From Rebecca billardiae RCC1528 (taxonomy: Eukaryota; Protista; Haptophyta), in contig OZ251222.1 in NCBI GenBank assembly GCA_965240325.2, positions 2,542,001 through 2,606,000 on the forward strand: a stretch of DNA of 64,000 nt, in the 5' to 3' direction. Below the pieces are notes generated by a model. That model ran no database searches. It was not told the DNA's origin and saw nothing but the letters and a program-made list of their open reading frames with translations. Shown here piece by piece: positions 1 through 64,000 of the stretch (positions are counted from its first letter, which is position 1; each line of letters opens with the position of its first letter). The position numbers and the translations under genes are program-made.

Positions 1-2024
1 CTCGCGGCTCGCTTGCATCCAGCGCCGAGCGCGAGAACGCGGACGCCGAGGCCCGGCGCCTCCTCGAAGCCGAGCTGGAGGCGGCCACCGCGCGCGCGGA
101 GGCGACACGCGCCGAGTCGGCAAAGCTGCAGCGGGTGATCGGCGCAGCAGGGTGCACGGTGGAGTGCCTGACGGGTGCGCTGGAGGACGTGGATGCCGAG
201 TACGACCAGCTCTACGGGTGCGCGTGCGCCCCACCGCGACCAGCCTCATCTTCGGCCTGCGCCACGGACTGCTCGCACGGACTGATCTGACCTGACCCGC
301 CGCGCCCCCGCGTGCGCACTCGCCGCGTGCATCGCCACCGCGCACCCCGCAGCGCGCACCGCGACTTCACCGCGGAGGTGGACGCGCTCCGCTGCACCTC
401 CTCCCGCACCGCCGCGCACGAGCGCGGCGCCCTCGCCGAGGCGCAGGCGGAGCTGACCCGGCTTCGGCTTGACGCCTCGGGGCAGCGCGGACGGATTGCC
501 GCGCTGCAGGCCGAGGCGACCAAGCTGAGGGCGCAGCTCGGCGCGGCGGAGACGAAGGCAGCGGACGCGGCGTCGAGCGGGGCGAGCGCCGCGGAGGCCG
601 CGGCCAAGTTCGAGGTGCAGGCGCGCACCGTCGGGGAGGAGCTCACGGCGCTCAAGGCGCAGCTCGCACGCGCGCACGCCGACGGCGACGGCCGAGCGCG
701 CCAGCTCGCTGAGGCGACGAGCTCGCTCGAGCGCGAGCGCGCGTCGCTTGAGGCGCTCGAGCGGCGCGCCGAGCGTGAGGCGCAGGTGCTGCAGGCGAAG
801 CTGGACGACGCGAGCGCCGAGCTCAGCCGGCGCGAGCAGCGCTGCGCGCACCTGCAGCAGCAGCTCGAGGGCGCGCTCGGAGAGGGCAGGGAGGCACGCG
901 CGGCGGTGGAGGCGGCGCGGCGGCACGGCGCGGGCGAGGGCGCTGCACACGCCATCGAGCTCCGAACGCTCGGCGCCGAGCTCGCTGTGCTCGAGACGTC
1001 TTGCGCACGGGTGGACGAGCGCGTCGCGACGCAGGTCGAGCAGGAGAGCGCAAAGGCGGCCGCGGCCACGGCGCGCGCCGAGCACGAGGCGGCGCACAAG
1101 ACGGCGGTGCGGAGCCGCGCGCGCCGGCGCGGCAGCGGCGCGGCGCGTGCCGCAGCTCGGGTGCTCCCACCCTCCGCTCACAGCGCCGTCCGCGCGCCCT
1201 CCGCGTGCTCCGTGCGCCCGCCGCCCGCCCGTGCGCGTGCGCAGGCCCTCGAGAGCCAGCTCGCCAAGACGAGCGCGCAGCTCAAGGTGGCCGAGCGCAA
1301 GCTGGGCGAGGCCACGCACCGGCTGGGCGCGGCGCAGCGGCACGGCACGCAGCTCCGCGCCGCGCAGGAGCAGCTCGCAGAGCTGCGCGCGGCGCTGGAC
1401 AAGAAGACCGCCCTGTGCGAGCGGCTGCTCAAGCGGCAGTCGGCGTTCCATCCCGCCGCACCGAGTGCGCACGCCGACGCCGGGCCGGACGACGACGGCC
1501 GCACGGGGCCGCGAGGGGCGTCGCTCGGCGGCGGCGGCGGCAAGGAGAACGCGCGTTCTGACGGGCTCCCCTCGCCGCGCCTCGCCGAGCAGCCGCGCTC
1601 GGCGCACGCGCGCTCCGGCCCGCTGCGCAGGCCCAACTTTGCGGCACCCTCGAGCTCGACAGCCAAGGGTGCGGCGCCCGCCGCTCGCACGGCCTTCCGC
1701 TCGCGCCCCGCGCTGCGCCCGGGTGGCGCAGCCTCGGCGCCGTCGACGCCCAAGCGGGAGACACGCTCGCCCGCGAGCGCGCGGCCTGCGCCGTCTCCCC
1801 GGCTTGAGGTGAGCACAGGCAATGACTCGCCCTGTCACGGCGGCTCCGAGCAAGACGCGGCGGCGCCCGATCTCGACTGCGCATCCGAGGCCTCCTTGGG
1901 GGCGGCCGGCCCGAGGCCGCGGCGCAAGTCAGGCGTCAAAGTCGTGCCGTCGCGCTACATGGAGTCTGCGCTTGCAGCGAGCAGCAACCGCCGTCGCTCA
2001 TCTGAGGCGGGGCTGGCGGCGTAA
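1..2024 (+). CDS. Long coiled-coil protein, 5' partial, 2 introns (218-352, 1107-1244)
   Basis: Heptad-like A/E/L/R-rich sequence followed by a disordered tail. The GTGCGC/GTGCGG...GCAG introns splice in frame. Stop at 2022-2024. Confidence 0.7.
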
Positions 2025-2354
2025 TTCGTGACGACGAATATTGATACAGCAGCAGTGTCAGCAAGCTGCCGGGCGCGCGCTGCCCTGCGGGCTCAGTAAA
2101 TAAAGCGGTCCCCCGCCGGCCCCGCCCCCGCCCCCGCCCCCCCCCCCTTGGCCCAACGTGAACGGCCCGTTCTTAAACGGGCCCTTCGAGCCCCTCCGGA
2201 GTCCGGGAGTCCGGAGTGGCCGTGGCCCGGCGTGGGCGAGTGGCAACGTGAACCGTCGTGAACGGGCCTTGGCCCTCGAGGTCCCGCGCGCTCGTTATCA
2301 GCTACGACTCTCGTCTGAATGCGACAGATTACGGCCTCAATACAGATAACAGAT

Positions 2355-4248
2355 AGGTGGGCCCACAGCCATTTAAAAATGAAAACACAATCTCTCTGGC
2401 TTTTTCGGACCGCAGCCGTGCTCTTTTTCTCGCGCTGAAGTCCCTTTTTTCCAGGCCGCCAAACTCCCGGTCCGGGAAGCCGGTCGCTCGCGAAAACGAT
2501 GACCGGGATCGACCTGTGCGCGTCGTCAGCGCGTTGTCCGCCGCGCTTGCCCGCCTACCATGCGAGGCACGCTGCGCCGCACGCCCGTGGCATACTGCGT
2601 AGCCCTCTGAAACGAGCCATGCGAACGGTTCATCCCTGGGTCATCTTCCCGGTCCGCCATCTCTCGCCGACAGTCGCGCGTTCAAACACCGGAACAGCTT
2701 TGAGGATTGTAATGCGTGCACAACGCGAGCTTGGGACGCACTCGAATCAACTCGGACACTCCGGAGCGTTACTCGGACAGCATATGCATGGTATCCTGGC
2801 AAGGCCCAGCTACTTCTGTGGCCCTGCGGAGACCCGCCTCGTCGGTCAGGTCCCCGGAAGTCTGCGCGGTGTGACCGAACGCTGTGGCTATTCACATGAT
2901 CGTGGGCACTTGGGGAAGGATCTGATGGTCAAACAGCGGTCAAAGTGGATGCGTGTGCCGTCTGTTACCTCCCCGGCCTCGACTCAACTCTCAGTGCCGA
3001 CGCACCTCAGGTGTTTGGAAGCTACGAGCCCCTTGGAGGGCCTCGAGCCACACGATTGCACGAGGTCGGGCTGCGCGTCAAGCCGGGTAGATCGCAGCTG
3101 ATGCGCTTGTTGAGCCCTGTCGTGGCTCTACGCGTACCTCAAGAGCCCAGCTACTCCCCCCGCGCGGCCGCACAGCAGTCGCCCCGCCTCTGCTTGGTCA
3201 TCCGCTGTGCGCCGTGCTCGCTGCGGACAGTACAGTTGATGCGTTCACCAGTGATTTGAGCCCTTCGTGAGCCTGCCCGAGGACGTTGGTGGCGCCGCCG
3301 ACGCCGGTGCACGGTCAGCAGGCGTTTCAGCTTACCTGCGAGCCATGTCTCGCCCTGCTGCCACGCAGGAAGCGGTGATGAGTGCACATCGCTACGCGCG
3401 CGCGCGCACCACGGCGAGCCAGCTCGGCGCTGCGACGAAGCGGCCGTTGCGCACAGTTAGGCAAAGGACGGTCAAGCTGAGGACAGCTCGGACACAGCTT
3501 GGTCGCAGTGTAGAGCAACGGTTAGGTCGGGGCATGAGAATAGGCGTTCGATGCATAGCAGTGCCTGCCTTGAACGCCACAGATGAGCTCTCGACGAACC
3601 TTGTCCGCCGTGTTTACGCTGCGGGCTGCTGGATGGGCCCGGCGCCGCGTGCACCACTCCTGCTTGCCTTGACCACGGCGGGCGGGCTGGCGCCGCGACT
3701 CGGTGCGGCTCAATCTTTGCCCACGGCTCCTTAAGACTCATCCTTCGAGGGTAGAAGGGTTGGAAAAATTCTTAGGTGTCACATGCACGCCGTACGGCTG
3801 CTACGAGAGCAGTCTGAAACAGTCTGAAATACTATGGCAGCCATGCTGATCAGCATGGCGGTGTATATGTAACGCACGGGTGTAACGGCCGTTATCCCGT
3901 ATTCTCACAGTGCCCATATACGCCGTATATGTGACAATGGGTGTGCATGCTGCTGAAGACCTATGATCAGCTCATCAAAGTGCTATATCAAAGTGACGTC
4001 TATCGACCCTATATATCACGTTTAAGACGCCCGTTACATGGCCGTTACATTGGTCACAGGCCATTTCCAATAAGTAAACAGGACCACCGTTACTCCCTAT
4101 ATTTACAGCATGTACCACTGGTTTTTTAACCAGGCAGGCCAGGGGCCATCTCCTGGGGCTGGAATCCAGCTCGAGACGAAAGTAAACATCGCGCTATGAG
4201 CTCGCGCTCTGCGTCACTATAATCCCACAGTGGCCAGTGGGCCCACCT
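2355..4248. mobile_element. Non-autonomous DNA transposon with TIRs and target-site duplication
   Basis: Termini AGGTGGGCCCAC (2355-2366) and GTGGGCCCACCT (4237-4248), flanked by direct repeat ATAACAGAT (2346-2354 and 4249-4257). Lower-GC interior, no intact transposase ORF, repeated GTAACG/CGTTAC motifs at ~3870-4050. Confidence 0.8.
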
Positions 4249-4435
4249 ATAACAGATTACTCGAATCAGAATACTGATTACCGTCGTACAGTGTTAACGC
4301 CGTGTTATATATCGTCACAGGCTTCAACGCCTATGTATATATATTCCGCCATTGAACAATGAACGACAGCGGTCTCACACCGGCCACCGCCCGTCTCAGC
4401 TCGGACGGCTCCGCGGGCTAGTCATCGCGAGCCTA

Positions 4436-5476
4436 CTAGCCACATGCGTGCGCATCGTGGAAGGTGAAGAGCGGGTCGAGTGTCGCGGTGGCGTCATAGT
4501 GCGCTACTGCGCGCGCGAGGAAGCGGTCGCCGTCGAGTGACTTTCCCTGGCCGCCCAGCTCGGCCGGCAGCGTCGCCGCGTCCAGCTCCTTGAGAAAGGT
4601 CTGGGCCTCCTCGCCCTCGCGCACCATCACGAACTTGTCGCGCGTGTCCTGCGGCACCCACATGGAGAAGATCTTGAACGCCGCCCAGAAGAGGAGGTTC
4701 GGCTTGTAGAACCACACGCGGCGCAGGCTCTCCGGGTAGAAGGTCGTGGCGATCCGCAGCGCCTCCTTGAGCACAGGCATGCCGTCAGGGCACGACTCGT
4801 GCTGCGGCAGGTGCGGGCCGACGCTCGGGCTGGGCGCGACGCGTCGCTTGATGGCGTCGCTGCAGTCTACGCAGCCGTCCGCGTCCCAGTACCGCGCGTG
4901 CTCGTGCGCCTTCATCTCGCCCGCCGGGTAAGCCGACAGGTCGAGGATGTATGACGCACCGCCGCGCGCCGCCTCGAGCACGGCGCGCTCGAGCACAAAG
5001 ATGGCCGCGCGGATGTGCGTGCTCGGGATCATGCGGTCCGCGGGCTTGAAGCCCGGGGCGCGCTCGTCGGACATCAGTGCGATGCGCCCGACGAGCACGG
5101 GCGAGCCCTGCCGATCGCGAAGCCCCATGTCGCCAAAGTACATGGCGGCGCCTGGGTTGGTCTGGTGGTGGAAGAGCAGCCGCGCCATCCCGCGCCGGTG
5201 GAAGTCGACGCAGCGGTAGGCGTGGCGGAACTGGAGGAAGTCGCGCAGGCGCGCCTCGGCCGTCTCGACCGGGGCGGATGACCTCTGGTTGCGCTCGGCT
5301 CGCAGGAAGCGGGCGACCAGCGCGTTGATTTGAGACGGCGCGAGCAGGGGGTCGAGCGCCGCCTCGGCGTATGTCGGCAAGAGCTTCTGAATGAATCGCC
5401 GGCGCAGCTCGTCCAGCTCGTGGTCAGAGTGCTCGTACTCGCTCGCCCGTGCCGGGCCGGGCGCGCCGGGTGCCAT
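4436..5476 (-). CDS. CRAL-TRIO (Sec14-like) lipid-binding protein
   Basis: Motifs RFLRA, DRQGSPVLV, YILDLS, FYPESLRRVWFYKP...FSMWVPQDTRDKFVM and LPAELGG. Confidence 0.85.
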   Translation of the reverse strand: MAPGAPGPARASEYEHSDHELDELRRRFIQKLLPTYAEAALDPLLAPSQINALVARFLRAERNQRSSAPVETAEARLRDFLQFRHAYRCVDFHRRGMARLLFHHQTNPGAAMYFGDMGLRDRQGSPVLVGRIALMSDERAPGFKPADRMIPSTHIRAAIFVLERAVLEAARGGASYILDLSAYPAGEMKAHEHARYWDADGCVDCSDAIKRRVAPSPSVGPHLPQHESCPDGMPVLKEALRIATTFYPESLRRVWFYKPNLLFWAAFKIFSMWVPQDTRDKFVMVREGEEAQTFLKELDAATLPAELGGQGKSLDGDRFLARAVAHYDATATLDPLFTFHDAHACG

Positions 5477-5745
5477 TGCCGCGCGCTGCGCCTCCTCCGC
5501 CCGCGGACGGGGCGTCCACGCTGAGGAAGGGGCGGAGGGATTCCTTATTGCTGACCCTCGGCAACTGTCATATTGGTGAGCGCTCCGGCACGAGTATCCG
5601 GAGCCATCGATCCCTTATCGGGATGACTGGGACTTGGGAGGCGGAGAAGGCGCCGATCGTGACGAACTCGGCGGTGGTCAGGAGCGCGCACCTCTAGCGC
5701 CCTCGCTGGGCGCTCGCCCGCTGCGCCGCTGCAGGCGGCACAGCC

Positions 5746-7473
5746 ATGTTCGCGGTGTGGGCGATCGTGCACGGTGGCCCGGGCGTCTTCGCCACCCACA
5801 AGCGCGTGCTCATCCAGCTGCAGGGCGGATGGCTGATCTTTGGCAAGAAGTCGTACGACTACACGCAGGTGCGCGTATTTGAGGACGACAGCCCGACGAT
5901 GCTGCACATGGAGCTGCGCTCGGGGCAGATGCTCAAGCGGCGCACGATGACGTTCGCGACGCAGCAGGACTGCGAGCGGCTCTACGCCGAGATCAACGCG
6001 TGGCTAGACGCGTATGGCGAGCTCGTGCGCGAGAACAGCGCGGCGGCCACAGCCGACAGCCTCACGGCGCTGGCGAGCAAGTTCCACTCCTCGGATCGGG
6101 AGGGCTCGGAGACGTGGCGCCGCGTGAGCGTGGACGAGGAGGAGGAGCTCTCGCGCGCGATCTTGGCCACGATGACCTTCCTCTGCTCGCGGATCGTGCG
6201 CAGCCCGCTGCTGTGGTCGCTGTTTGTGCTCGCGATGATCTGCGTCGGCCTGGGCATGGTGCAGTCGATGCTGCTCGAGATCGGCACGCGCTCGGGCAGC
6301 AACTGGTTCCCCGCGTCGTGCAAGGTGCGCGGCTTCGTCTTCACCGCGCTCGAGGTGCAGCTCGCCAAGTACGAGAACGCGCACACCAAGGACAAGACGG
6401 GCGTCGAGATGTGGCGCGTGACGGGCGCGTACAACGTGACGGTCAAGCTGAACGACGGCTGCGATGCCATGCCGGACAGCCAGCCCACGGCGCAGGAGAT
6501 GGCGGAGACGGAGCGTGCGGAGGAGGAGGAGGGCTTCTTCATCATGCGAGTCTCTCCTCCGCCCCCTCCCCCGCTCCCCCCGCCGTTCCCCATGCCGCCG
6601 GCCATCCCGCCGTCGCCCCCGGCGCCCCCCCCTTTGGCTCCGCCCGGCTCTGTGGTGGTCACGCGCCCGCCTGCCCACCATCGGCTGCACGTCTCCTTGG
6701 GCACGCGGCACCACCGGCACAAGAGCCCGCCCCCGAAGAGCACGCACCGGAAGAAGGACCGATGCCGCAAGGCGGAGGCGCGCGCCGACGAGCTGCGCGG
6801 GCCGCACGTCGCGTACCTCAAGCTAGTGAACATGCACGACGACTTCTGCTACGGCCCGGTCGGCAGCACGGAGGAGGAGGCGACGGCGTACTGCGCGGAG
6901 ACGTGGGAGGTGTGGTTCCGCCAGCGCTACCCGGTCGGCTCCGAGCCACGCTGCTGGGTGTACGAGAAGCACCTCACCGCGAGCGACGTGCACGTGCAGG
7001 TGGTGCTCACGCGCGGCCTGCCGGCGGTCATCATCTTCTACCTGACGTACTGGGGCGCGGTCGTCCTCGCGTGCATCTGGCTGGCCATTCTCGGCTTGCA
7101 GCGCGTGGCGGAGAGCAGGGGCTGGCTCACCTCCCAGGCCAAGCCCACGCTCATCAGCGCGGAGAGCCAGGACATCCTCAACCTGGCGGGCGGCATGGGC
7201 CTCCCGGGCACGCGGCTGGCCGCTCGGATGGAGCAGGACTACCACGACGACCAGCCGGTGGCGGGCGGCGTCTTCGCCAACGGCGCGCACGACGCGGACT
7301 CGGACGCGGGCTCCAGGCGAAACTCGGGACAGAGCGACGGCAGCTTTGGGCGCGGCTGGATGAGATTCCCGATGACTCGGCGCCGCTCGAAAGAGGTCGA
7401 CCTGGGCGGCGTGACAGTGCGCGTCTCGCCTGAGAAGCTCAAAGGGAATACGGTCCGCGGCGGCATGCTGTGA
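5746..7473 (+). CDS. Two-TM membrane protein with Cys-containing ectodomain, Pro-rich insert and possible N-terminal PH-like domain; paralog of 58200-59753
   Basis: Two hydrophobic helices flank a loop with ASCKV, AYNVTVKLNDGCD, HDDFCYGP and CWVYEKH motifs that recur in the ORF at 58200-59753. Confidence 0.75.
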   Translation: MFAVWAIVHGGPGVFATHKRVLIQLQGGWLIFGKKSYDYTQVRVFEDDSPTMLHMELRSGQMLKRRTMTFATQQDCERLYAEINAWLDAYGELVRENSAAATADSLTALASKFHSSDREGSETWRRVSVDEEEELSRAILATMTFLCSRIVRSPLLWSLFVLAMICVGLGMVQSMLLEIGTRSGSNWFPASCKVRGFVFTALEVQLAKYENAHTKDKTGVEMWRVTGAYNVTVKLNDGCDAMPDSQPTAQEMAETERAEEEEGFFIMRVSPPPPPPLPPPFPMPPAIPPSPPAPPPLAPPGSVVVTRPPAHHRLHVSLGTRHHRHKSPPPKSTHRKKDRCRKAEARADELRGPHVAYLKLVNMHDDFCYGPVGSTEEEATAYCAETWEVWFRQRYPVGSEPRCWVYEKHLTASDVHVQVVLTRGLPAVIIFYLTYWGAVVLACIWLAILGLQRVAESRGWLTSQAKPTLISAESQDILNLAGGMGLPGTRLAARMEQDYHDDQPVAGGVFANGAHDADSDAGSRRNSGQSDGSFGRGWMRFPMTRRRSKEVDLGGVTVRVSPEKLKGNTVRGGML

Positions 7474-9261
7474 GACAGTGAGTGTGAATCATGTCCATAA
7501 CTATAACTATATATATAGCTGCCATTATTCATGAATTGACGGTGCGTCGTCGAGCTTCCGCTCGGCGATGCAGTGATGATGGGCGTCGGACTACTCGTCT
7601 ACTCGAGGCCGCGGGCCCGACTCGTCAGCATTGGCCGGGCCGCCGCGCCGCGGTCGGGGAGTGGATACAGACGGCTCAGGCGAGGAGCGCTGATCCTGCT
7701 TCCTGGTGTTTGTCTCTGCTGCTCGATATCTGCTGCTACAGCTTGCTGACTCTGACGCCTGCCCCGGCCCGTTGCATACCACGTCGCCGTTAATTAATAT
7801 ATATATAATTATAATAATTATAATTATAATAATATAATACCGATCGATCCGGATTTACTCGCGACTTCGAGTACAGTACTGACTCACAATCACATCATTA
7901 CACATGGCCTCATGCAGCAGCGCGCCGAATACTACCGCTAGACCTTAGCTTAATCATATCCGTGATGAGACTATATCCACCCCAGCGCGGCGTCCCGCCG
8001 TCCGTCCCGGCGGCTCCGCGGTCCTCGTACAGTATTGGCAGTGACGAATCCTGGCTGCTGGTCATTGCATTTGCGACTACTTCAGTACTTGTCGGTGCAT
8101 CAGCATCATCATCATCATCGGAGTCATCATCAGCCGAGGAGACCTGGATTGAGTGTGTGTCATATATATATGATGTATATTCAGTTATTTATGGTGCACT
8201 TAATGATGTCATAGCTGCACTGCGTATTACAGTTTACTCAGTCGTAGTTGATGCCGCAAATGAAACGAGCACTCAAGGCGCGGCCGAGGGCCACTTGATA
8301 TGAGCAATGAGCGCAACGCCACGCGCCGCTGTCGGGCCTGGGCGTCGCTAGTGACCGTAAGTGAGGCCCTAATCATCGCCGGCCATACCTACCAAGTACC
8401 ATGTGGCCGAGTAGCCCTCTGCTACGCCTCGATCACGACACGGCCTGTAAGCCACACCGTGAGCAACGCGGCAGCCAGGCCATCGGTTGCCGGTCGTCAT
8501 CACGCGCACTGTTCAAAATATGCGACGAGGGCAGCGCTACTGAGGACGCATCAGCCGCTCGACTCTTCTCTACCAGGGCGGTGCACCCCCCTTTCATTCC
8601 TTTGCACAATCTTTCCTGATTCCTTCCATGGACCCGCCTCTTTTTAAGCTCAGGCAGGCGAGATGGATTGTGCCAAGCTTTACGATCGCAGGTTGGGTGA
8701 GGGTGGTGGTTGGTTGGGGGCTGGCCAGGGTAGGGCTGGAGGCTTCGGCCGCCAGTCTGATCACCCGGAGCCCGTTATAAAGGGGAATTTAAAAGGTGCA
8801 GGCTATGCTCTGCCACCAACGCCGACTTAGTTGATTGAACCCCCTTGCGCCGACTTCGTGTCGACGATCGGGCACTGCCGCCGCCGACGAATCAGGAGAC
8901 CCGCGTCGTCCTACCTGTGTCGTTAAATCATAGAATGAGTACACATTATCGTAATATTCCTATCCACATCCAATAATGGGGGTACTGAAGGTAGCATGCA
9001 TTTATTACGTCGATGTGAGCAGTGCACACACGTCAATGAGTCAATCCATACCCCCGGATGATACCAGTATCATTGCCTTCCCTCGGTACCCCTCTTTTCA
9101 ATAATCATCTCATTCATTACCGAAGCATCACGGGATCAGGGTGCTAGCTCAGATATGATCTTACACGATGCGGGTGCGTAACACTGTACAATCGTTGCCC
9201 CTCCGCCTCCTCGGAGCCCTTCCGACAACCGCTCGTCCCTTGACGACAGCCTTCACCTCAC

Positions 9262-12200
9262 ATGCGCGCTGCGAAAGAGCGCCGGGGCGGCGGCCGCGTG
9301 CTCGCGGCGCTTATGCTCGTGAGTGCGTGCCGTGCGCACCTGGTTGTGCGCGATGGCCACGCGCAATTCGCCGGCCTCGAGCTCGTCGCCGGGCCGATGC
9401 GCTTCTCGCCCGCGCGCTTCAACGTCGTCGCGCCGATGCTCGTTGCGCGGCCGGGCGAGTGGGCGTACGACGCGTGCCCGCCTAGGTACATGGGCGCGCG
9501 CGACCTACGTGGCACGATCGTTGTGCACCTCAGCCCTGCCTTCGAGCGCTGCAGCTACGAGCAGCACGCGCGCGGCGCGGGCGCGCTTGGAGCGCTCGGC
9601 TGGGCCGCGTTCAGCTTCGACGCGACCGCCGGATTGGGGCGCGAGCCGGGCGGTATCCGATACTGGAGCCGCGCGACCGACACGCGCTTCCTGCCCGAGC
9701 CTCCCGCCTTCGACCTCAACCAGCGCGCCGCGCTGCCGCTGATGACGCACCTGCGCGACGGCAGCGGCTCGGTGCGCGTGAGCGTGCAGCCGTCGCACAC
9801 GCCGTGGGACGCGATGTGGGAGCACCCGCTTGCCACGGGCCTCGCCGCCGTGGTCGGCGTGCAGAGCGGGTGCAACGCGCTCTACGCCATTCTCGCCCTC
9901 GCCCGCGTCGTGCGCGACGTGGGCGGCCCCCGCATCGACGTGGCGCAGGCGGCCCTCGTGCTCGAGGCCGCGGCCAACGGTCTGCGCGTCGCCGCCCAGC
10001 TCAACCCGTTCCTCCGGCTGCGCTGGTACGACTACGAGACGGCGCTGAGGCTGCAACTCGCGCCGGAGGTGCTGAGCACGTGCGCGACCGCGCTACTGCT
10101 CATCTTCGTCGCGCAGGCCGCCGCCAACGGCGGCCTCGCCTCGCTGCGCGTGACGCGCCCCGCATACCAGCGCGCGCTGTGCGCGCTCGTGCTCGCGCTG
10201 AGCGGGCTGTCCGCCGCGGCCGAGGTGGCGCGCGCGCTGGGCGCGCGGCTGCTTTGCGCGAACTCGCTGGTGGTCGTGATGGTTGCCGGCGCGATCCTGC
10301 CCCTCGTCGTGGTGGCTTTCGCGCTTCACGCCGACCGCATGATCCGGCGCTCGCTCGCGGACGCGCCCGCGCTGCTCGTGCGCGCGCTGCTGTGGCGCGT
10401 GCGCACCTCGCTGCTGCTCTCGTGCCTCGCGGCTGGCGTGGGCGCCGCGTTCCCGATCGCGTACGTGCGGCCGTGGGCGTGCGTTGGCGCCTTCACCGCG
10501 TACACCGGGCTCTCCAACGCCACCTCGTACTTCCAGATCAGCGCCGTCGTCGGCTCCACGTCCCGCTTCAGCCCGCTGGCCAAGGCGGCGCGCGCGCTCG
10601 GCTCGCTCTGCTCCCCGCGGCTGCGGCGGCTGCTCCGGCCCGCACGAGGCCCGACCTCTCGCGCCGGAGGGTGCGGCGCGGGAGCAAGCTCGGCGCGCGT
10701 CGGGCCAGACGTCCCCCTGGGCGGCGCCACGGGGCACTCTGAGCCCGCCCGCACCCCGCGCTTGTTGAGCCGGACGGCGTCGGGGCGGGCGCGCTTCCCT
10801 GGGGGCGCACTGCGCGTGCAGACGACCGACGCGGCGCTCGGCGCGGGCGACGAGCTGTCGCCGCGCAACGATGAGGGGCATTTGCTCCTGGGCGTTCGGC
10901 TGCGCCATCTCGAGGCGTGGTCTGTCGAGCATGGCGTCACGCCTGACACGACCACCGCCGAGGTTGGTCGCATGGTCGCCGCGCTCACGCGTGAGAGCGG
11001 CCAGTCGCTCGCCGAGGCGCACGCACACCTGCGGCTGCCGGACGGCACCGCCGCGGTGGGCGAGGCCAACCTCTTCGTCAGCCACGCGCAGGCGTGCTCG
11101 TTCCGCCAGCTGCTCAGCGCGGTGCGGCTGCACGCCGCGCTCTGCAACCTCGACGAGCGCTCGCTGTTCCTCTGGCTCGACCTCGCGACCATCCGGCAGC
11201 AGGACGTGCAGGCCGGCATCCGGCACATCGGCGATGTGATCTCGAGGATCGGTAGCATGGTGCTCGTGCTCGACCCGTGGCACTCGGCCGTCTCGCTCGG
11301 ACGGATGTGGTGCCTGTACGAGGTGGTGCAGTGCCGGCTGCACCCGCACGTCGAGCTACAGCTCGCGCTGCCGCCGTCTGAGCTGGGCGACTTCCTCGCC
11401 GCGCTCGACAACGACGCGTCGCGCGTGCTCGAGACGCTCTCGTCCTTCGACTGCCGCACGGCCGCCGCGAGCGTCGCCGACGACTGGCAGCGGATCCACG
11501 AGCTGATCGTCGCCACGTTCGCACCGCCGAGCGAGCGCCCCAGCTCGTCGGTGGGCCGGCGCCGCCTCGACGCCGTGTCCAGCGCGGTCGCAGACGTGCT
11601 GCATCAAGGCAGCTTCCGTGCGTCCGTACCCCCGACGAGCCCTGACGGTGCCGCGCTCGACGAGTTCAACTCCGAGGTGCACAAGGCGCTGCTGCGCGCG
11701 CTCTCGCTCGCAAGCTGGCGCGGCGTCGGGCCGGCGCGCTCGTCGAGGCGGAGCACGCACTCGAGCTCGAAGAATGGGCGACTTTCCATCTCGCCCTCTG
11801 GGTCACGCTCGAGCTCGCCCTCCCCCGCCTCGACTCGCAAATTCCACCCGCTCGGCCTGCGCTCCAACCCCGGCACACCCGCCATCCTACGGCGGCAGCC
11901 GCCGGACGACGCGGGGACGCTGCCGCGCGCCGACGCGAGCCCGCTCGGGTGGGCGCAGCGCGCGATGTCGGCACCGCACGCGTGGGCCGGCGGCAGCGGC
12001 GAGGGCATGGGCGCCTGCACAGCCAGGCCGGGACCACTGGGCGCGGAGCGCTTGCGCTCGATGTCATTGCCTGCGGCGAGCGTCGCCGGCCGTGTGTCGG
12101 CCTTGCCCCTCGCCGCGGAGCCCAGGCGCGGCCAAACGGGCTTTGCCGATGGTTCCGAAGCGCGCTCTGGCGGGCACTGCGAGATGCAGCACGACCTCGG

Positions 12201-12396
12201 GGTGCTGCAGGCAGCCATGGGACGCTCGCCACAGCGCTCTCTCGTCGGCGGCGGGGTGCGCGCACAAAGTCGACCGCAAGGCGGCGTCCCCATCGCCGCT
12301 GTCGCCGGCCGCTCGGACAGCGGCTCCCTCCCCCGCTCCGGAGCACAAGCCGCCTCGCCTATCACGCGCGCTCCGGCGGAGCGTGGCGACCGATGA
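9262..12396 (+). CDS. Signal peptide + PA domain + 6-7 TM bundle + cytosolic TIR/HET-like domain
   Basis: PA-like motif C...DLRGTIVV...RCSYEQHARGAGALGA, then serial hydrophobic helices, then LFVSHAQ / FLWLD / VLVLDPW / RMWCLYEV motifs (~10890-11700). Confidence 0.75.
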   Translation: MRAAKERRGGGRVLAALMLVSACRAHLVVRDGHAQFAGLELVAGPMRFSPARFNVVAPMLVARPGEWAYDACPPRYMGARDLRGTIVVHLSPAFERCSYEQHARGAGALGALGWAAFSFDATAGLGREPGGIRYWSRATDTRFLPEPPAFDLNQRAALPLMTHLRDGSGSVRVSVQPSHTPWDAMWEHPLATGLAAVVGVQSGCNALYAILALARVVRDVGGPRIDVAQAALVLEAAANGLRVAAQLNPFLRLRWYDYETALRLQLAPEVLSTCATALLLIFVAQAAANGGLASLRVTRPAYQRALCALVLALSGLSAAAEVARALGARLLCANSLVVVMVAGAILPLVVVAFALHADRMIRRSLADAPALLVRALLWRVRTSLLLSCLAAGVGAAFPIAYVRPWACVGAFTAYTGLSNATSYFQISAVVGSTSRFSPLAKAARALGSLCSPRLRRLLRPARGPTSRAGGCGAGASSARVGPDVPLGGATGHSEPARTPRLLSRTASGRARFPGGALRVQTTDAALGAGDELSPRNDEGHLLLGVRLRHLEAWSVEHGVTPDTTTAEVGRMVAALTRESGQSLAEAHAHLRLPDGTAAVGEANLFVSHAQACSFRQLLSAVRLHAALCNLDERSLFLWLDLATIRQQDVQAGIRHIGDVISRIGSMVLVLDPWHSAVSLGRMWCLYEVVQCRLHPHVELQLALPPSELGDFLAALDNDASRVLETLSSFDCRTAAASVADDWQRIHELIVATFAPPSERPSSSVGRRRLDAVSSAVADVLHQGSFRASVPPTSPDGAALDEFNSEVHKALLRALSLASWRGVGPARSSRRSTHSSSKNGRLSISPSGSRSSSPSPASTRKFHPLGLRSNPGTPAILRRQPPDDAGTLPRADASPLGWAQRAMSAPHAWAGGSGEGMGACTARPGPLGAERLRSMSLPAASVAGRVSALPLAAEPRRGQTGFADGSEARSGGHCEMQHDLGVLQAAMGRSPQRSLVGGGVRAQSRPQGGVPIAAVAGRSDSGSLPRSGAQAASPITRAPAERGDR

Positions 12397-13280
12397 TGCG
12401 GGCGTTGGCGCCGAGGGGCATCACGCCTAGCGCCTTGCGAGCGCGGCCCCCTCCGCCGCCGACCACGCAGTCAACCCGATCTCTCTCTGAGTGAGACTCT
12501 CTCTCTCTCTGAGCCGCGTCTGCTACTATGATTTTTTATTCAGTAGACCTACTCAAACACTGAGTCTCAGAGTGACAGCCTCAGATTAGATCGAGTAGCT
12601 AAGTCTCGTCCGCCAAAGACTGGCTGTACTAGTATTGATTGAAGTAATGGACGTGCGCCTCCGAATAGCTACTGCTCGTCACTAGTAGCTAACTGAGCCA
12701 TCATAGGACCAGGTCATAAGTACTACAGTACTACATACATCAGCAGCTTAGAACTACTCATCCATCGCGCACAAATATTAACAATTAATCATATAGCAGA
12801 TAGATACATAGTTGTCTTAGCCAGTAGGCGCGCGCCGCGGGCAGTACAGTAGCACCGCGCTGATGACGCGCCGTTATTCCACCGCCACGGGGCGCCAGCG
12901 GCCAGGCCGCGCGGCGGCTGAGGCACGCCGTTTTGCGCGGCGGCGCGCCTCGATCATCATCAGCAAATATCTGCTCATCATATCAAAAACGTTCGGCCGC
13001 CCGGGCCAATCTGTAATCCGATCGAGTCGTCGTGATACTATGCCGTAGTCCCGAGGCCGAGTCCGTCTCACTACGCCACGGGTCATCATGGATTCATGCG
13101 CGCCATTCCGGCGCCTCATCAATCATCATTGGCGCAAGCTAGTTAGCTACGGTCTGGCGCCTACGGAGCCCTACGGATCTGCCGTGATCGGACAGCACCG
13201 GGATGAAGCGTCGTCATCAAGCGGCGGACTGGCTGAGGCGCGTCGCCGACCGCAGCCGCAGCGGCAGTCTTACAGGCTTC

Positions 13281-14924
13281 TCAGGCTGATGTGACAGCAG
13301 AGACCGTCGCCGTTGGGCCCATTGGCGATGCTGACCGTGTCGTCCGTCCGCAGCTGAATGAGGCCGCGTCAGCATCTGACAGCGCGGCGCCGTTCGGCGA
13401 GGTCGCTGGCGGCGTGACTGCGTAGCCAGACATGACAGCCGTGAGCTCAAGGGCATGCGGCTGGCTCGCGTGCGCAGGCGTCTCCTCATCGAGCGAGTCG
13501 TGCGCTCCCGCGGCGCCGCGCTCTGCGCGCATGCGCTGCCTGAGCATCATCACGTTGTACACGCCGACGCCCACCATCGTGATGGAGAGCCCAGCCGCGT
13601 TGATCGGGCTCACCTCGTCGCCGAGCACGAGGATGGACGCGCCGATGGTGAGCACCTCCTTGAAGACGCCGGCGACCGAGAGCGTCAGCCCCGACGTCGC
13701 GCGCACAAGGAGTAGCTCCGCGAGGATGAGCAAAAACGCCAGCACGGCTCCGGCCGACGCCAGCAGGACGGTGCGCATGAGCGCGCTGTGGGTCGTGACG
13801 TGGTCCGAGGTCACGAGCCGCTCGAACTCGCGCCACCACGCGAATGGAAAGAGCGCAAGCGCCGCCCAGGGGGAGATGTGGAAGAGGAACGAGACCGGGT
13901 GAATGGTCGTCGCGGCAGCGTCATCCTGCCCAGCGTGCGACGCACGAGCAGCGGCGCCCCCCTCGCGCCACTGCACACTGCCGGTGCCAGCGGCCGCCGG
14001 CTGAAGGCTGCCGTTGGCGTTGCCGCGCAGGCTGTCGTCGCCGTCCCCTCGAGCAGAAGGGTCGTTGTCCGCCGCGGGCACGATGGGGAGCAGCTGCTGC
14101 GAGCTCTCGCCGTGCGTCGGGAGCGGCGGCTCGGCGACAAGTGAGCGCCGAATGACGATCGACGGCACGGCGCGTTCGGCCCCCCCCGCACTGGAGGCGC
14201 GGGCTGATTTGGCCGGGGCCGCCGGTGGCGTGGTGGAAGCCGGGCGCGGGGTGAGGAGCAGCTGGCTCAGCGCCCAGCGCAGCCCCGCGCACACCGACGC
14301 GCCTAGGCACATCGTGAACCCCTGCCACACGAAGCTCATCTCGCCGTACGAGGCGAGCGAGATGCCGAGCGAGATTGACGTGATCACGCACGCCAGCATG
14401 CACGAGGGCTGGGCGAGGCCGAGCGCGAAGGAGAAGAGCAGGATCCACGCGGGGACCGAGCTCTTCACGATGGTGTAGAACGTGACGGTGATGAAGAGGA
14501 AGCTCATGTTGCTCAACCCCACGTCTGCGCCCGTGGTCAGGCCGACAGGGACAACCTGCAGCGCGTACACGCGCCATGACGCAAACTGGACGGGTGGCAG
14601 GCTGAACAGCCACATCGCGACGCGTGCCAGGGGTGCCTTGACAATCATGTGCAGCATCGTCACGCAGAGCGGGAAGTTGAGCTTGTAGATCGCGAACAGC
14701 CACTTGTTGTACAGCGTGAGGCCGATCGAGCACGTATACCACGACAGGATGTATGCCGCAATCTCGGCGTTCCGCAGGCTGCAGCACGCCGTGCGCGCCG
14801 CACGGACCTCGGCCGGCGACGGCTTACACCTCGTCCCCGCCAGAGCGTCGGGCCCGCCATCGGATGACGGCACGGCCTCGTGCCCCCTTGCACCGCGCCA
14901 AAGCGATGTCGTAGCTGCAGCCAT
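13281..14924 (-). CDS. Triose-phosphate/nucleotide-sugar transporter family protein (SLC35C2-like)
   Basis: Motifs SIGLTLYNKW, FPLCVTMLHM, DVGLSNMSFLFITVTFYTIVKSS, GLRWALSQLLL and TSGLTLSVAGVFKEV. Likely ATG at 14924. Confidence 0.9.
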   Translation of the reverse strand: MAAATTSLWRGARGHEAVPSSDGGPDALAGTRCKPSPAEVRAARTACCSLRNAEIAAYILSWYTCSIGLTLYNKWLFAIYKLNFPLCVTMLHMIVKAPLARVAMWLFSLPPVQFASWRVYALQVVPVGLTTGADVGLSNMSFLFITVTFYTIVKSSVPAWILLFSFALGLAQPSCMLACVITSISLGISLASYGEMSFVWQGFTMCLGASVCAGLRWALSQLLLTPRPASTTPPAAPAKSARASSAGGAERAVPSIVIRRSLVAEPPLPTHGESSQQLLPIVPAADNDPSARGDGDDSLRGNANGSLQPAAAGTGSVQWREGGAAARASHAGQDDAAATTIHPVSFLFHISPWAALALFPFAWWREFERLVTSDHVTTHSALMRTVLLASAGAVLAFLLILAELLLVRATSGLTLSVAGVFKEVLTIGASILVLGDEVSPINAAGLSITMVGVGVYNVMMLRQRMRAERGAAGAHDSLDEETPAHASQPHALELTAVMSGYAVTPPATSPNGAALSDADAASFSCGRTTRSASPMGPTATVSAVTSA

Positions 14925-15085
14925 GCGAGCTGCCGATGGCAACTTGCGCGCGCGAGCGCCCGCCGACCGGCTCTGTCCAAAGTTGAAAGTCCGGGGCAAC
15001 GGCGAATCGCGCCGGGCGCGCGTGCGGCCCGGGCGGCGGGCGCAGCTTTTCGTCCGCCAGCGCACCGCCCGACCGCTGCGCCGGG

Positions 15086-15721
15086 ATGCCGTCCAGCGCG
15101 CTGGCCCTGCTCGTGTGCGTCGCCGGCTGGCAACTCGGCTTCACGGCGGCATTCTCTCGGGGATTTGCGGCCGGAGCAGCCACGACAGCCCGCACCGGGC
15201 GCGTGCGCTCTCGCGCCGTGTGCACGGAGCCGAGCGACGACGAGCTTCTCGCCAGCTTGCGCGAGCGCATCTCGCAGGTGGAATCCACTGATTCGCTCCC
15301 GACGCTGGGCCCGGACGACATCGACTGCTTGTCGATGGGCCCGAGTGATGTGATCGACTACGTGATGCGAGGGCTCGTCCTCGGACGATTCGACGTGCTT
15401 CTGGGCTTCGCCGCGGCCGTGGACGAGACGGATCAGCTCGACCACGTGGGGCAGGTGCAGCCTGGCGCCTTCCGCGATCCGGAGGCACTCGCCGCGTTTT
15501 TCCGCGGGCACGAGCGCTACAATGTGCTCGCCGAGGGGCTCGCCGAGTTCAAGCCGATGGGCGGAGTTGACCTGTCCGACCTCTCGCGCCGCGGCGTGCA
15601 GAAGCTGCTCGTCCGCTCGGGCGGCAACTGGAGGGAGGTCTACATCAACCTGCAGCTCACGCCGCACCTCGAGTCGAGCAAGCGGTGGGTGATCACCTCG
15701 ATGCACATGTCGGGCAACTAG
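15086..15721 (+). CDS. Hypothetical protein, probably plastid-targeted
   Basis: Signal peptide ending near AAF, followed by an Arg/Thr-rich transit-like segment. Codon usage matches the host genes. Confidence 0.7.
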   Translation: MPSSALALLVCVAGWQLGFTAAFSRGFAAGAATTARTGRVRSRAVCTEPSDDELLASLRERISQVESTDSLPTLGPDDIDCLSMGPSDVIDYVMRGLVLGRFDVLLGFAAAVDETDQLDHVGQVQPGAFRDPEALAAFFRGHERYNVLAEGLAEFKPMGGVDLSDLSRRGVQKLLVRSGGNWREVYINLQLTPHLESSKRWVITSMHMSGN

Positions 15722-16535
15722 ACGAGGGCGTTCTCATGCCGAGCGCACCGCATGTCGTCGTGTCATGCTGAGGCTGCGGTCACATCAGGACCCTCCATCC
15801 GCGGCATGACACACGCAGAGTGACTAACGTTACTCGTTAGGCCACATCGCTGCGGCTGTCGCAGTGTGAGTGTCTCAGGCGTGTAGTACCCCCATAGCGC
15901 ACCTAGCGGAGTAGCGCTCATTGCGAATTGTTGCGGGCAGGACTTGAGTAGCACGACGCGAACAGTAATTTAGCTGCTACGACTATTACTCGCTGGCAAC
16001 AGCTGCTAATGATAGTATCAGATATGCCATTATTATAATGTCGTACTATGTAGTAATCCGCCGGCCGCGATCGCGCGCGGCGTCGCGGACCTACTCGCGC
16101 CGTATCGCGGATAGTCCGCCACTGATTGATCAGCACTAGGTAACGTTGACGTTGACAGCACTTTGATTATAGCGCGCGCCAACCATTTGTAATGATGATG
16201 ACAGTCCGATCCACATCACTAGATCGAGTGAGACTCCGAGAGAACCGTCTCGTCTGGCACTCACTAGTCACTTCTCAGACTGCTATATATATTGACTCAT
16301 CACTATATATATATATATATATTGATATTTTTTATTATCGATATATTCATCTGACTCATCGGAGCGCGGGGCCCTGAGGACCTGACCATCAGGGACAGGA
16401 CACAGGTGCGGTCAGTACTGTTACTGTAGCTTAGCTAGTATAGCACTAGCAGTAGCTAGCAGTAGTAAGTATATATACTAAAGTAGCTTGCTGAACCGGC
16501 ATGCTGGATCATCGGATCACATCGCCCGGGCGGAC

Positions 16536-19155
16536 TCATCTCTTCTTGCTGCTCTTCTTCTTTCCCGACGCGCTCTCCTTGGCGCCCGTCGGAGCATCAT
16601 GGACTGCTTGTCCGTCTGCCAGCGACCGGATCACATCGGCCTCGCCCTTGGCCGCGCCCGAAGCGCCCTTGGCGTCGGGCGCGGCTTCTGCTGGCGGCGA
16701 GTGCGCCGCGGCCGCATCGGCGGCCGCAGGCGCAGGAGACGCCGCGGCGTCCTTGTTGTTCCCAGCCGTGCGCGCGTTGCCGACCGAGCGCAGCTCTCGC
16801 CGCCGCAGCTCCAGCTTCTGCTCGGCCAGCGCAAGCTCCGTCAGGACGGTCGAGAGCTCCTTGCGCGTCACCTCGAGCTGCACGCCCGTCGGGACGGCCG
16901 CCAGCATGCCGCCTGGTGATGAGCGGCGCGGCTCGGGGGACGGGGCCGCGGCCGCTGCGGCGCGCTCGGCGTTCTCGACGGCCATCTCGGCGAGCTCGCC
17001 GATGACCGTGTCCTGTGCGCACACATGCGCGCGCGCGCGGACGTGTGCAGGTCAGCATCACCCTGAGGGCTGGCGTGCGCAGCGCACGGGCCGCCGGCAC
17101 GCGCGCGCACAGGCGCCGGGCGCGGCGCGCGAGCGCGGCGGTGGGTAGGGCGGGCGATGCGCTCACGAGAGGAGTGGGTGCGAGCCCTTCTTCAGCCGGC
17201 CTCGCGGGGTTCGCGGCGGCCTGCGCGGCCTGAGCGGCGGCGGCGGCCTCCGCAGCGGCTGCGCGCCGCTCGGCGTGCTCGGCCTCGAGCCCGTCCAGCG
17301 TCGCGGCGCACGCGCGCGCGGCCGAGCGTGTCTCGGCGTGCGCGTCAGCCGCGCCGCGCGCCACGGCATCGCGCAGCGCCGGCATCGCCGCGCGGAGCTG
17401 CGCGGGCGGCGCGGCCTCGGCGAGGACGCGGGCGCAGTACAGCGCGTGCGCGCGCCCCAGCGCGCTCGCGTACCCCGGGCCGAGCACGCTCAGCAGCGCG
17501 CCGAAGATGTGCGGGTGGCACGCGCAGCGCGCCGCGCCCGCCGCGCGCAGCAGCGCGGTCGCGCACAACAGCAGATCGAGTCGGGTGTGCCGGGAGTGCG
17601 AGGAGGCGGACTGGCGGAGGAGCGGCGGGAGCGCGAGGAGCACGAGCGGCTCGAGCGCGGCCGCCGCGCCGCGCGGCCGCGCCGCGCGGCCCGGCGAGCC
17701 CTCTCTCGCCGTATCTTCCAGGGCGTCCGCCGCGCGCGCGCGCGCCTCTCCGCACGCGCGCTCGCGCAGCGCGCACGCGAGCGCGCTGAGCGCCGTGCAC
17801 GCCTCCTTGACGATCGGCGCGCGCAGGTCGAGGAGCGCGTCGACGAGCGCGCCGCCGAGGTCGGGGACGAGGCTCGCGAACGCCGGGTGCGCGCACAGCC
17901 CGTGCCACAGCGCGCGCGCCTCCACGCCGAGCAGCGCGCGCACGCGCGCGCGCACGCCGCCGCGCGCGTCGCGCGCCGCCTCGAGCGCAGGGCGGAGCTC
18001 TGCGCCCAGCGCCGGCTCGGAGAGCGCGCGCATGTCGCGCGCGGCGGTCGCGGCGGGGCCGAGGGCGTCGGACATCGCCTCGGCGTCGAGCGAGCTCAGC
18101 ACGTGCGCGCGCAAGGCCGCGCCGTCCAGCAGCGGGTGCGCCCCGCCGCCGCCGCCCCGGCTGCCGCCATAGCCGCGCGCCGCGCTCAGCGAGGCCAGCG
18201 CGTCGGTGGCGGTCACAATCGTCGCGGCGTCTGCGGCGACGGAGGCGCGGGGCGAGGGCGACGGGAGCGGGCGGCGCGGGCGCTCGGGGGTGCCTGTGCG
18301 CGCCGCCTGCCTCTTCGAAGCCGACGGCGGCCGCGGGCTCTCGAACTCCGCCTCGAGCGCACGCGCGCCCTGCACGGGCCAGCGGCCGGGCGCGCGGCCG
18401 GCCTCGCGCCGGAAGGGTGCCGTCGAGGGCCGGCCGCAGCTGCTCGCGAGCGCGGGCGCGGTGGCGCGCAGCGCGTGGACGGGCGTGGTGGGCGGCTCGC
18501 TGCCCTGCGCGTGATGCTGCGCGCCCGGCTCGGCCGCCGTCCTGCCCCCGCCCACGGCGCCCGCGCCGTAACCGCCATGGCCGCCCGTGATGGCGAACGT
18601 CGAGAGCCGCGGCGAGCTGAGCAGCGGCGGGATACTGCCGTGCCACGGCGAGCGCGGCGCGTGGCGCGACGGGGAGGGCTCGGGCTCCTGCGCGGGCGCC
18701 GAGCCCTCGTGCTCCCACCGGCACGTGATGCGCGCCAGCAGCGCCGTGCGCTCGGTGCACGTGCTCCCCTTGAGCTGCAGCCGGACGAGGTGCTCTGTCG
18801 GCAGGATCGAGAGAACGGACGAGAGGTCAAACATGGCGGAGCCGAGGACGACGGTCTTGCCGCCCCGGCCCATGTGCGCCTCCTCGACGTCGAAGCGCGT
18901 CGGCTTGATCGCGAACCCGCGCGACCGGCCGTACATCTTCGGCTCGAGCGCGTATGAGCGCGTGATGTCCGCGGGAGGGCTCCAGGTGGCCGAGCGCGAG
19001 CGCGCGTCGACCGCGGCGCTGTCGCTGACCCACGCGTGCACGCCCCTGCGCCACACGACCTGGAGATTCTTGAAGCCAGGGTCGCTCGGGATGCCCACCA
19101 CCGACTCGAAGCACACGTCGTAGCAGAAGGTGTGCGTGCCCTCCGAGCTCGCCAT
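16536..19155 (-). CDS. NT-C2 domain + HEAT/TOG (CLASP-like) repeat protein; intron 17013-17166
   Basis: N-terminal NT-C2-like motifs (LQVVWRRG, ATW, VLGSAMFDLS). Central LLDLRAPIVKEAC and DAHAETRSAAR HEAT motifs. The GTGAGC...CACAG intron joins in frame to the 16536-17012 exon. Confidence 0.7.
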
Positions 19156-19325
19156 CGCCGCGGCCCAGATGCACCTGGCACCTGGCAGTGAGCAGCTTCC
19201 GAGCGCCGAGCGGGAGCGGGACCTTTTCGGGGCCTGTTCAGTAAACAGCCGTCCGGGTGGGTGCAGACCTCCCGGATCGACGAGCACGAGCCAGGGAGCC
19301 TGCCCACCGCTGCATCACGGCCACG

Positions 19326-20144
19326 ATGCCGGCGAAGCGCCGACGGAGCGAGAGCGGCGGGGATGCGCCGTCGCTGGCTCCGGGCACGAACCCGTACCTG
19401 ACGTTCTACACCGAGAGCGTCGCCTCCTTCCCGCCAGACATGGACCGCCTCTTCGACCCCGCCCTCGACGACGAGCGGCGCGAGGAGCTCGACGCAGCCG
19501 TGTGCGCGGTGCTCAACGAGGACGTCGTCGCAACGTACGCGTGGGCCGTGCCCGACGAGCGCGCGCTGCGTGTGATCGCGCACTTTGGGCCCATCCTCGA
19601 GATCGGCGCGGGCTCGGGCTACTGGGCCGCGCTCCTGCGCGACCGCGGCGTCGACACGATCGCGGCCGACCTGCACACCGGCGGCGCGGCCAAGGGCGCG
19701 CACAAGCCGTGGACGACAGTGCTGCGCAAGGGCCCGGAGCTGTGCGCCGCGCACGCCGACCGCGCGCTCCTACTCGTGTACCCAGACGACTTTGAGGAGA
19801 GCGCGGACTCGCTCGCGCTCAGCTGCCTCGAGAGCTACGCTGGCAGCACCGTGATCCACGTGGGCGAGCTCTTTGGCGGCGCGCGGGGCGACAACGTGTG
19901 GGGCCGCTCCTCCGCTGACGACTTCCAGGTGCGGCTTGCCGAGCTGTACCACAAGGTGCTCGAGGTGCCGCTGCCGTCGTGGCCGTACAGCCGGGACGCG
20001 CTGAGCGTGTGGCGGCGCACGCCCATCTGCATCACGGACGACGGCCACTACGGCTTTGTGCCTGCGGCGGAGGAGCTGCGGCCCGAAGTGGCGTGCGCGT
20101 CGCTGCGCCACCTGCTGGCCGCCCCTCGCGCGCCGACCAGATGA
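19326..20144 (+). CDS. Class I SAM-dependent methyltransferase-like protein
   Basis: YAWAVP, ILEIGAGSGYWAALL (motif I), LLLVYP and IHVGE. Confidence 0.8.
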   Translation: MPAKRRRSESGGDAPSLAPGTNPYLTFYTESVASFPPDMDRLFDPALDDERREELDAAVCAVLNEDVVATYAWAVPDERALRVIAHFGPILEIGAGSGYWAALLRDRGVDTIAADLHTGGAAKGAHKPWTTVLRKGPELCAAHADRALLLVYPDDFEESADSLALSCLESYAGSTVIHVGELFGGARGDNVWGRSSADDFQVRLAELYHKVLEVPLPSWPYSRDALSVWRRTPICITDDGHYGFVPAAEELRPEVACASLRHLLAAPRAPTR

Positions 20145-20988
20145 GCGTCTGCCCTCCAAGGCGCAGCTCGGGCCGTGTGGGACGCTCTGATGGGCGGAAC
20201 CACTCGCGCGCTCGAGCAGATCGCCGACCGAAGCCCACGGGTAACTCATCATCAGTACTATCTACCGCTACTGCCAGCGCCCAGCGGCATGCTACCGGCG
20301 GCGCTGGCTGCCAGGCCAGCCCGGCGGCCGGCCGGCATATGAATAATTATGATGATGACGACGACGACGCGGCCGGCGCCCGCGGTCATTACGTGAAGGC
20401 GGACGACGTGAAGCCAGGTGACGACGCGACACTGATCGGTTCGTTCATGATGAGGATACATGCAGCTTGATGAGTCGGACACTGCTGATTCTGATGCGTA
20501 ACAGCCGTCAGAGCATGGAGCGACGAGGAGGCGTGTGCAGGCGGTTGCGACTCGCGCCGCTGATATGTCGGCATGCAGTCCAGATGTCAGCTGCCGGCTG
20601 GACCGACGTGTCCGCGCCTTCGGCGCATGGACCACGGTCAGCGTATGGTCCCCTGCACCTCCTTTCGAAGGGGTTGCAGTGCCGCGCCATACAGCCAGCA
20701 GCCGTCCACCTCGACGCAGGCGAGGCCCCCACCCGCGTCAGCTCTCCGTGCCCAGCGCTGGCGACACGGCGCGCTGAGGGTGCAAGGTTGCATGCGATGG
20801 TCATTCGTGCGTCCACAGAAGAGAAGCCGGCTCAAGCCAGCGGAAGGTACATGTGCGCCCCTCGAGCGAGAGGCGCAGCGCAAGGCTGGGGCGGAAGCGC
20901 ACCGCCGCCGCCAGCGCCGACGCGCGCGCGCGTGCGCCGCGTCGCGCAGCCGTGCCGTGCGCGCCCCCCTGCGCACGGCCCAGGCCGC

Positions 20989-22709
20989 CTAGGCATCCGG
21001 GTCGTACGCGAGGTAGGGGCCCAGCCACTTCTCGACCTGCGGCACCGTCATCTTCTTGCGCGCGGCGTAGTCGACGATCTGGTCCTTGCAGACGCGGCCG
21101 ACCTGCGCGCGCGGGCGGTAGCGCGAGGCGGCGACGGCGGCGGGGCGTGAGCGCGCTGTGGCTGGCGCGCGCGCGCGCGCCCGCCCGCCCGCCCGCGAGG
21201 CGGCGCCGCCGTGTGTTGCCACCACGCGCGCCGCCACCACGCGCCGCCACCGCCGCGCGCGCGCGTGCGCGCGCGCTCACCTGGAAGTACTGCGAGCACG
21301 GGTTGGCGAAGACGAGCGCGCTGACCGACGCGGCGGGCAACATGGCGTGCGAGTCGGTGAGGGTGATACCCGTCTCCTTCTCCGCGTTGAGCAGCTTCCA
21401 CATCGTCGGCTTCTCGGTGTGGTCGGGCTGCGTCGGGTAGCCGGGCGCCGGCCTGATGCCCTGGTACTTGAGCTTGAGCATGTCGTCGGGGCTCATCGAC
21501 TCGTCGGGCGCGTAGCCCCACAGCTCCTGCGAGGGCGGGGCGGCGGGCACAGGGGCGCGGCGCCGGTGAGCGCGAGGCGCGCCTCGAGCGCGCCGCGCGC
21601 ACGCGCGAGCGCGCCGCGCCGCGCCGCGCCGCGCCGCGCCGCGCCGCGCCGCGCGGCTCACCTTGCGCATCTTGGCGTGCAGCAGCTCGGCGAAGGCCTC
21701 GGCGAAGCGGTCGGCGATGGCCTCGGTCATGATCACGTTGTAGTCGTTGCTCTCCTTCTTGTACTTCTCGCACAGCGCCTCCGAGCCGAAGCCGCACGTG
21801 ACGGCGAACGCGCCGACGTAGTCCTTGACCCCGCTCCCCTTGGGCGCGATGAAGTCGGACATGGCCAGGTAGTGCTCGTCCTCGCGCTCCTCCTGCTGGC
21901 GCAGCGTGTAGAAGGTGCCCGCGACGGAGGCGCGCGACTCGTCGGCGTACACCTCGATGTCGTCGCCCACCGAGTTCGCCGGGAAGATGCCCACGACCGC
22001 GCGCGCCTCGAGCAGCTTGTTGTCGATGAAGTGCTGCATCAGGTCGAGCGCGTCCTTGTGCAACTTCTTCGCCTCCGAGCCGACCGCCTCGTCGTTGAAG
22101 ATCTTGGGGTAGCCGCGGTTGGGGTACTTGCCGCGGAGCTGCCACACGGAGAAGAACGGGTTCCAGTCGATGTACGGCACGAGCTCCGCCAGCGGGAAGT
22201 TGACGTACGCCTTGGTGCCCACCAGCTTGGGCGTGGGCGGCGGGCTCAGCTTCCAGTCCGGCGTGAGCGCCTTTGCGCGCGCCTTCTCAAGCGTGAGGAA
22301 CTTGCGCTCGTTGAGCGACGCGTAGTGCTCCTCGCGCATCTCGTCGTACTGCTCGCGCACGTCCGAGATGTACTCCTCGCGCTGCTTGTCGTCGAGCAGC
22401 GAGGCGACCACGCCGACCGCGCGGCTCGCGTCGAGCACGTGGCAGCTGAAGCCCGTGAACTTGGGCGCGATCTTGACGGCGGTGTGCATCTTGGACGTGG
22501 TCGCGCCGCCGATGAGCAGCGGCACGCGGATGCCGCGCCGCTCCATCTCCTGCGCGACGAAGACCATCTCGTCGAGCGAGGGCGTGATCAGCCCGGAGAG
22601 CCCGAGCACGTCCGCCTTCGACTCGATCACCGCGTCGAGGATCTTGTCGCACGAGCACATCACGCCGATGTCCACGACCTTGTAGTTGTTGCAGCCGAGC
22701 ACGACGCCG

Positions 22710-22741
<32 letters not shown>

Positions 22742-25526
22742 CTTCACCGTCGCCATCACGATGGTGCCCTTGGGCTTGTCGTCCTCGGCGGGCAGCCCCG
22801 CGGCCGCGCGCGCCGCCCTCACCTCCTCCTTCTCCTTCTCGAGGTACGGGATCAGGTACGCGACGGCCTTCTTCATCACGCGCGCCGACTTGATCACCTG
22901 CGGCAGGAACATCTTGCCCGCGCCAAACAGGTCGCCTACCTCGTTCATGCCGTCCATCAGCGGGCCCTCGATCACCTGCAGCGGCGACTTGATCGCCTGC
23001 CGCGCCTCCTCCGTGTCCTCGTCGACGAACTCGGAGATCCCCTTGATCAGCGAGTACGTCAGCCGCTCGCGCACCGGCTTCTCGCGCCACTCGAGCTTGT
23101 TCACCTTTGCGACGGTCGCGCCGCCCGCCGCCTTGCGCTCCTTCTCCTCCTCGGCAAACTTGAGCAGCCGCTCGACGTGCTGGCCGTCCGCCGAGTTGTT
23201 GAGCACGACCTCCTCGACGTACTGCCGCATCGGCTCGGGGATGTCCGAGTAGATCGGCATCGCGCCCGCGTTGACGATCCCCATGTCCATCCCGTTCTTG
23301 ATCGCGTGGTACAGGAAGACGGCGTGGATCGCCTCGCGCAGGTCGGTCAGCCCGCGGAAGCCGAACGAGAGGTTGGACACGCCGCCCGAGATCTTGGCGC
23401 CGGGGAGGTTCTCCTTGATCCACTTGCACGCCTCGATGAAATCCTTGCCGTAGTTGTTGTGCTCCTCCAGCCCCGTCGCGATCGTCAGGATGTTCGGGTC
23501 GAAGATGATGTCCTCCTTGGGGAAGTTGACGCGCGGCGAGACGAGGATGTCGTACGCGCGCTTGCAGATGCGGATCTTCTCCTCGTACCCGGCGGCCTGG
23601 CCCTCCTCGTCGAAGGCCATCACGACGACGGCGGCGCCGTAGCGCTTGACGATCTTCGCCTTCTTGACGAAGTCCTCCTCGCCCTCCTTCAGCGAGATCG
23701 AGTTGGCGATGCACTTGCCCTGGCAGCACTTGAGGCCGGCCTCGAGGATGTGGAACTTGGACGAGTCGACCATCATCGGCAGCCGCGAGATGTCCGGCTC
23801 GGGGATCGCCATGTTGAGGAACTTCTGCATGGCCTTGACGCCGTCGAGCATGCCGTCGTCCATGTTCACGTCGAGCACCTGCGCGCCCGACTCCGCCTGG
23901 TGCTTCGCGATGTCGAGCGCCTTGTCGTAATCATTGTTCATGATGAGCTTCTTGAACTTGATCGAGCCGGCGAGGTTGCACCGCTCGCCCAGGTTGACGA
24001 AGCCGAGCGTGGGCAGGTCGACGGTGCACGCCTCGAGGCCGGAGATCTTCATCTTGGGGTTGGGGTTGGGCTTCGGCTTCTCGCGCGGCTTGATGCTCGC
24101 CACCTCCTTCGCCAGCGCCGCGATGTGGTCCGGCGTCGTGCCGCAGCAGCCGCCGAGCATGTTGACAAGCCCGAGGTCGGCAAACTGGCGCACCTCCTTG
24201 GCAAACTCGGCCGGCCCCTGGTCGTACCCGCCCATGGCGTTGGGCAGGCCCGCGTTGGGGTACGAGTGGACGTGGCAGATGTCCGCGCAGTTCGAGAGCG
24301 CCTGCATGAACGGCAGCATCTGCGTCGCGCCGAGCGCGCAGTTGAGGCCGATGCACACCGGCTTGGCGTGCATCACCGAGACGAAGAAGGCCTCGGTCGT
24401 CTGGCCCGAGAGCGTGCGGCCCGACAGGTCGACGATCGTGCCCGAGATGATGACGGGCAGGGGCGAGTAGCTCGGGTTCTCGTCGAAGAACTCGTCGATC
24501 GCGAACAGCGCCGCCTTCGCGTTGAGCGTGTCGAAGATCGTCTCGACGAGCAGCAGGTGCACGCCGCCGTCGCACAGCGCCTTGGTCTGCTCCTTGTACG
24601 CCGTCACGACCTCGTCCCACGTGCAGTTGCGGAAGCCGGGGTCCTCGACGGAGGGCGAGATGGAGAGCGTGCGGTTGGTCGGGCCGATCGCGCCCGCCAC
24701 CAGCCGCGGCTTCGACGGCTCCTTCGCCGTCACCTCCGCCGCCGCCTCGACCGCGAGCTGCGCCGAGCGCAGGTTGATCTCGTACACGAGATCCTCCATG
24801 CCGTAGTCGGCCTGCGCGATGGTGGTGCCCGAGAAGGTGTTGGTCTCGCAGATGTCCGCGCCCGCCTCGAAGTAGCGCTTGTGGATGTCGCGGATCGTGT
24901 CCGGCTGCGTGAGCACGAGCATGTCGTTGTTCCCCTTGATGTCGCGGTGGTAGTCCTTGAAGCGGTCGCCGCGGAAGTCGGCCTCCGAGAACTTGTACTG
25001 CTGGATGGTGGTGCCCATCGCGCCGTCGATGATCATGATGCGCTTGGACATCGTCTCGTCGATGTACTTGTGCACCACCGCGCCGTCCACCGGGGCTGCG
25101 CGACGGGCGCGCGGCGGCGTCCGCGGTGCGCGGGAACAACACGGTGCACAGCCAGTCAGGCCGAGTCCGCGAGGGCCTCTCGCGCGCGGCGCGCCGAGAA
25201 GCTCCAATCTGGCGCGGCCCCGGGCAGGCGCTCGCGCGAGGTGCAAGTGGGGGCGTCGCGCGCCGCGCGCTGCAAGCACCTCCCCACGGCAGAGACGCGC
25301 CCGCCGAGCCGCCAGACGGCGCGGAGGATGCCTTGGGCGCGGCCGACGGCGCCGGGGCGCCGCCCGCCTTGGCCGCCTTGGCGGTCTTCGCCTTCGCGAG
25401 CGACTCCTCGAGCTTGGCAATAGTTGCCGTCAGCTCATCTGCTGACATGCCATCGAAGCTCGCCGCGGTCTGCTTCTGGATCTCCGCCTGCACGGCGGCA
25501 GCGATTGCCTTCGCGTCCACCGACAT
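20989..25526 (-). CDS. metH: Cobalamin-dependent methionine synthase; introns 21103-21280, 21527-21661, 25096-25279
   Basis: [21 protein letters not shown]12-binding DVHDIG and SAM-activation GIRPAPGYP motifs. All three GT-AG introns splice in frame. Confidence 0.97.
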
Positions 25527-25841
25527 GGCGGAGAATCGGGCAGGTTGCTAGCGCCACCACGCGAAGCTGATTGCGCGCTGGCTCGCTGTGGCGCCCCCGA
25601 ATCTTCAGGAGCACGATGGCGTCTGTCCACGTATCTGCGCGGGTGCAAAGGTGGGGTCGAAGTTCATGGAACACGGGCGCAAACTTGCATCTTCGGCCCC
25701 GGTTTCGGCCGAGGCTTCGCGGAGCCAGCCCAACCTTCCGGAACGGGCCCTGGATTTTCCGGTCGAAGAAAAGAAACTCCGCTGGGACAGCTGCTGAAAA
25801 ACACTCCACGAACCGGGCAAAGTGCCAAAGTCGTTTCCCGC

Positions 25842-26676
25842 ATGGCGACCGCGCGGGAGGGCGACCCCGAAGGGGCGCAGGGCGAGGAGCCCGAGGCGCC
25901 GGCAGCGCCGGTGCCGCGGATGTACAGGCACACGACATCGTCGATGGGTCGGCACTCACGCGCCGCCGTCGTCGCGTCCGTTCATCGCTCGCTCGTCACC
26001 ACTGCGGGCGAGTGGTACCAGCAGACGCCCGCGTACGCAAACATGGTTGGAACGTACGGCGCGATCGGCGCGCCTGGGCAGGACCTTCGGCGCCTGGCCG
26101 CGGGCCCGACGCTGTACGTGAACGGGACACCGGACAAGGGCTACAAGGCCACGCTGTCGAGCACGGTCGCCCACGCGCACAGCGGCAGCTTTGGCAAGGA
26201 CCTCGGCCCTGGGAACATGATGACTGTGCTGCACCAGGCCAAGCCAAACTGCCGCCGCTCGGTGATCGGCCCCGACCCGTACGACACGATGGTAAGGGCG
26301 CCGCCAGCCCCGGCGCGCTGGCCCCACGCGCCCTCGCGCGCGCGCGCGCTCATCCGCGCCGCCCGCCCCGCCCCGCCCCTGCCAGCTGCGCAACGACTGG
26401 CACATGCGCAACCGCACGATCGCCTTCACCGCGGAGGACGGCCGGCCGCGCAGCGGCGAGTGGGCGATGCCGCGCGCCTCGTACTCACATTCGCACGCGG
26501 ACTCGCGGAGGCCCGAGTGGATCCACCGCAGACAGTCGCGCCAGGTGCTCGCGCCGGGCAACCGCGTGCCCGAGAAGCACCACAACCGCGTGTGGACGCC
26601 CGAGACGCACCGCCCGTGGCCCAAGCTGCTCGAGCGAAACGTGTTCGAGCGCAACGCGTTTGTGAGCACGCGCTAG
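25842..26676 (+). CDS. Hypothetical protein (possibly flagellar); intron 26292-26385
   Basis: GTAAGG...GCCAG intron joins ...PYDTM to LRNDWHMRN... in frame. Host-like codon bias. Divergent from metH. Confidence 0.7.
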
Positions 26677-27526
26677 GCTCCTCGGGCACTCGCGACGCAA
26701 GGCTTCGGCCGAGCGCTGTCACGCACGCACTCGGCCGACGACCACACGCGTGTGTGACTTTGGCGTTGCCCAGCGCGCAAGGCGCTTTGGGGCTTGCGCG
26801 CGGTGCGTGGTGCACCGTGTGCACCGCTCTTCACCGCTGTGGTGTGCCGCCACCTGCTGCCCTGTCCGGTTTCGACCGGGCACAGCGCTGGCGAGAGGCT
26901 TGACCGAGGCTGGCGAGCTTGCAGCCGCCGCGGCGAGCCGGGATGGACCCAGCTCGCAGCGCGTGGCAGAAGCAGCTCCCCGGCCTTCGTCTCTGTTCTT
27001 CTCCCTGCTGACACTATCTATCGGGCCGCGGCCCGGTCGACGGCCACGAAGCACCGGCCAGGGCCCAGGCGCGGCGCTCTGTTTCGTCATCACAATTACC
27101 TTAAGTGTTGCTAAAAACTACTCAGCGCTCAGCGGCCAATCGGAACGACTGAACTTATGGCCCGCGGTGCAGGGCGGAGCGCGTAGCGTGGAGCCCCGCC
27201 GGGGGCCCTCACTAGTGACACTACGTTGTCAAAAAGATCTTTTGATCAAAGAAAAGGGGATGGGGGACGATTTTGAGGGCTGTTGGAGGGCCGGCGGTGA
27301 GTTTTCGATTTTTCGAGGGTTACGTTGGCCCATAGTGCTCTGCATTAGCAACTACGCGCTTGACGAAATAAGCGCGCCCACGCCATTCCGCATAAGTCGA
27401 TGGACGGACGTGGGATCAGATACCCCGGGGGTGAAACAAGTGAGTATTTTTGTCCTTCTTGTATGCTGGAGTACGAGTTTGCCGAGCGACGTTTGATTGT
27501 TTTGGGTCGAAAACAGCTATGAGGCC

Positions 27527-27806
27527 AGATTCTTTTGAATAGCGCTTGCGAAAAGAAGTTACCCGCCTGTCTCGATGGATGAACCGCCTCATGGTATTGA
27601 AGAGATTCTTTTGAATAGCGCTTTTAAACCAAGTTACCCACCTGTCTCGTTGGATGAACCTCCTCTCATCATATTGAAGAGATTCTTTTGAATAGCGCTA
27701 TTTAAAGCCAGTTACCCGCTTGCCTCGATGGATGAACCGCCTTGATAATATTGAAAGATATTCTTTTGAATAGCGCTTGTCACAACCAAGTTACCCGCCT
27801 GTCACG
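27527..27806. repeat. AT-rich tandem array, ~3.6 units of 76-78 bp
   Basis: Units start at 27527, 27603, 27680 and 27758. Conserved blocks ATTCTTTTGAATAGCGCT and AGTTACCCGCCTG..GATGAACC are separated by variable ~10-nt segments. Confidence 0.9.
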
Positions 27807-27809
27807 TCT

Positions 27810-29450
27810 GTCCGAGCTGTCTCGTGCTCGCGAGCGGCGCGACGACATCGGCCCGAGCGAGGATGCCGCCTTCAAAGGCGCGCACCGAGTGCGTGCGCGA
27901 CGGGTGCCGGCCGGCCGCTGGTCTCGACCTATCGCCCTCGGCCCTCCCCGAGCGCGCCTGCAGGTACCTCCGGACGCGCATTCGGCTTGCTCACTCGATC
28001 AGCTCACTCACACAGCTGCCGGTCACGCAGCCGCGCGGCGGCCCCGCGACCAGGTCCGCGGCCCAAAGTGTGTGTGCGCGCCGCGCCGGTGCCCTCGCGC
28101 CGGTGGCGTGGGCTGGCTGGCCGCTGGTCTCGCCCACGCGCCCCACTCGCCCCAAGCGCGCAACGCCTGCGGGAAGCGCCGGCACCATACCTACCTAACC
28201 TGCGCGTCGACGCCCGTCCCGCCGCGGCCCGCGCCTCGATCGATCGTCGATCGGACCGCGTGCGTGCGACTCCGTCCGCGCCCGCGCGCAGGGTGGGAGG
28301 GGCTGATGCAGGAGCAGATGCAGGACTACCTCGAAATTGCACGCGACGAGGAGGTGCCCAGCGCGCACTTTACGCTGCGCGCATCATCGAGTGGTCGCCC
28401 AGCGAGCGCGGCAGCTGGCCACCGGGCCGGCTGACCAAGGGGGTGGCTGACGGCGGGCGCAGCTGCCAGCTGCGGACGCGCAGCGGGCGCGGAGTGGAAG
28501 CCGGCGCAGCGGCCGGGCAGCGGCGGCCGGCGCGGCAGCACGCTCGTATACATCGCGGCAGCTACCGCCGTCGTGCGGGGAAAGCACACGCTCTCGGCGG
28601 CTTCCAAGATGCCGACGGGCCACGGCGTGCACTCCGTGCAGGCTGCGTGCGCGCTGCAGTGGCTGTGTCGAGCTGCTGCGGCGTGTGCTCGAGGCGCGGC
28701 GCTCGCACGGGCTACGCGGGCGCAGCGGGTGCGCGCAGCTGGCGCACGCAGTGCCACGTCCTGCCGCGCCAGTTTGACGGCCGTCCGCCCCCCCGAGCTC
28801 GAGTTCTGCGCGCTTTGCGACGGCGCGGCCGGCAGCGCCCATCTGCCTGCTTGCTAGTTGCTTGGGCACGCCAGCATGTCCGCCGCCGGGCCTGCTGCGC
28901 GCGCCGAAGCTGGAGGGCGGAGGAGGGCGCTGGGCTGCTCCTACGGCGTGCTGCAGCCCGGGCAGGCTCTACCGCGGCGCGGCGAGGCCGTCGCGCCTGC
29001 TCGCCGCCGTCGAGTCGCCCGTGCTGCGTGACCCTCGGCCGCACGTGCTCGCTCGGCGGCACCGCAGCAGGCGTCCCATACCAGTATACTCGAGCCGCTG
29101 TGCGCACCCAAGGCGCGAGCTGCTCGAGCGGGCCAGGTGGGCCCAGGGGGTGCGTGCAGCTGGCACACGCAGCCCCGGCCCGTGTCATGGGGTGTCGGTT
29201 TGACGGTCGCCAGCCCCTGTGGGCTCGAGCGCTGTGCGCTTCACCACGGAGGTGCTGGCAGCGCCCCGCGGCGCGCAACGGCGGGGCAGCATGGCCGCCG
29301 CCGGCGCCGCCGCACATGCCGCCGCTTACGGGCAGTCAGAGAGCTTGGGGCAGCACCTACGGCGCATGCTGCAGCTCGGGGCGGGCTCTGCCAGCCTGCT
29401 GTGGCGTGATCGCGCATTTTCCAGACCGTCGACTCGCCCGCGCTGCATAA
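27810..29450 (+). pseudogene. Degenerate intron-containing gene remnant
   Basis: Intron-like GC tracts ending GCAG (~27963, ~28291) and coding-like pieces (WEGLMQEQMQDYLEIARDEE; ARIIEWSP) in different frames. Internal degenerate repeat GTTTGACGG..GCTCGAG at ~28772 and ~29198. Confidence 0.35.
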
Positions 29451-29715
29451 TATTCCATTATTCGTTTGCCGCGCGTGCTCGACGGCGCTCCGCGCTGCTG
29501 CTGCCGCTTACGCTACGGCCGCGCGTTGGACGGACAGCATATGCCGACGGAGGGTGCAGCGCGGGCCCCTAACTACGTTGGTTCTACGGAAGGACCGCGG
29601 AACGCGGTCATTCACTCTTCACGGCTCGAACCCCCTTGGTGAGACTGGCCGCCTGACAATGGCATCATGAGTGATCATGGACAGGTGCCGTGTATCCTCA
29701 AAAATCAATCATGAA

Positions 29716-31541
29716 TCAACGGTGCAATATGAGCGCATTCCGACTGCTGCTGGCACCGCCATTCGGGCGCACCCTCGACGCAATGAAGACCATCTCCGAG
29801 GCTGGCCGGTGCGTGTGCGGCGCGCGCGCGACAGGCAGGAGATGTCGCGGCGCCGGCGGGCTCAGCGCGCGCGTTGAGGGCGATTCCGGCCGGCCCTCCT
29901 TGTCGGAGGACATGTCTGCGCCCGGCGCCGTCGGCGGGCGGTCGAGCACGGGCGCGAGGCCGCCGTAGAGCAGCGAAGCGACCTGCAGCGTGTGGGGAGG
30001 AGACGCGCGAGCGTTGCGCCGCGCGGGGGGGGCACGCGCACCAGCTGGAGATCAGCCGCCGCACTCCGATGGCCGCAGCCCGCGCGGGCTCCGCGTGCGC
30101 GCGGGATGCTCGGGCCGGCCGCGCGCGCACCGTGCGCTGTATCCGCATCGCCTCCTCCGCGACAGCTGCTTGCTCGGCCGACGCAGCCGCAGCCTGCTGC
30201 CCGGAGCCGTCCGCAGCGGCCGAGCCGGGGCCGGCGGCTTCGCCTGCAGGCCGGGCCTCGCCCCGCGTGCCCGTCGGAGCCGCGGCTGACTCGGCCGGCT
30301 GCACCGCGCGCTGCTGCGCTTCTGGCGCCGACTCTGCATGCAGCGCGAGTTCGTCCAGCACCTCGGCCGTCGCCGCCGAGAGCCGCAAGGACGTGAGCCG
30401 CCACTCGCGCCGGACGAGCTCGCCCTGCGAGAGGGCACGCGCGGGATGGGCGCGGTCCGGGTGTTCGGGTGAGGGGGCGCGCTCGCCCGCGCGCGCGCGC
30501 GTCCGCGCGATGCCGGGGCCGCGCGGCGAGGCGCGCGGCGCGCCCACGCCGGGCCGCGTGCTGCGCGGCGCGCGGCGCACGGCGCACCGTTGGGCCTGCG
30601 CCGCGCAGCGCCTGCGCGGTGCGATGCGAGATGTAATTGTCCACGGTCACAGGCCTCGGCGGCGTGAGCGGCGGCGCGTCCTCCTCGCCCGCGGCTTCGA
30701 GCGCGGCGCGGCGCTTGGCGACAGACGGGCGCTCGACGAGGGCCGTGGCGGGCCGAGCGGGCGAGCGCGCGGAGCGCTGCCGCGCGCCGCCCGCCGCGCT
30801 CGTCCTCGGCCGGCCGCGCGCGCCCTCGGCCTCGGCCGCGCCCGACGCGTCGGGCGCGCGCACGGGCGAGACGGGCCGCACGGGCTTGTGTATGAGCAGC
30901 TCCACGTGCCGCCACAGCAGCGGGTCGTACCGCAGCTCGAGCCCGAGCTCGTCCAGGTCGCTGCCCATCTTGAGCAGGTAGTTGACACCCTGCCAGAGGA
31001 ACGTCTCGTTCAGCGGGCGCTCGCGCCGCCACATGCGCACGCGCTCGACGATGACCAGCCCGGTCTCCATCAGCGCGATCAGCTTGCGCACCAGCGCCAG
31101 CCGCGCCTCGCGCCGCGCGCCCGGCGTCACCAGCTCCTCCTCGCGCAGTGAGCGCACAAAGGCCAGCAGCTGCGCGCGCTCGCGCTCGCGCCGCTCGATG
31201 AGCTCGACGAGCGAGGCCTGCGCCGGCGACTCGGCGCGGCCGGAGCGGGGCCCGGCGGTGCTCCGAGCCGCCACGCGGCTCGGCGGCGGGGCTGCCGCCG
31301 GCGCGCGCGCCTGGAAGGGCAGCTTGCAGTACGGGTCGCGCGCGGCGTCGTACGGCGGGATCACGCGGTCCATCACGCGGATGCGCGAGTCCCAGTCGTG
31401 GCGGCGCGGGCGTGTGGACGCGCGGCGGCCGGGCGGCGGAGTGGGCGCCGGATACCGCGAGAGCTGCGGCGCGATCGACGCGTCAATGTCCCACCATTGC
31501 CGCGCCTTTCGCGCGTCGTGCGCGGGGCGGTACGCCTCCAT
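29716..31541 (-). CDS. Hypothetical protein; introns 29983-30130 and 30425-30587
   Basis: Conserved-looking block VERVRMWRR...FLWQGVNYLLKMGSDLD. Two GTGCGC...GCAG introns restore a continuous frame to the stop at 29716. Confidence 0.65.
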
Positions 31542-31983
31542 GGGCCGCTGAAACGACGACTGTGTGGTCGGGCGGACCGCAACTGACTGTAGCGCCGATG
31601 GGGGTATGCATAATGTACAGTCAGCGCGCCAAGGACTGTTCATCACTGTCCGACGGACATGAACTACACTCATCATGAACAATACTGTATCAGCGATAGA
31701 CTGGCGAGGCCTGGCAAGCGGCGTGATGACTGATGTGCCAGCAGCCCAGCAGTACCAGTACGGCTGCGTCGCAGGAGAGCTCGTCATCAAATGCTGCGAT
31801 CCTCGCTGAGACTTCCACAGGTGCCAACCGGGATCCCCAACAGCCCAACTGGCACCCGGTGGCTCATATTCAATGATTGAATGATAGTACACGCCGCATT
31901 CGGCACTCGGGTGCCCGTCGCCGCAGGCGCATTCTCGGCGCGGCAGCAGGCCGCCTGATCGGCGGCCGGGCGGATCGGCCAGG

Positions 31984-33090
31984 TCACTGGTCAGTCCTGG
32001 CGACGGCTTGCCGACGACTGCGAACAACAGCCGCACGCAATCGCCGTCTCGTGCCATGCTCAGGCAGCGCCGTGCACTCCGGATGTCTCAGCGGCGTGAT
32101 GCGCCGGAAGACGTGCAGCGTCCGGCGCAGCCACGGCAGCCTCACGCGCTGGCTCCCGTTCTGGTCGGCCACCATGTACGGCGGCATCGGCCACCTCTTG
32201 CCCCGCGCCTTGGCGCTGGCGATCACCGTCGCGTTGGGGACCCACGCCTCGTGATAGCCCGGCGGCAGGCGGAACTCGCGCACGCGCATCGTGCTCTTCA
32301 CGTCGTACACGTACCCCAGTGCGCGGAACAGGCCGACCACGTACTCGCTGCTGTGGCAGTTGACGTGCCCGTTCCCGCCCTGCCGCAGCGCCGCCCAAGA
32401 GAGGACGATGCCGCGGCAGTTGTGCGCGTGCAGGTTGCGCACCAGCGTGCCCTCGAAGCGGCTGGGCACGTGCTCAGCCACCTCGATCGACATGACCCAG
32501 TCCGCCTTGGGCAGCCTCAGCGGCGCCGCCAGGTTGAAGTAGGACACTCGGCCGTTCGACGCCGCCTCCACGTTGGCCGCGCCGTCGTACCCGCGGTACA
32601 CAACACCCGGGGCGTGCGCGTGGAGCGCGACGCCGTACAGCCCAACGCCGGCGCCAAAGTCGTTGAGCGTGAGCGAGGGAGTGCGATCCGCGCGCACCAG
32701 CTCGAGCAGCAGCGCGACGAGAGCCGAGTCGGGCGGCTTGTGCGCCTTCGGGAAGTAGAAGGTGCCGCCGCCGTGCGGCAGTGGCACCCAGTCGCCCTGG
32801 ACCTCGCTGGGCGGCGGGTAGCACCACCCGCCGGTGCTCTGCGGCCTGCGCGAGCTGCAGAGGCGGCTCGCGGCATCTTTCGACATCATCTTGCGCAGCT
32901 GCTCGGCCGAGATGGGACGCGTCCCGTTGTAGGACTCCCCTTCGGCGAGCGCCGAGCGATTCACCTCCGTCAGCGAGTAGGTGCGTGGGCAGTCGGTTTT
33001 GAAGCCGCACGGCTCCTCATCAGGCGACGCGCCGCTGATCACGAGCAGCGACAGGCAGAGAACCAGCGCCCGAGCCGCCCTGCCCGCCAT
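31984..33090 (-). CDS. Secretory-pathway class I SAM methyltransferase, copy 1
   Basis: Signal peptide plus NDFGAGVG, YRGYDG, DWVMSIEVAEHVP, IVLSWA and GHVNC motifs. Near-identical to 34796-35905. Confidence 0.85.
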   Translation of the reverse strand: MAGRAARALVLCLSLLVISGASPDEEPCGFKTDCPRTYSLTEVNRSALAEGESYNGTRPISAEQLRKMMSKDAASRLCSSRRPQSTGGWCYPPPSEVQGDWVPLPHGGGTFYFPKAHKPPDSALVALLLELVRADRTPSLTLNDFGAGVGLYGVALHAHAPGVVYRGYDGAANVEAASNGRVSYFNLAAPLRLPKADWVMSIEVAEHVPSRFEGTLVRNLHAHNCRGIVLSWAALRQGGNGHVNCHSSEYVVGLFRALGYVYDVKSTMRVREFRLPPGYHEAWVPNATVIASAKARGKRWPMPPYMVADQNGSQRVRLPWLRRTLHVFRRITPLRHPECTALPEHGTRRRLRAAVVRSRRQAVARTDQ

Positions 33091-33108
33091 GATCTGCTGG
33101 GTGCAGTA

Positions 33109-33816
33109 ATCTCGCCTGCCTGAGCTGTGTGCGTCTCTTATTCTTAGTAAACTGTACGCGGCCCGCGTTCCCGCACGCATGCATCAAAGGAATCGCGGCA
33201 GGGGCGTTGCGCCAGCTGGACAAACGCCTTCCGGTCTTTTCAGATCTGCGCTTTTCAAAACGAAATGTTCTGCGCTCTGTCCGACGGCAAAGCGCGGCGG
33301 ATGGCGGCTTCGCCGCCGCATGGGCGGGCGATGGCGTTGCCCGCATAAAACGTGCGTCGGAGGCACGGAAGCGGGCAGATGGCGCGTCGCACGCGTCGTG
33401 GAACTCGGTCGCGACGCTCGCCAGCCTCAGCGCGCGCGGCGAAGCCACGTCCATGGGCGCCCAGCGTGCAGGCGGCACGGTCACGCCGCTCGGCCGCAGC
33501 GACCGGCCTCGCACGCGTCCTTGCCGCGCGAAAGGGCATCCCAGCTGCGGTCATTCGACTTGTGCGTCAGGAGCAGTGTGCCAGCTAGCCGACGCGCACG
33601 CACCGCGAGCTGCACGGCGTGCGCAAACGTAGCCCGCCGAGCGTGCGCCGATGCGGCACAGCGGGAGAGGGCCCCGATCCGAAGGCGACTCTCGTCAGAG
33701 GCCCTCCGTAGCTTCGTGATCTACGAAAGCTAGCGTCCTCGCGTTTGTCCAGCTGGCGCAACGCTCCGTGGTTACCGTACAGTTTACTAAGAATAAGAGA
33801 CGCACACAGCTCAGGC
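33109..33816. mobile_element. MITE-like element with bipartite inverted repeats
   Basis: Outer arms 33109-33158 and 33776-33816 (right arm truncated). Inner perfect 24-bp arms 33204-33227 and 33741-33764. Confidence 0.75.
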
Positions 33817-34620
33817 CGACTCGGGAGGTCGGCGCGCGGTGGCGCGCGCGCGTCCCGGAGCGCGATCTAGACTACGCGCGCGCGCTCACGTGCCCTCGGG
33901 GGTATAGAGGGCCTGCAACCGCCCCCGCGTAGTGCGGCATGCCGCCTGCACCGCGTTCGCGTCCGGTCGTCGCCGAGCACCCAGATCTATTGGTGCACGC
34001 AAGCGTGGCCGGCGTAAGGGCCGGTCGGCGAAGCCGCTGAGCGCGGATCGGATGCATGCCATTGTGTGCATGCATGTGTACAGCACAGCGCCCACCGCGC
34101 TGACCACGACCGTCGTCATGACGTTCAGCGCGGGCATCTCGCACTGCTGCTGCCGACTGATGGGCGCGCGGCAGGCAGTGATGGCAAGCTGCCCCACCGC
34201 CCAGCAGCCTAGCTGGGGGGCTTAGCAGCAGCAGTACGCGTAGCTGGGTCCTGCAGCTGGGCGGCGGGGCAGGTACGAGTACTGCTGGGCGCTCGGAGTA
34301 CATCAGCGCCACAGCGTTGCAGGCCGGCGGCGCGGCCGACGGCCGGCAGACGGCAGGTGGCAAGTGGCAGTAGCCTGGACAGGCGAAGCGATTCGAGCTG
34401 TGTTCTGAGGTGGGCAGGCTCCGCACTGATGACAGCAGATGACATATATGTGATACGCTGTAGTCGTAGTAGCAGACAAAGATGCTGTGGCATGTGCTTG
34501 TGCTGCGGCTGCCGTGGGCCACGCCGCTGCGGTGAACCGCCGCGCAACCGCAAGCCGCGAGTTCATCGAATGGCTCCCACCGCGCGCTGCGGCGCCGCGC
34601 GCCGACCTCCCGAGTCGGCC
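33814..34620. mobile_element. Second inverted-repeat-bounded segment (26-bp arms)
   Basis: GGCCGACTCGGGAGGTCGGCGCGCGG at 33814-33839 and its exact reverse complement at 34595-34620. No TSD found. Confidence 0.55.
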
Positions 34621-34795
34621 CGAGCTCGGCGGCGCGCCGTCGCGGGCGCAGGCCGGATTTTTTTCGGCCGCGACCCCGAGGCGAATTGGAGAAGCCGACG
34701 CGTAGTATGGTTACACGTATGCCGGGATGCCACACCCGGGTGGCGTGCGAAGCGCGACTAGTCCGACTGGCGGCCCGGCCGGATGATCGGCCAGG

Positions 34796-35905
34796 TCACT
34801 GGTCAGTCCTGGCGACGGCTTGCCGACGACTGCGACGAACGACAACCGCACGCAATCGCCGTCTCGTGCCATGCTCAGGCAGCGCCGTGCACTCCGGATG
34901 TCTCAGCGGCGTGATGCGCCGGAAGACGTGCAGCGTCCGGCGCAGCCACGGCAGCCTCACGCGCTGGCTCCCGTTCTGGTCGGCCACCATGTACGGCGGC
35001 ATCGGCCACCTCTTGCCCCGCGCCTTGGCGCTGGCGATCACCGTCGCGTTGGGGACCCACGCCTCGTGATAGCCCGGCGGCAGGCGGAACTCGCGCACGC
35101 GCATCGTGCTCTTCACGTCGTACACGTACCCCAGTGCGCGGAACAGGCCGACCACGTACTCGCTGCTGTGGCAGTTGACGTGCCCGATCCCATCCTGCCC
35201 GAGCGCCGCCCACGAGAGGACGATGCCGCGGCAGTTGTGCGCGTGCAGGTTGCGCACCAGCGTGCCCTCGAAGCGGCTGGGCACGTGCTCAGCCACCTCG
35301 ATCGACATGACCCAGTCCGCCTTGGGCAGCCTCAGCGGCGCCGCCAGGTTGAAGTAGGACACTCGGCCGTTCGACGCCGCCTCCACGTTGGCCGCGCCGT
35401 CGTACCCGCGGTACACAACACCCGGGGCGTGCGCGTGGAGCGCGACGCCGTACAGCCCGACGCCGGCGCCAAAGTCGTTGAGCGTGAGCGAGGGAGTGCG
35501 ATCCGCGCGCACCAGCTCGAGCAGCAGCGCGACGAGAGCCGAGTCGGGCGGCTTGTGCGCCTTCGGGAAGTAGAAGGTGCCGCCGCCGTGCGGCAGCGGC
35601 ACCCAGTCGCCCTGGACCTCGCTGGGCGGCGGGTAGCAGTACCCGCCGGTGCTCTGCGGCCTGCGCGAGCTGCAGAGGCGGCTCGCGGCATCTTTCGACA
35701 TCATCCTGCGCAGCTGCTCGGCCGAGATGGGACGCGTCCCGTTGTAGGACGCACCTTGGGCGAGCGCCGAGCGATTCACCTCCGTCAGCGAGTAGGTGCG
35801 TGGGCAGTCGGTTTTGAAGCCGCACGGCTCCTCACCAGGCGACGCGCCGCTGATCACGAGCAGCGACAGGCAGAGAACCAGCGCCCGAGCCGCCCTGCCC
35901 GCCAT
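34796..35905 (-). CDS. Secretory-pathway class I SAM methyltransferase, copy 2 (probable parent)
   Basis: Same motifs as copy 1. Sits head-to-head with XPC at a typical short distance. Confidence 0.85.
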   Translation of the reverse strand: MAGRAARALVLCLSLLVISGASPGEEPCGFKTDCPRTYSLTEVNRSALAQGASYNGTRPISAEQLRRMMSKDAASRLCSSRRPQSTGGYCYPPPSEVQGDWVPLPHGGGTFYFPKAHKPPDSALVALLLELVRADRTPSLTLNDFGAGVGLYGVALHAHAPGVVYRGYDGAANVEAASNGRVSYFNLAAPLRLPKADWVMSIEVAEHVPSRFEGTLVRNLHAHNCRGIVLSWAALGQDGIGHVNCHSSEYVVGLFRALGYVYDVKSTMRVREFRLPPGYHEAWVPNATVIASAKARGKRWPMPPYMVADQNGSQRVRLPWLRRTLHVFRRITPLRHPECTALPEHGTRRRLRAVVVRRSRRQAVARTDQ

Positions 35906-36150
35906 GATCGGCGCTCTGGCCGCACACCGCCTCCGCGTGCATGCGCGGTCCACGGGGTGAACGACCGAGCGGCCGTGAAGTCACGGTTCGCGGTCGCCGG
36001 CCCAGTGGCCCACCGCGCCAAGGCGCCAAGCCGCCGCGAGAGGGCGCGCAGTTCACCGCCAGTGCACCCGGGCGTCAAGTCGCGCCGCCAGCGCGCGAGC
36101 CGCGGCGGCTGAGTACCAGCGCCGCGCGAGCTCACGCGCAGACCGTGCGC

Positions 36151-38673
36151 ATGGCGCGCATCAAGAAGCCGCGACGTGCCGACAAGAAGCCCGCGCATGT
36201 GCGGCCACCCGCACCGCCCGCCGCATCAGTGCAGCCCCCACCGTCGGCCGCGCGCGTGCCACCGGGCTCAGCGGCGCCGAGCAGCGCGCGCAACGACCAC
36301 AACGACGACGACATGGACTGGGAGGACGAGGTCGAGGTGGACCCGGCAGGCTCCGAGCGGGGCAACGGAAGCACCGCTGCCGCGGACGCCGCCACGCCCA
36401 CCGCCACCGGCGCGCAGCCCGGCGTGATCACGGTGTGCGTGCCGCGCGCGCCGGAGGGTGCACACGAGGTGATCGATCTCGAGGCTGAGCCCGAGGTGGA
36501 CGCGCCTCGGCGCAAGCGGCGGCGGCAGCCGACGCGCGATGAGGCGTACGTGGCGACCGAGCTGCACCGCACGCACCTCCTCGCGCTCCTCGCGCACGCC
36601 CGCGCCTGCTCGCGCGCGTGCGACGGCTTGGAGCTGCGCGCGCGGCTTCTCTCCCTGCTCCCAGAGGCGGAGGCGCCGCCCGTGGTGCGGACGGAGGGCG
36701 CGTGGCGCGACGAGGCGGAGGGTGCGCTCCCGTCGGTGCGCCACCTCGAGCGCCTCGTGCGCTGGCTGCGCTCCGCCTTCGCAGAGGAGCGCGCCGCTCG
36801 CTCGTGTCCGCCCGCCGCCGCGTGGGCGGCGGCCGCGGGCGAGGGCACGGAAGGCGGCGGCGCGACGGCGGCGCTTCTCGAGAGGGCCCTCGAGGCGCGC
36901 GTGGCGCCCGCGGCGCTGATGCACCAGCTGCTCGTCGCGCTGGTGCGCGCCCTCGGTGCGGGCGCGCGCTGGGTGCAGCCCTTGCGCCCGCTCACGCCCA
37001 AGGCGGCGACGCGGCTGCTCGCCGCGCGCGCTGACGACGGCGGCGGCGGCGGCGCGGCCGGCGACGCGGGCCGCGAGCTCGGATCGGGCGCGCTCCCGGA
37101 CGCGCAGGGCTGGGCGGAGATCGCGGTGGCCACGGGGGCCGCGGGCGCGAGCGACGCGCCCCCGTTCCGCTGGGTGCACGTCGACGCCGCGCGCAACGCG
37201 CTCGACCACCCGGCGGTCTACCACACACCAGGAGCGGCGGGCGCGGCCGCGGCCGGCCGCGGCGGCGCGGCCGGCGGCGGCGGCGGCGGCGGCGGCGCGA
37301 TGGAGCGCTTCGCCTTCGTGTGCGCGTTCACGCCGCGGTGCGCGACGGACGTGACGGTGCGGTACGTGCGGCAGTGGGCGGACGTGCCGCGCATGCGCTC
37401 CCCCGACGACGGCTGGTGGCCGCGCGCGCTCGACGCCGCCTCCGCTTGCCGCGCGGCGCGCGAGGTGGCCGAGGCAGCTGACAGCGCCGAGTTCGCTCGG
37501 CGCCGCGCCGCGCAGCCGCTGCCGAGCACGCTGGCCGCGCTGCGCGAGAGCGGCGAGTTCGTGCTCGCGCGCGACCTGGAGAAGGCCAAGACGCGCGCCG
37601 CGCGCCCCGACGCGCGGGCGCACGAGCTGCTCGTCCGCGGCAGGCCGGAGCGCGTCTTCCGCAAGAAGGACGTGGCTGAGCTCAAGTCTGCAGAAGGGTG
37701 GTACAGGCATGGGCGGCAGGTGAGGCGGGAGGAGGTGGGCGCGGCGGTGAGCGCGGGCGCGGAGGAGGGCGAGGCGGAGGAGGAGCCGCCGCACCAGCTC
37801 GGCGCGCCGCCGCCGCTGCCGCCGCTCGCGCCGCCGGCCGAGTCCGCCGGCGGCGCCGGCGGCTGTGCGGGCGGTGCCGACGGCGGCGGCGGCGGCGGCG
37901 GCGGCGGCGATGGCGGCGGCGGCGGCGACGGCGGCGGCGGCGGCTTGGGTTTGGCTGCTGGCGGCGCGGCCACCGCTGGCGCCGCCATGCGCGGCACCGG
38001 CGGCCGTCTCGGGCCGGGAGACAGCGCGTGGTACCTGTGCGGCGGCCTGCCCTCGGCGGCCGGCGGCGTTGCCGCCGGCGCGCGGCTCGGCGCGACCAAG
38101 CCCTCCGCCGCCGCGCGCCGCGCCGCACGGCCGCTGTATGGCCAGTGGCAGACGGAGCCGCTGCGCGTGCCGAGCGCGAGCGGCGGCGCGGTGCCTCGCA
38201 ACCGGTACGGCGTGGTGGACGTGCTCACGCCGGCGCACCTGCCCGAGGGCACGGTGCACGTGCGCCTGCCGCGCGCGGCGCAGGTCGCGAGGGCGCTCGG
38301 CATCGACTACGCACCGGCCAAGGTCGGATTCGAATGGCACGGCGGCAGCGCGACGCCTCGGTTCGAGGGCGTGGTGGTGTGCGCCGAGCACGCCGAGACG
38401 GTGGCTGACGCGCACGCGGCGCTGACGCACGCGACGCTCGAGGGCGAGCGCGCCAAGGTGGAGCAGGAGGCGGCGCAGCACTGGCGCGCGCTGCTCCGCG
38501 CGCTGTCGATTCACCTGCAGCTGCGGCGCGACTACGGCGACGGCGCGGGCGGGGCCACGCCCGCGGCACCGCGCGCGGACGCGGGCCGAGGCGACGCGCC
38601 GCCTGAGATGGCGCGCGCCTCGAGCTCAGCGGCGCTCGCGCTCGCGCTTGGGGGCGAGGAGGAGCAGCTGTGA
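36151..38673 (+). CDS. XPC: DNA repair protein XPC/Rad4
   Basis: LHRTHLLALL, WAEI, RWVHVD and DVTVRY, plus beta-hairpin domain motifs LYGQWQTE, VPRNRYGVVDV and LGIDYAPAKVGFEW...PRFEGVVV. Confidence 0.92.
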   Translation: MARIKKPRRADKKPAHVRPPAPPAASVQPPPSAARVPPGSAAPSSARNDHNDDDMDWEDEVEVDPAGSERGNGSTAAADAATPTATGAQPGVITVCVPRAPEGAHEVIDLEAEPEVDAPRRKRRRQPTRDEAYVATELHRTHLLALLAHARACSRACDGLELRARLLSLLPEAEAPPVVRTEGAWRDEAEGALPSVRHLERLVRWLRSAFAEERAARSCPPAAAWAAAAGEGTEGGGATAALLERALEARVAPAALMHQLLVALVRALGAGARWVQPLRPLTPKAATRLLAARADDGGGGGAAGDAGRELGSGALPDAQGWAEIAVATGAAGASDAPPFRWVHVDAARNALDHPAVYHTPGAAGAAAAGRGGAAGGGGGGGGAMERFAFVCAFTPRCATDVTVRYVRQWADVPRMRSPDDGWWPRALDAASACRAAREVAEAADSAEFARRRAAQPLPSTLAALRESGEFVLARDLEKAKTRAARPDARAHELLVRGRPERVFRKKDVAELKSAEGWYRHGRQVRREEVGAAVSAGAEEGEAEEEPPHQLGAPPPLPPLAPPAESAGGAGGCAGGADGGGGGGGGGDGGGGGDGGGGGLGLAAGGAATAGAAMRGTGGRLGPGDSAWYLCGGLPSAAGGVAAGARLGATKPSAAARRAARPLYGQWQTEPLRVPSASGGAVPRNRYGVVDVLTPAHLPEGTVHVRLPRAAQVARALGIDYAPAKVGFEWHGGSATPRFEGVVVCAEHAETVADAHAALTHATLEGERAKVEQEAAQHWRALLRALSIHLQLRRDYGDGAGGATPAAPRADAGRGDAPPEMARASSSAALALALGGEEEQL

Positions 38674-38931
38674 ACCCGCGCCGGCATGGAGGCCGCTGAT
38701 GCGCCGGCTCAGGCGGCCGTCGAGTGCCCACCTGTCATTGGCCCAGGACCGGCTGGCGGCAGGGGGGCGTATCATAGGTATTGTGCCGTACAGTATTACC
38801 CCCATACTCGCGAGTAAAACGGCTGTATGATACTCGAGTGTCAAACGTCGCGATCTCCGAGATCTCGGGGACACGCGCGCGCGGCGACGACCGCGCCGAT
38901 CGAGGAACGCGGTCGTGGCCGTCAACTCACG

Positions 38932-40388
38932 ATGCTCGCTGCAACGCAGGTGGCGATCGTGGCGGCGCTGAGCCTCGCCGGGGGCGGGCGGCCGCCGGCG
39001 ACGCGCATCGGGGCGCGCGCCGCGCACCGATCAGCGCCGACGATGGGCCCGCCGAAGGAGGTCCGCGTCGGCATCCTCGGCGCGTCGGGGTACACGGGCG
39101 CCGAGCTCGTGCGGCTGCTCCTCGGCCACCCGCAGGCGAAGATCGCCTTCCTGTCCGCCGAGCGCTCGGCGGGCAAGGCGTACGCGGAGGTGTACCCGCA
39201 GTTCGGCCACATGCGTGACCTGCCCAACCTCGTCAAGATGGAGGACGCGCCGTACGATGGCGTGGACGTCGTGTTCACTTGCCTGCCGCACGTGCGCGCC
39301 GCGGCCGCGCCGCGCCGCGCGCATCCCGGCGCGCGTGCCTCGCGTCGCGCGTGCGGAGGCGCGCGGGCGCTCACGCGCGTCGACCCGTCCTTCCCCGCCT
39401 CTCCGCCCGCGCCCTTCTCGGCGCGCCTCCGCAGGCCATGTCCCACCAGGTCGTCTCGTCGGTGCCGAGCGACATCAAGGTGGTCGACCTCTCCGCCGAC
39501 TTTCGGCTCGCGGACACGAGCGTGTACGAGGCGTGGTACAACGTGCCGCACGGCGCGCCGGAGCTGCAGCCCGAGGCGGTGTACGGGCTGACCGAGATCA
39601 ACCGCGAGAAGATCGCGAAGGCGCGCATCATCGCCAACCCGGGCTGCTACCCGACCGCGGCGCAGCTGCCCCTCATCCCGCTGCTGCAGGCCGGGCTGAT
39701 CGAGCGCAACGGCATCATCATCGACGCCAAGTCGGGCGTGACCGGCGCGGGGCGCGCGCCGAAGGAGGGCACGCTGTACTGCGAGGTGACCGACGGCCTC
39801 GCGCCCTACGGCATCGCCAACCACAGGTGCGCCCGGCGACGCGCAGGCCGCACGGCGCGCGCCGCGCGAGCGGCGATGCGCGCGCGCTGCCCGGCCCACG
39901 CATCCGCTGATGGGATTGCCCCCGCCCCGCTCGCGCGCACCACCGGGCACCGTGGCGCATCGCGCACGGCCGGCAGGCACCTGCCCGAGATCGAGCAGGG
40001 CCTCTCCCTCGCCGCCGGCGCGGACGCGATGATCACGTTCACGCCGCACCTCACGCCGATGTCGCGCGGCATCGAGGAGACCATCTATGTGCAGTGCTCG
40101 CTCGGCGTCGGCGCGGCCGAGCTCAAGGCGGAGCTGGAGCGCAAGTACCACGCGGAGGAGTTCGTGCACGTGCTTCCGGGCGGCGCGGTGCCGGCGACGC
40201 GCCACGTGCGCGGGAGCAACCAGTGCGTGATCAACGTGTTCGACGACCGCGTGCCCGGCCGGGCGATCATCGTCAGCGTGATCGACAACCTCGTCAAGGG
40301 CGCGAGCGGGCAGGCGCTGCAGAACATGAACGTGGCGTCTGGCCTGCCGGAGCACCTCGGGCTGCGCGGCGCGCCCGTCTTCCCGTGA
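38932..40388 (+). CDS. argC: N-acetyl-gamma-glutamyl-phosphate reductase, plastid-type leader; introns 39292-39434 and 39827-39976
   Basis: ILGASGYTGAEL, DLSADFRL, ANPGCYPT, DAKSGVTGAGR, HRHLPEI and IDNLVKGASGQALQNMN. Confidence 0.96.
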
Positions 40389-40763
40389 GCGGGCCGCCGA
40401 GCGCGACGCTGCTCCCCTCGGCCACTACTCCATGCGGGTCGGCGTCGGACTCCGACGGAGCTGCGCGGACGACACCATGTACTGGTGTAGTAGTAGTAGC
40501 TACGGCGTAAGCCGCAGCGCCGTCTGCGACTGCTGCTACTGACTACTGTAGTGCTGGGCCCTGGCGGACGCGATGCATCCTGATCCGCTTGCTCATCCGG
40601 CGGCGTCTCTCTTCACTGACTTCAGTCCCGACGGTCCGACGTCCGTGCACGCCCGGACCCGGCGCAGATCGGCCATCATCGGGCAGAAGTTGATGCCTCT
40701 GAGAGCTGATGCTTGCGGACTACTAAGAAGTTCTACTGTAGTTAGAAGCGGCCTCACTCCTCA

Positions 40764-41971
40764 GCGTCTGCGGCGCTGACAGACTGCCCGCAGTGACAGA
40801 CAGTGACTAGCGCATGCATGTGCTGCCATGTCCGTCAAGGCGGCTACGCGTAGTTATCTAGCAGATAGTATAAGCAGCATATAGCAGTGAAGGGCGGAGG
40901 TGAAGGCTGCTGATCCTTATGTCTACTGCTGTCTGAGTTGACGTTATTGTCACGGCATGAGCCGATGAGGCCGCAGGCCGTCGTACGTGACCGTCTTAGG
41001 AGTCTGAGTGAGTCGTCGTGAGATGGCCAGCGGTCATCGTCGTAACTCGTATAACTATAGTAACCGCGGCCGTCGAAATTAACGTGGCCACGGGCACGGT
41101 GATGCGCTGCCGCAGCATCTGCTCATCACCCGGCTCACACCAGTTACCACGCCGGCCTCGCCCGCCTATCTGCGCCCGCGGGACCGCGCGCCGGGACTGG
41201 GTGGCGCCGAGCGCCGAACTCGGAACTGATGCTGCGAAGTCAACTCAGAAAGAAGTAGTGCGACTAGATAGAATCTAATTCTAGATACGGCTGCTGCTAC
41301 TGCTAGGCAACCAGCTAGTGTAAGTTAGACTCGCAAGCTGCAGGTCCAGGGCCAGGCGGGGCAGGGCGCGTCTGCGGCGCTGACAGACTGCCCGCAGTGA
41401 CAGACAGTGACTAGCGCATGCATGTGCTGCCATGTCCGTCAAGGCGGCTACGCGTAGTTATCTAGCAGATAGTATAAGCAGCATATAGCAGTGAAGGGCG
41501 GAGGTGAAGGCTGCTGATCCTTATGTCTACTGCTGTCTGAGTTGACGTTATTGTCACGGCATGAGCCGATGAGGCCGCAGGCCGTCGTACGTGACCGTCT
41601 TAGGAGTCTGAGTGAGTCGTCGTGAGATGGCCAGCGGTCATCGTCGTAACTCGTATAACTATAGTAACCGCGGCCGTCGAAATTAACGTGGCCACGGGCA
41701 CGGTGATGCGCTGCCGCAGCATCTGCTCATCACCCGGCTCACACCAGTTACCACGCCGGCCTCGCCCGCCTATCTGCGCCCGCGGGACCGCGCGCCGGGA
41801 CTGGGTGGCGCCGAGCGCCGAACTCGGAACTGATGCTGCGAAGTCAACTCAGAAAGAAGTAGTGCGACTAGATAGAATCTAATTCTAGATACGGCTGCTG
41901 CTACTGCTAGGCAACCAGCTAGTGTAAGTTAGACTCGCAAGCTGCAGGTCCAGGGCCAGGCGGGGCAGGGC
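40764..41971. repeat. Tandem duplication of a 604-bp non-coding unit
   Basis: 40764-41367 repeated at 41368-41971 with no differences seen by eye. Identical 86-aa ORFs at 41018 and 41622. Confidence 0.95.
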
Positions 41972-42489
41972 TATAGTGCCAAGGGCCGTGGTAGTGCGGC
42001 ACTAGCAGCTCGCTGCGACGAGCCGAGGCACCAAACCAAGACCCGTGGGCGGAGTCGTCACGCCTGAGGCCGGACTCCCCGGCCCACTCGGCCGGCGGCG
42101 TCGGCCACGGCGCCGACGACGGCGCCGGCCCCGTGCACTGCATCATGCTGATGCCAGCGACTGGGCACTGCTGCAGCAGCAGCATATCAATCAAGGCCCG
42201 ACGCTGATGACGATCACGATGGCGAAACTTATAGACGCGACGACGATGATGTCGTGACAGTCCGAGTTGTGACGTCGTCGTCTAGCTACAGCAACGGCAG
42301 CGGCTACTGGCGCGGCCGACAATCTCAATCTGGGCGAGCGACGATATATATATATATATATGGAACTAGCATCATGCATATATATGGCAACGCTGACGAG
42401 CAGCAGCCTGTAAAAGTAGTGTCGTACGTCATCAATTGTCGTCGTCCGTCACGTCCGCGTGTGACGGTGTGTGCCGAGTCGTCGGATCG

Positions 42490-45400
42490 TCAGTAGTGTA
42501 TCGATGTCTGATGGCTGATGACGCTCAGGCTGCGCACGCTGCCATCAGCTCGACTGCTCACCGCGGAGTGCTGGCGGGTGAGGCACGCCCTGCTGCCCGT
42601 CCGCGTCGGCGCGTTCGCCATGGACAGCGGCAGCACGCCGCGCCACTGCTGCGGGCTCGCGCCGCCGGCGATCCTGCTCAAGTCAGCCTCTGTCGGGAGC
42701 TGCCGCGAGATCCCCGACGGAGTCGCGCCGGGTATTCTCCGCCGCACCGCCCGCGGCAGCAGCCCGGCGAGTGGCGGCAGCGTGCACTGCTCCTCCTCCG
42801 GCCCCATGATCATGAAGAGAGGCAGAAGCATCACAAACGTGAACAGGATCGCCCAGAAGGAGGTGAGCACGATGAACGTGCCGAACATGGAGAGGAAGAG
42901 CGAGACGCAGCCAAACTGGTGCGCCGGCGCGCGCGCGCACGCGCGTCGGGAGCGCGCAGCGGTGAGGCGCGCAGCGGTGAGGCGCGCAGCGCCTTGTGTC
43001 GTGCGCCGCCAGGCAGGGCAGGGCGCGCGGGGGCGGCCGTCGCACCAGCGGCAGGCCTGCGAACAGGGTGGTGGTCGCGCCGCCGAGGATGGACACGCCG
43101 ATGTCGGCGATCGCGGCCTGCGCCTTCTCGAAGCGCGTGCCGCGCGCGTGCGTGTAGAAGTGCGTGACGTGCACCGCGTAGTCGATCGCCAGCCCGACCG
43201 TGAGCACGGTGAAGAGAGACTCGTACGGGGAGAGGCTGTTGCCCGCGATGAAGATGCAGCCGAGCACGTTGGAGACGACCGCGCAGATGGTGAGGAGGAC
43301 GAGGGCCGAGGCGGCGGGGTTGCGCGTGACGAGCAGCACCACGCCAAACGCGCAACCCAGCGAGGTGGGCACCGACTGCGAGAGCACCTTGAACGTCTCG
43401 AGCAGGAAGTCGTACAGCGTCCAGTCAAAGCCGGGCAGCCGCGCCGGGATCGTCTGGAAGCAGCCCAGGTCGGCGCACTCGGCGCGCGCGTACGCGGCCC
43501 ACGCGTCGAAGTGCGGGCGGATCGAGGCGGGCCCCGCCTTGAGCTCGCGCGGGATCGACGTGTTGAACGTGTTCCACAGCGCGCGCACGCCCTCCGCCCC
43601 GTCTGGCACGAAGCCGGAGAACCACGCCCAGTCCGCCAAGTAGGCGGTCGAGTGGTTGCCCTGCAGCCAGCTGTACTCGGCGGAGCTGTAGAATGCCTCG
43701 AGGGCGCGGCGCAGCTGGCGCTCGCCGCTGTACGGGAAGTCGTCGGGGCGCCACGCCTTGAGCTCGTTGAGCACGCAGTACGCCTCGCCCTCGTTGAGCA
43801 GCGCGCCGTACGCCGCCCTGGCGCGCTCGCAGTCGAGCACGATCGCCCGCTGCGCCGAGCGCCCAAAGTCGAGCGGCGCGTAGTTGACGGTCGGGCGCGC
43901 CTCGCGCCAGCCGGTCGGGTAGATCTGACCGTCAGGCTCGTACGTGACGGGCTCGGCGGCGTCGAGGCCGTACACGAGGGTCACGTGGAACACCCAGTCG
44001 CGCGCGACGTAGAACTCCTCGTCGAGCAGCTTGAACCAGCGCTCGATCGGGTGGCCGACCGCAAAGCCGATCGGCAGCTCGTCGGCGACGGAGAAGGTCT
44101 GAGAGAAGCCAACGGCAAGGCCGGCGGTGGCGAGCAGCGCGCAGCCGAGGACGGCGTGCCGGTGGGCGTGGATGCGCGGGGCGAGGCGGTCGCGCAGCAG
44201 CACGACGATCGGCCGGTCCGGCCGCGGCGTGAGCCCCTCCGCCTCCGCCGCCGGCGCGCCGCCCCCCGCCTCCGCGCGGCACCCGCGCAGCGGCGCGCAG
44301 CACGCGGGGCACTGCCGCTGCACGTGGCGCGTGTACAGCACCGCCACCGCGGGGAACCACGAGACCACGAGCGCAAAGTCCCAGAGGACCACACTGCGGG
44401 GAGGCACGCCGCGCGGGCGCGCGCGGGGGCCGGGTGGGGGGTCGCTCGGCCCGGCCGTTCGCAAAGGACACCCCGCGCGCGCCGACACCCCGCGCGCGCA
44501 CCACGCGGCAAAGACGCCAAACGCCGAGATGCCGGGCACGGACGAGGTGGCGGACACGACGAGGCAGAGGCACGTGGTCGCGGTGGTGGCGAACATCGCG
44601 CCGACGGCCTTCTCGTACGCCCACGCGAAGCGCGTCTCGATCGAGTCGCTCACCCCCGGGTGCGACAGCGACGCCTTCCACGCGTCCATGAAGACAAAGC
44701 TGCGCGGCGGCGCGCCCAGTCATGCAGCGGCGCGGGCGCCCGCGCGTGCCGGCGGCGCCGCGGGCTGAGCGCACCGGCGGTGCGGCGCGGTGCGGCGCGC
44801 GCGCCGAGGTGTGGGCGCAGCGCGCACATGTCGTCGGCGCCGATGCACAGGATGAGGTAGATGCTGAGGAACTCGAGCTGCCCCACCTCCTCCTGCTGGA
44901 AGAGCACGCGCCACGAGAAGAAGGCCACTGCGGCGCCGGGCGCGGCATCGCGCGGGCGGCAGCCGCGCGCGCGCGCCGGGCTCGGCGCGCCGCGCGCCGC
45001 GCGCGCCGCGCGCGCCGCGCGCGCGCGGTGGGGCGAGGCGGGCCGGGCGCGCGCGCCGCACGTGGCACGCTCATCACGATCTCAAAGATGCCGGCGAGCG
45101 CCAGCGTGACCGAGCCCACGTTCCACCACACGTAGCAGAAGACGAACAGGACGGAGCCGATCGCAAACAGTATGTCCGTGATCAGAATGTCGAAGATCTG
45201 CAGCGAGACGTACGACCACCAGAGCACGGAGATGCGCCTGTCGCCGCGCGGCGCGGTGGCGTACGTGCGCGCGGTCTCCGAGTTCTCCGTCGCCGAGTGT
45301 GCGTTCGTCGCGTCGTTCATCGCGCGCTTCAGCCGCGGGCCGAACGTGCCCCCGCTCAGCCAGGTGAGCGAATTGAATTGGCGCCCGAACGCGCGCCTGT

Positions 45401-46331
45401 CGCCGCGCCACCCTTTGAGCGGCCAGCCGATGTCGTAGAAGCTGCGGATGAACTGGGCGCGCGGCACGTCGCAGTCGCGCCGCACGCCGATGTTCGCGCG
45501 CGCGCGCACGCCCTCGTCCGGCGCGCACAGCTCGCCCTCCACGATGTCCGCCCAGCGGTCCGGCTGTGCGAGCACGCCCTCCCGCCAGTCATACACGCTC
45601 GAGCGGCACGGCCCGCGGCCCCACTCGTGGCAGCCGGAGAGGGCGCAGGCGGGCGCGGAGCTGTTGCCGCAGATCTGCTCGTACGTCTCCTTCGGCACCT
45701 GGCAGTACCCGCGCTCGCACTGCTCCCGGTGCAGCGCGCCCCCCTCGTACAGATAGTTGAGGACTGTGCTGCCGCTCGCGCACGCAGACTCGTCCTCCGC
45801 CTCGGCCGAGTGGACGAGGCGGCAGTGGTCGCGCCACTCGGGCAGCTCGAGGAGGGCGCGCTCAATCGTGGCCATCGTGCGCACGTTCGCGCGCGACAGC
45901 ATGTTCCCGCCCTCGAAAGCGTCGTACAGGAAGCCGACCTGGTCGAGCGTGCCCTCGCGCTCGCGCATCTCGGTATCCTCGTCCTCGTCCTCCGGCAGCT
46001 CGGGGCGGTACCTCTCGCCCGTGATGTTTGCGTGCGCCGTGACCTGCTTGTCGATCACCGACGTCTGGATGCGCCACTGGTTCGAGGCGAAGCGGAACTC
46101 CTGGTCCACGACGATCGCGACCGCGACGCCGGTCGCCGAGAGCGCGATCGTGAGCAAAAACATGCACGTGGCGATCTTGCACGCGTGCGCGCCGAAGAGG
46201 CGCCCGGCCATCAGGGCAGCAGGGGATGGCTCGTGGTTCTGCTTGACGCCGGGAGGCTCCGGCTCGTCGGGTGCGGGAGCCGGCTCGGGAGGCTGGGGCC
46301 GTCGCCGCATGGCGACGGCGGCTCCCATCAT
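42490..46331 (-). CDS. Patched/Dispatched-like RND transporter with sterol-sensing domain; introns 42916-43045, 44394-44501, 44700-44827, 44928-45061
   Basis: Spliced product has CIGADDIFVFMDAW, AMFATTATT, VGLAIDYAVH and IGVSILGGATTT in a 1+5+1+5 TM layout. Confidence 0.9.
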
Positions 46332-46522
46332 TATTGGCGAGGATCAAGGCATCAAGCTTGGGAGCCGGACGTGGCAGAACCAGTGCCACTTGCTAATGGC
46401 CGGGCAGACTGGGCCAGCTGGGCAGCCGTGTAACGCCCGCCCGTCCGGCCGCGAAGATGACGAAATCCAGCTTGCGCGCTCATCTGCATGGCGGCCGACG
46501 CCGCCAAGAAGCAAGCTACGAC

Positions 46523-47163
46523 ATGAGCATCGTCGAGCTGAACAGCCGGTTCTTTATGGAGCACATCGGGAGCAGGGGCATGTACATTCCCGGCGGTGGA
46601 GGCGGCGGCGGCGGCGGAGCCGGTGGCGGTGCCCTAGCCGCCAAAATCGCCGTTCCACTCGCCGCGTTCGGGGTTGGCTACTGGGTATCATCTGACGGCG
46701 GACCGCTCGGCGACCGCGGCACGGATGTGGCAATCATCAACAATTCTTCAAACGCCGTCAAGCTAACGGGCGTAAGCTGCGACGCTGGACATCTTGCTTC
46801 GGCGGCGCCTCCAAACCTTGCAGGTCAGGGGGCTGAGACTCATTGGGGCGGATATTCGGTCCGATCGGACATGGGCGGATCTGCAGCTTGCACGGTGACG
46901 TACGGATCGGTACGTGCGCGTCTCCTCTGCGCGCGTGTGCGTGTGCTCGAGCACCGTGTGCATGCGCTTACTGTCTAGTGCTGGCATATACCTGTGTCGT
47001 GTCCGCGCGCGTGTTTGTTCATTCACAGGACACAGGCGATCTCTACTCCATGACCACAGACAATCCGTTCATCGGGTTCAACAAGGCGGTCAGCTCGGGC
47101 AATGTGTCTTCTTTCGGCGATATTTCCGGCTTTATGAACAAGGTGACCTTCGTGCTTGACTAA
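46523..47163 (+). CDS. Aegerolysin/Cry34-like beta-sandwich protein with Gly-rich hydrophobic N-terminal segment; intron 46910-47028
   Basis: VAIINNSSNAVKL...GHL...PP...G...CTVTYG...DNPFIGFN...VTFVL pattern after splicing GTACGT...CACAG. Confidence 0.6.
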
Positions 47164-47417
47164 GCAGTCTTGCAGTCCCGTGAGTCCGGCCGGTGTCAGA
47201 CATCGTCAGTCTATATCATCCGGCCGTAGTTATCTTATTCATCGCAGACTGCCGAATCGCAGACATATAAGCAGTCGATAATCAGTGTGTCTCGTCATCA
47301 TTTTAAAAAAGGCATTCAGGACATCCGGACAGTAATCAAGGCACCGTAGGCGCCGGTATATAGCAATATGATCGATAGATGATAGATCGTCGTAGAAGAT
47401 AGTTACCCGCCGGGACG

Positions 47418-47523
<106 letters not shown>

Positions 47524-47678
47524 CAATATGCGGCCGGTTCGCTCGGAGTGCTCGGCGGGCTCGGACCCGAATGAATTATACGCATCAGTATACTTGCAGA
47601 ACTCAGTCCTCAGAACTCAGAGTCAGACTCCGAGTCTCAGTCGAGTGCCGCGCCTGTTCCGGCTACCGAGACACTATC

Positions 47679-47848
<170 letters not shown>

Positions 47849-48560
47849 TGCGTCTCTGAGTAGCTATAGAGTGCCAAGCTAGTGAGACAGTCAACTATAC
47901 AGTTACAAGTTGGAACTTAGCAGAGATATCCGCCGACTTTCCGATAACCGATTATGTCTCAGCAGGCGGTTTAATTAAAGCCGCCGGCGCATCTATCAGC
48001 TTATTACAGTGACTCCATCAGCAGATCGGTCATCGGACCGTGCCACATTCCTTTGGAGTTTGGTGCCACGGGCTGTATAACGTGCCGGGCCGCTTTTTTA
48101 CGTGCCGGACCGTGCATGATGCAATGAGTGCCGAGTCACGCCTCACTGGTCGTCAGTGCCGAGCGCCATCACGGCCCACTGCTCGGATCCCGAGCAGCAC
48201 GGTACCGACTCCTAGTTCCGAGCCCGCGGTATATCGCCAAATGACGATGATACGCATGCAGCGCGCGCAGGCTTCACTCTCGTCTCGATCACTGTCACGG
48301 TTGGTGACTTGGTCTCAGACTCAGTCAGCAGAACGCGCCCGCGGTCAGGCCCTCGACGGGCTCGCCCGCTCGACCTCACTCCTCAGGATGAGCCGCTACA
48401 CGCGATCGCACTCTAGCTAGCCAGGCAGTAGCGTACCCGTCGTGAGACTTTAACATCACTTACAGCATCAGCGCAGTCGTTAGGCATGATGACAGTGCTC
48501 GGCACTGATGGTGACATTCAGTCATCAGTGATTCAGACGCGGGTATTGGGGCCTGGGCGG

Positions 48561-50123
48561 TCAGTTCACCTCGCAGAACGTGATCGATCCGCCCACGGTC
48601 ACATTCATGAGGCCTTCGGCGACGGGCCGGCCTGAGCGCGCCGGCGTGGGCAGGTGACGCCAGCAGTTTGTGTGCTCCGCGCGCCAAGCCCCGTCGCGGT
48701 CGCAGAGTGCGGCGAGGTCCGCGGGTGTGTACGCGGGACGGCGCACGCGCAGCGGCTTGCACTTGCCCGCGCAGCGCGCGTGCTCGCCTCCCGCACCCGT
48801 GCACATCTGCCGCACGCGCAGCCGCCGCTCGTCGCGCCGGTCGAAGATCTCGCAGTCGGCCGTGCGCAAGCCGAGCGCCGGCTTGCCCGTGAGCGGCACC
48901 CACCGGATCGCAGACCATGGCACCGGCACGTACACGTCGGCGCACAGCGCGAAATCGAGGAGGCCGTTCTCGTGGTGGTTGGGGAAGAAGCGCATGTACG
49001 TGAGCGAGTGCGGCAGCGTGAGCGGGCCCTGCGGCCGCGCGCCCTCCGCCAGCGTGCGGCGCAGGCGCAACAGCAGCCCCTCGCCAATCCCGAGCGCCCC
49101 GCCCTCGACGATTGGGTTGGTGTTCGCGCGCATGTTGGGGTCTGTCATGAACGCGCGGCCTTCGCCATCGACGCGGAAGTCGGACGCGCCGATGCCGGTG
49201 TAGCCGAGCACGCGCGCAAGCTTGGCCAGGCCCTCGGCCGCGTCGGCGTCGTTGAGCGTCACGCTGCCGAGGGAGATGCCCTTCGCGCCGATCGTGCTCA
49301 CCTTGGCGCGCGCATAGCCCGCGACCATCTGACCGTCCACAAAGACGGCGGTGTACGCGGTGTTGACGCCGCGCACGTACTCCTGCACCGTGCACGGCGC
49401 GCGCGCGCGCTCGAGCTCGGCGAGCGCGTCGCGCACGCACGCGCGGTCGTCGCAGATCTGGACGCCCCTGCCGCCCGCGTCCGTGTCGGACTTGACCACC
49501 GCCGGCGCGAGTGCCAGCGCCGTCTCGAGGCGAGTGCCGCTCAACCCCTCCGCGGGCACCCGGACCGAGCGCGGCACGCGCACGCCCGAGCGCGCGGCGA
49601 GGGCGAAGAGGGCTGACTTGCGCGTGACAGCGCTCCAGTGCTCGCGGTGGCGCGGCAGCGAGCAGCGCAGCGCGCGCACGGCGCGCTGCTCCTCGGGCCA
49701 CGTGCTGTTCTCGTACCGCCGCGCCGTCTCGACGAGCATCTCCATCGTGGGCGCCGAGTCGGGCACGACCAGCGATGGTTCGAAGTCGGCGAGCGCGTCG
49801 ATCAAGTCGGTCGGCTTCATCGGCGCACGCAGGTTGCGCAGGTACGCGAGCCGCTCCGGGTTGCGCCGCTCCAGCGTGTCGAGCGGGCAGAAGGTCATAT
49901 CCTCCGCCAGCCGCGTGCACCTGCGCAACACGAGCCCGACATCCCAGCCCGCCTCGGCGAATCCGTGGTACATCGCCAACAGCGCGGGCTTGTCGGTGTT
50001 GTACAGCAGCAGCACGCGCGAGTTCCCCTCGCGCAGAGCGGCGCACTCGTCGCGGCGAGGCAAGCTCGCCGACGTGCTCCAACCCAGACTGACGAGCGCG
50101 ACCAGCGCACAGGCTGCCGCCAT
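48561..50123 (-). CDS. ATP-grasp domain protein with N-terminal signal peptide
   Basis: KSALFALAARSGVRVP, PAVVKSD...GGRGVQI, VQEYVRG and LGYTGIGASDFRVD...DPNMR. Leader MAAACALVALVSLGWSTSA. Confidence 0.8.
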   Translation of the reverse strand: MAAACALVALVSLGWSTSASLPRRDECAALREGNSRVLLLYNTDKPALLAMYHGFAEAGWDVGLVLRRCTRLAEDMTFCPLDTLERRNPERLAYLRNLRAPMKPTDLIDALADFEPSLVVPDSAPTMEMLVETARRYENSTWPEEQRAVRALRCSLPRHREHWSAVTRKSALFALAARSGVRVPRSVRVPAEGLSGTRLETALALAPAVVKSDTDAGGRGVQICDDRACVRDALAELERARAPCTVQEYVRGVNTAYTAVFVDGQMVAGYARAKVSTIGAKGISLGSVTLNDADAAEGLAKLARVLGYTGIGASDFRVDGEGRAFMTDPNMRANTNPIVEGGALGIGEGLLLRLRRTLAEGARPQGPLTLPHSLTYMRFFPNHHENGLLDFALCADVYVPVPWSAIRWVPLTGKPALGLRTADCEIFDRRDERRLRVRQMCTGAGGEHARCAGKCKPLRVRRPAYTPADLAALCDRDGAWRAEHTNCWRHLPTPARSGRPVAEGLMNVTVGGSITFCEVN

Positions 50124-50256
50124 CGTGGTTCGCGTTCGCGCACGCTGCCCAATTGAAAAAATGGAGCAGTCCGGCGGTTTCCTTGTCAAAAATCACCGCC
50201 TTCTAATGGCCCTGTAACGGCCGGCGGGTCGCTCTGCGACACCGCCAACAGAAACA

Positions 50257-50998
50257 ACAGTGGAAACCCGGGGACTTTGTCCCCGCGCCCCTATCGCGGG
50301 CTCTGGCGCGCGAACGCTTTGTCACTACTGGATCCCCGAGGTGGAGAACGGCGCTCCGTGCACCAACAAAGACATCCCCAGCCGCATGTTGCCACTCGAC
50401 ACCTCGTCTCGCCTCGCGCGGAGCCAACTTGTGGTGTGCGGGAGCCACCCGTAGCACACTGGGCCGTGTAGCGACGCGTGTGGCGGGTCAACAGTGCATC
50501 GCGAAGGCGTCGCACGCGCAATCCGTTGAGTACATACTCATGTCTGTCCCATGGCACGTCATGCACCGCCTGTCGACACCTCGTCTCGCTTCGCGCGGAG
50601 CCAACTTGTGGTGTGCGGGAGCTACCCGAAGCACAGGCTGTGCTGCACGCGGCGCGTCGCGAGTCGGGAGTGCATCGGCGCACGCGGCGGCGCACGACGT
50701 GCCATGGGACAGACATGAGTATGTACTCAACGGATTGCGCGTGCGACGCCTTCGCGATGCACTGTTGACCCGCCACGCGCGTCGCTACACGGCCCAGTGT
50801 GCTACGGGTGGCTCCCGCACACCACAAGTTGGCTCCGCGCGAGGCGAGACGAGGTGTCGAGTGGCAACATGCGGCTGGGGATGTCTTTGTTGGTGCACGG
50901 AGCGCCGTTCTCCACCTCGGGGAGCCAGTAGTGACAAAGCGTTCGCGCGCCAGAGCCCGCGTAGGGGCGCGGGGACAAAGTCCCCGCGTTTCCACTGT
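50257..50998. mobile_element. Foldback element: ~303-bp inverted arms around a 135-bp spacer
   Basis: 50257-50560 is the near-perfect reverse complement of 50696-50998. The spacer holds a third copy of a ~63-bp arm segment (50573-50635 vs 50396-50458). Confidence 0.9.
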
Positions 50999-51169
50999 CC
51001 TTTCCGCCGCACCCCTCGCCTACTGTAGCGAGGGGTGCTCGACCGTTACGGGAGATTAGATGCACCTGGGCAAAAATGGTACTGCACAGCGCGGGAGGTC
51101 GAAGGCGCGAAAGAGGCCGCCGTCGTCGGCTCCTTCCTCTTCTCCCGCCAAACACCTAGCGTCGAGGCG

Positions 51170-52688
51170 ATGACTCGCGAGGAGCTGACGCGGGACATGG
51201 CGATCGCATGCACGAGCGGCGATGTGCACCAGCTCGAGTCGCTCCTGGCACTGGGCGGCGATCTCGACCTTCACGACGCACACGGATGGACCGCGCTCAT
51301 GTACGCATGCGTCAATGGACAGGCGGAGTGCGTGCGGCTGCTCCTCGAGGCGGCCGCTGACATTCGCGTCAAGGCAAAGCACGTCAATGACTGCAGCGCG
51401 TTGCATCATGCATGTGCAGCCGGTCAAGCAGTGTGCGCGCAGCTCCTCCTCGAGGCGAACGCCGACCCGGATGCCACCACCAGCACCAGAAGCACCAATC
51501 TGGCGGCCCTCCACATCGCGTCCTGTGTGGGCCATGCGGAGTGCGTGCGCGTCCTGCTCGACGCAGGCGCGAGCGTCGATCAGCATACTTTCGAAGGGTC
51601 TCGCGCAATCCATTACTGCTGCTGCCAAGGCCACGCCGAGTGCGCGCAACTGCTGATCGCCGCGCGCGTAAACATCAACCGCATCGACGGAGATCTCGAC
51701 AGGCCGCAGCCGATCTTCGTGGCGGTGCGGGAGCTGCGCGCGCCTTGCGTGCGGCTGCTACTCGACGCGCATGCGAATGTTGACGCCAGTGAGCTTTTGG
51801 CAGGCATACCTGACACCCTGCTGGCACGGGCTGTTTGCAAGCAGCCAGGGGAGCGCACCGACGCCACGGCCGCTGAGCGGCTGCAGGTGGTGCAGCTGCT
51901 GTGCAAGGCCCAGGCGCTGCGCGGGATACGCATGGCCGATCTCGGTGAGCGCGCTGGCATGTGCGGTGCAATGCGCTTTTGTGGTGACGAGAACGAGCTC
52001 TCGGCCTGGCTCGGGCGCGCGTCGCGCTGGCGCACGGCCCTGCACCACGTCGAGCTGCTGAGCGAGGCGGAGGCGGTGGCACAGCTGCGCGCGCTCACCG
52101 ACACCGACGCCCTCAGCGCCGATGGCAAGTCGTCGCCCCTCGCTCTGGCCTACGTCGCGCTCGCATCTGATCCGCACCACGGCGCCGCGGCGGCCGTGGT
52201 CGCGGCTGCCGGCCCGTGGAGCCCCAAGACCCACCACCTCTTCCCAGCGCCCGCGCGCGCTCGCGCTGTGGAGCTGCTGCCGCTGGGGTATGAGCTGGCC
52301 GCGGACGGGCGGTTTGGCGGCGTGCACTCGGGCGCTGTGCAGCAGCTGTGGGTGGAGCACGTGCTGCCGTATGCTGTCGAGCGCGGGCACGCGCCGCTGC
52401 ACCGAGACACGCGCGCGTGCGCCGCGTGCGGCGGCTGCGGCGGCCGTCGGTGCGGGCGTTGCAAGGCGGTGGTGTACTGCAGGTGTGGCGCGGCGCGGCG
52501 CGCGAGCGCAGTGCGTGTGCCGTGCCGGTGCACGGCCTTGGTGCTGACACGTCCCTTGCGCGCCCCGCCTGTCCGATGTACGCGCGTCGCGTGCGCTTCT
52601 GCGGATTCACAGCGAGGAGTGCCAGCGGCGCGACTGGCGTACGCACCGCAAGCAGTGTGGGCTTCACGCGTGGGCGGGCAGCAAGTGA
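51170..52688 (+). CDS. Ankyrin-repeat protein with C-terminal MYND zinc finger; intron 52483-52612
   Basis: GWTALMYAC, SALHHAC and AALHIAS repeats. Spliced tail CAACG...CGRCKAVVYCSEECQRRDWRTHRKQC. Confidence 0.9.
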
Positions 52689-52739
52689 CTCGATGAGCAG
52701 CATGTGGGCGGGTATGTGATGATGAGCTATAGTCTAGAT

Positions 52740-52760
52740 CGAGAGAGTCGAGAGAGTCAA

Positions 52761-52843
<83 letters not shown>
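52740..52843. repeat. (GA)n microsatellite
   Basis: Seen directly. Confidence 0.95.
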
Positions 52844-52846
<3 letters not shown>

Positions 52847-53300
52847 ACGACTGCGACTCGTCGGTGATGCCGTTTTGGATGCCGAGATGACGTTGACCCG
52901 AGGGCAGTGTAGGGTCGCAGCTAGCAGTGTGACCTAATGACAAAGGCCACTGAGTACTTGGTGGCGGAGTGACAACCACCCTCCGCATCAGGGCCAGCAT
53001 CAGCGCGCTCGCTCAGCGGCTCAGCCGCTCGAAGTCAATAAGCAGAGCATGACGAGGAGTAGTCGTCTGCGATGATCAATCATCATCATTGATGCCCGCC
53101 TGCTGACTGAGGGTGAGAGTCCTTGGGCTTGATGGAGTGAGTCTCAGTGACTATCTACCGTCGTCGTGACAGTGTGACGATGAGCAGTAGTGTGAGTGAC
53201 GACAGTCGGTCAGTCGGCATCAGTCATCGGACGACAGTCATATAATGACTACGCAGCTGTGGCTCACGACGGTCGGCCGCATTGCCTGATGGACGGCCGG

Positions 53301-56249
53301 TCAGATCGGATCTCCTGGCATCCTCTTGGCGAGGTCGCCAGGCGCGCCGCGCCGCCACGCTTTGCGCAGCGCGAGCTTGCAGTCGCTCATTTCCTTCAGG
53401 CGCTTCGTCCTCTCAGCTCGGCTCCACTCCGGAAAGTCCACGTACGAAGCATACTCGTCCAAGTTGCCGCGGAGGTCGAGCACGGACAGCGAGCGAGACG
53501 AACCGCTCTCGCGCAGCAGGTCGACAAACGCAGTCGCGTCCGTGATCCGGTTGTTGCTCAGGTTGAGCGCGGTCACGTGGGGCGCTTTGCGCAGCGCCTC
53601 TGCGATGACCCTCGCGGCATAGCTGTCGAATCGGTTCCAGCTGAGGTCGAGCGAAGTCAGCGAGGGGTTGGCGCAGATGTCGAACGCGACGAGCACGGCT
53701 TCCGGGCTGGTCAGCCCGCTCGTCTCCTGCTCGAGCTGCGGCCGCCGACCCTGGATCTGACGAGCGGGAATCCGTTGGCCGGCACCGAAGCTGAGCGAGG
53801 CGGTGCGCGCGCCCGCCTTGAGGCCGCACAGGGTGCGCACACCGGCAGCCCGCGCGGCGTCCACGAGCTTCTCCTCCGTGCCGGGGCGGATGCAGTTGTT
53901 CAGGATGAGGCCGAGGGCCTGCACCCGAGGCCCGCCCTCCCTCGAGCGCAGCCAGTCAGCGAGGGCGAGCACCCCGGCGTCCATGATGAGGTTGGAGCTC
54001 AGCTCGAGCGCGCTCAGGGCGGAGTTGGAGCGCAGCGCGCCTGCGAGCTGCACCGCGACCTCGTCGCCGAGGCAGTTGTCGGCGAGCTCGAGCGTGCTGA
54101 GCGAGCTGTTCGCCGAGAGAGCAGCCATGATCCGGGGCCCCAGGCTGATGGTCGGTCCTCCCGGCTGCCAACCCGAAGAAGGCCAGGCGGCGATGCTCTG
54201 GCTCAGGTTGAGCGTGGTCAGCGCGCTGGTGGCGCCCAGCAGCGCCTCGATGAGCGGCGGCAGGTCTCGGTGCGCGATGGCGCCCCCCAGGTTGAGCTCA
54301 CGCAGGGGCGGGTTGTCGGGCAGCGCGTGAGCAAGCCTCTCCAGCCCCGAGTCCTCCCAGTTGCCCGACAGGTCCAGCGACGTGAGGGCCTCGTTGGCGC
54401 GCAGCGCCCGTCCAAACGCGTCCCCGATCGCACTGTTGCCGCCGCTGCCGCCCAGCTCGGCGCGGTACCACGGACCCGCCACCTTGAATCTGCCGAGCGT
54501 CGCCAGAGGGCCCCGGCACAGCCGCGCCGTCGAGAGCGTCTTGCACGCGCCGATGGCCTCGGCGAGCGCAATCAGGCCGGCGGAGCCGAGCTTGTGGCAG
54601 CTCAGGTCGAGCGCGGTGAGCGTCGTGCTCGCGGCGATGCCCGCGCCGAGCTCGGCCAGCACAAAGCTGTCGCTCACGCCGCAGTGCGCGAGCGTGAGCG
54701 AGGTCAGGGAGTGCTCGGCTGAGACGAGCCTCACGGGCGGGAGGGGGCGGTCGCACCCGAGGATCGTCAGCTTCTCCAGGTGCACGGCCGTGGGCGCGCC
54801 GAGCGCGGCAACGAGCTCCTCGGCGACCTCCTGCGTGTGGATACGCGGCAGCTCGAGCGCGCGCGCACGGCTGCGTGCGAGCGCGCGGATCGTCTTGAGC
54901 GCGCGCGCGCTCAGCGTCGCCTTGCGGGCGCCGCCCTTGGTGTCCGCCTGGGCGCGCGCCAGCTGCGCGTCGTAGTGCGGCAGAAGCACCGACGCAAAGC
55001 GCGCGCGCAGCGTCGCGTCGAACGCCTCCTTGTCCTCGCCCACGAACGCGAGGATGCGCAGCTTGTCAGCGCCCACGCTCGCCTGCGCGCTCTCGACGGA
55101 GAAGTCGGCCGCGCGCTCGGCGACCGCGAGCGGGAAGTCCTTGGACACGGCTTCGAGGGAGTCGCCGTCGCGCACGCCGCGCACCTCGATCGCGCTCTCC
55201 TTCTCGAAGCCGCGCCCGCGCTCGTTGCCCTCCTTGGTGCCCGCGCTCACGGCGTACGTGTCCAGCTTGAACGCCTGGCCGCGTGGGTTGAGCAGCGCGC
55301 GGTACAGCTCAAAGCCGCACCACGCGCGCGTGAACGTGACGCCCTTGCGGTCGAGCACGGAGACGACGCCCTCGGCCAGCTCGAGCGCCTTGAAGAAGGG
55401 GTACTCCGCGATGGAGGCGTCGTGCTGCAGCTCCGACGCCAGATCGTGCTGGTTGATCGCGTGGCTGCGCGCGCAGGCGGCGTGGGCGTCCGCTGCCCTG
55501 ACTGTCTGTGCGTGCGCCGAGCGCCGACCGGCGTGCGCGCGTGCGAGTGAGGGGCCGCGCGCGGCGAGCACTTACGCGCACACCCAGTACGTCGCCTCGT
55601 GGGGCGCCATGCCGCGGTCTGCCGCGTGCGCGCGCAGCATCGCCAGGAAGTCCTCGATCGGCTCGCCCCACCTGCGAGGAGGCGCGTGCGGTGGCGCACG
55701 CGACGGCGGGAGGGGGTGGGTGGGTGGACGACACGCACGAGCATTGCGCGGCACAGATTCGCGCCCGCAGCGTGCACACGCGCACCAGTGGCTGACGAAC
55801 CATCGCGGCCGCTGTGGTCCCGTCGCGAGCACCTCCACCATGGAGCAGCGACGCTCGCGCGTCAGCGGCTTGATCAACCAAAACATGAGGTCGTACAACG
55901 TTATCGTGTGCTCGGTCAGCTTCTCGCTCGACCGACCCTTGTCCGTCGACGTCCACCCTTTCTTCTTGCAGTTCATCTTAGCCGCGAGGAACACGCGCTC
56001 CAGCTGCGCGAGCGTGATGCCCCGCTCCTCCGTCTGCGGGATCGCGCAACCCGGATGCGTCATCCCGTCGGGGTAGAGCGCACTCGTGATGAGGTTGTGC
56101 CCGTAGTTGACCAGCATGGCCTCGGCGCCCGATGGCTGCGGCGGCTGCTTCGGATTGGCTGCCTGAGGTGTGGCGCGCGGGGCCGTCGGGCCTGCCGTCG
56201 TCGCCTTCTTCTTTGTCGCGGTCGTCGCCTTGGTCGGCGGACCCATCAT
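53301..56249 (-). CDS. TIR/HET-like domain + ribonuclease-inhibitor-type LRR protein; introns 55465-55575 and 55672-55785
   Basis: Spliced N-terminal domain RGITL...WFVSHWWGEP...YWVCAHAINQH...FTRAWCGFEL, followed by repeated LTxLDLSxNx LRRs of ~28 aa. Confidence 0.85.
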
Positions 56250-56389
56250 GGTACGCCGTGGTCGTTCCCCGGACGGCCGCTTGATAATACATGCATGACC
56301 AAACCGGCGCGATCGATCATCGATCCCGCCCGCTGTCTATCATCGCGGGGGCGTCCTCGGGGTGGCGAGGAAGCGCGGAGCGCGCGGCC

Positions 56390-57282
56390 ATGCGTCAGAT
56401 GCGTGCCGCGCACTCGCTGGTGGTCCTTGCCTGCTTCCCGATCTGCGTCAGCGCCACTACGCACGGCGTCCGCTTGCCGGATGGCACCGACAATTCGGCA
56501 TCTACACCGTACCCATCCCCGGTCACCAACACGTATTACGGCACCGAGGACGATGATGAAGTCTTCGGCGGAAACGGAGGGCAGGCCGTGTTTAAAGGGG
56601 CAGGCGGCGACGTCACGAACAACATCTTTGGCCTGGGTGGTGCCGACACGATCGAAGGTGGATCGGCAGACACCAATGACTGGAGCACGACCGGCGGGGT
56701 CCGCCACGGCACAACCACAAACAACTTGAACGGTGGCGACGGTGCCGACCGGCTCTATGGTGGCGGGCATTCCGGCCCCACCTTCGGAAAGGTTGCCAAC
56801 CGAATGGACGGTGAGACGCGTCGCGCACCGCGACGGCGCGCGGCGTGCGGCGCGTCGGTCCACGCGTGCCATTCGTGCTTCGCGCTCAGCCGCGACCTCC
56901 CACCATGCGCCGCCGTGCGCCTCTCACTTCAGGCGGCGCCGGTGATGACAAGATCACGGGTGCTGTGAGCGTTGGTGGAGGCCAAGTCAACAACTTCATC
57001 ACTGGTGCGCACCGCACGCGGATGCGCTGTGCTCGTCGCGCCACTGACGACCCACTTGCCCCCCACACGCACCCGCGGTATCTCTGCCAGGTGGAAGCGG
57101 CCAGGACAGCATCTACGTTGACCAGGACACGATTTCTTCGTGGAGCACTTCCGCCGTGTATGCCGACGACGGTGAGGTGGACTACATCTTTGCCGATGAC
57201 TACGGGTACGACTATATCGTCGCCGACAGCTTCGACAAGGTATACTATGACAACAATGACATTGTCGTCTGGGTCACGCCAG

Positions 57283-57342
<60 letters not shown>

Positions 57343-57626
57343 TGCCCACGCCGACGCCGACGCCGGTGCCCACGCCGACGCCGACGCCGGTGCCAACGCC
57401 GTCGCCGTCGCCAATGCCCACGCCCACGCCTACACCAGAGCCTGACCCCGAGCCGAAGGGCGTTGCGTGCCCTGTGGGCTGTGTGCAGGCCTCTGTCGTG
57501 GCTGGTCGGCTGCTGCGCCAATTCGCTGGCAACGCGCGCCACTCGCTGCTCTTTGGCCATTTCCGCTCATCATCACGTGCTGACGATGCCATCCAGTGTC
57601 CTGCAGGATGCAGGGCGGTCGTCTGA
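56390..57626 (+). CDS. Secreted RTX-type (GGxGxD) Ca-binding repeat protein with Pro-Thr linker and Cys-motif tail; introns 56811-56932 and 57005-57090
   Basis: Signal peptide, then nonapeptides [27 protein letters not shown] and GGSGQDSIY (the last two are formed across splice junctions). (PT)n linker, CPVGC...CPAGC tail. Start at 56390 or 56399. Confidence 0.8.
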
Positions 57627-58199
57627 CTCGACTCAGTAATAGTAGTACCGTATCAGATTCAGTCTTCCGAGAGTAGCCGGTGACTATGTTTCAACTACTC
57701 AACACAGTCAACTAGCACCGCTGATGAGTTTGACATGATCAGTATGTATATATATACTCTCAGACAGTAGTCGTCGTCAGAGTACTGTAGCCAGTCCGAC
57801 GTCGTCATGCGGTGAACCAGAACCATCCGAGATGAGTCGTCCGGACCGGACAGTCGTGCCGCGCGGGCGCAGCCGATAGGTCGTCCGCTGTCCATCATCG
57901 GGGGGCAGCCCGGCATCATCCGTCCGCCTAGTACGGTCATGCCTGCTGGGTCGCATCGCCCCTCGCGGTCGCCGGTCCGCCGAAATCACGCGCCATCTGA
58001 CGACTCGGCGCGCATGCGGGTGTCTGCGGAGATCTGCCATCTGGCGGGGCTCGTGCCGGTGGGGCTGGCCTGCGCGCGCTGCCCTGCGCATGGCCATGCT
58101 CGCCGCGGCTGCTTTGGTGGCACGGCATGGGCGCCTGCAAAGACGCGCCACCCTTGGGCGCGACGGGTGCAGCGCATGCGGTGGCCGCCGAGCCCAGGC

Positions 58200-59753
58200 T
58201 CATATCAGCAGCGTCGGCGGGGCGCTCTTGCGCCTCGGCCCAACGTTGCTCGGCGGCAGGGCGAGGAAGCCGCCGCCGCCGCCCGCGGCGCCGCCGTCGC
58301 CCTGCGCCACCTCGCTCGAGGTCGCGCGCCGCCCCGAGACGCCGCGCCCGTTCCTGGAGCCGCGTCGTGAGCGGCGGATGCCGCGCTCGCCCTCGAACAT
58401 GGGCAGCTCGCTGTGCCGGTCGTCGCGATCGGCGTGATCCCCCCTCGAGCTTCGCCGCGAGCGCGAGCTGCCGCCCGCCTCGGCAAAGGCCGGCTTGGGC
58501 GCATACGGGTCGGGCACGGGCTCGCCGTTGGCAATGTAGATCTGCGAGCGGCGGCGCCAGAACTCCTGCTCGGGCGTCTCCTCGTCGTGCTCGGCGTAGT
58601 CGTGCTGCAGGTAGCCCGCGCGGTACGCCCAGTGCCTGCCGAACAGGTAGAGCGCGCGCAGCAGCAGCAGGCACACCACGCCCCAGTACGCGACGTAGAA
58701 CCAGATGATGGCGGGCACCGAGCGCGAGAGCACCACGTGCACGTGCGTGTACTCCTCGCCGCGCACGTGCTGCTCGAAGACCCAGCAGTGCGTCGACTCG
58801 CCCGCGCGCAGCTTGTGGTGGAACCACAGCCGCGACGTCTTCTGGCAGTGCTCGAACGCCTCGTCGCGCAGCCCGTTCACCGGGCCGACGCAGTAGTCCT
58901 CGTGCGAGAGCACCAGCTTGTAGTAGGCGATGTGGTGGCCGCGCAGCGGGTCCTTGCGCGCGTCCTCGCGCGTGCACTCGTCGTCGGGCGGCGGGAGCTC
59001 GGCCTCGGCGTTGAGCGCGGCGGGGGCCAGCGCCGCCGCCGCGTCGCCGCCGGCCTCGGCCTCTGCGGCGCTTGTCCCGCTCTCCCCGGCCTGTGCGCCG
59101 CCCGCCTCGGCCACGGCCGCCGCGCTCGCGTCCTCCGCCTCCGCCTCCGCCTCCGCCTCCGCCTCGGCAGGCGCGGTGGCGTTCGACGCGTCGGCGGGCA
59201 GCTCGGGCGGAGAAGGCGGCGGCGGCGGCGGCGAGGGGCTGGGCGGCGGCGGCGACAGCTCGTCGACGAAGAAGCCGTTGTCCTCCTCCTCCCTCTCCGT
59301 CTCGCGCTCAGTGATCCAGTCGGGCCGGTGGCTCGGGTCGTCGTCGCAGCCGTCGTTGAAGCGCACGGTCACGTTGTACGCCGCGACGAAGTACCACAGG
59401 TCGCCGCCCTGGTGGTCGAGCGTCTTCGGGTTCCTGTACGTGCGCAGGCGCTCCTCCTTGGGCGTGAGCACCAGTGACTCCACCGTGCAGCTCGCGTGGA
59501 ACCACTCGCCGCCCGAGCGCGCGCGCAGCTCGACGATCAGCGGCTGGATCATGCCGAAGCCGACGGAGAGGATGGCGAGCAGGCACATGGTGAAGACGTA
59601 CGGGTTCTGGAGGAGCCGCATGCACGCGCGCCGCGCCGAGTGCGCCTCGACGCGGCGGCGCTCCGACGCCGTGTCGGTGCGGCGCAGCACGTACGGCAGC
59701 CGGCTCGGGCTGCGCCGCAGGCCCTCCGGATCGGGCAGGCCATCGTCGCTCAT
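58200..59753 (-). CDS. Two-TM membrane protein with Cys ectodomain; paralog of 5746-7473
   Basis: WFHASCTV, AYNVTVRFNDGCD, HEDYCVGP, CWVFEQH and HVHVVLSR...IIWFYVAYWG align with the 5746 protein. Confidence 0.8.
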   Translation of the reverse strand: MSDDGLPDPEGLRRSPSRLPYVLRRTDTASERRRVEAHSARRACMRLLQNPYVFTMCLLAILSVGFGMIQPLIVELRARSGGEWFHASCTVESLVLTPKEERLRTYRNPKTLDHQGGDLWYFVAAYNVTVRFNDGCDDDPSHRPDWITERETEREEEDNGFFVDELSPPPPSPSPPPPPPSPPELPADASNATAPAEAEAEAEAEAEDASAAAVAEAGGAQAGESGTSAAEAEAGGDAAAALAPAALNAEAELPPPDDECTREDARKDPLRGHHIAYYKLVLSHEDYCVGPVNGLRDEAFEHCQKTSRLWFHHKLRAGESTHCWVFEQHVRGEEYTHVHVVLSRSVPAIIWFYVAYWGVVCLLLLRALYLFGRHWAYRAGYLQHDYAEHDEETPEQEFWRRRSQIYIANGEPVPDPYAPKPAFAEAGGSSRSRRSSRGDHADRDDRHSELPMFEGERGIRRSRRGSRNGRGVSGRRATSSEVAQGDGGAAGGGGGFLALPPSNVGPRRKSAPPTLLI

Positions 59754-60670
59754 GGCGAGTCGGGGGGATGTGCAGGGCGCGGGGCGGAAGGGAATGGGCG
59801 GCGCCCGGCCGCGGCGCTGCCAAGAGGTCTCGCCGAGCTGCGCGCGCTGCGCGTCGCCCACGCTGCTGGCCGCGCGCCTTTTGGCTACCACCCGCCGCGC
59901 GGGGCGCCCAGTTGATTGGCAGTCTGATTGGGCGACAACGGTGTGAATCAGATCGAATCGAGATTTGAGCGGCAGGCGTGCCTGAAGATTACTACATCCC
60001 CGTGACGCGGGTACCAGTACGAACTACGAAACGATTATTTCGATGTATCTATGCTATTCGGAGCACGGAAAGGATCTAGGATGATACGGCCTGGGATCGT
60101 TGGGATCTACCCGGTTACATATGTGGAAAGCGCAGGACGTTGAGCTGACTGGACGCATGGCAGCTGCCAGTGCCTGCGGGTCGCGCCAAGCTTTCGGTTG
60201 GTGGAGGCCAAGCGAATACGGCCCAGGCACACGTGCAGCCCCATCGCTAGTGTCAGTGTCCTCGCGCGGCCCAAAGTCCATACCCACGGCCCTGGATGTA
60301 CAAGCAGCATGCGCCTGCGGCATGCCTCGGTGCCAAGCCGCGACACCGCCGCCACTGAGAGTTGACTCGCAGGTCCGGCCGCGGCGCGGCGTCGCGCCGC
60401 GCCCGCACCCGGCGGCCGCGCCGCATATATACTAAATTAGTTACGCCGTAAGCCTAGCGGAGCGCCGGCGCGGCGCGGCGCGGGCGCGGTTGCCCTGTGA
60501 GTGGCTGGCACGGTGGCGGTGTTACTTTCAGCGGTCAGTTGAGACGTCAGCCGTACGAGTCCGTAGCCGTATTGGCACAGATGATTTCGCCCCGGGCTCG
60601 GGCCTAGGATTTTTTGGCCGACCTTGAAAAATGGCCTCAACGCTGCCATTATGCTGCCGATAACTCGGTC

Positions 60671-60965
60671 TCATACCCGCAGCGGCTGCGGCGGCTGCGG
60701 CGGCTGCGGCGGCTGTGGCTGCGGCTGCAACTGCGGCTGCGGCTGCGGCTGCGGCTGCGGCTGCGGCTGCGGCTGCGGCTGCGGCTGCGGCTGCGGCTGC
60801 GGCTGCGGCTGCGGCTGCGGCTGCGGCTGCGGCGGCGGCTGCGGCTGCGGCTGCGGCTGCGGCTGCGGCTGCGGCTGCGGCGGCGGCGGGGGCGGGGGCG
60901 GCGGCGGCGGCGGCGGCGGCGGGGGCGGGGGCGGGGGCGGGGGCGGCGGGGGCGGGGGCTGCGGG

Positions 60966-61062
<97 letters not shown>

Positions 61063-63853
61063 GCCGCCGCCGCTGCTCCTGCTGCTGCCGCAGAGCCTGA
61101 TTGTATAGCTCGACAGCATGGATGTAGCCCTCCAGGCCGGCGAGCGTGTGGCTAGCCACGAAGCGATCGAAGGTGAGGCCGGCGACGCCTGCGGCCACGT
61201 CGCAGAGCGCGTTCAGGCTGTCGAGCTGCTCGCGCACCATGCGGCGGTTGCCTACGTTCGCCGCGATGCTCTCGCTGAGGACCTGGCTGGCGATGCGCTT
61301 GTACAGGTCTTTCAACGTCCACTCGATCATGCCCTCCAGGCTGTCGTACTTGAGCTCTCCGAGCGCGTGCACCGTCCCGAATCGCTTGTACTGCAGCCCA
61401 TCGAGTCGACTGCGCTCAAGCACGGGGAGCATCGGCACGATATCACCCGGATTCAGAACGTGGTGGAAGCGGCTCTCGTCGAACCGGGTCGCCACGAAAT
61501 CAGGGTGCGCGCAAAACACCATTGGAGCGCCAAACGTGACGACGTGGAGGCGCTGCGCGAGCGCGCGCAGCGCCGGTGACTCGCTGTGCATGATGCGCGC
61601 GGCCACTAGCTGTGCGAGCGCGCCTCCGAGTGAGTGGCCGGTGAGCACGATTGGCGCGCCCTCTTCGCACTCGGGCGCAGTAGCAGTAGCCTCGAGAACA
61701 GGCAGCAGCTCTAACTCGAGCATCTCGGCGGCATGGAGGTAGGCCTGGTGAACGTGCAACTCGGGCACAGGGGCGAACGGTTCGGGCTTGAACTGGGCGT
61801 TGAAGAGCCAGTTTTGGGCGGCGTGAACCGAGCCATCCGTCAGCGATCCGCGGACCGCAACCACGACTGCGCCATGCGTGGGCCTCGATAGGGATGTGAC
61901 TCGGCTCGAGCTGCTCGCCCAGACGACGGCGCGGAGCGACTGAACGCTCACGACGGTGACGCCCGCCCTTTGCAAGTCACCGCACGTGTACGCATCATTG
62001 CATAGCTCGACCAGGCGCCTGTCGTTGTCATACGAGCCGTAGCGGTGCGCGCCATCCGGGGCGCGGCCGAAGGAGACGTCGATTGGGTCCACTGTGCGCT
62101 GGGCGAGATCTGCCCCGTCAGCGCCGAGCAGCCCGGGCACGTCTTCCCGAGCGTTGACCAGGTCGAATGCCTCGGTGAGCGCCTGTCGCCGCTCCTTGAG
62201 CCTCGCTCGGGTGATTGCCCGCGCGGCCACAGCCCCGATGACTGTGAACCCGTCCAGCCACGACGAGCTGGAGCCCCACAGCGGCTGCGCGATCGCGACG
62301 CCGATCGTGCCCACGCAGGCGACGAGGAAGGCAGCACCTAAGCCAAAGTAGACAGTGTGGTCCTTGAGCCGGTGCAGGCTCTTCACCATGGCCTGAATCT
62401 TCTTGACGACAGGATCAAAATACAAGTCGCCAAAACGCTCCTTCGCCCGATCGCCTGCGCGCTCGACCTGGCGGCACAGCTGCACGAGCTCGGAAGCGTC
62501 GTGGACGTACTGACCCCAGCCCGCGTAGCCGACGTAGGCGTAGCCGAGCACACCCGCGAATGCCAAGGCAACGTGCTCTGCGTGCTCGAGCGCAATGGGC
62601 ATACTCGAGCAGAACCAGAGCAGCAGCAGAGTCCACCACCATGCAAACACGCCAACCAGGCCAATGGCAAAGTAGTTGTGCAGCCATGGCAGCAGGATTC
62701 GCGCAGCGGACGGATTCGCCACAGGCTGCGCTGCGTTGGTCGATGCTTGGAGGTCAGTGGGGGCGGCACACGTGCTGTGCATGCACCGCCAGGCCTCGAG
62801 GGCTGCTGCGCAGACGTAGACCACGACGAGGAGCCAGGACGGGAGCGCGTACGGCGAGCCGAAAGGGGCCGCGCCGACTGGCCTGCCCATCCAAAAGATG
62901 AAGCATTGCACACCGGACGTGAGGATCATGAGGATGAGCACGTTGACGGCAAACGACCACTCTTTCACCCTTCCCACCACGTTCTCACCAGATGCGTCTG
63001 CACGCAGCCAGAGCGCGGTCGGGAGCTCGGCGAGGAGCCAGCTGCCTTCGCGCTGCTCGTTCGCCCCGCGATCAGATTGCTCCCCGAGGGCAGGGTGCTC
63101 GCGAAGCTGGCGCCACACCCTGGGCGTTGAGTCTGCGCCGGTCTCGCTGGAAGACAGCCTGTGCACACCGCTGAGCTCGAGGGCCCACCGCCAGACAAAG
63201 TAGGCGCTCAAGCAGGCCACAAGCAGGGCGAAGAGCACGGAGACGCAGACGAGGGCAGTGCAGCGCCCGGCGAAGCAGGTGGGGTTGCGATCCGACCAGC
63301 CTCCGTACTCCTGCGTCGTGAACTCGTAAGGGACACGCCGGGACTGCTCGCTTGCATGCGTGGGCAGATCGCCGCCAGCGGGTCGGAAGAGAATCGAAGG
63401 CAGGTCCGCTCGCTGCAGGAGGCGCCATGCGTGCGCTTGGAGCGCCGACTCGTCAACGGTCAGATTCGGGTCGGACGAGCACAGCACCACAGTGACGTTG
63501 CGCGCCTTGTCGAAGTTGCCCATCGTGACGCCGCGCAGGAAGTACTGATCGAGCCACGGGCGGAAGGCGCGTGCGCTGCTCGCGCGGAGAGGGGGCACGT
63601 GCGCGTCGGCAGCAACAGACTCGCAGTCCGAGTTCTTCGCGACCTCAAAGAGGATTGACGACGACCGCGCTTGCAGATGCGCAGCGCACTGCTCCTCGCA
63701 CTCGAAGATATGCGCCACCCCCTGCGGCGAGATGTCGAAGCGGAGATAGCGGTCAGTCAAAGCGCGCTCGTCGTTGAGCACAGCAGGGTAGACGAACACG
63801 ATCTCGACGATGACCACGCACGCAATGAGGGCGGCGTAGCAGCCGAACGCGCT
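60671..63853 (-). CDS. Polytopic membrane protein with class 3 lipase domain and polyQ/polyP tail; 5' end unresolved
   Basis: VVAVRGS, VHQAY, IVLTGHSLGGALAQL, VVTFGAP and DIVPMLP, with ~8 hydrophobic segments upstream. No in-frame ATG; probable acceptor GCACAG at ~63854. Confidence 0.8.
60680..61090. repeat. Compound (GCGGCT)n/(GGC)n/(GCT)n microsatellite within the lipase 3' end
   Basis: Seen directly; encodes Q-run, P-run and QP-run on the minus strand. Confidence 0.95.
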
Positions 63854-63937
63854 CTGTGCGCGCGCGGCATTTACGGCTGGCTACGTCGTCGCCCGCGAGC
63901 GGTCACTCTCAAGTCGGTTACAGCAAGGGCCCTTGGT

Positions 63938-63996
63938 TACAGTTTACTAAGAATAAGAGACGCACACAGCTCAGGCAGGCGAGATACAGTTTACTA
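63938..63996 (+). repeat. Third copy of the 48-bp terminal motif, followed by the start of another
   Basis: TACAGTTTACTAAGAATAAGAGACGCACACAGCTCAGGCAGGCGAGAT is the exact reverse complement of 33109-33156. TACAGTTTACTA recurs at 63985-63996. Confidence 0.9.
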
Positions 63997-64000
63997 TGTT

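What the first reader, a model, noticed from the sequence alone, without database searches (positions are those of the whole stretch)
9262..12396. Candidate new receptor class: PA ectodomain + GPCR-like TM bundle + cytosolic TIR/HET-like enzyme domain
Seen: one uninterrupted ORF with a signal peptide, a PA-like module, 6-7 TM helices, and then FVSH / WLD / LVL / RMWCLYE motifs. Known: FxSH...WxD...WCxxE is the TIR/HET-fold signature, and its Glu (codon 11320-11322) is catalytic in NAD+-cleaving TIRs of plant NLRs, SARM1 and bacterial Thoeris. PA domains bind cargo or ligands. Inference: a surface sensor coupled directly to a nucleotide-cleaving output, a functional analogue of a Toll-like receptor built from different parts. 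I do not know of this architecture being described in algae.
Basis: partly seen in the sequence, partly recalled or inferred. Interest (0 to 1): 0.8.

Follow-up and report, generated by a model that had tools for sequence, protein, structure and literature searches.

The report
PA-7TM receptor with TIR/HET-like tail
This pavlovophyte alga gene encodes one membrane protein with an outside PA binding domain, a GPCR-shaped seven-helix core and an inside TIR/HET-like domain that keeps the catalytic glutamate. None of the papers I searched describes this receptor design, and its function is untested.

Summary
ORF 9262-12396 (+, 1044 aa) is a real single-exon gene: third-codon-position GC of about 0.9 switches on at 9262 and off near 12400.

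The protein has these parts:
- a signal peptide;
- a PA-like ectodomain;
- a roughly 90-aa disordered linker;
- a roughly 250-aa domain;
- a roughly 250-aa low-complexity tail.

Glu687 (codon 11320-11322), in the motif W-C-L-x-E, is invariant in 65 aligned relatives and present in 117 of the 120 domain copies that cover it.

At least 33 database representatives share the whole architecture. The domain alone has 1531 relatives, many of them fused to TPR arrays.

NAD+ cleavage, the ligand, the cellular location and any immune role are inferred. No RNA run was listed.

The scan had already found and followed up two paralogues of this architecture elsewhere in this genome. Multi-pass membrane proteins with canonical TIR domains have been reported in another haptophyte.

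The parts
9262..9336 (+). Signal peptide (aa 1-25), ending ...LMLVSACRA
   Evidence: Hydrophobic peak at aa 11-29. Relatives start the same way, with a hydrophobic leader followed by L.V..GP (and the A2 consensus). No dedicated signal-peptide predictor was run.
9337..9816 (+). PA-like ectodomain (aa 26-185) with two family-conserved Cys, C72 and C97
   Evidence: - AF2 gives an alpha/beta domain at aa 27-175 with pLDDT above 90.
- Foldseek matches include the transferrin-receptor apical domain, the ZNRF3 ectodomain and the 2ek8 aminopeptidase; the isolated PA domains (ZNRF3 4c9u, redesigned TfR apical domain 6y76) reach target-normalised TM 0.60, against 0.16-0.24 for the whole receptor and aminopeptidase chains.
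- The family profile hits the PA region of 2ek8 at E 0.027.
- Pfam PA hits 7 of 28 relatives.
- C72 is kept in 25 of 28 relatives and C97 in 27 of 28.
9826..10551 (+). Seven-helix membrane bundle (aa 189-430) with a GPCR fold
   Evidence: - AF2 helices: 189-220, 227-246, 258-288, 300-325, 334-364, 370-400, 404-430.
- Foldseek matches FFA2 and FFAR1 at target-normalised TM about 0.6.
- No Pfam 7TM family hits.
- Lys+Arg counts favour N-terminus out, C-terminus in.
10573..10608 (+). Short amphipathic helix after TM7 (aa 438-449), in the helix-8 position
   Evidence: AF2 helix 438-449; sequence PLAKAARALGSL.
10609..10875 (+). Linker rich in Arg, Gly, Ala and Pro (aa 450-538), probably disordered
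   Evidence: Composition. It is not conserved in relatives; the conserved blocks are aa 11-455 and 535-755.
10876..11058 (+). Conserved helical N-terminal extension of the output domain (aa 539-599): LLLGV...TT.EV...V..LT
   Evidence: Part of the family consensus. AF2 pLDDT is about 98. ESM Atlas structural neighbours cover model residues 4-270 at TM 0.77-0.80.
11059..11634 (+). TIR/HET-like alpha/beta core (aa 600-791) with FVSH (11074-11085), WLD (11173-11181) and WCLYE (11308-11322)
- Foldseek's top rows are plant TIRs at E about 0.09.
- The top BFVD row is a Tetraselmis virus TIR/WD40 protein.
- The family profile hits PdTIR (3h16) at E 0.014.
11320..11322 (+). Glu687, the putative catalytic residue
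   Evidence: Invariant in 65 of 65 aligned relatives. Present in 117 of the 120 domain copies that cover the position. It lies in the first turns of the helix after the third strand (model helix 153-164), and a Trp sits four residues before it.
11635..12396 (+). Low-complexity C-terminal tail rich in Ala, Ser, Gly, Arg and Pro (aa 792-1044), plus the stop codon
   Evidence: Composition. GC3 stays at 0.8-0.9 up to about 12260. A short helix-like stretch at aa 793-820 is shared with the Diacronema lutheri paralogue. The tail was not part of the big search.

Best explanation
The gene encodes a multi-pass receptor-type protein of a conserved algal/protist family.

**Topology.** The signal peptide and PA domain face outward (or into a lumen). 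A GPCR-fold seven-helix bundle spans the membrane. A flexible linker carries a cytosol-facing domain of the TIR/HET superfamily.

**Most likely mechanism.**
1. A ligand, or clustering at the PA/7TM part, changes the spacing or self-association of the cytosolic domains.
2. This switches on an N-glycosidase activity that depends on Glu687. NAD+ cleavage is the most likely reaction.
3. The result is either a nucleotide-derived signal or NAD+ depletion and cell death. Defence against viruses or other biotic stress is a plausible context.

**Shown here:** the gene is real, the three folds are present, the topology is predicted, the catalytic-type motif is conserved, and the fusion is conserved across relatives.

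**Inferred:** the enzyme activity, its substrate, its activation by the receptor part, the cellular location and the biological role.

**Confidence.** About 0.9 for the architecture. About 0.5 for the whole statement including the enzymatic output.
For: **The gene is real**
- Codon periodicity is confined to 9262-12400.

**The fusion is conserved**
- 29 of the top 150 representatives carry both halves.
- Four more long PA-7TM proteins carry weaker or degenerate copies of the domain.
- No long PA-7TM relative lacks the domain.
- 15 of 16 receptor-linked domains fall in one clade with SH-aLRT 99, apart from the TPR-linked ones.

**The folds**
- Both AF2 models are confident: pLDDT 89.9 and pTM 0.87 for the domain, pLDDT 88.8 and pTM 0.85 for the N-terminal part.
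- PA fold.

**The catalytic-type motif**
- F605, S607, H608, W638, D640, P672, W673, R681, W683 and C684 are nearly invariant. E687 is invariant.
- The W-C-L-x-E spacing resembles what I recall of plant TIRs (WCxxE) and SARM1 (WxxxE). That part rests on my own knowledge, not on a tool result.
- HET is reported to share the functionally important Glu with TIR (PMC9153377).
- In a newly found TIR-like family, a conserved Glu predicted NADase activity (preprint 10.64898/2026.09.21.753143).

**Topology**
- The inner loops plus the tail hold 10 Lys/Arg in loops and more at helix ends. The outer loops hold 4.
Against: - This protein hits no Pfam TIR or HET model at E<10.
- There is no residue-level superposition of Glu687 on a TIR catalytic Glu.
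- No RNA run was listed, so expression and a single transcript are not shown directly.
- This paralogue departs from its family at three conserved positions. It has L207 where 26 of 28 relatives have a Glu in TM1, A676 where 62 of 65 have Pro, and A642 where 44 of 65 have Phe.
- Some relatives have lost the Trp and Glu, so the family tolerates non-catalytic members.
- The biochemical activity of HET domains is not determined (PMC12881547).
- A GPCR fold does not prove ligand sensing.
Confidence: 0.5

Rival explanations
1. The TIR/HET-like domain is a non-enzymatic assembly module. After receptor clustering it recruits partner proteins with the same domain (the TPR- or LRR-linked relatives) by homotypic interaction, as the TIR domains of animal Toll-like receptors recruit adaptors.
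For: - The same domain occurs in many soluble proteins that could be partners. There are 1531 relatives, and TPR-linked examples were confirmed.
- An LRR-linked copy lies in this same window.
- Some receptor relatives have lost the Trp and Glu but keep the domain.
- Adaptor TIRs also appear among the structural matches.
Against: - Glu is kept in 117 of 120 copies, and Trp, Cys, Arg, Ser and His are nearly invariant. That pattern is typical of an active site rather than an interface.
- Enzymatic TIRs rank above adaptor TIRs in the structural search.
Confidence: 0.2
2. The domain is an enzyme but does not cleave NAD+. It could be a nucleotide or nucleoside N-glycosidase or transferase of the deoxyribosyltransferase/DNPH1/MilB type, or it could act on nucleic acids to make 2',3'-cNMP, as reported for some plant TIRs.
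- The nearly invariant Cys next to the Glu motif recalls the Cys that matters for the 2',3'-cNMP synthetase activity of plant TIRs (PMC9153377).
Against: TIR chains outrank deoxyribosyltransferases throughout the lists. The FxSH and W.D motifs align with a bacterial TIR.
Confidence: 0.15
3. The protein is an endomembrane (Golgi, vacuole or lysosome) sorting or nutrient-sensing protein, not a cell-surface sensor. The PA domain would bind luminal cargo or ligand, as in vacuolar sorting receptors and PA-TM-RING proteins.
Against: Nothing tested here separates plasma membrane from endomembrane. Either way the output domain would face the cytosol, so this rival changes the location more than the mechanism.
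Confidence: 0.12
4. The ORF is not a functional gene, or it is a chance GC-driven ORF or a decaying paralogue.
For: The genome is very GC-rich and long antisense ORFs overlap the region. This copy has lost three family-conserved residues. No RNA run was listed.
Against: - The frame-specific GC3 signal ends exactly at the ORF ends.
- There is 29-46% identity to many relatives over both halves.
- All catalytic-type residues are intact.
- AF2 models both halves with confidence.
Confidence: 0.03

Closest known systems
TIR domains with NADase activity (SARM1; plant TNL TIRs such as RPP1, RUN1 and RPS4; bacterial ThsB and PdTIR-like)
   Same: - Flavodoxin-like alpha/beta fold; these are the best structural matches.
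- FxSH in the first strand and W.D in the second align with PdTIR.
- Invariant Glu with a Trp four residues upstream, in the helix after the third strand.
   Different: - No significant Pfam TIR hit.
- The domain is about 250 aa, with a conserved roughly 60-aa helical N-terminal extension and extra C-terminal helices.
- It is attached to a 7TM bundle, not to an NB-ARC, SAM/ARM or single-pass LRR receptor.
- Activity is untested.
Fungal HET domain (PF06985), a TIR-related cell-death domain
   Same: - Similar size: HET is about 220-240 aa (PMC12881547).
- A similar three-block pattern: aromatic-x-S-H/Y, W-x-D...Q, R-x-W-x-x-E.
- Five of 65 relatives hit the HET model, best E 3e-4.
- Soluble relatives pair it with TPR_10/TPR_12 arrays, as fungal HET-NLRs do.
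   Different: - This protein and 60 of 65 relatives do not hit PF06985.
- There is no NACHT or NB-ARC between the domain and the repeats in the relatives examined.
- The family is found in haptophytes, green algae, diatoms, oomycetes and a chytrid.
GPCR-bigrams of protists: GPCR-PIPK (RpkA), GPCR-INPP, GPCR-AC, GPCR-PDE, GPCR-TKL (PMC5784254)
   Same: An N-terminal GPCR-fold 7TM is fused to a C-terminal catalytic-type cytosolic domain. This implies receptor output without, or besides, G proteins. GPCR-PIPKs are reported in haptophytes.
   Different: None of the six described types has a TIR or HET-like output or a PA ectodomain; the word TIR does not occur in that paper. The 7TM here matches no Pfam GPCR family.
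Membrane TIR proteins of Gephyrocapsa huxleyi (PMC12489294) and animal Toll-like/IL-1 receptors
   Same: An outside sensing region, membrane span(s) and a cytosolic TIR-type domain with a conserved Glu. The G. huxleyi set includes proteins with several TM helices before the TIR.
   Different: Those proteins were defined by canonical Pfam TIR models, which this family does not hit. The paper text mentions no PA domain or GPCR fold. Its table of architectures was not available to me.
TeTIR/DUF4062 extended TIR-like NADases (preprints 10.64898/2026.09.21.753143 and 10.64898/2026.05.01.722283)
   Same: A precedent for a divergent, extended TIR-like family that standard TIR models miss, where a conserved Glu correctly predicted NADase activity.
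   Different: It is a different family: no DUF4062 hit appeared among the families listed for the relatives. It is coupled to NACHT ATPases, not to a membrane receptor.

Membership tests
TIR superfamily (fold level) | Flavodoxin-like parallel beta-sheet with alternating helices (bA-aA-bB-aB-bC-aC-bD-aD-bE-aE) | tested here: met
   - The AF2 model has the strand-helix order 75-78 / 85-98 / 107-109 / 111-134 / 136-140 / 153-164 / 169-173 / 176-197 / ~206 / 210-224.
- The scores are middling on the tool's own scale.
TIR superfamily (fold level) | Catalytic Glu at the start of helix C, preceded by an aromatic residue (WxxxE) | tested here: inconclusive
   W683 and E687 lie in model helix 153-164, after strand 136-140. 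E is 65/65 and W 64/65. The equivalence is inferred from the motif and element order; no residue-level superposition was possible with these tools.
Pfam TIR, TIR_2, ThsB_TIR (sequence families) | Significant match to the family HMM | tested here: not met
   No hit at E<10 for this protein. Among 65 relatives, TIR_2 hits 2 (best E 0.18) and ThsB_TIR hits 1 (E 0.23). The profile against PDB finds PdTIR at E 0.014, over the first half only.
TIR NADases | Glu-dependent NAD+ cleavage | not testable with these tools
   Needs a biochemical assay.
HET domain (PF06985) | Significant match to PF06985 | tested here: not met
   No hit for this protein. Five of 65 relatives hit, best E 3e-4. None of 120 domain-only relatives carries a precomputed PF06985 label.
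HET domain (PF06985) | Expression of the domain alone induces cell death | not testable with these tools
   Needs expression of aa 539-800 in a host cell.
GPCR fold (7TM receptors) | Seven TM helices with the N-terminus out and C-terminus in, in the GPCR helix arrangement | tested here: met
GPCR sequence families (Pfam 7tm_1/2/3, Frizzled, Dicty_CAR and others) | Match to a family HMM or its signature motifs | tested here: not met
   No Pfam 7TM family hits this protein or its 27 relatives. G-protein coupling cannot be tested here.
PA domain (PF02225) | Match to PF02225 and the PA/apical-domain fold | tested here: met
   - This protein has no direct hit.
- Seven of 28 relatives hit, best E 1.2e-5. 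P0061 scores 26.5 bits, above the 23.9 cutoff.
- The family profile hits the PA region of 2ek8 at E 0.027.
- Foldseek matches the ZNRF3 ectodomain and a redesigned TfR apical domain at target-normalised TM 0.60, and the 2ek8 aminopeptidase at 0.24.
GPCR-bigrams (PMC5784254) | A GPCR domain plus a catalytic accessory domain in one protein | tested here: inconclusive
   The architecture fits. Whether the accessory domain is catalytic is untested, and this type is not among the six described.

The most novel reading that the evidence does not exclude
PA-7TM-TIR/HET-like proteins are a seventh type of GPCR-bigram, one that has not been described. In this reading a GPCR-fold surface receptor directly controls a Glu-dependent NAD+-cleaving (or related nucleotide-cleaving) domain. 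Its output domain belongs to a large TIR/HET-superfamily branch that has no Pfam model and is spread across protists (more than 1500 representatives). Algae, oomycetes and chytrids attach that domain to 7TM, TPR or LRR sensors without any NTPase. Together these would form a distinct innate-immunity or cell-death toolkit.
Probability: 0.35. Interest if true: 0.8.

Novelty: new variant of a known kind. Interest (0 to 1): 0.6.

Why it matters
TIR-type domains are the shared enzymatic core of immune and cell-death signalling in bacteria, plants and animals. How protists use them is largely unknown.

Here a GPCR-fold receptor is wired directly to such a domain. That gives a simple, testable model of how an alga might turn an outside cue, such as a virus, grazer or bacterial signal, into NAD+-derived signalling or cell death.

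The gene also points to a large domain family without a Pfam model. Standard TIR and HET searches miss it, so surveys of algal immunity genes that rely on Pfam TIR models probably undercount these proteins.

It would add a new output type to the GPCR-fusion receptors of protists.

Tried and rejected
- **Pfam and PDB sequence searches with the single protein** found nothing useful.
- **The word-index homologue search failed twice.** It returned nothing for the single protein (region 560-800) and nothing for the N-terminal alignment. The exhaustive HMMER search found 1531 relatives. Blanks from the word index are therefore meaningless for these Ala/Arg-rich proteins.
- **A trimmed core profile against PDB** did not extend the TIR alignment to the Glu motif. 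It added only spurious protein A repeats.
- **RNA evidence:** no run was listed for 8800-12800.
- **Taxonomy of the full-architecture relatives.** Two contig look-ups gave only anonymous Logan runs. Cluster look-ups named only Diacronema lutheri.
- **Supplementary tables of PMC12489294** are not held. I could not check whether its multi-TM TIR proteins resemble this one.
- **Chance ORF rejected.** The GC3 periodicity rules it out. The overlapping antisense ORFs (for example 10329-11603 on the minus strand) are by-products of the GC-rich coding strand.
- **SPPL2-type PA-protease and PA-TM-RING relationships rejected.** There are no matching Pfam hits, there are seven helices rather than nine or one, and all top fold matches are GPCRs.
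- **Genomic neighbours** are ordinary housekeeping genes and give no functional hint.
Full report
**1. The observation**

The window has an uninterrupted ORF at 9262-12396 on the + strand, 1044 aa with an ATG start. The genome is very GC-rich (0.55-0.79 per 2 kb), and long ORFs also occur on the opposite strand, so ORF length alone proves little.

Codon-position composition settles the matter. In this frame, third positions are 0.84-1.00 GC and second positions 0.38-0.82, from 9262 to about 12260. The 1.8 kb upstream and the sequence downstream of about 12400 are near 0.5 GC with no periodicity. This is a single-exon coding region whose ends coincide with the ORF ends.

Codon 11320-11322 is Glu687.

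**2. Relatives**

The single protein hits no Pfam family at E<10 and nothing meaningful in PDB sequences. The word-index search found nothing.

The exhaustive HMMER search with aa 1-830 found 1531 representatives at E<1e-3, with 225 below 1e-10.
- Of the 150 listed, 46 share the N-terminal half and 133 share the C-terminal domain.
- 29 have both halves in the same order, at 579-1073 aa.
- With the family profile, the four remaining long 'N-terminal only' proteins also carry the domain. In them it is weaker, truncated or degenerate: P0061 has ..DCLYQ.. where the family has WCLxE.
- So every long PA-7TM relative seen carries this domain.
- One relative cluster contains Diacronema lutheri KAG8458467.1, annotated 'hypothetical protein'. 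It has the same architecture at 36-40% identity.

**3. N-terminal half**

An alignment of 28 relatives (A2) gave an AF2 model with pLDDT 88.8 and pTM 0.85. It shows a leader helix, an alpha/beta domain at aa 27-175, seven long helices between aa 189 and 430, and a short helix at 438-449.

*PA domain:*
- Foldseek matches the alpha/beta domain to PA/apical domains: transferrin receptor, ZNRF3, the aminopeptidase 2ek8 and a subtilisin-like protease. The isolated PA domains (ZNRF3 ectodomain, redesigned TfR apical domain) reach a target-normalised TM of 0.60.
- The family profile hits the PA region of 2ek8 at E 0.027.
- Seven of 28 relatives hit Pfam PA, best E 1.2e-5. P0061 scores above the curated cutoff.
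- Two Cys (C72, C97) are conserved in the ectodomain, as expected for an extracytosolic domain.

*7TM bundle:*
- This is above the tool's caution level for helical bundles.
- No Pfam GPCR family matches, so this is a fold assignment, not family membership.
- The loops and tail that would be cytosolic with the N-terminus outside hold 10 Lys/Arg, plus six more at the adjoining ends of TM5 and TM6. The outer loops hold 4.
- With a signal peptide and seven helices, the C-terminal domain is predicted to face the cytosol.
- This paralogue has Leu207 where 26 of 28 relatives have a Glu in TM1. E235 and R242 in TM2 are kept.

**4. C-terminal domain**

An alignment of 65 relatives (A1) gave this consensus:

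...LGVS...TT..V....V.P.T...ATxFVSHAW...W.D.F...QH...IG.VVLVL.PW..P..L.R.WCL.E...

Glu687 is the only invariant column. F605, S607, H608, W638, D640, P672, W673, R681, W683 and C684 are at 90% or more. Across all domain copies in the 150 proteins, 117 of the 120 that cover the position have Glu.

The AF2 model is confident, with pLDDT 89.9 and pTM 0.87.

Four independent lines place it in the TIR/HET superfamily:
- **Profile against PDB sequences.** The best hit is the Paracoccus TIR protein 3h16 at E 0.014. It aligns FVSHAW with FISHAW and W.D.F with VWYDDF.
- **Pfam scan of the 65 members.** HET hits 5 (best E 3e-4), TIR_2 hits 2 and ThsB_TIR hits 1. All are weak.
- **Foldseek.** Plant TIRs fill most of the top rows at E about 0.09. 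The top viral hit is a TIR/WD40 protein of Tetraselmis virus 1, E 8e-3.

The scores are middling by the tool's own standard. The argument rests on agreement between methods and on the uniform identity of the top rows.

Enzymatic TIRs rank above adaptor TIRs.

In the model, Glu687 sits in the helix that follows the third strand, with Trp683 four residues before it. In TIR NADases this is the position of the catalytic Glu. I inferred this from element order and motif. I could not produce a residue-level superposition.

The domain is larger than a TIR. A conserved helical extension of about 60 aa precedes the core, and extra helices follow it. ESM Atlas neighbours reproduce the whole unit at TM 0.77-0.80.

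**5. The domain family elsewhere**

- No Pfam model covers it. 120 domain-only relatives carry no Pfam label other than TPR.
- It is named only as 'hypothetical protein' or, through its TPR partner, 'kinesin light chain' in a chytrid.
- Atlas clusters containing it come from haptophytes, green algae, diatoms and oomycetes. Partners include TPR_10/TPR_12 arrays, a methyltransferase and DUF285 repeats.
- Five long relatives checked by Pfam are domain-plus-TPR proteins with one to three copies of the domain and no NTPase.
- In this same window, the gene at 53301-56249 (-) carries a divergent copy, seen as four collinear profile hits, followed by LRR_6 repeats.
- A quick maximum-likelihood tree of 94 domains splits them, at SH-aLRT 99, into a clade of 36 and a clade of 58. 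The clade of 36 holds 15 of the 16 receptor-linked copies, plus short proteins of which at least P0029, P0019 and P0033 look like N-terminally cut receptors. The clade of 58 is mostly TPR-linked.
- The fusion is therefore an old, diversified subfamily and not a gene-model artefact. The tree is a short search without bootstrap and has several long branches.

**6. Mechanism**

*Shown here:*
- one gene;
- three folded modules in a fixed order;
- a predicted cytosolic orientation of the output domain;
- an active-site-like set of invariant residues.

*Inferred.* The PA/7TM part senses something outside or in a lumen. The roughly 90-aa linker lets the cytosolic domains associate. Association switches on Glu687-dependent cleavage of NAD+ or a related nucleotide. 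The result is a signal or NAD+ loss and cell death.

*Precedents:*
- TIR NADases need self-association to form the active site (PMC9153377).
- HET domains kill cells when overexpressed, but their biochemistry is undetermined (PMC12881547).
- In the TeTIR family a conserved Glu correctly predicted NADase activity (10.64898/2026.09.21.753143).

The rivals are an adaptor role, another substrate, and an endomembrane location. They are listed with their tests in the rival explanations.

**7. What is known**

- GPCR-fold receptors fused to catalytic domains are established in protists, including haptophytes: PIPK, INPP, AC, PDE, TKL and AP types (PMC5784254). None has a TIR-type output.
- In Gephyrocapsa huxleyi, virus-responsive proteins with an extracellular region or several TM helices followed by a canonical TIR with the conserved Glu have been described and proposed as receptors (PMC12489294).
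- My searches found no paper on a PA-7TM-TIR/HET-like protein or on this domain family.
- Within this scan, two paralogues of the same architecture on other DNA of this genome were already noted and followed up, with the same reading (s1-341024 and s1-357890).
- I therefore rate this as a new variant of known kinds (receptor-TIR fusions, GPCR-bigrams), not a categorically new system.

**8. Limits**

- No RNA run was listed.
- The taxa of most full-architecture relatives are unknown.
- No experiment supports activity, ligand or location.
- The C-terminal tail (aa 792-1044) is low-complexity and was not searched.

Noticed in passing
window 53301-56249 (-), domain pieces at 54960-55910: A second, divergent copy of the same TIR/HET-like domain. 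It shows as four collinear hits of profile A1, interrupted by an in-frame stop or intron near 55571, and is followed by RNI-type LRR_6 repeats (Pfam 6e-22). There is no NTPase between them. Another first-stage note already covers it.
   Followed up: partly
relatives P0061 and P0070: Some PA-7TM family members keep the output domain but have lost the Trp/Glu of the WCLxE motif (for example DCLYQ). This suggests catalytically dead receptor paralogues.
   Followed up: partly
window 9880-9882 (Leu207), 11185-11187 (Ala642), 11287-11289 (Ala676): This paralogue differs from its family at three strongly conserved positions. TM1 has Leu where 26/28 have Glu. Position 676 has Ala where 62/65 have Pro. 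Position 642 has Ala where 44/65 have Phe. The meaning is unknown.
   Followed up: no
window 11638-11721 (aa 793-820): A short helix-like stretch after the domain (..FNSEVHKALLRALSLASW..) is shared with the Diacronema lutheri paralogue KAG8458467.1 (BLASTP E 3e-4). Its function is unknown.
   Followed up: no
window 20804-25429 (-): An uninterrupted 1542-aa stop-to-stop reading frame holding a complete cobalamin-dependent methionine synthase (MetH). All five Pfam domains are present.
   Followed up: no
window 35908-38670 (+) and 4439-5614 (-): A Rad4/XPC-type DNA repair protein (BHD_3, 6e-24) and a CRAL/TRIO lipid-binding domain protein. These are ordinary neighbours.
   Followed up: no
window 10329-11603 (-) and other antisense ORFs: Long antisense ORFs with high GC3 overlap the gene. 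They mirror the GC-rich coding strand and are not genes.
   Followed up: partly
tool behaviour: The word-index protein search returned no relatives for this family although exhaustive HMMER found 1531. Blanks from it should not be read as absence for these Ala/Arg-rich proteins.
   Followed up: yes
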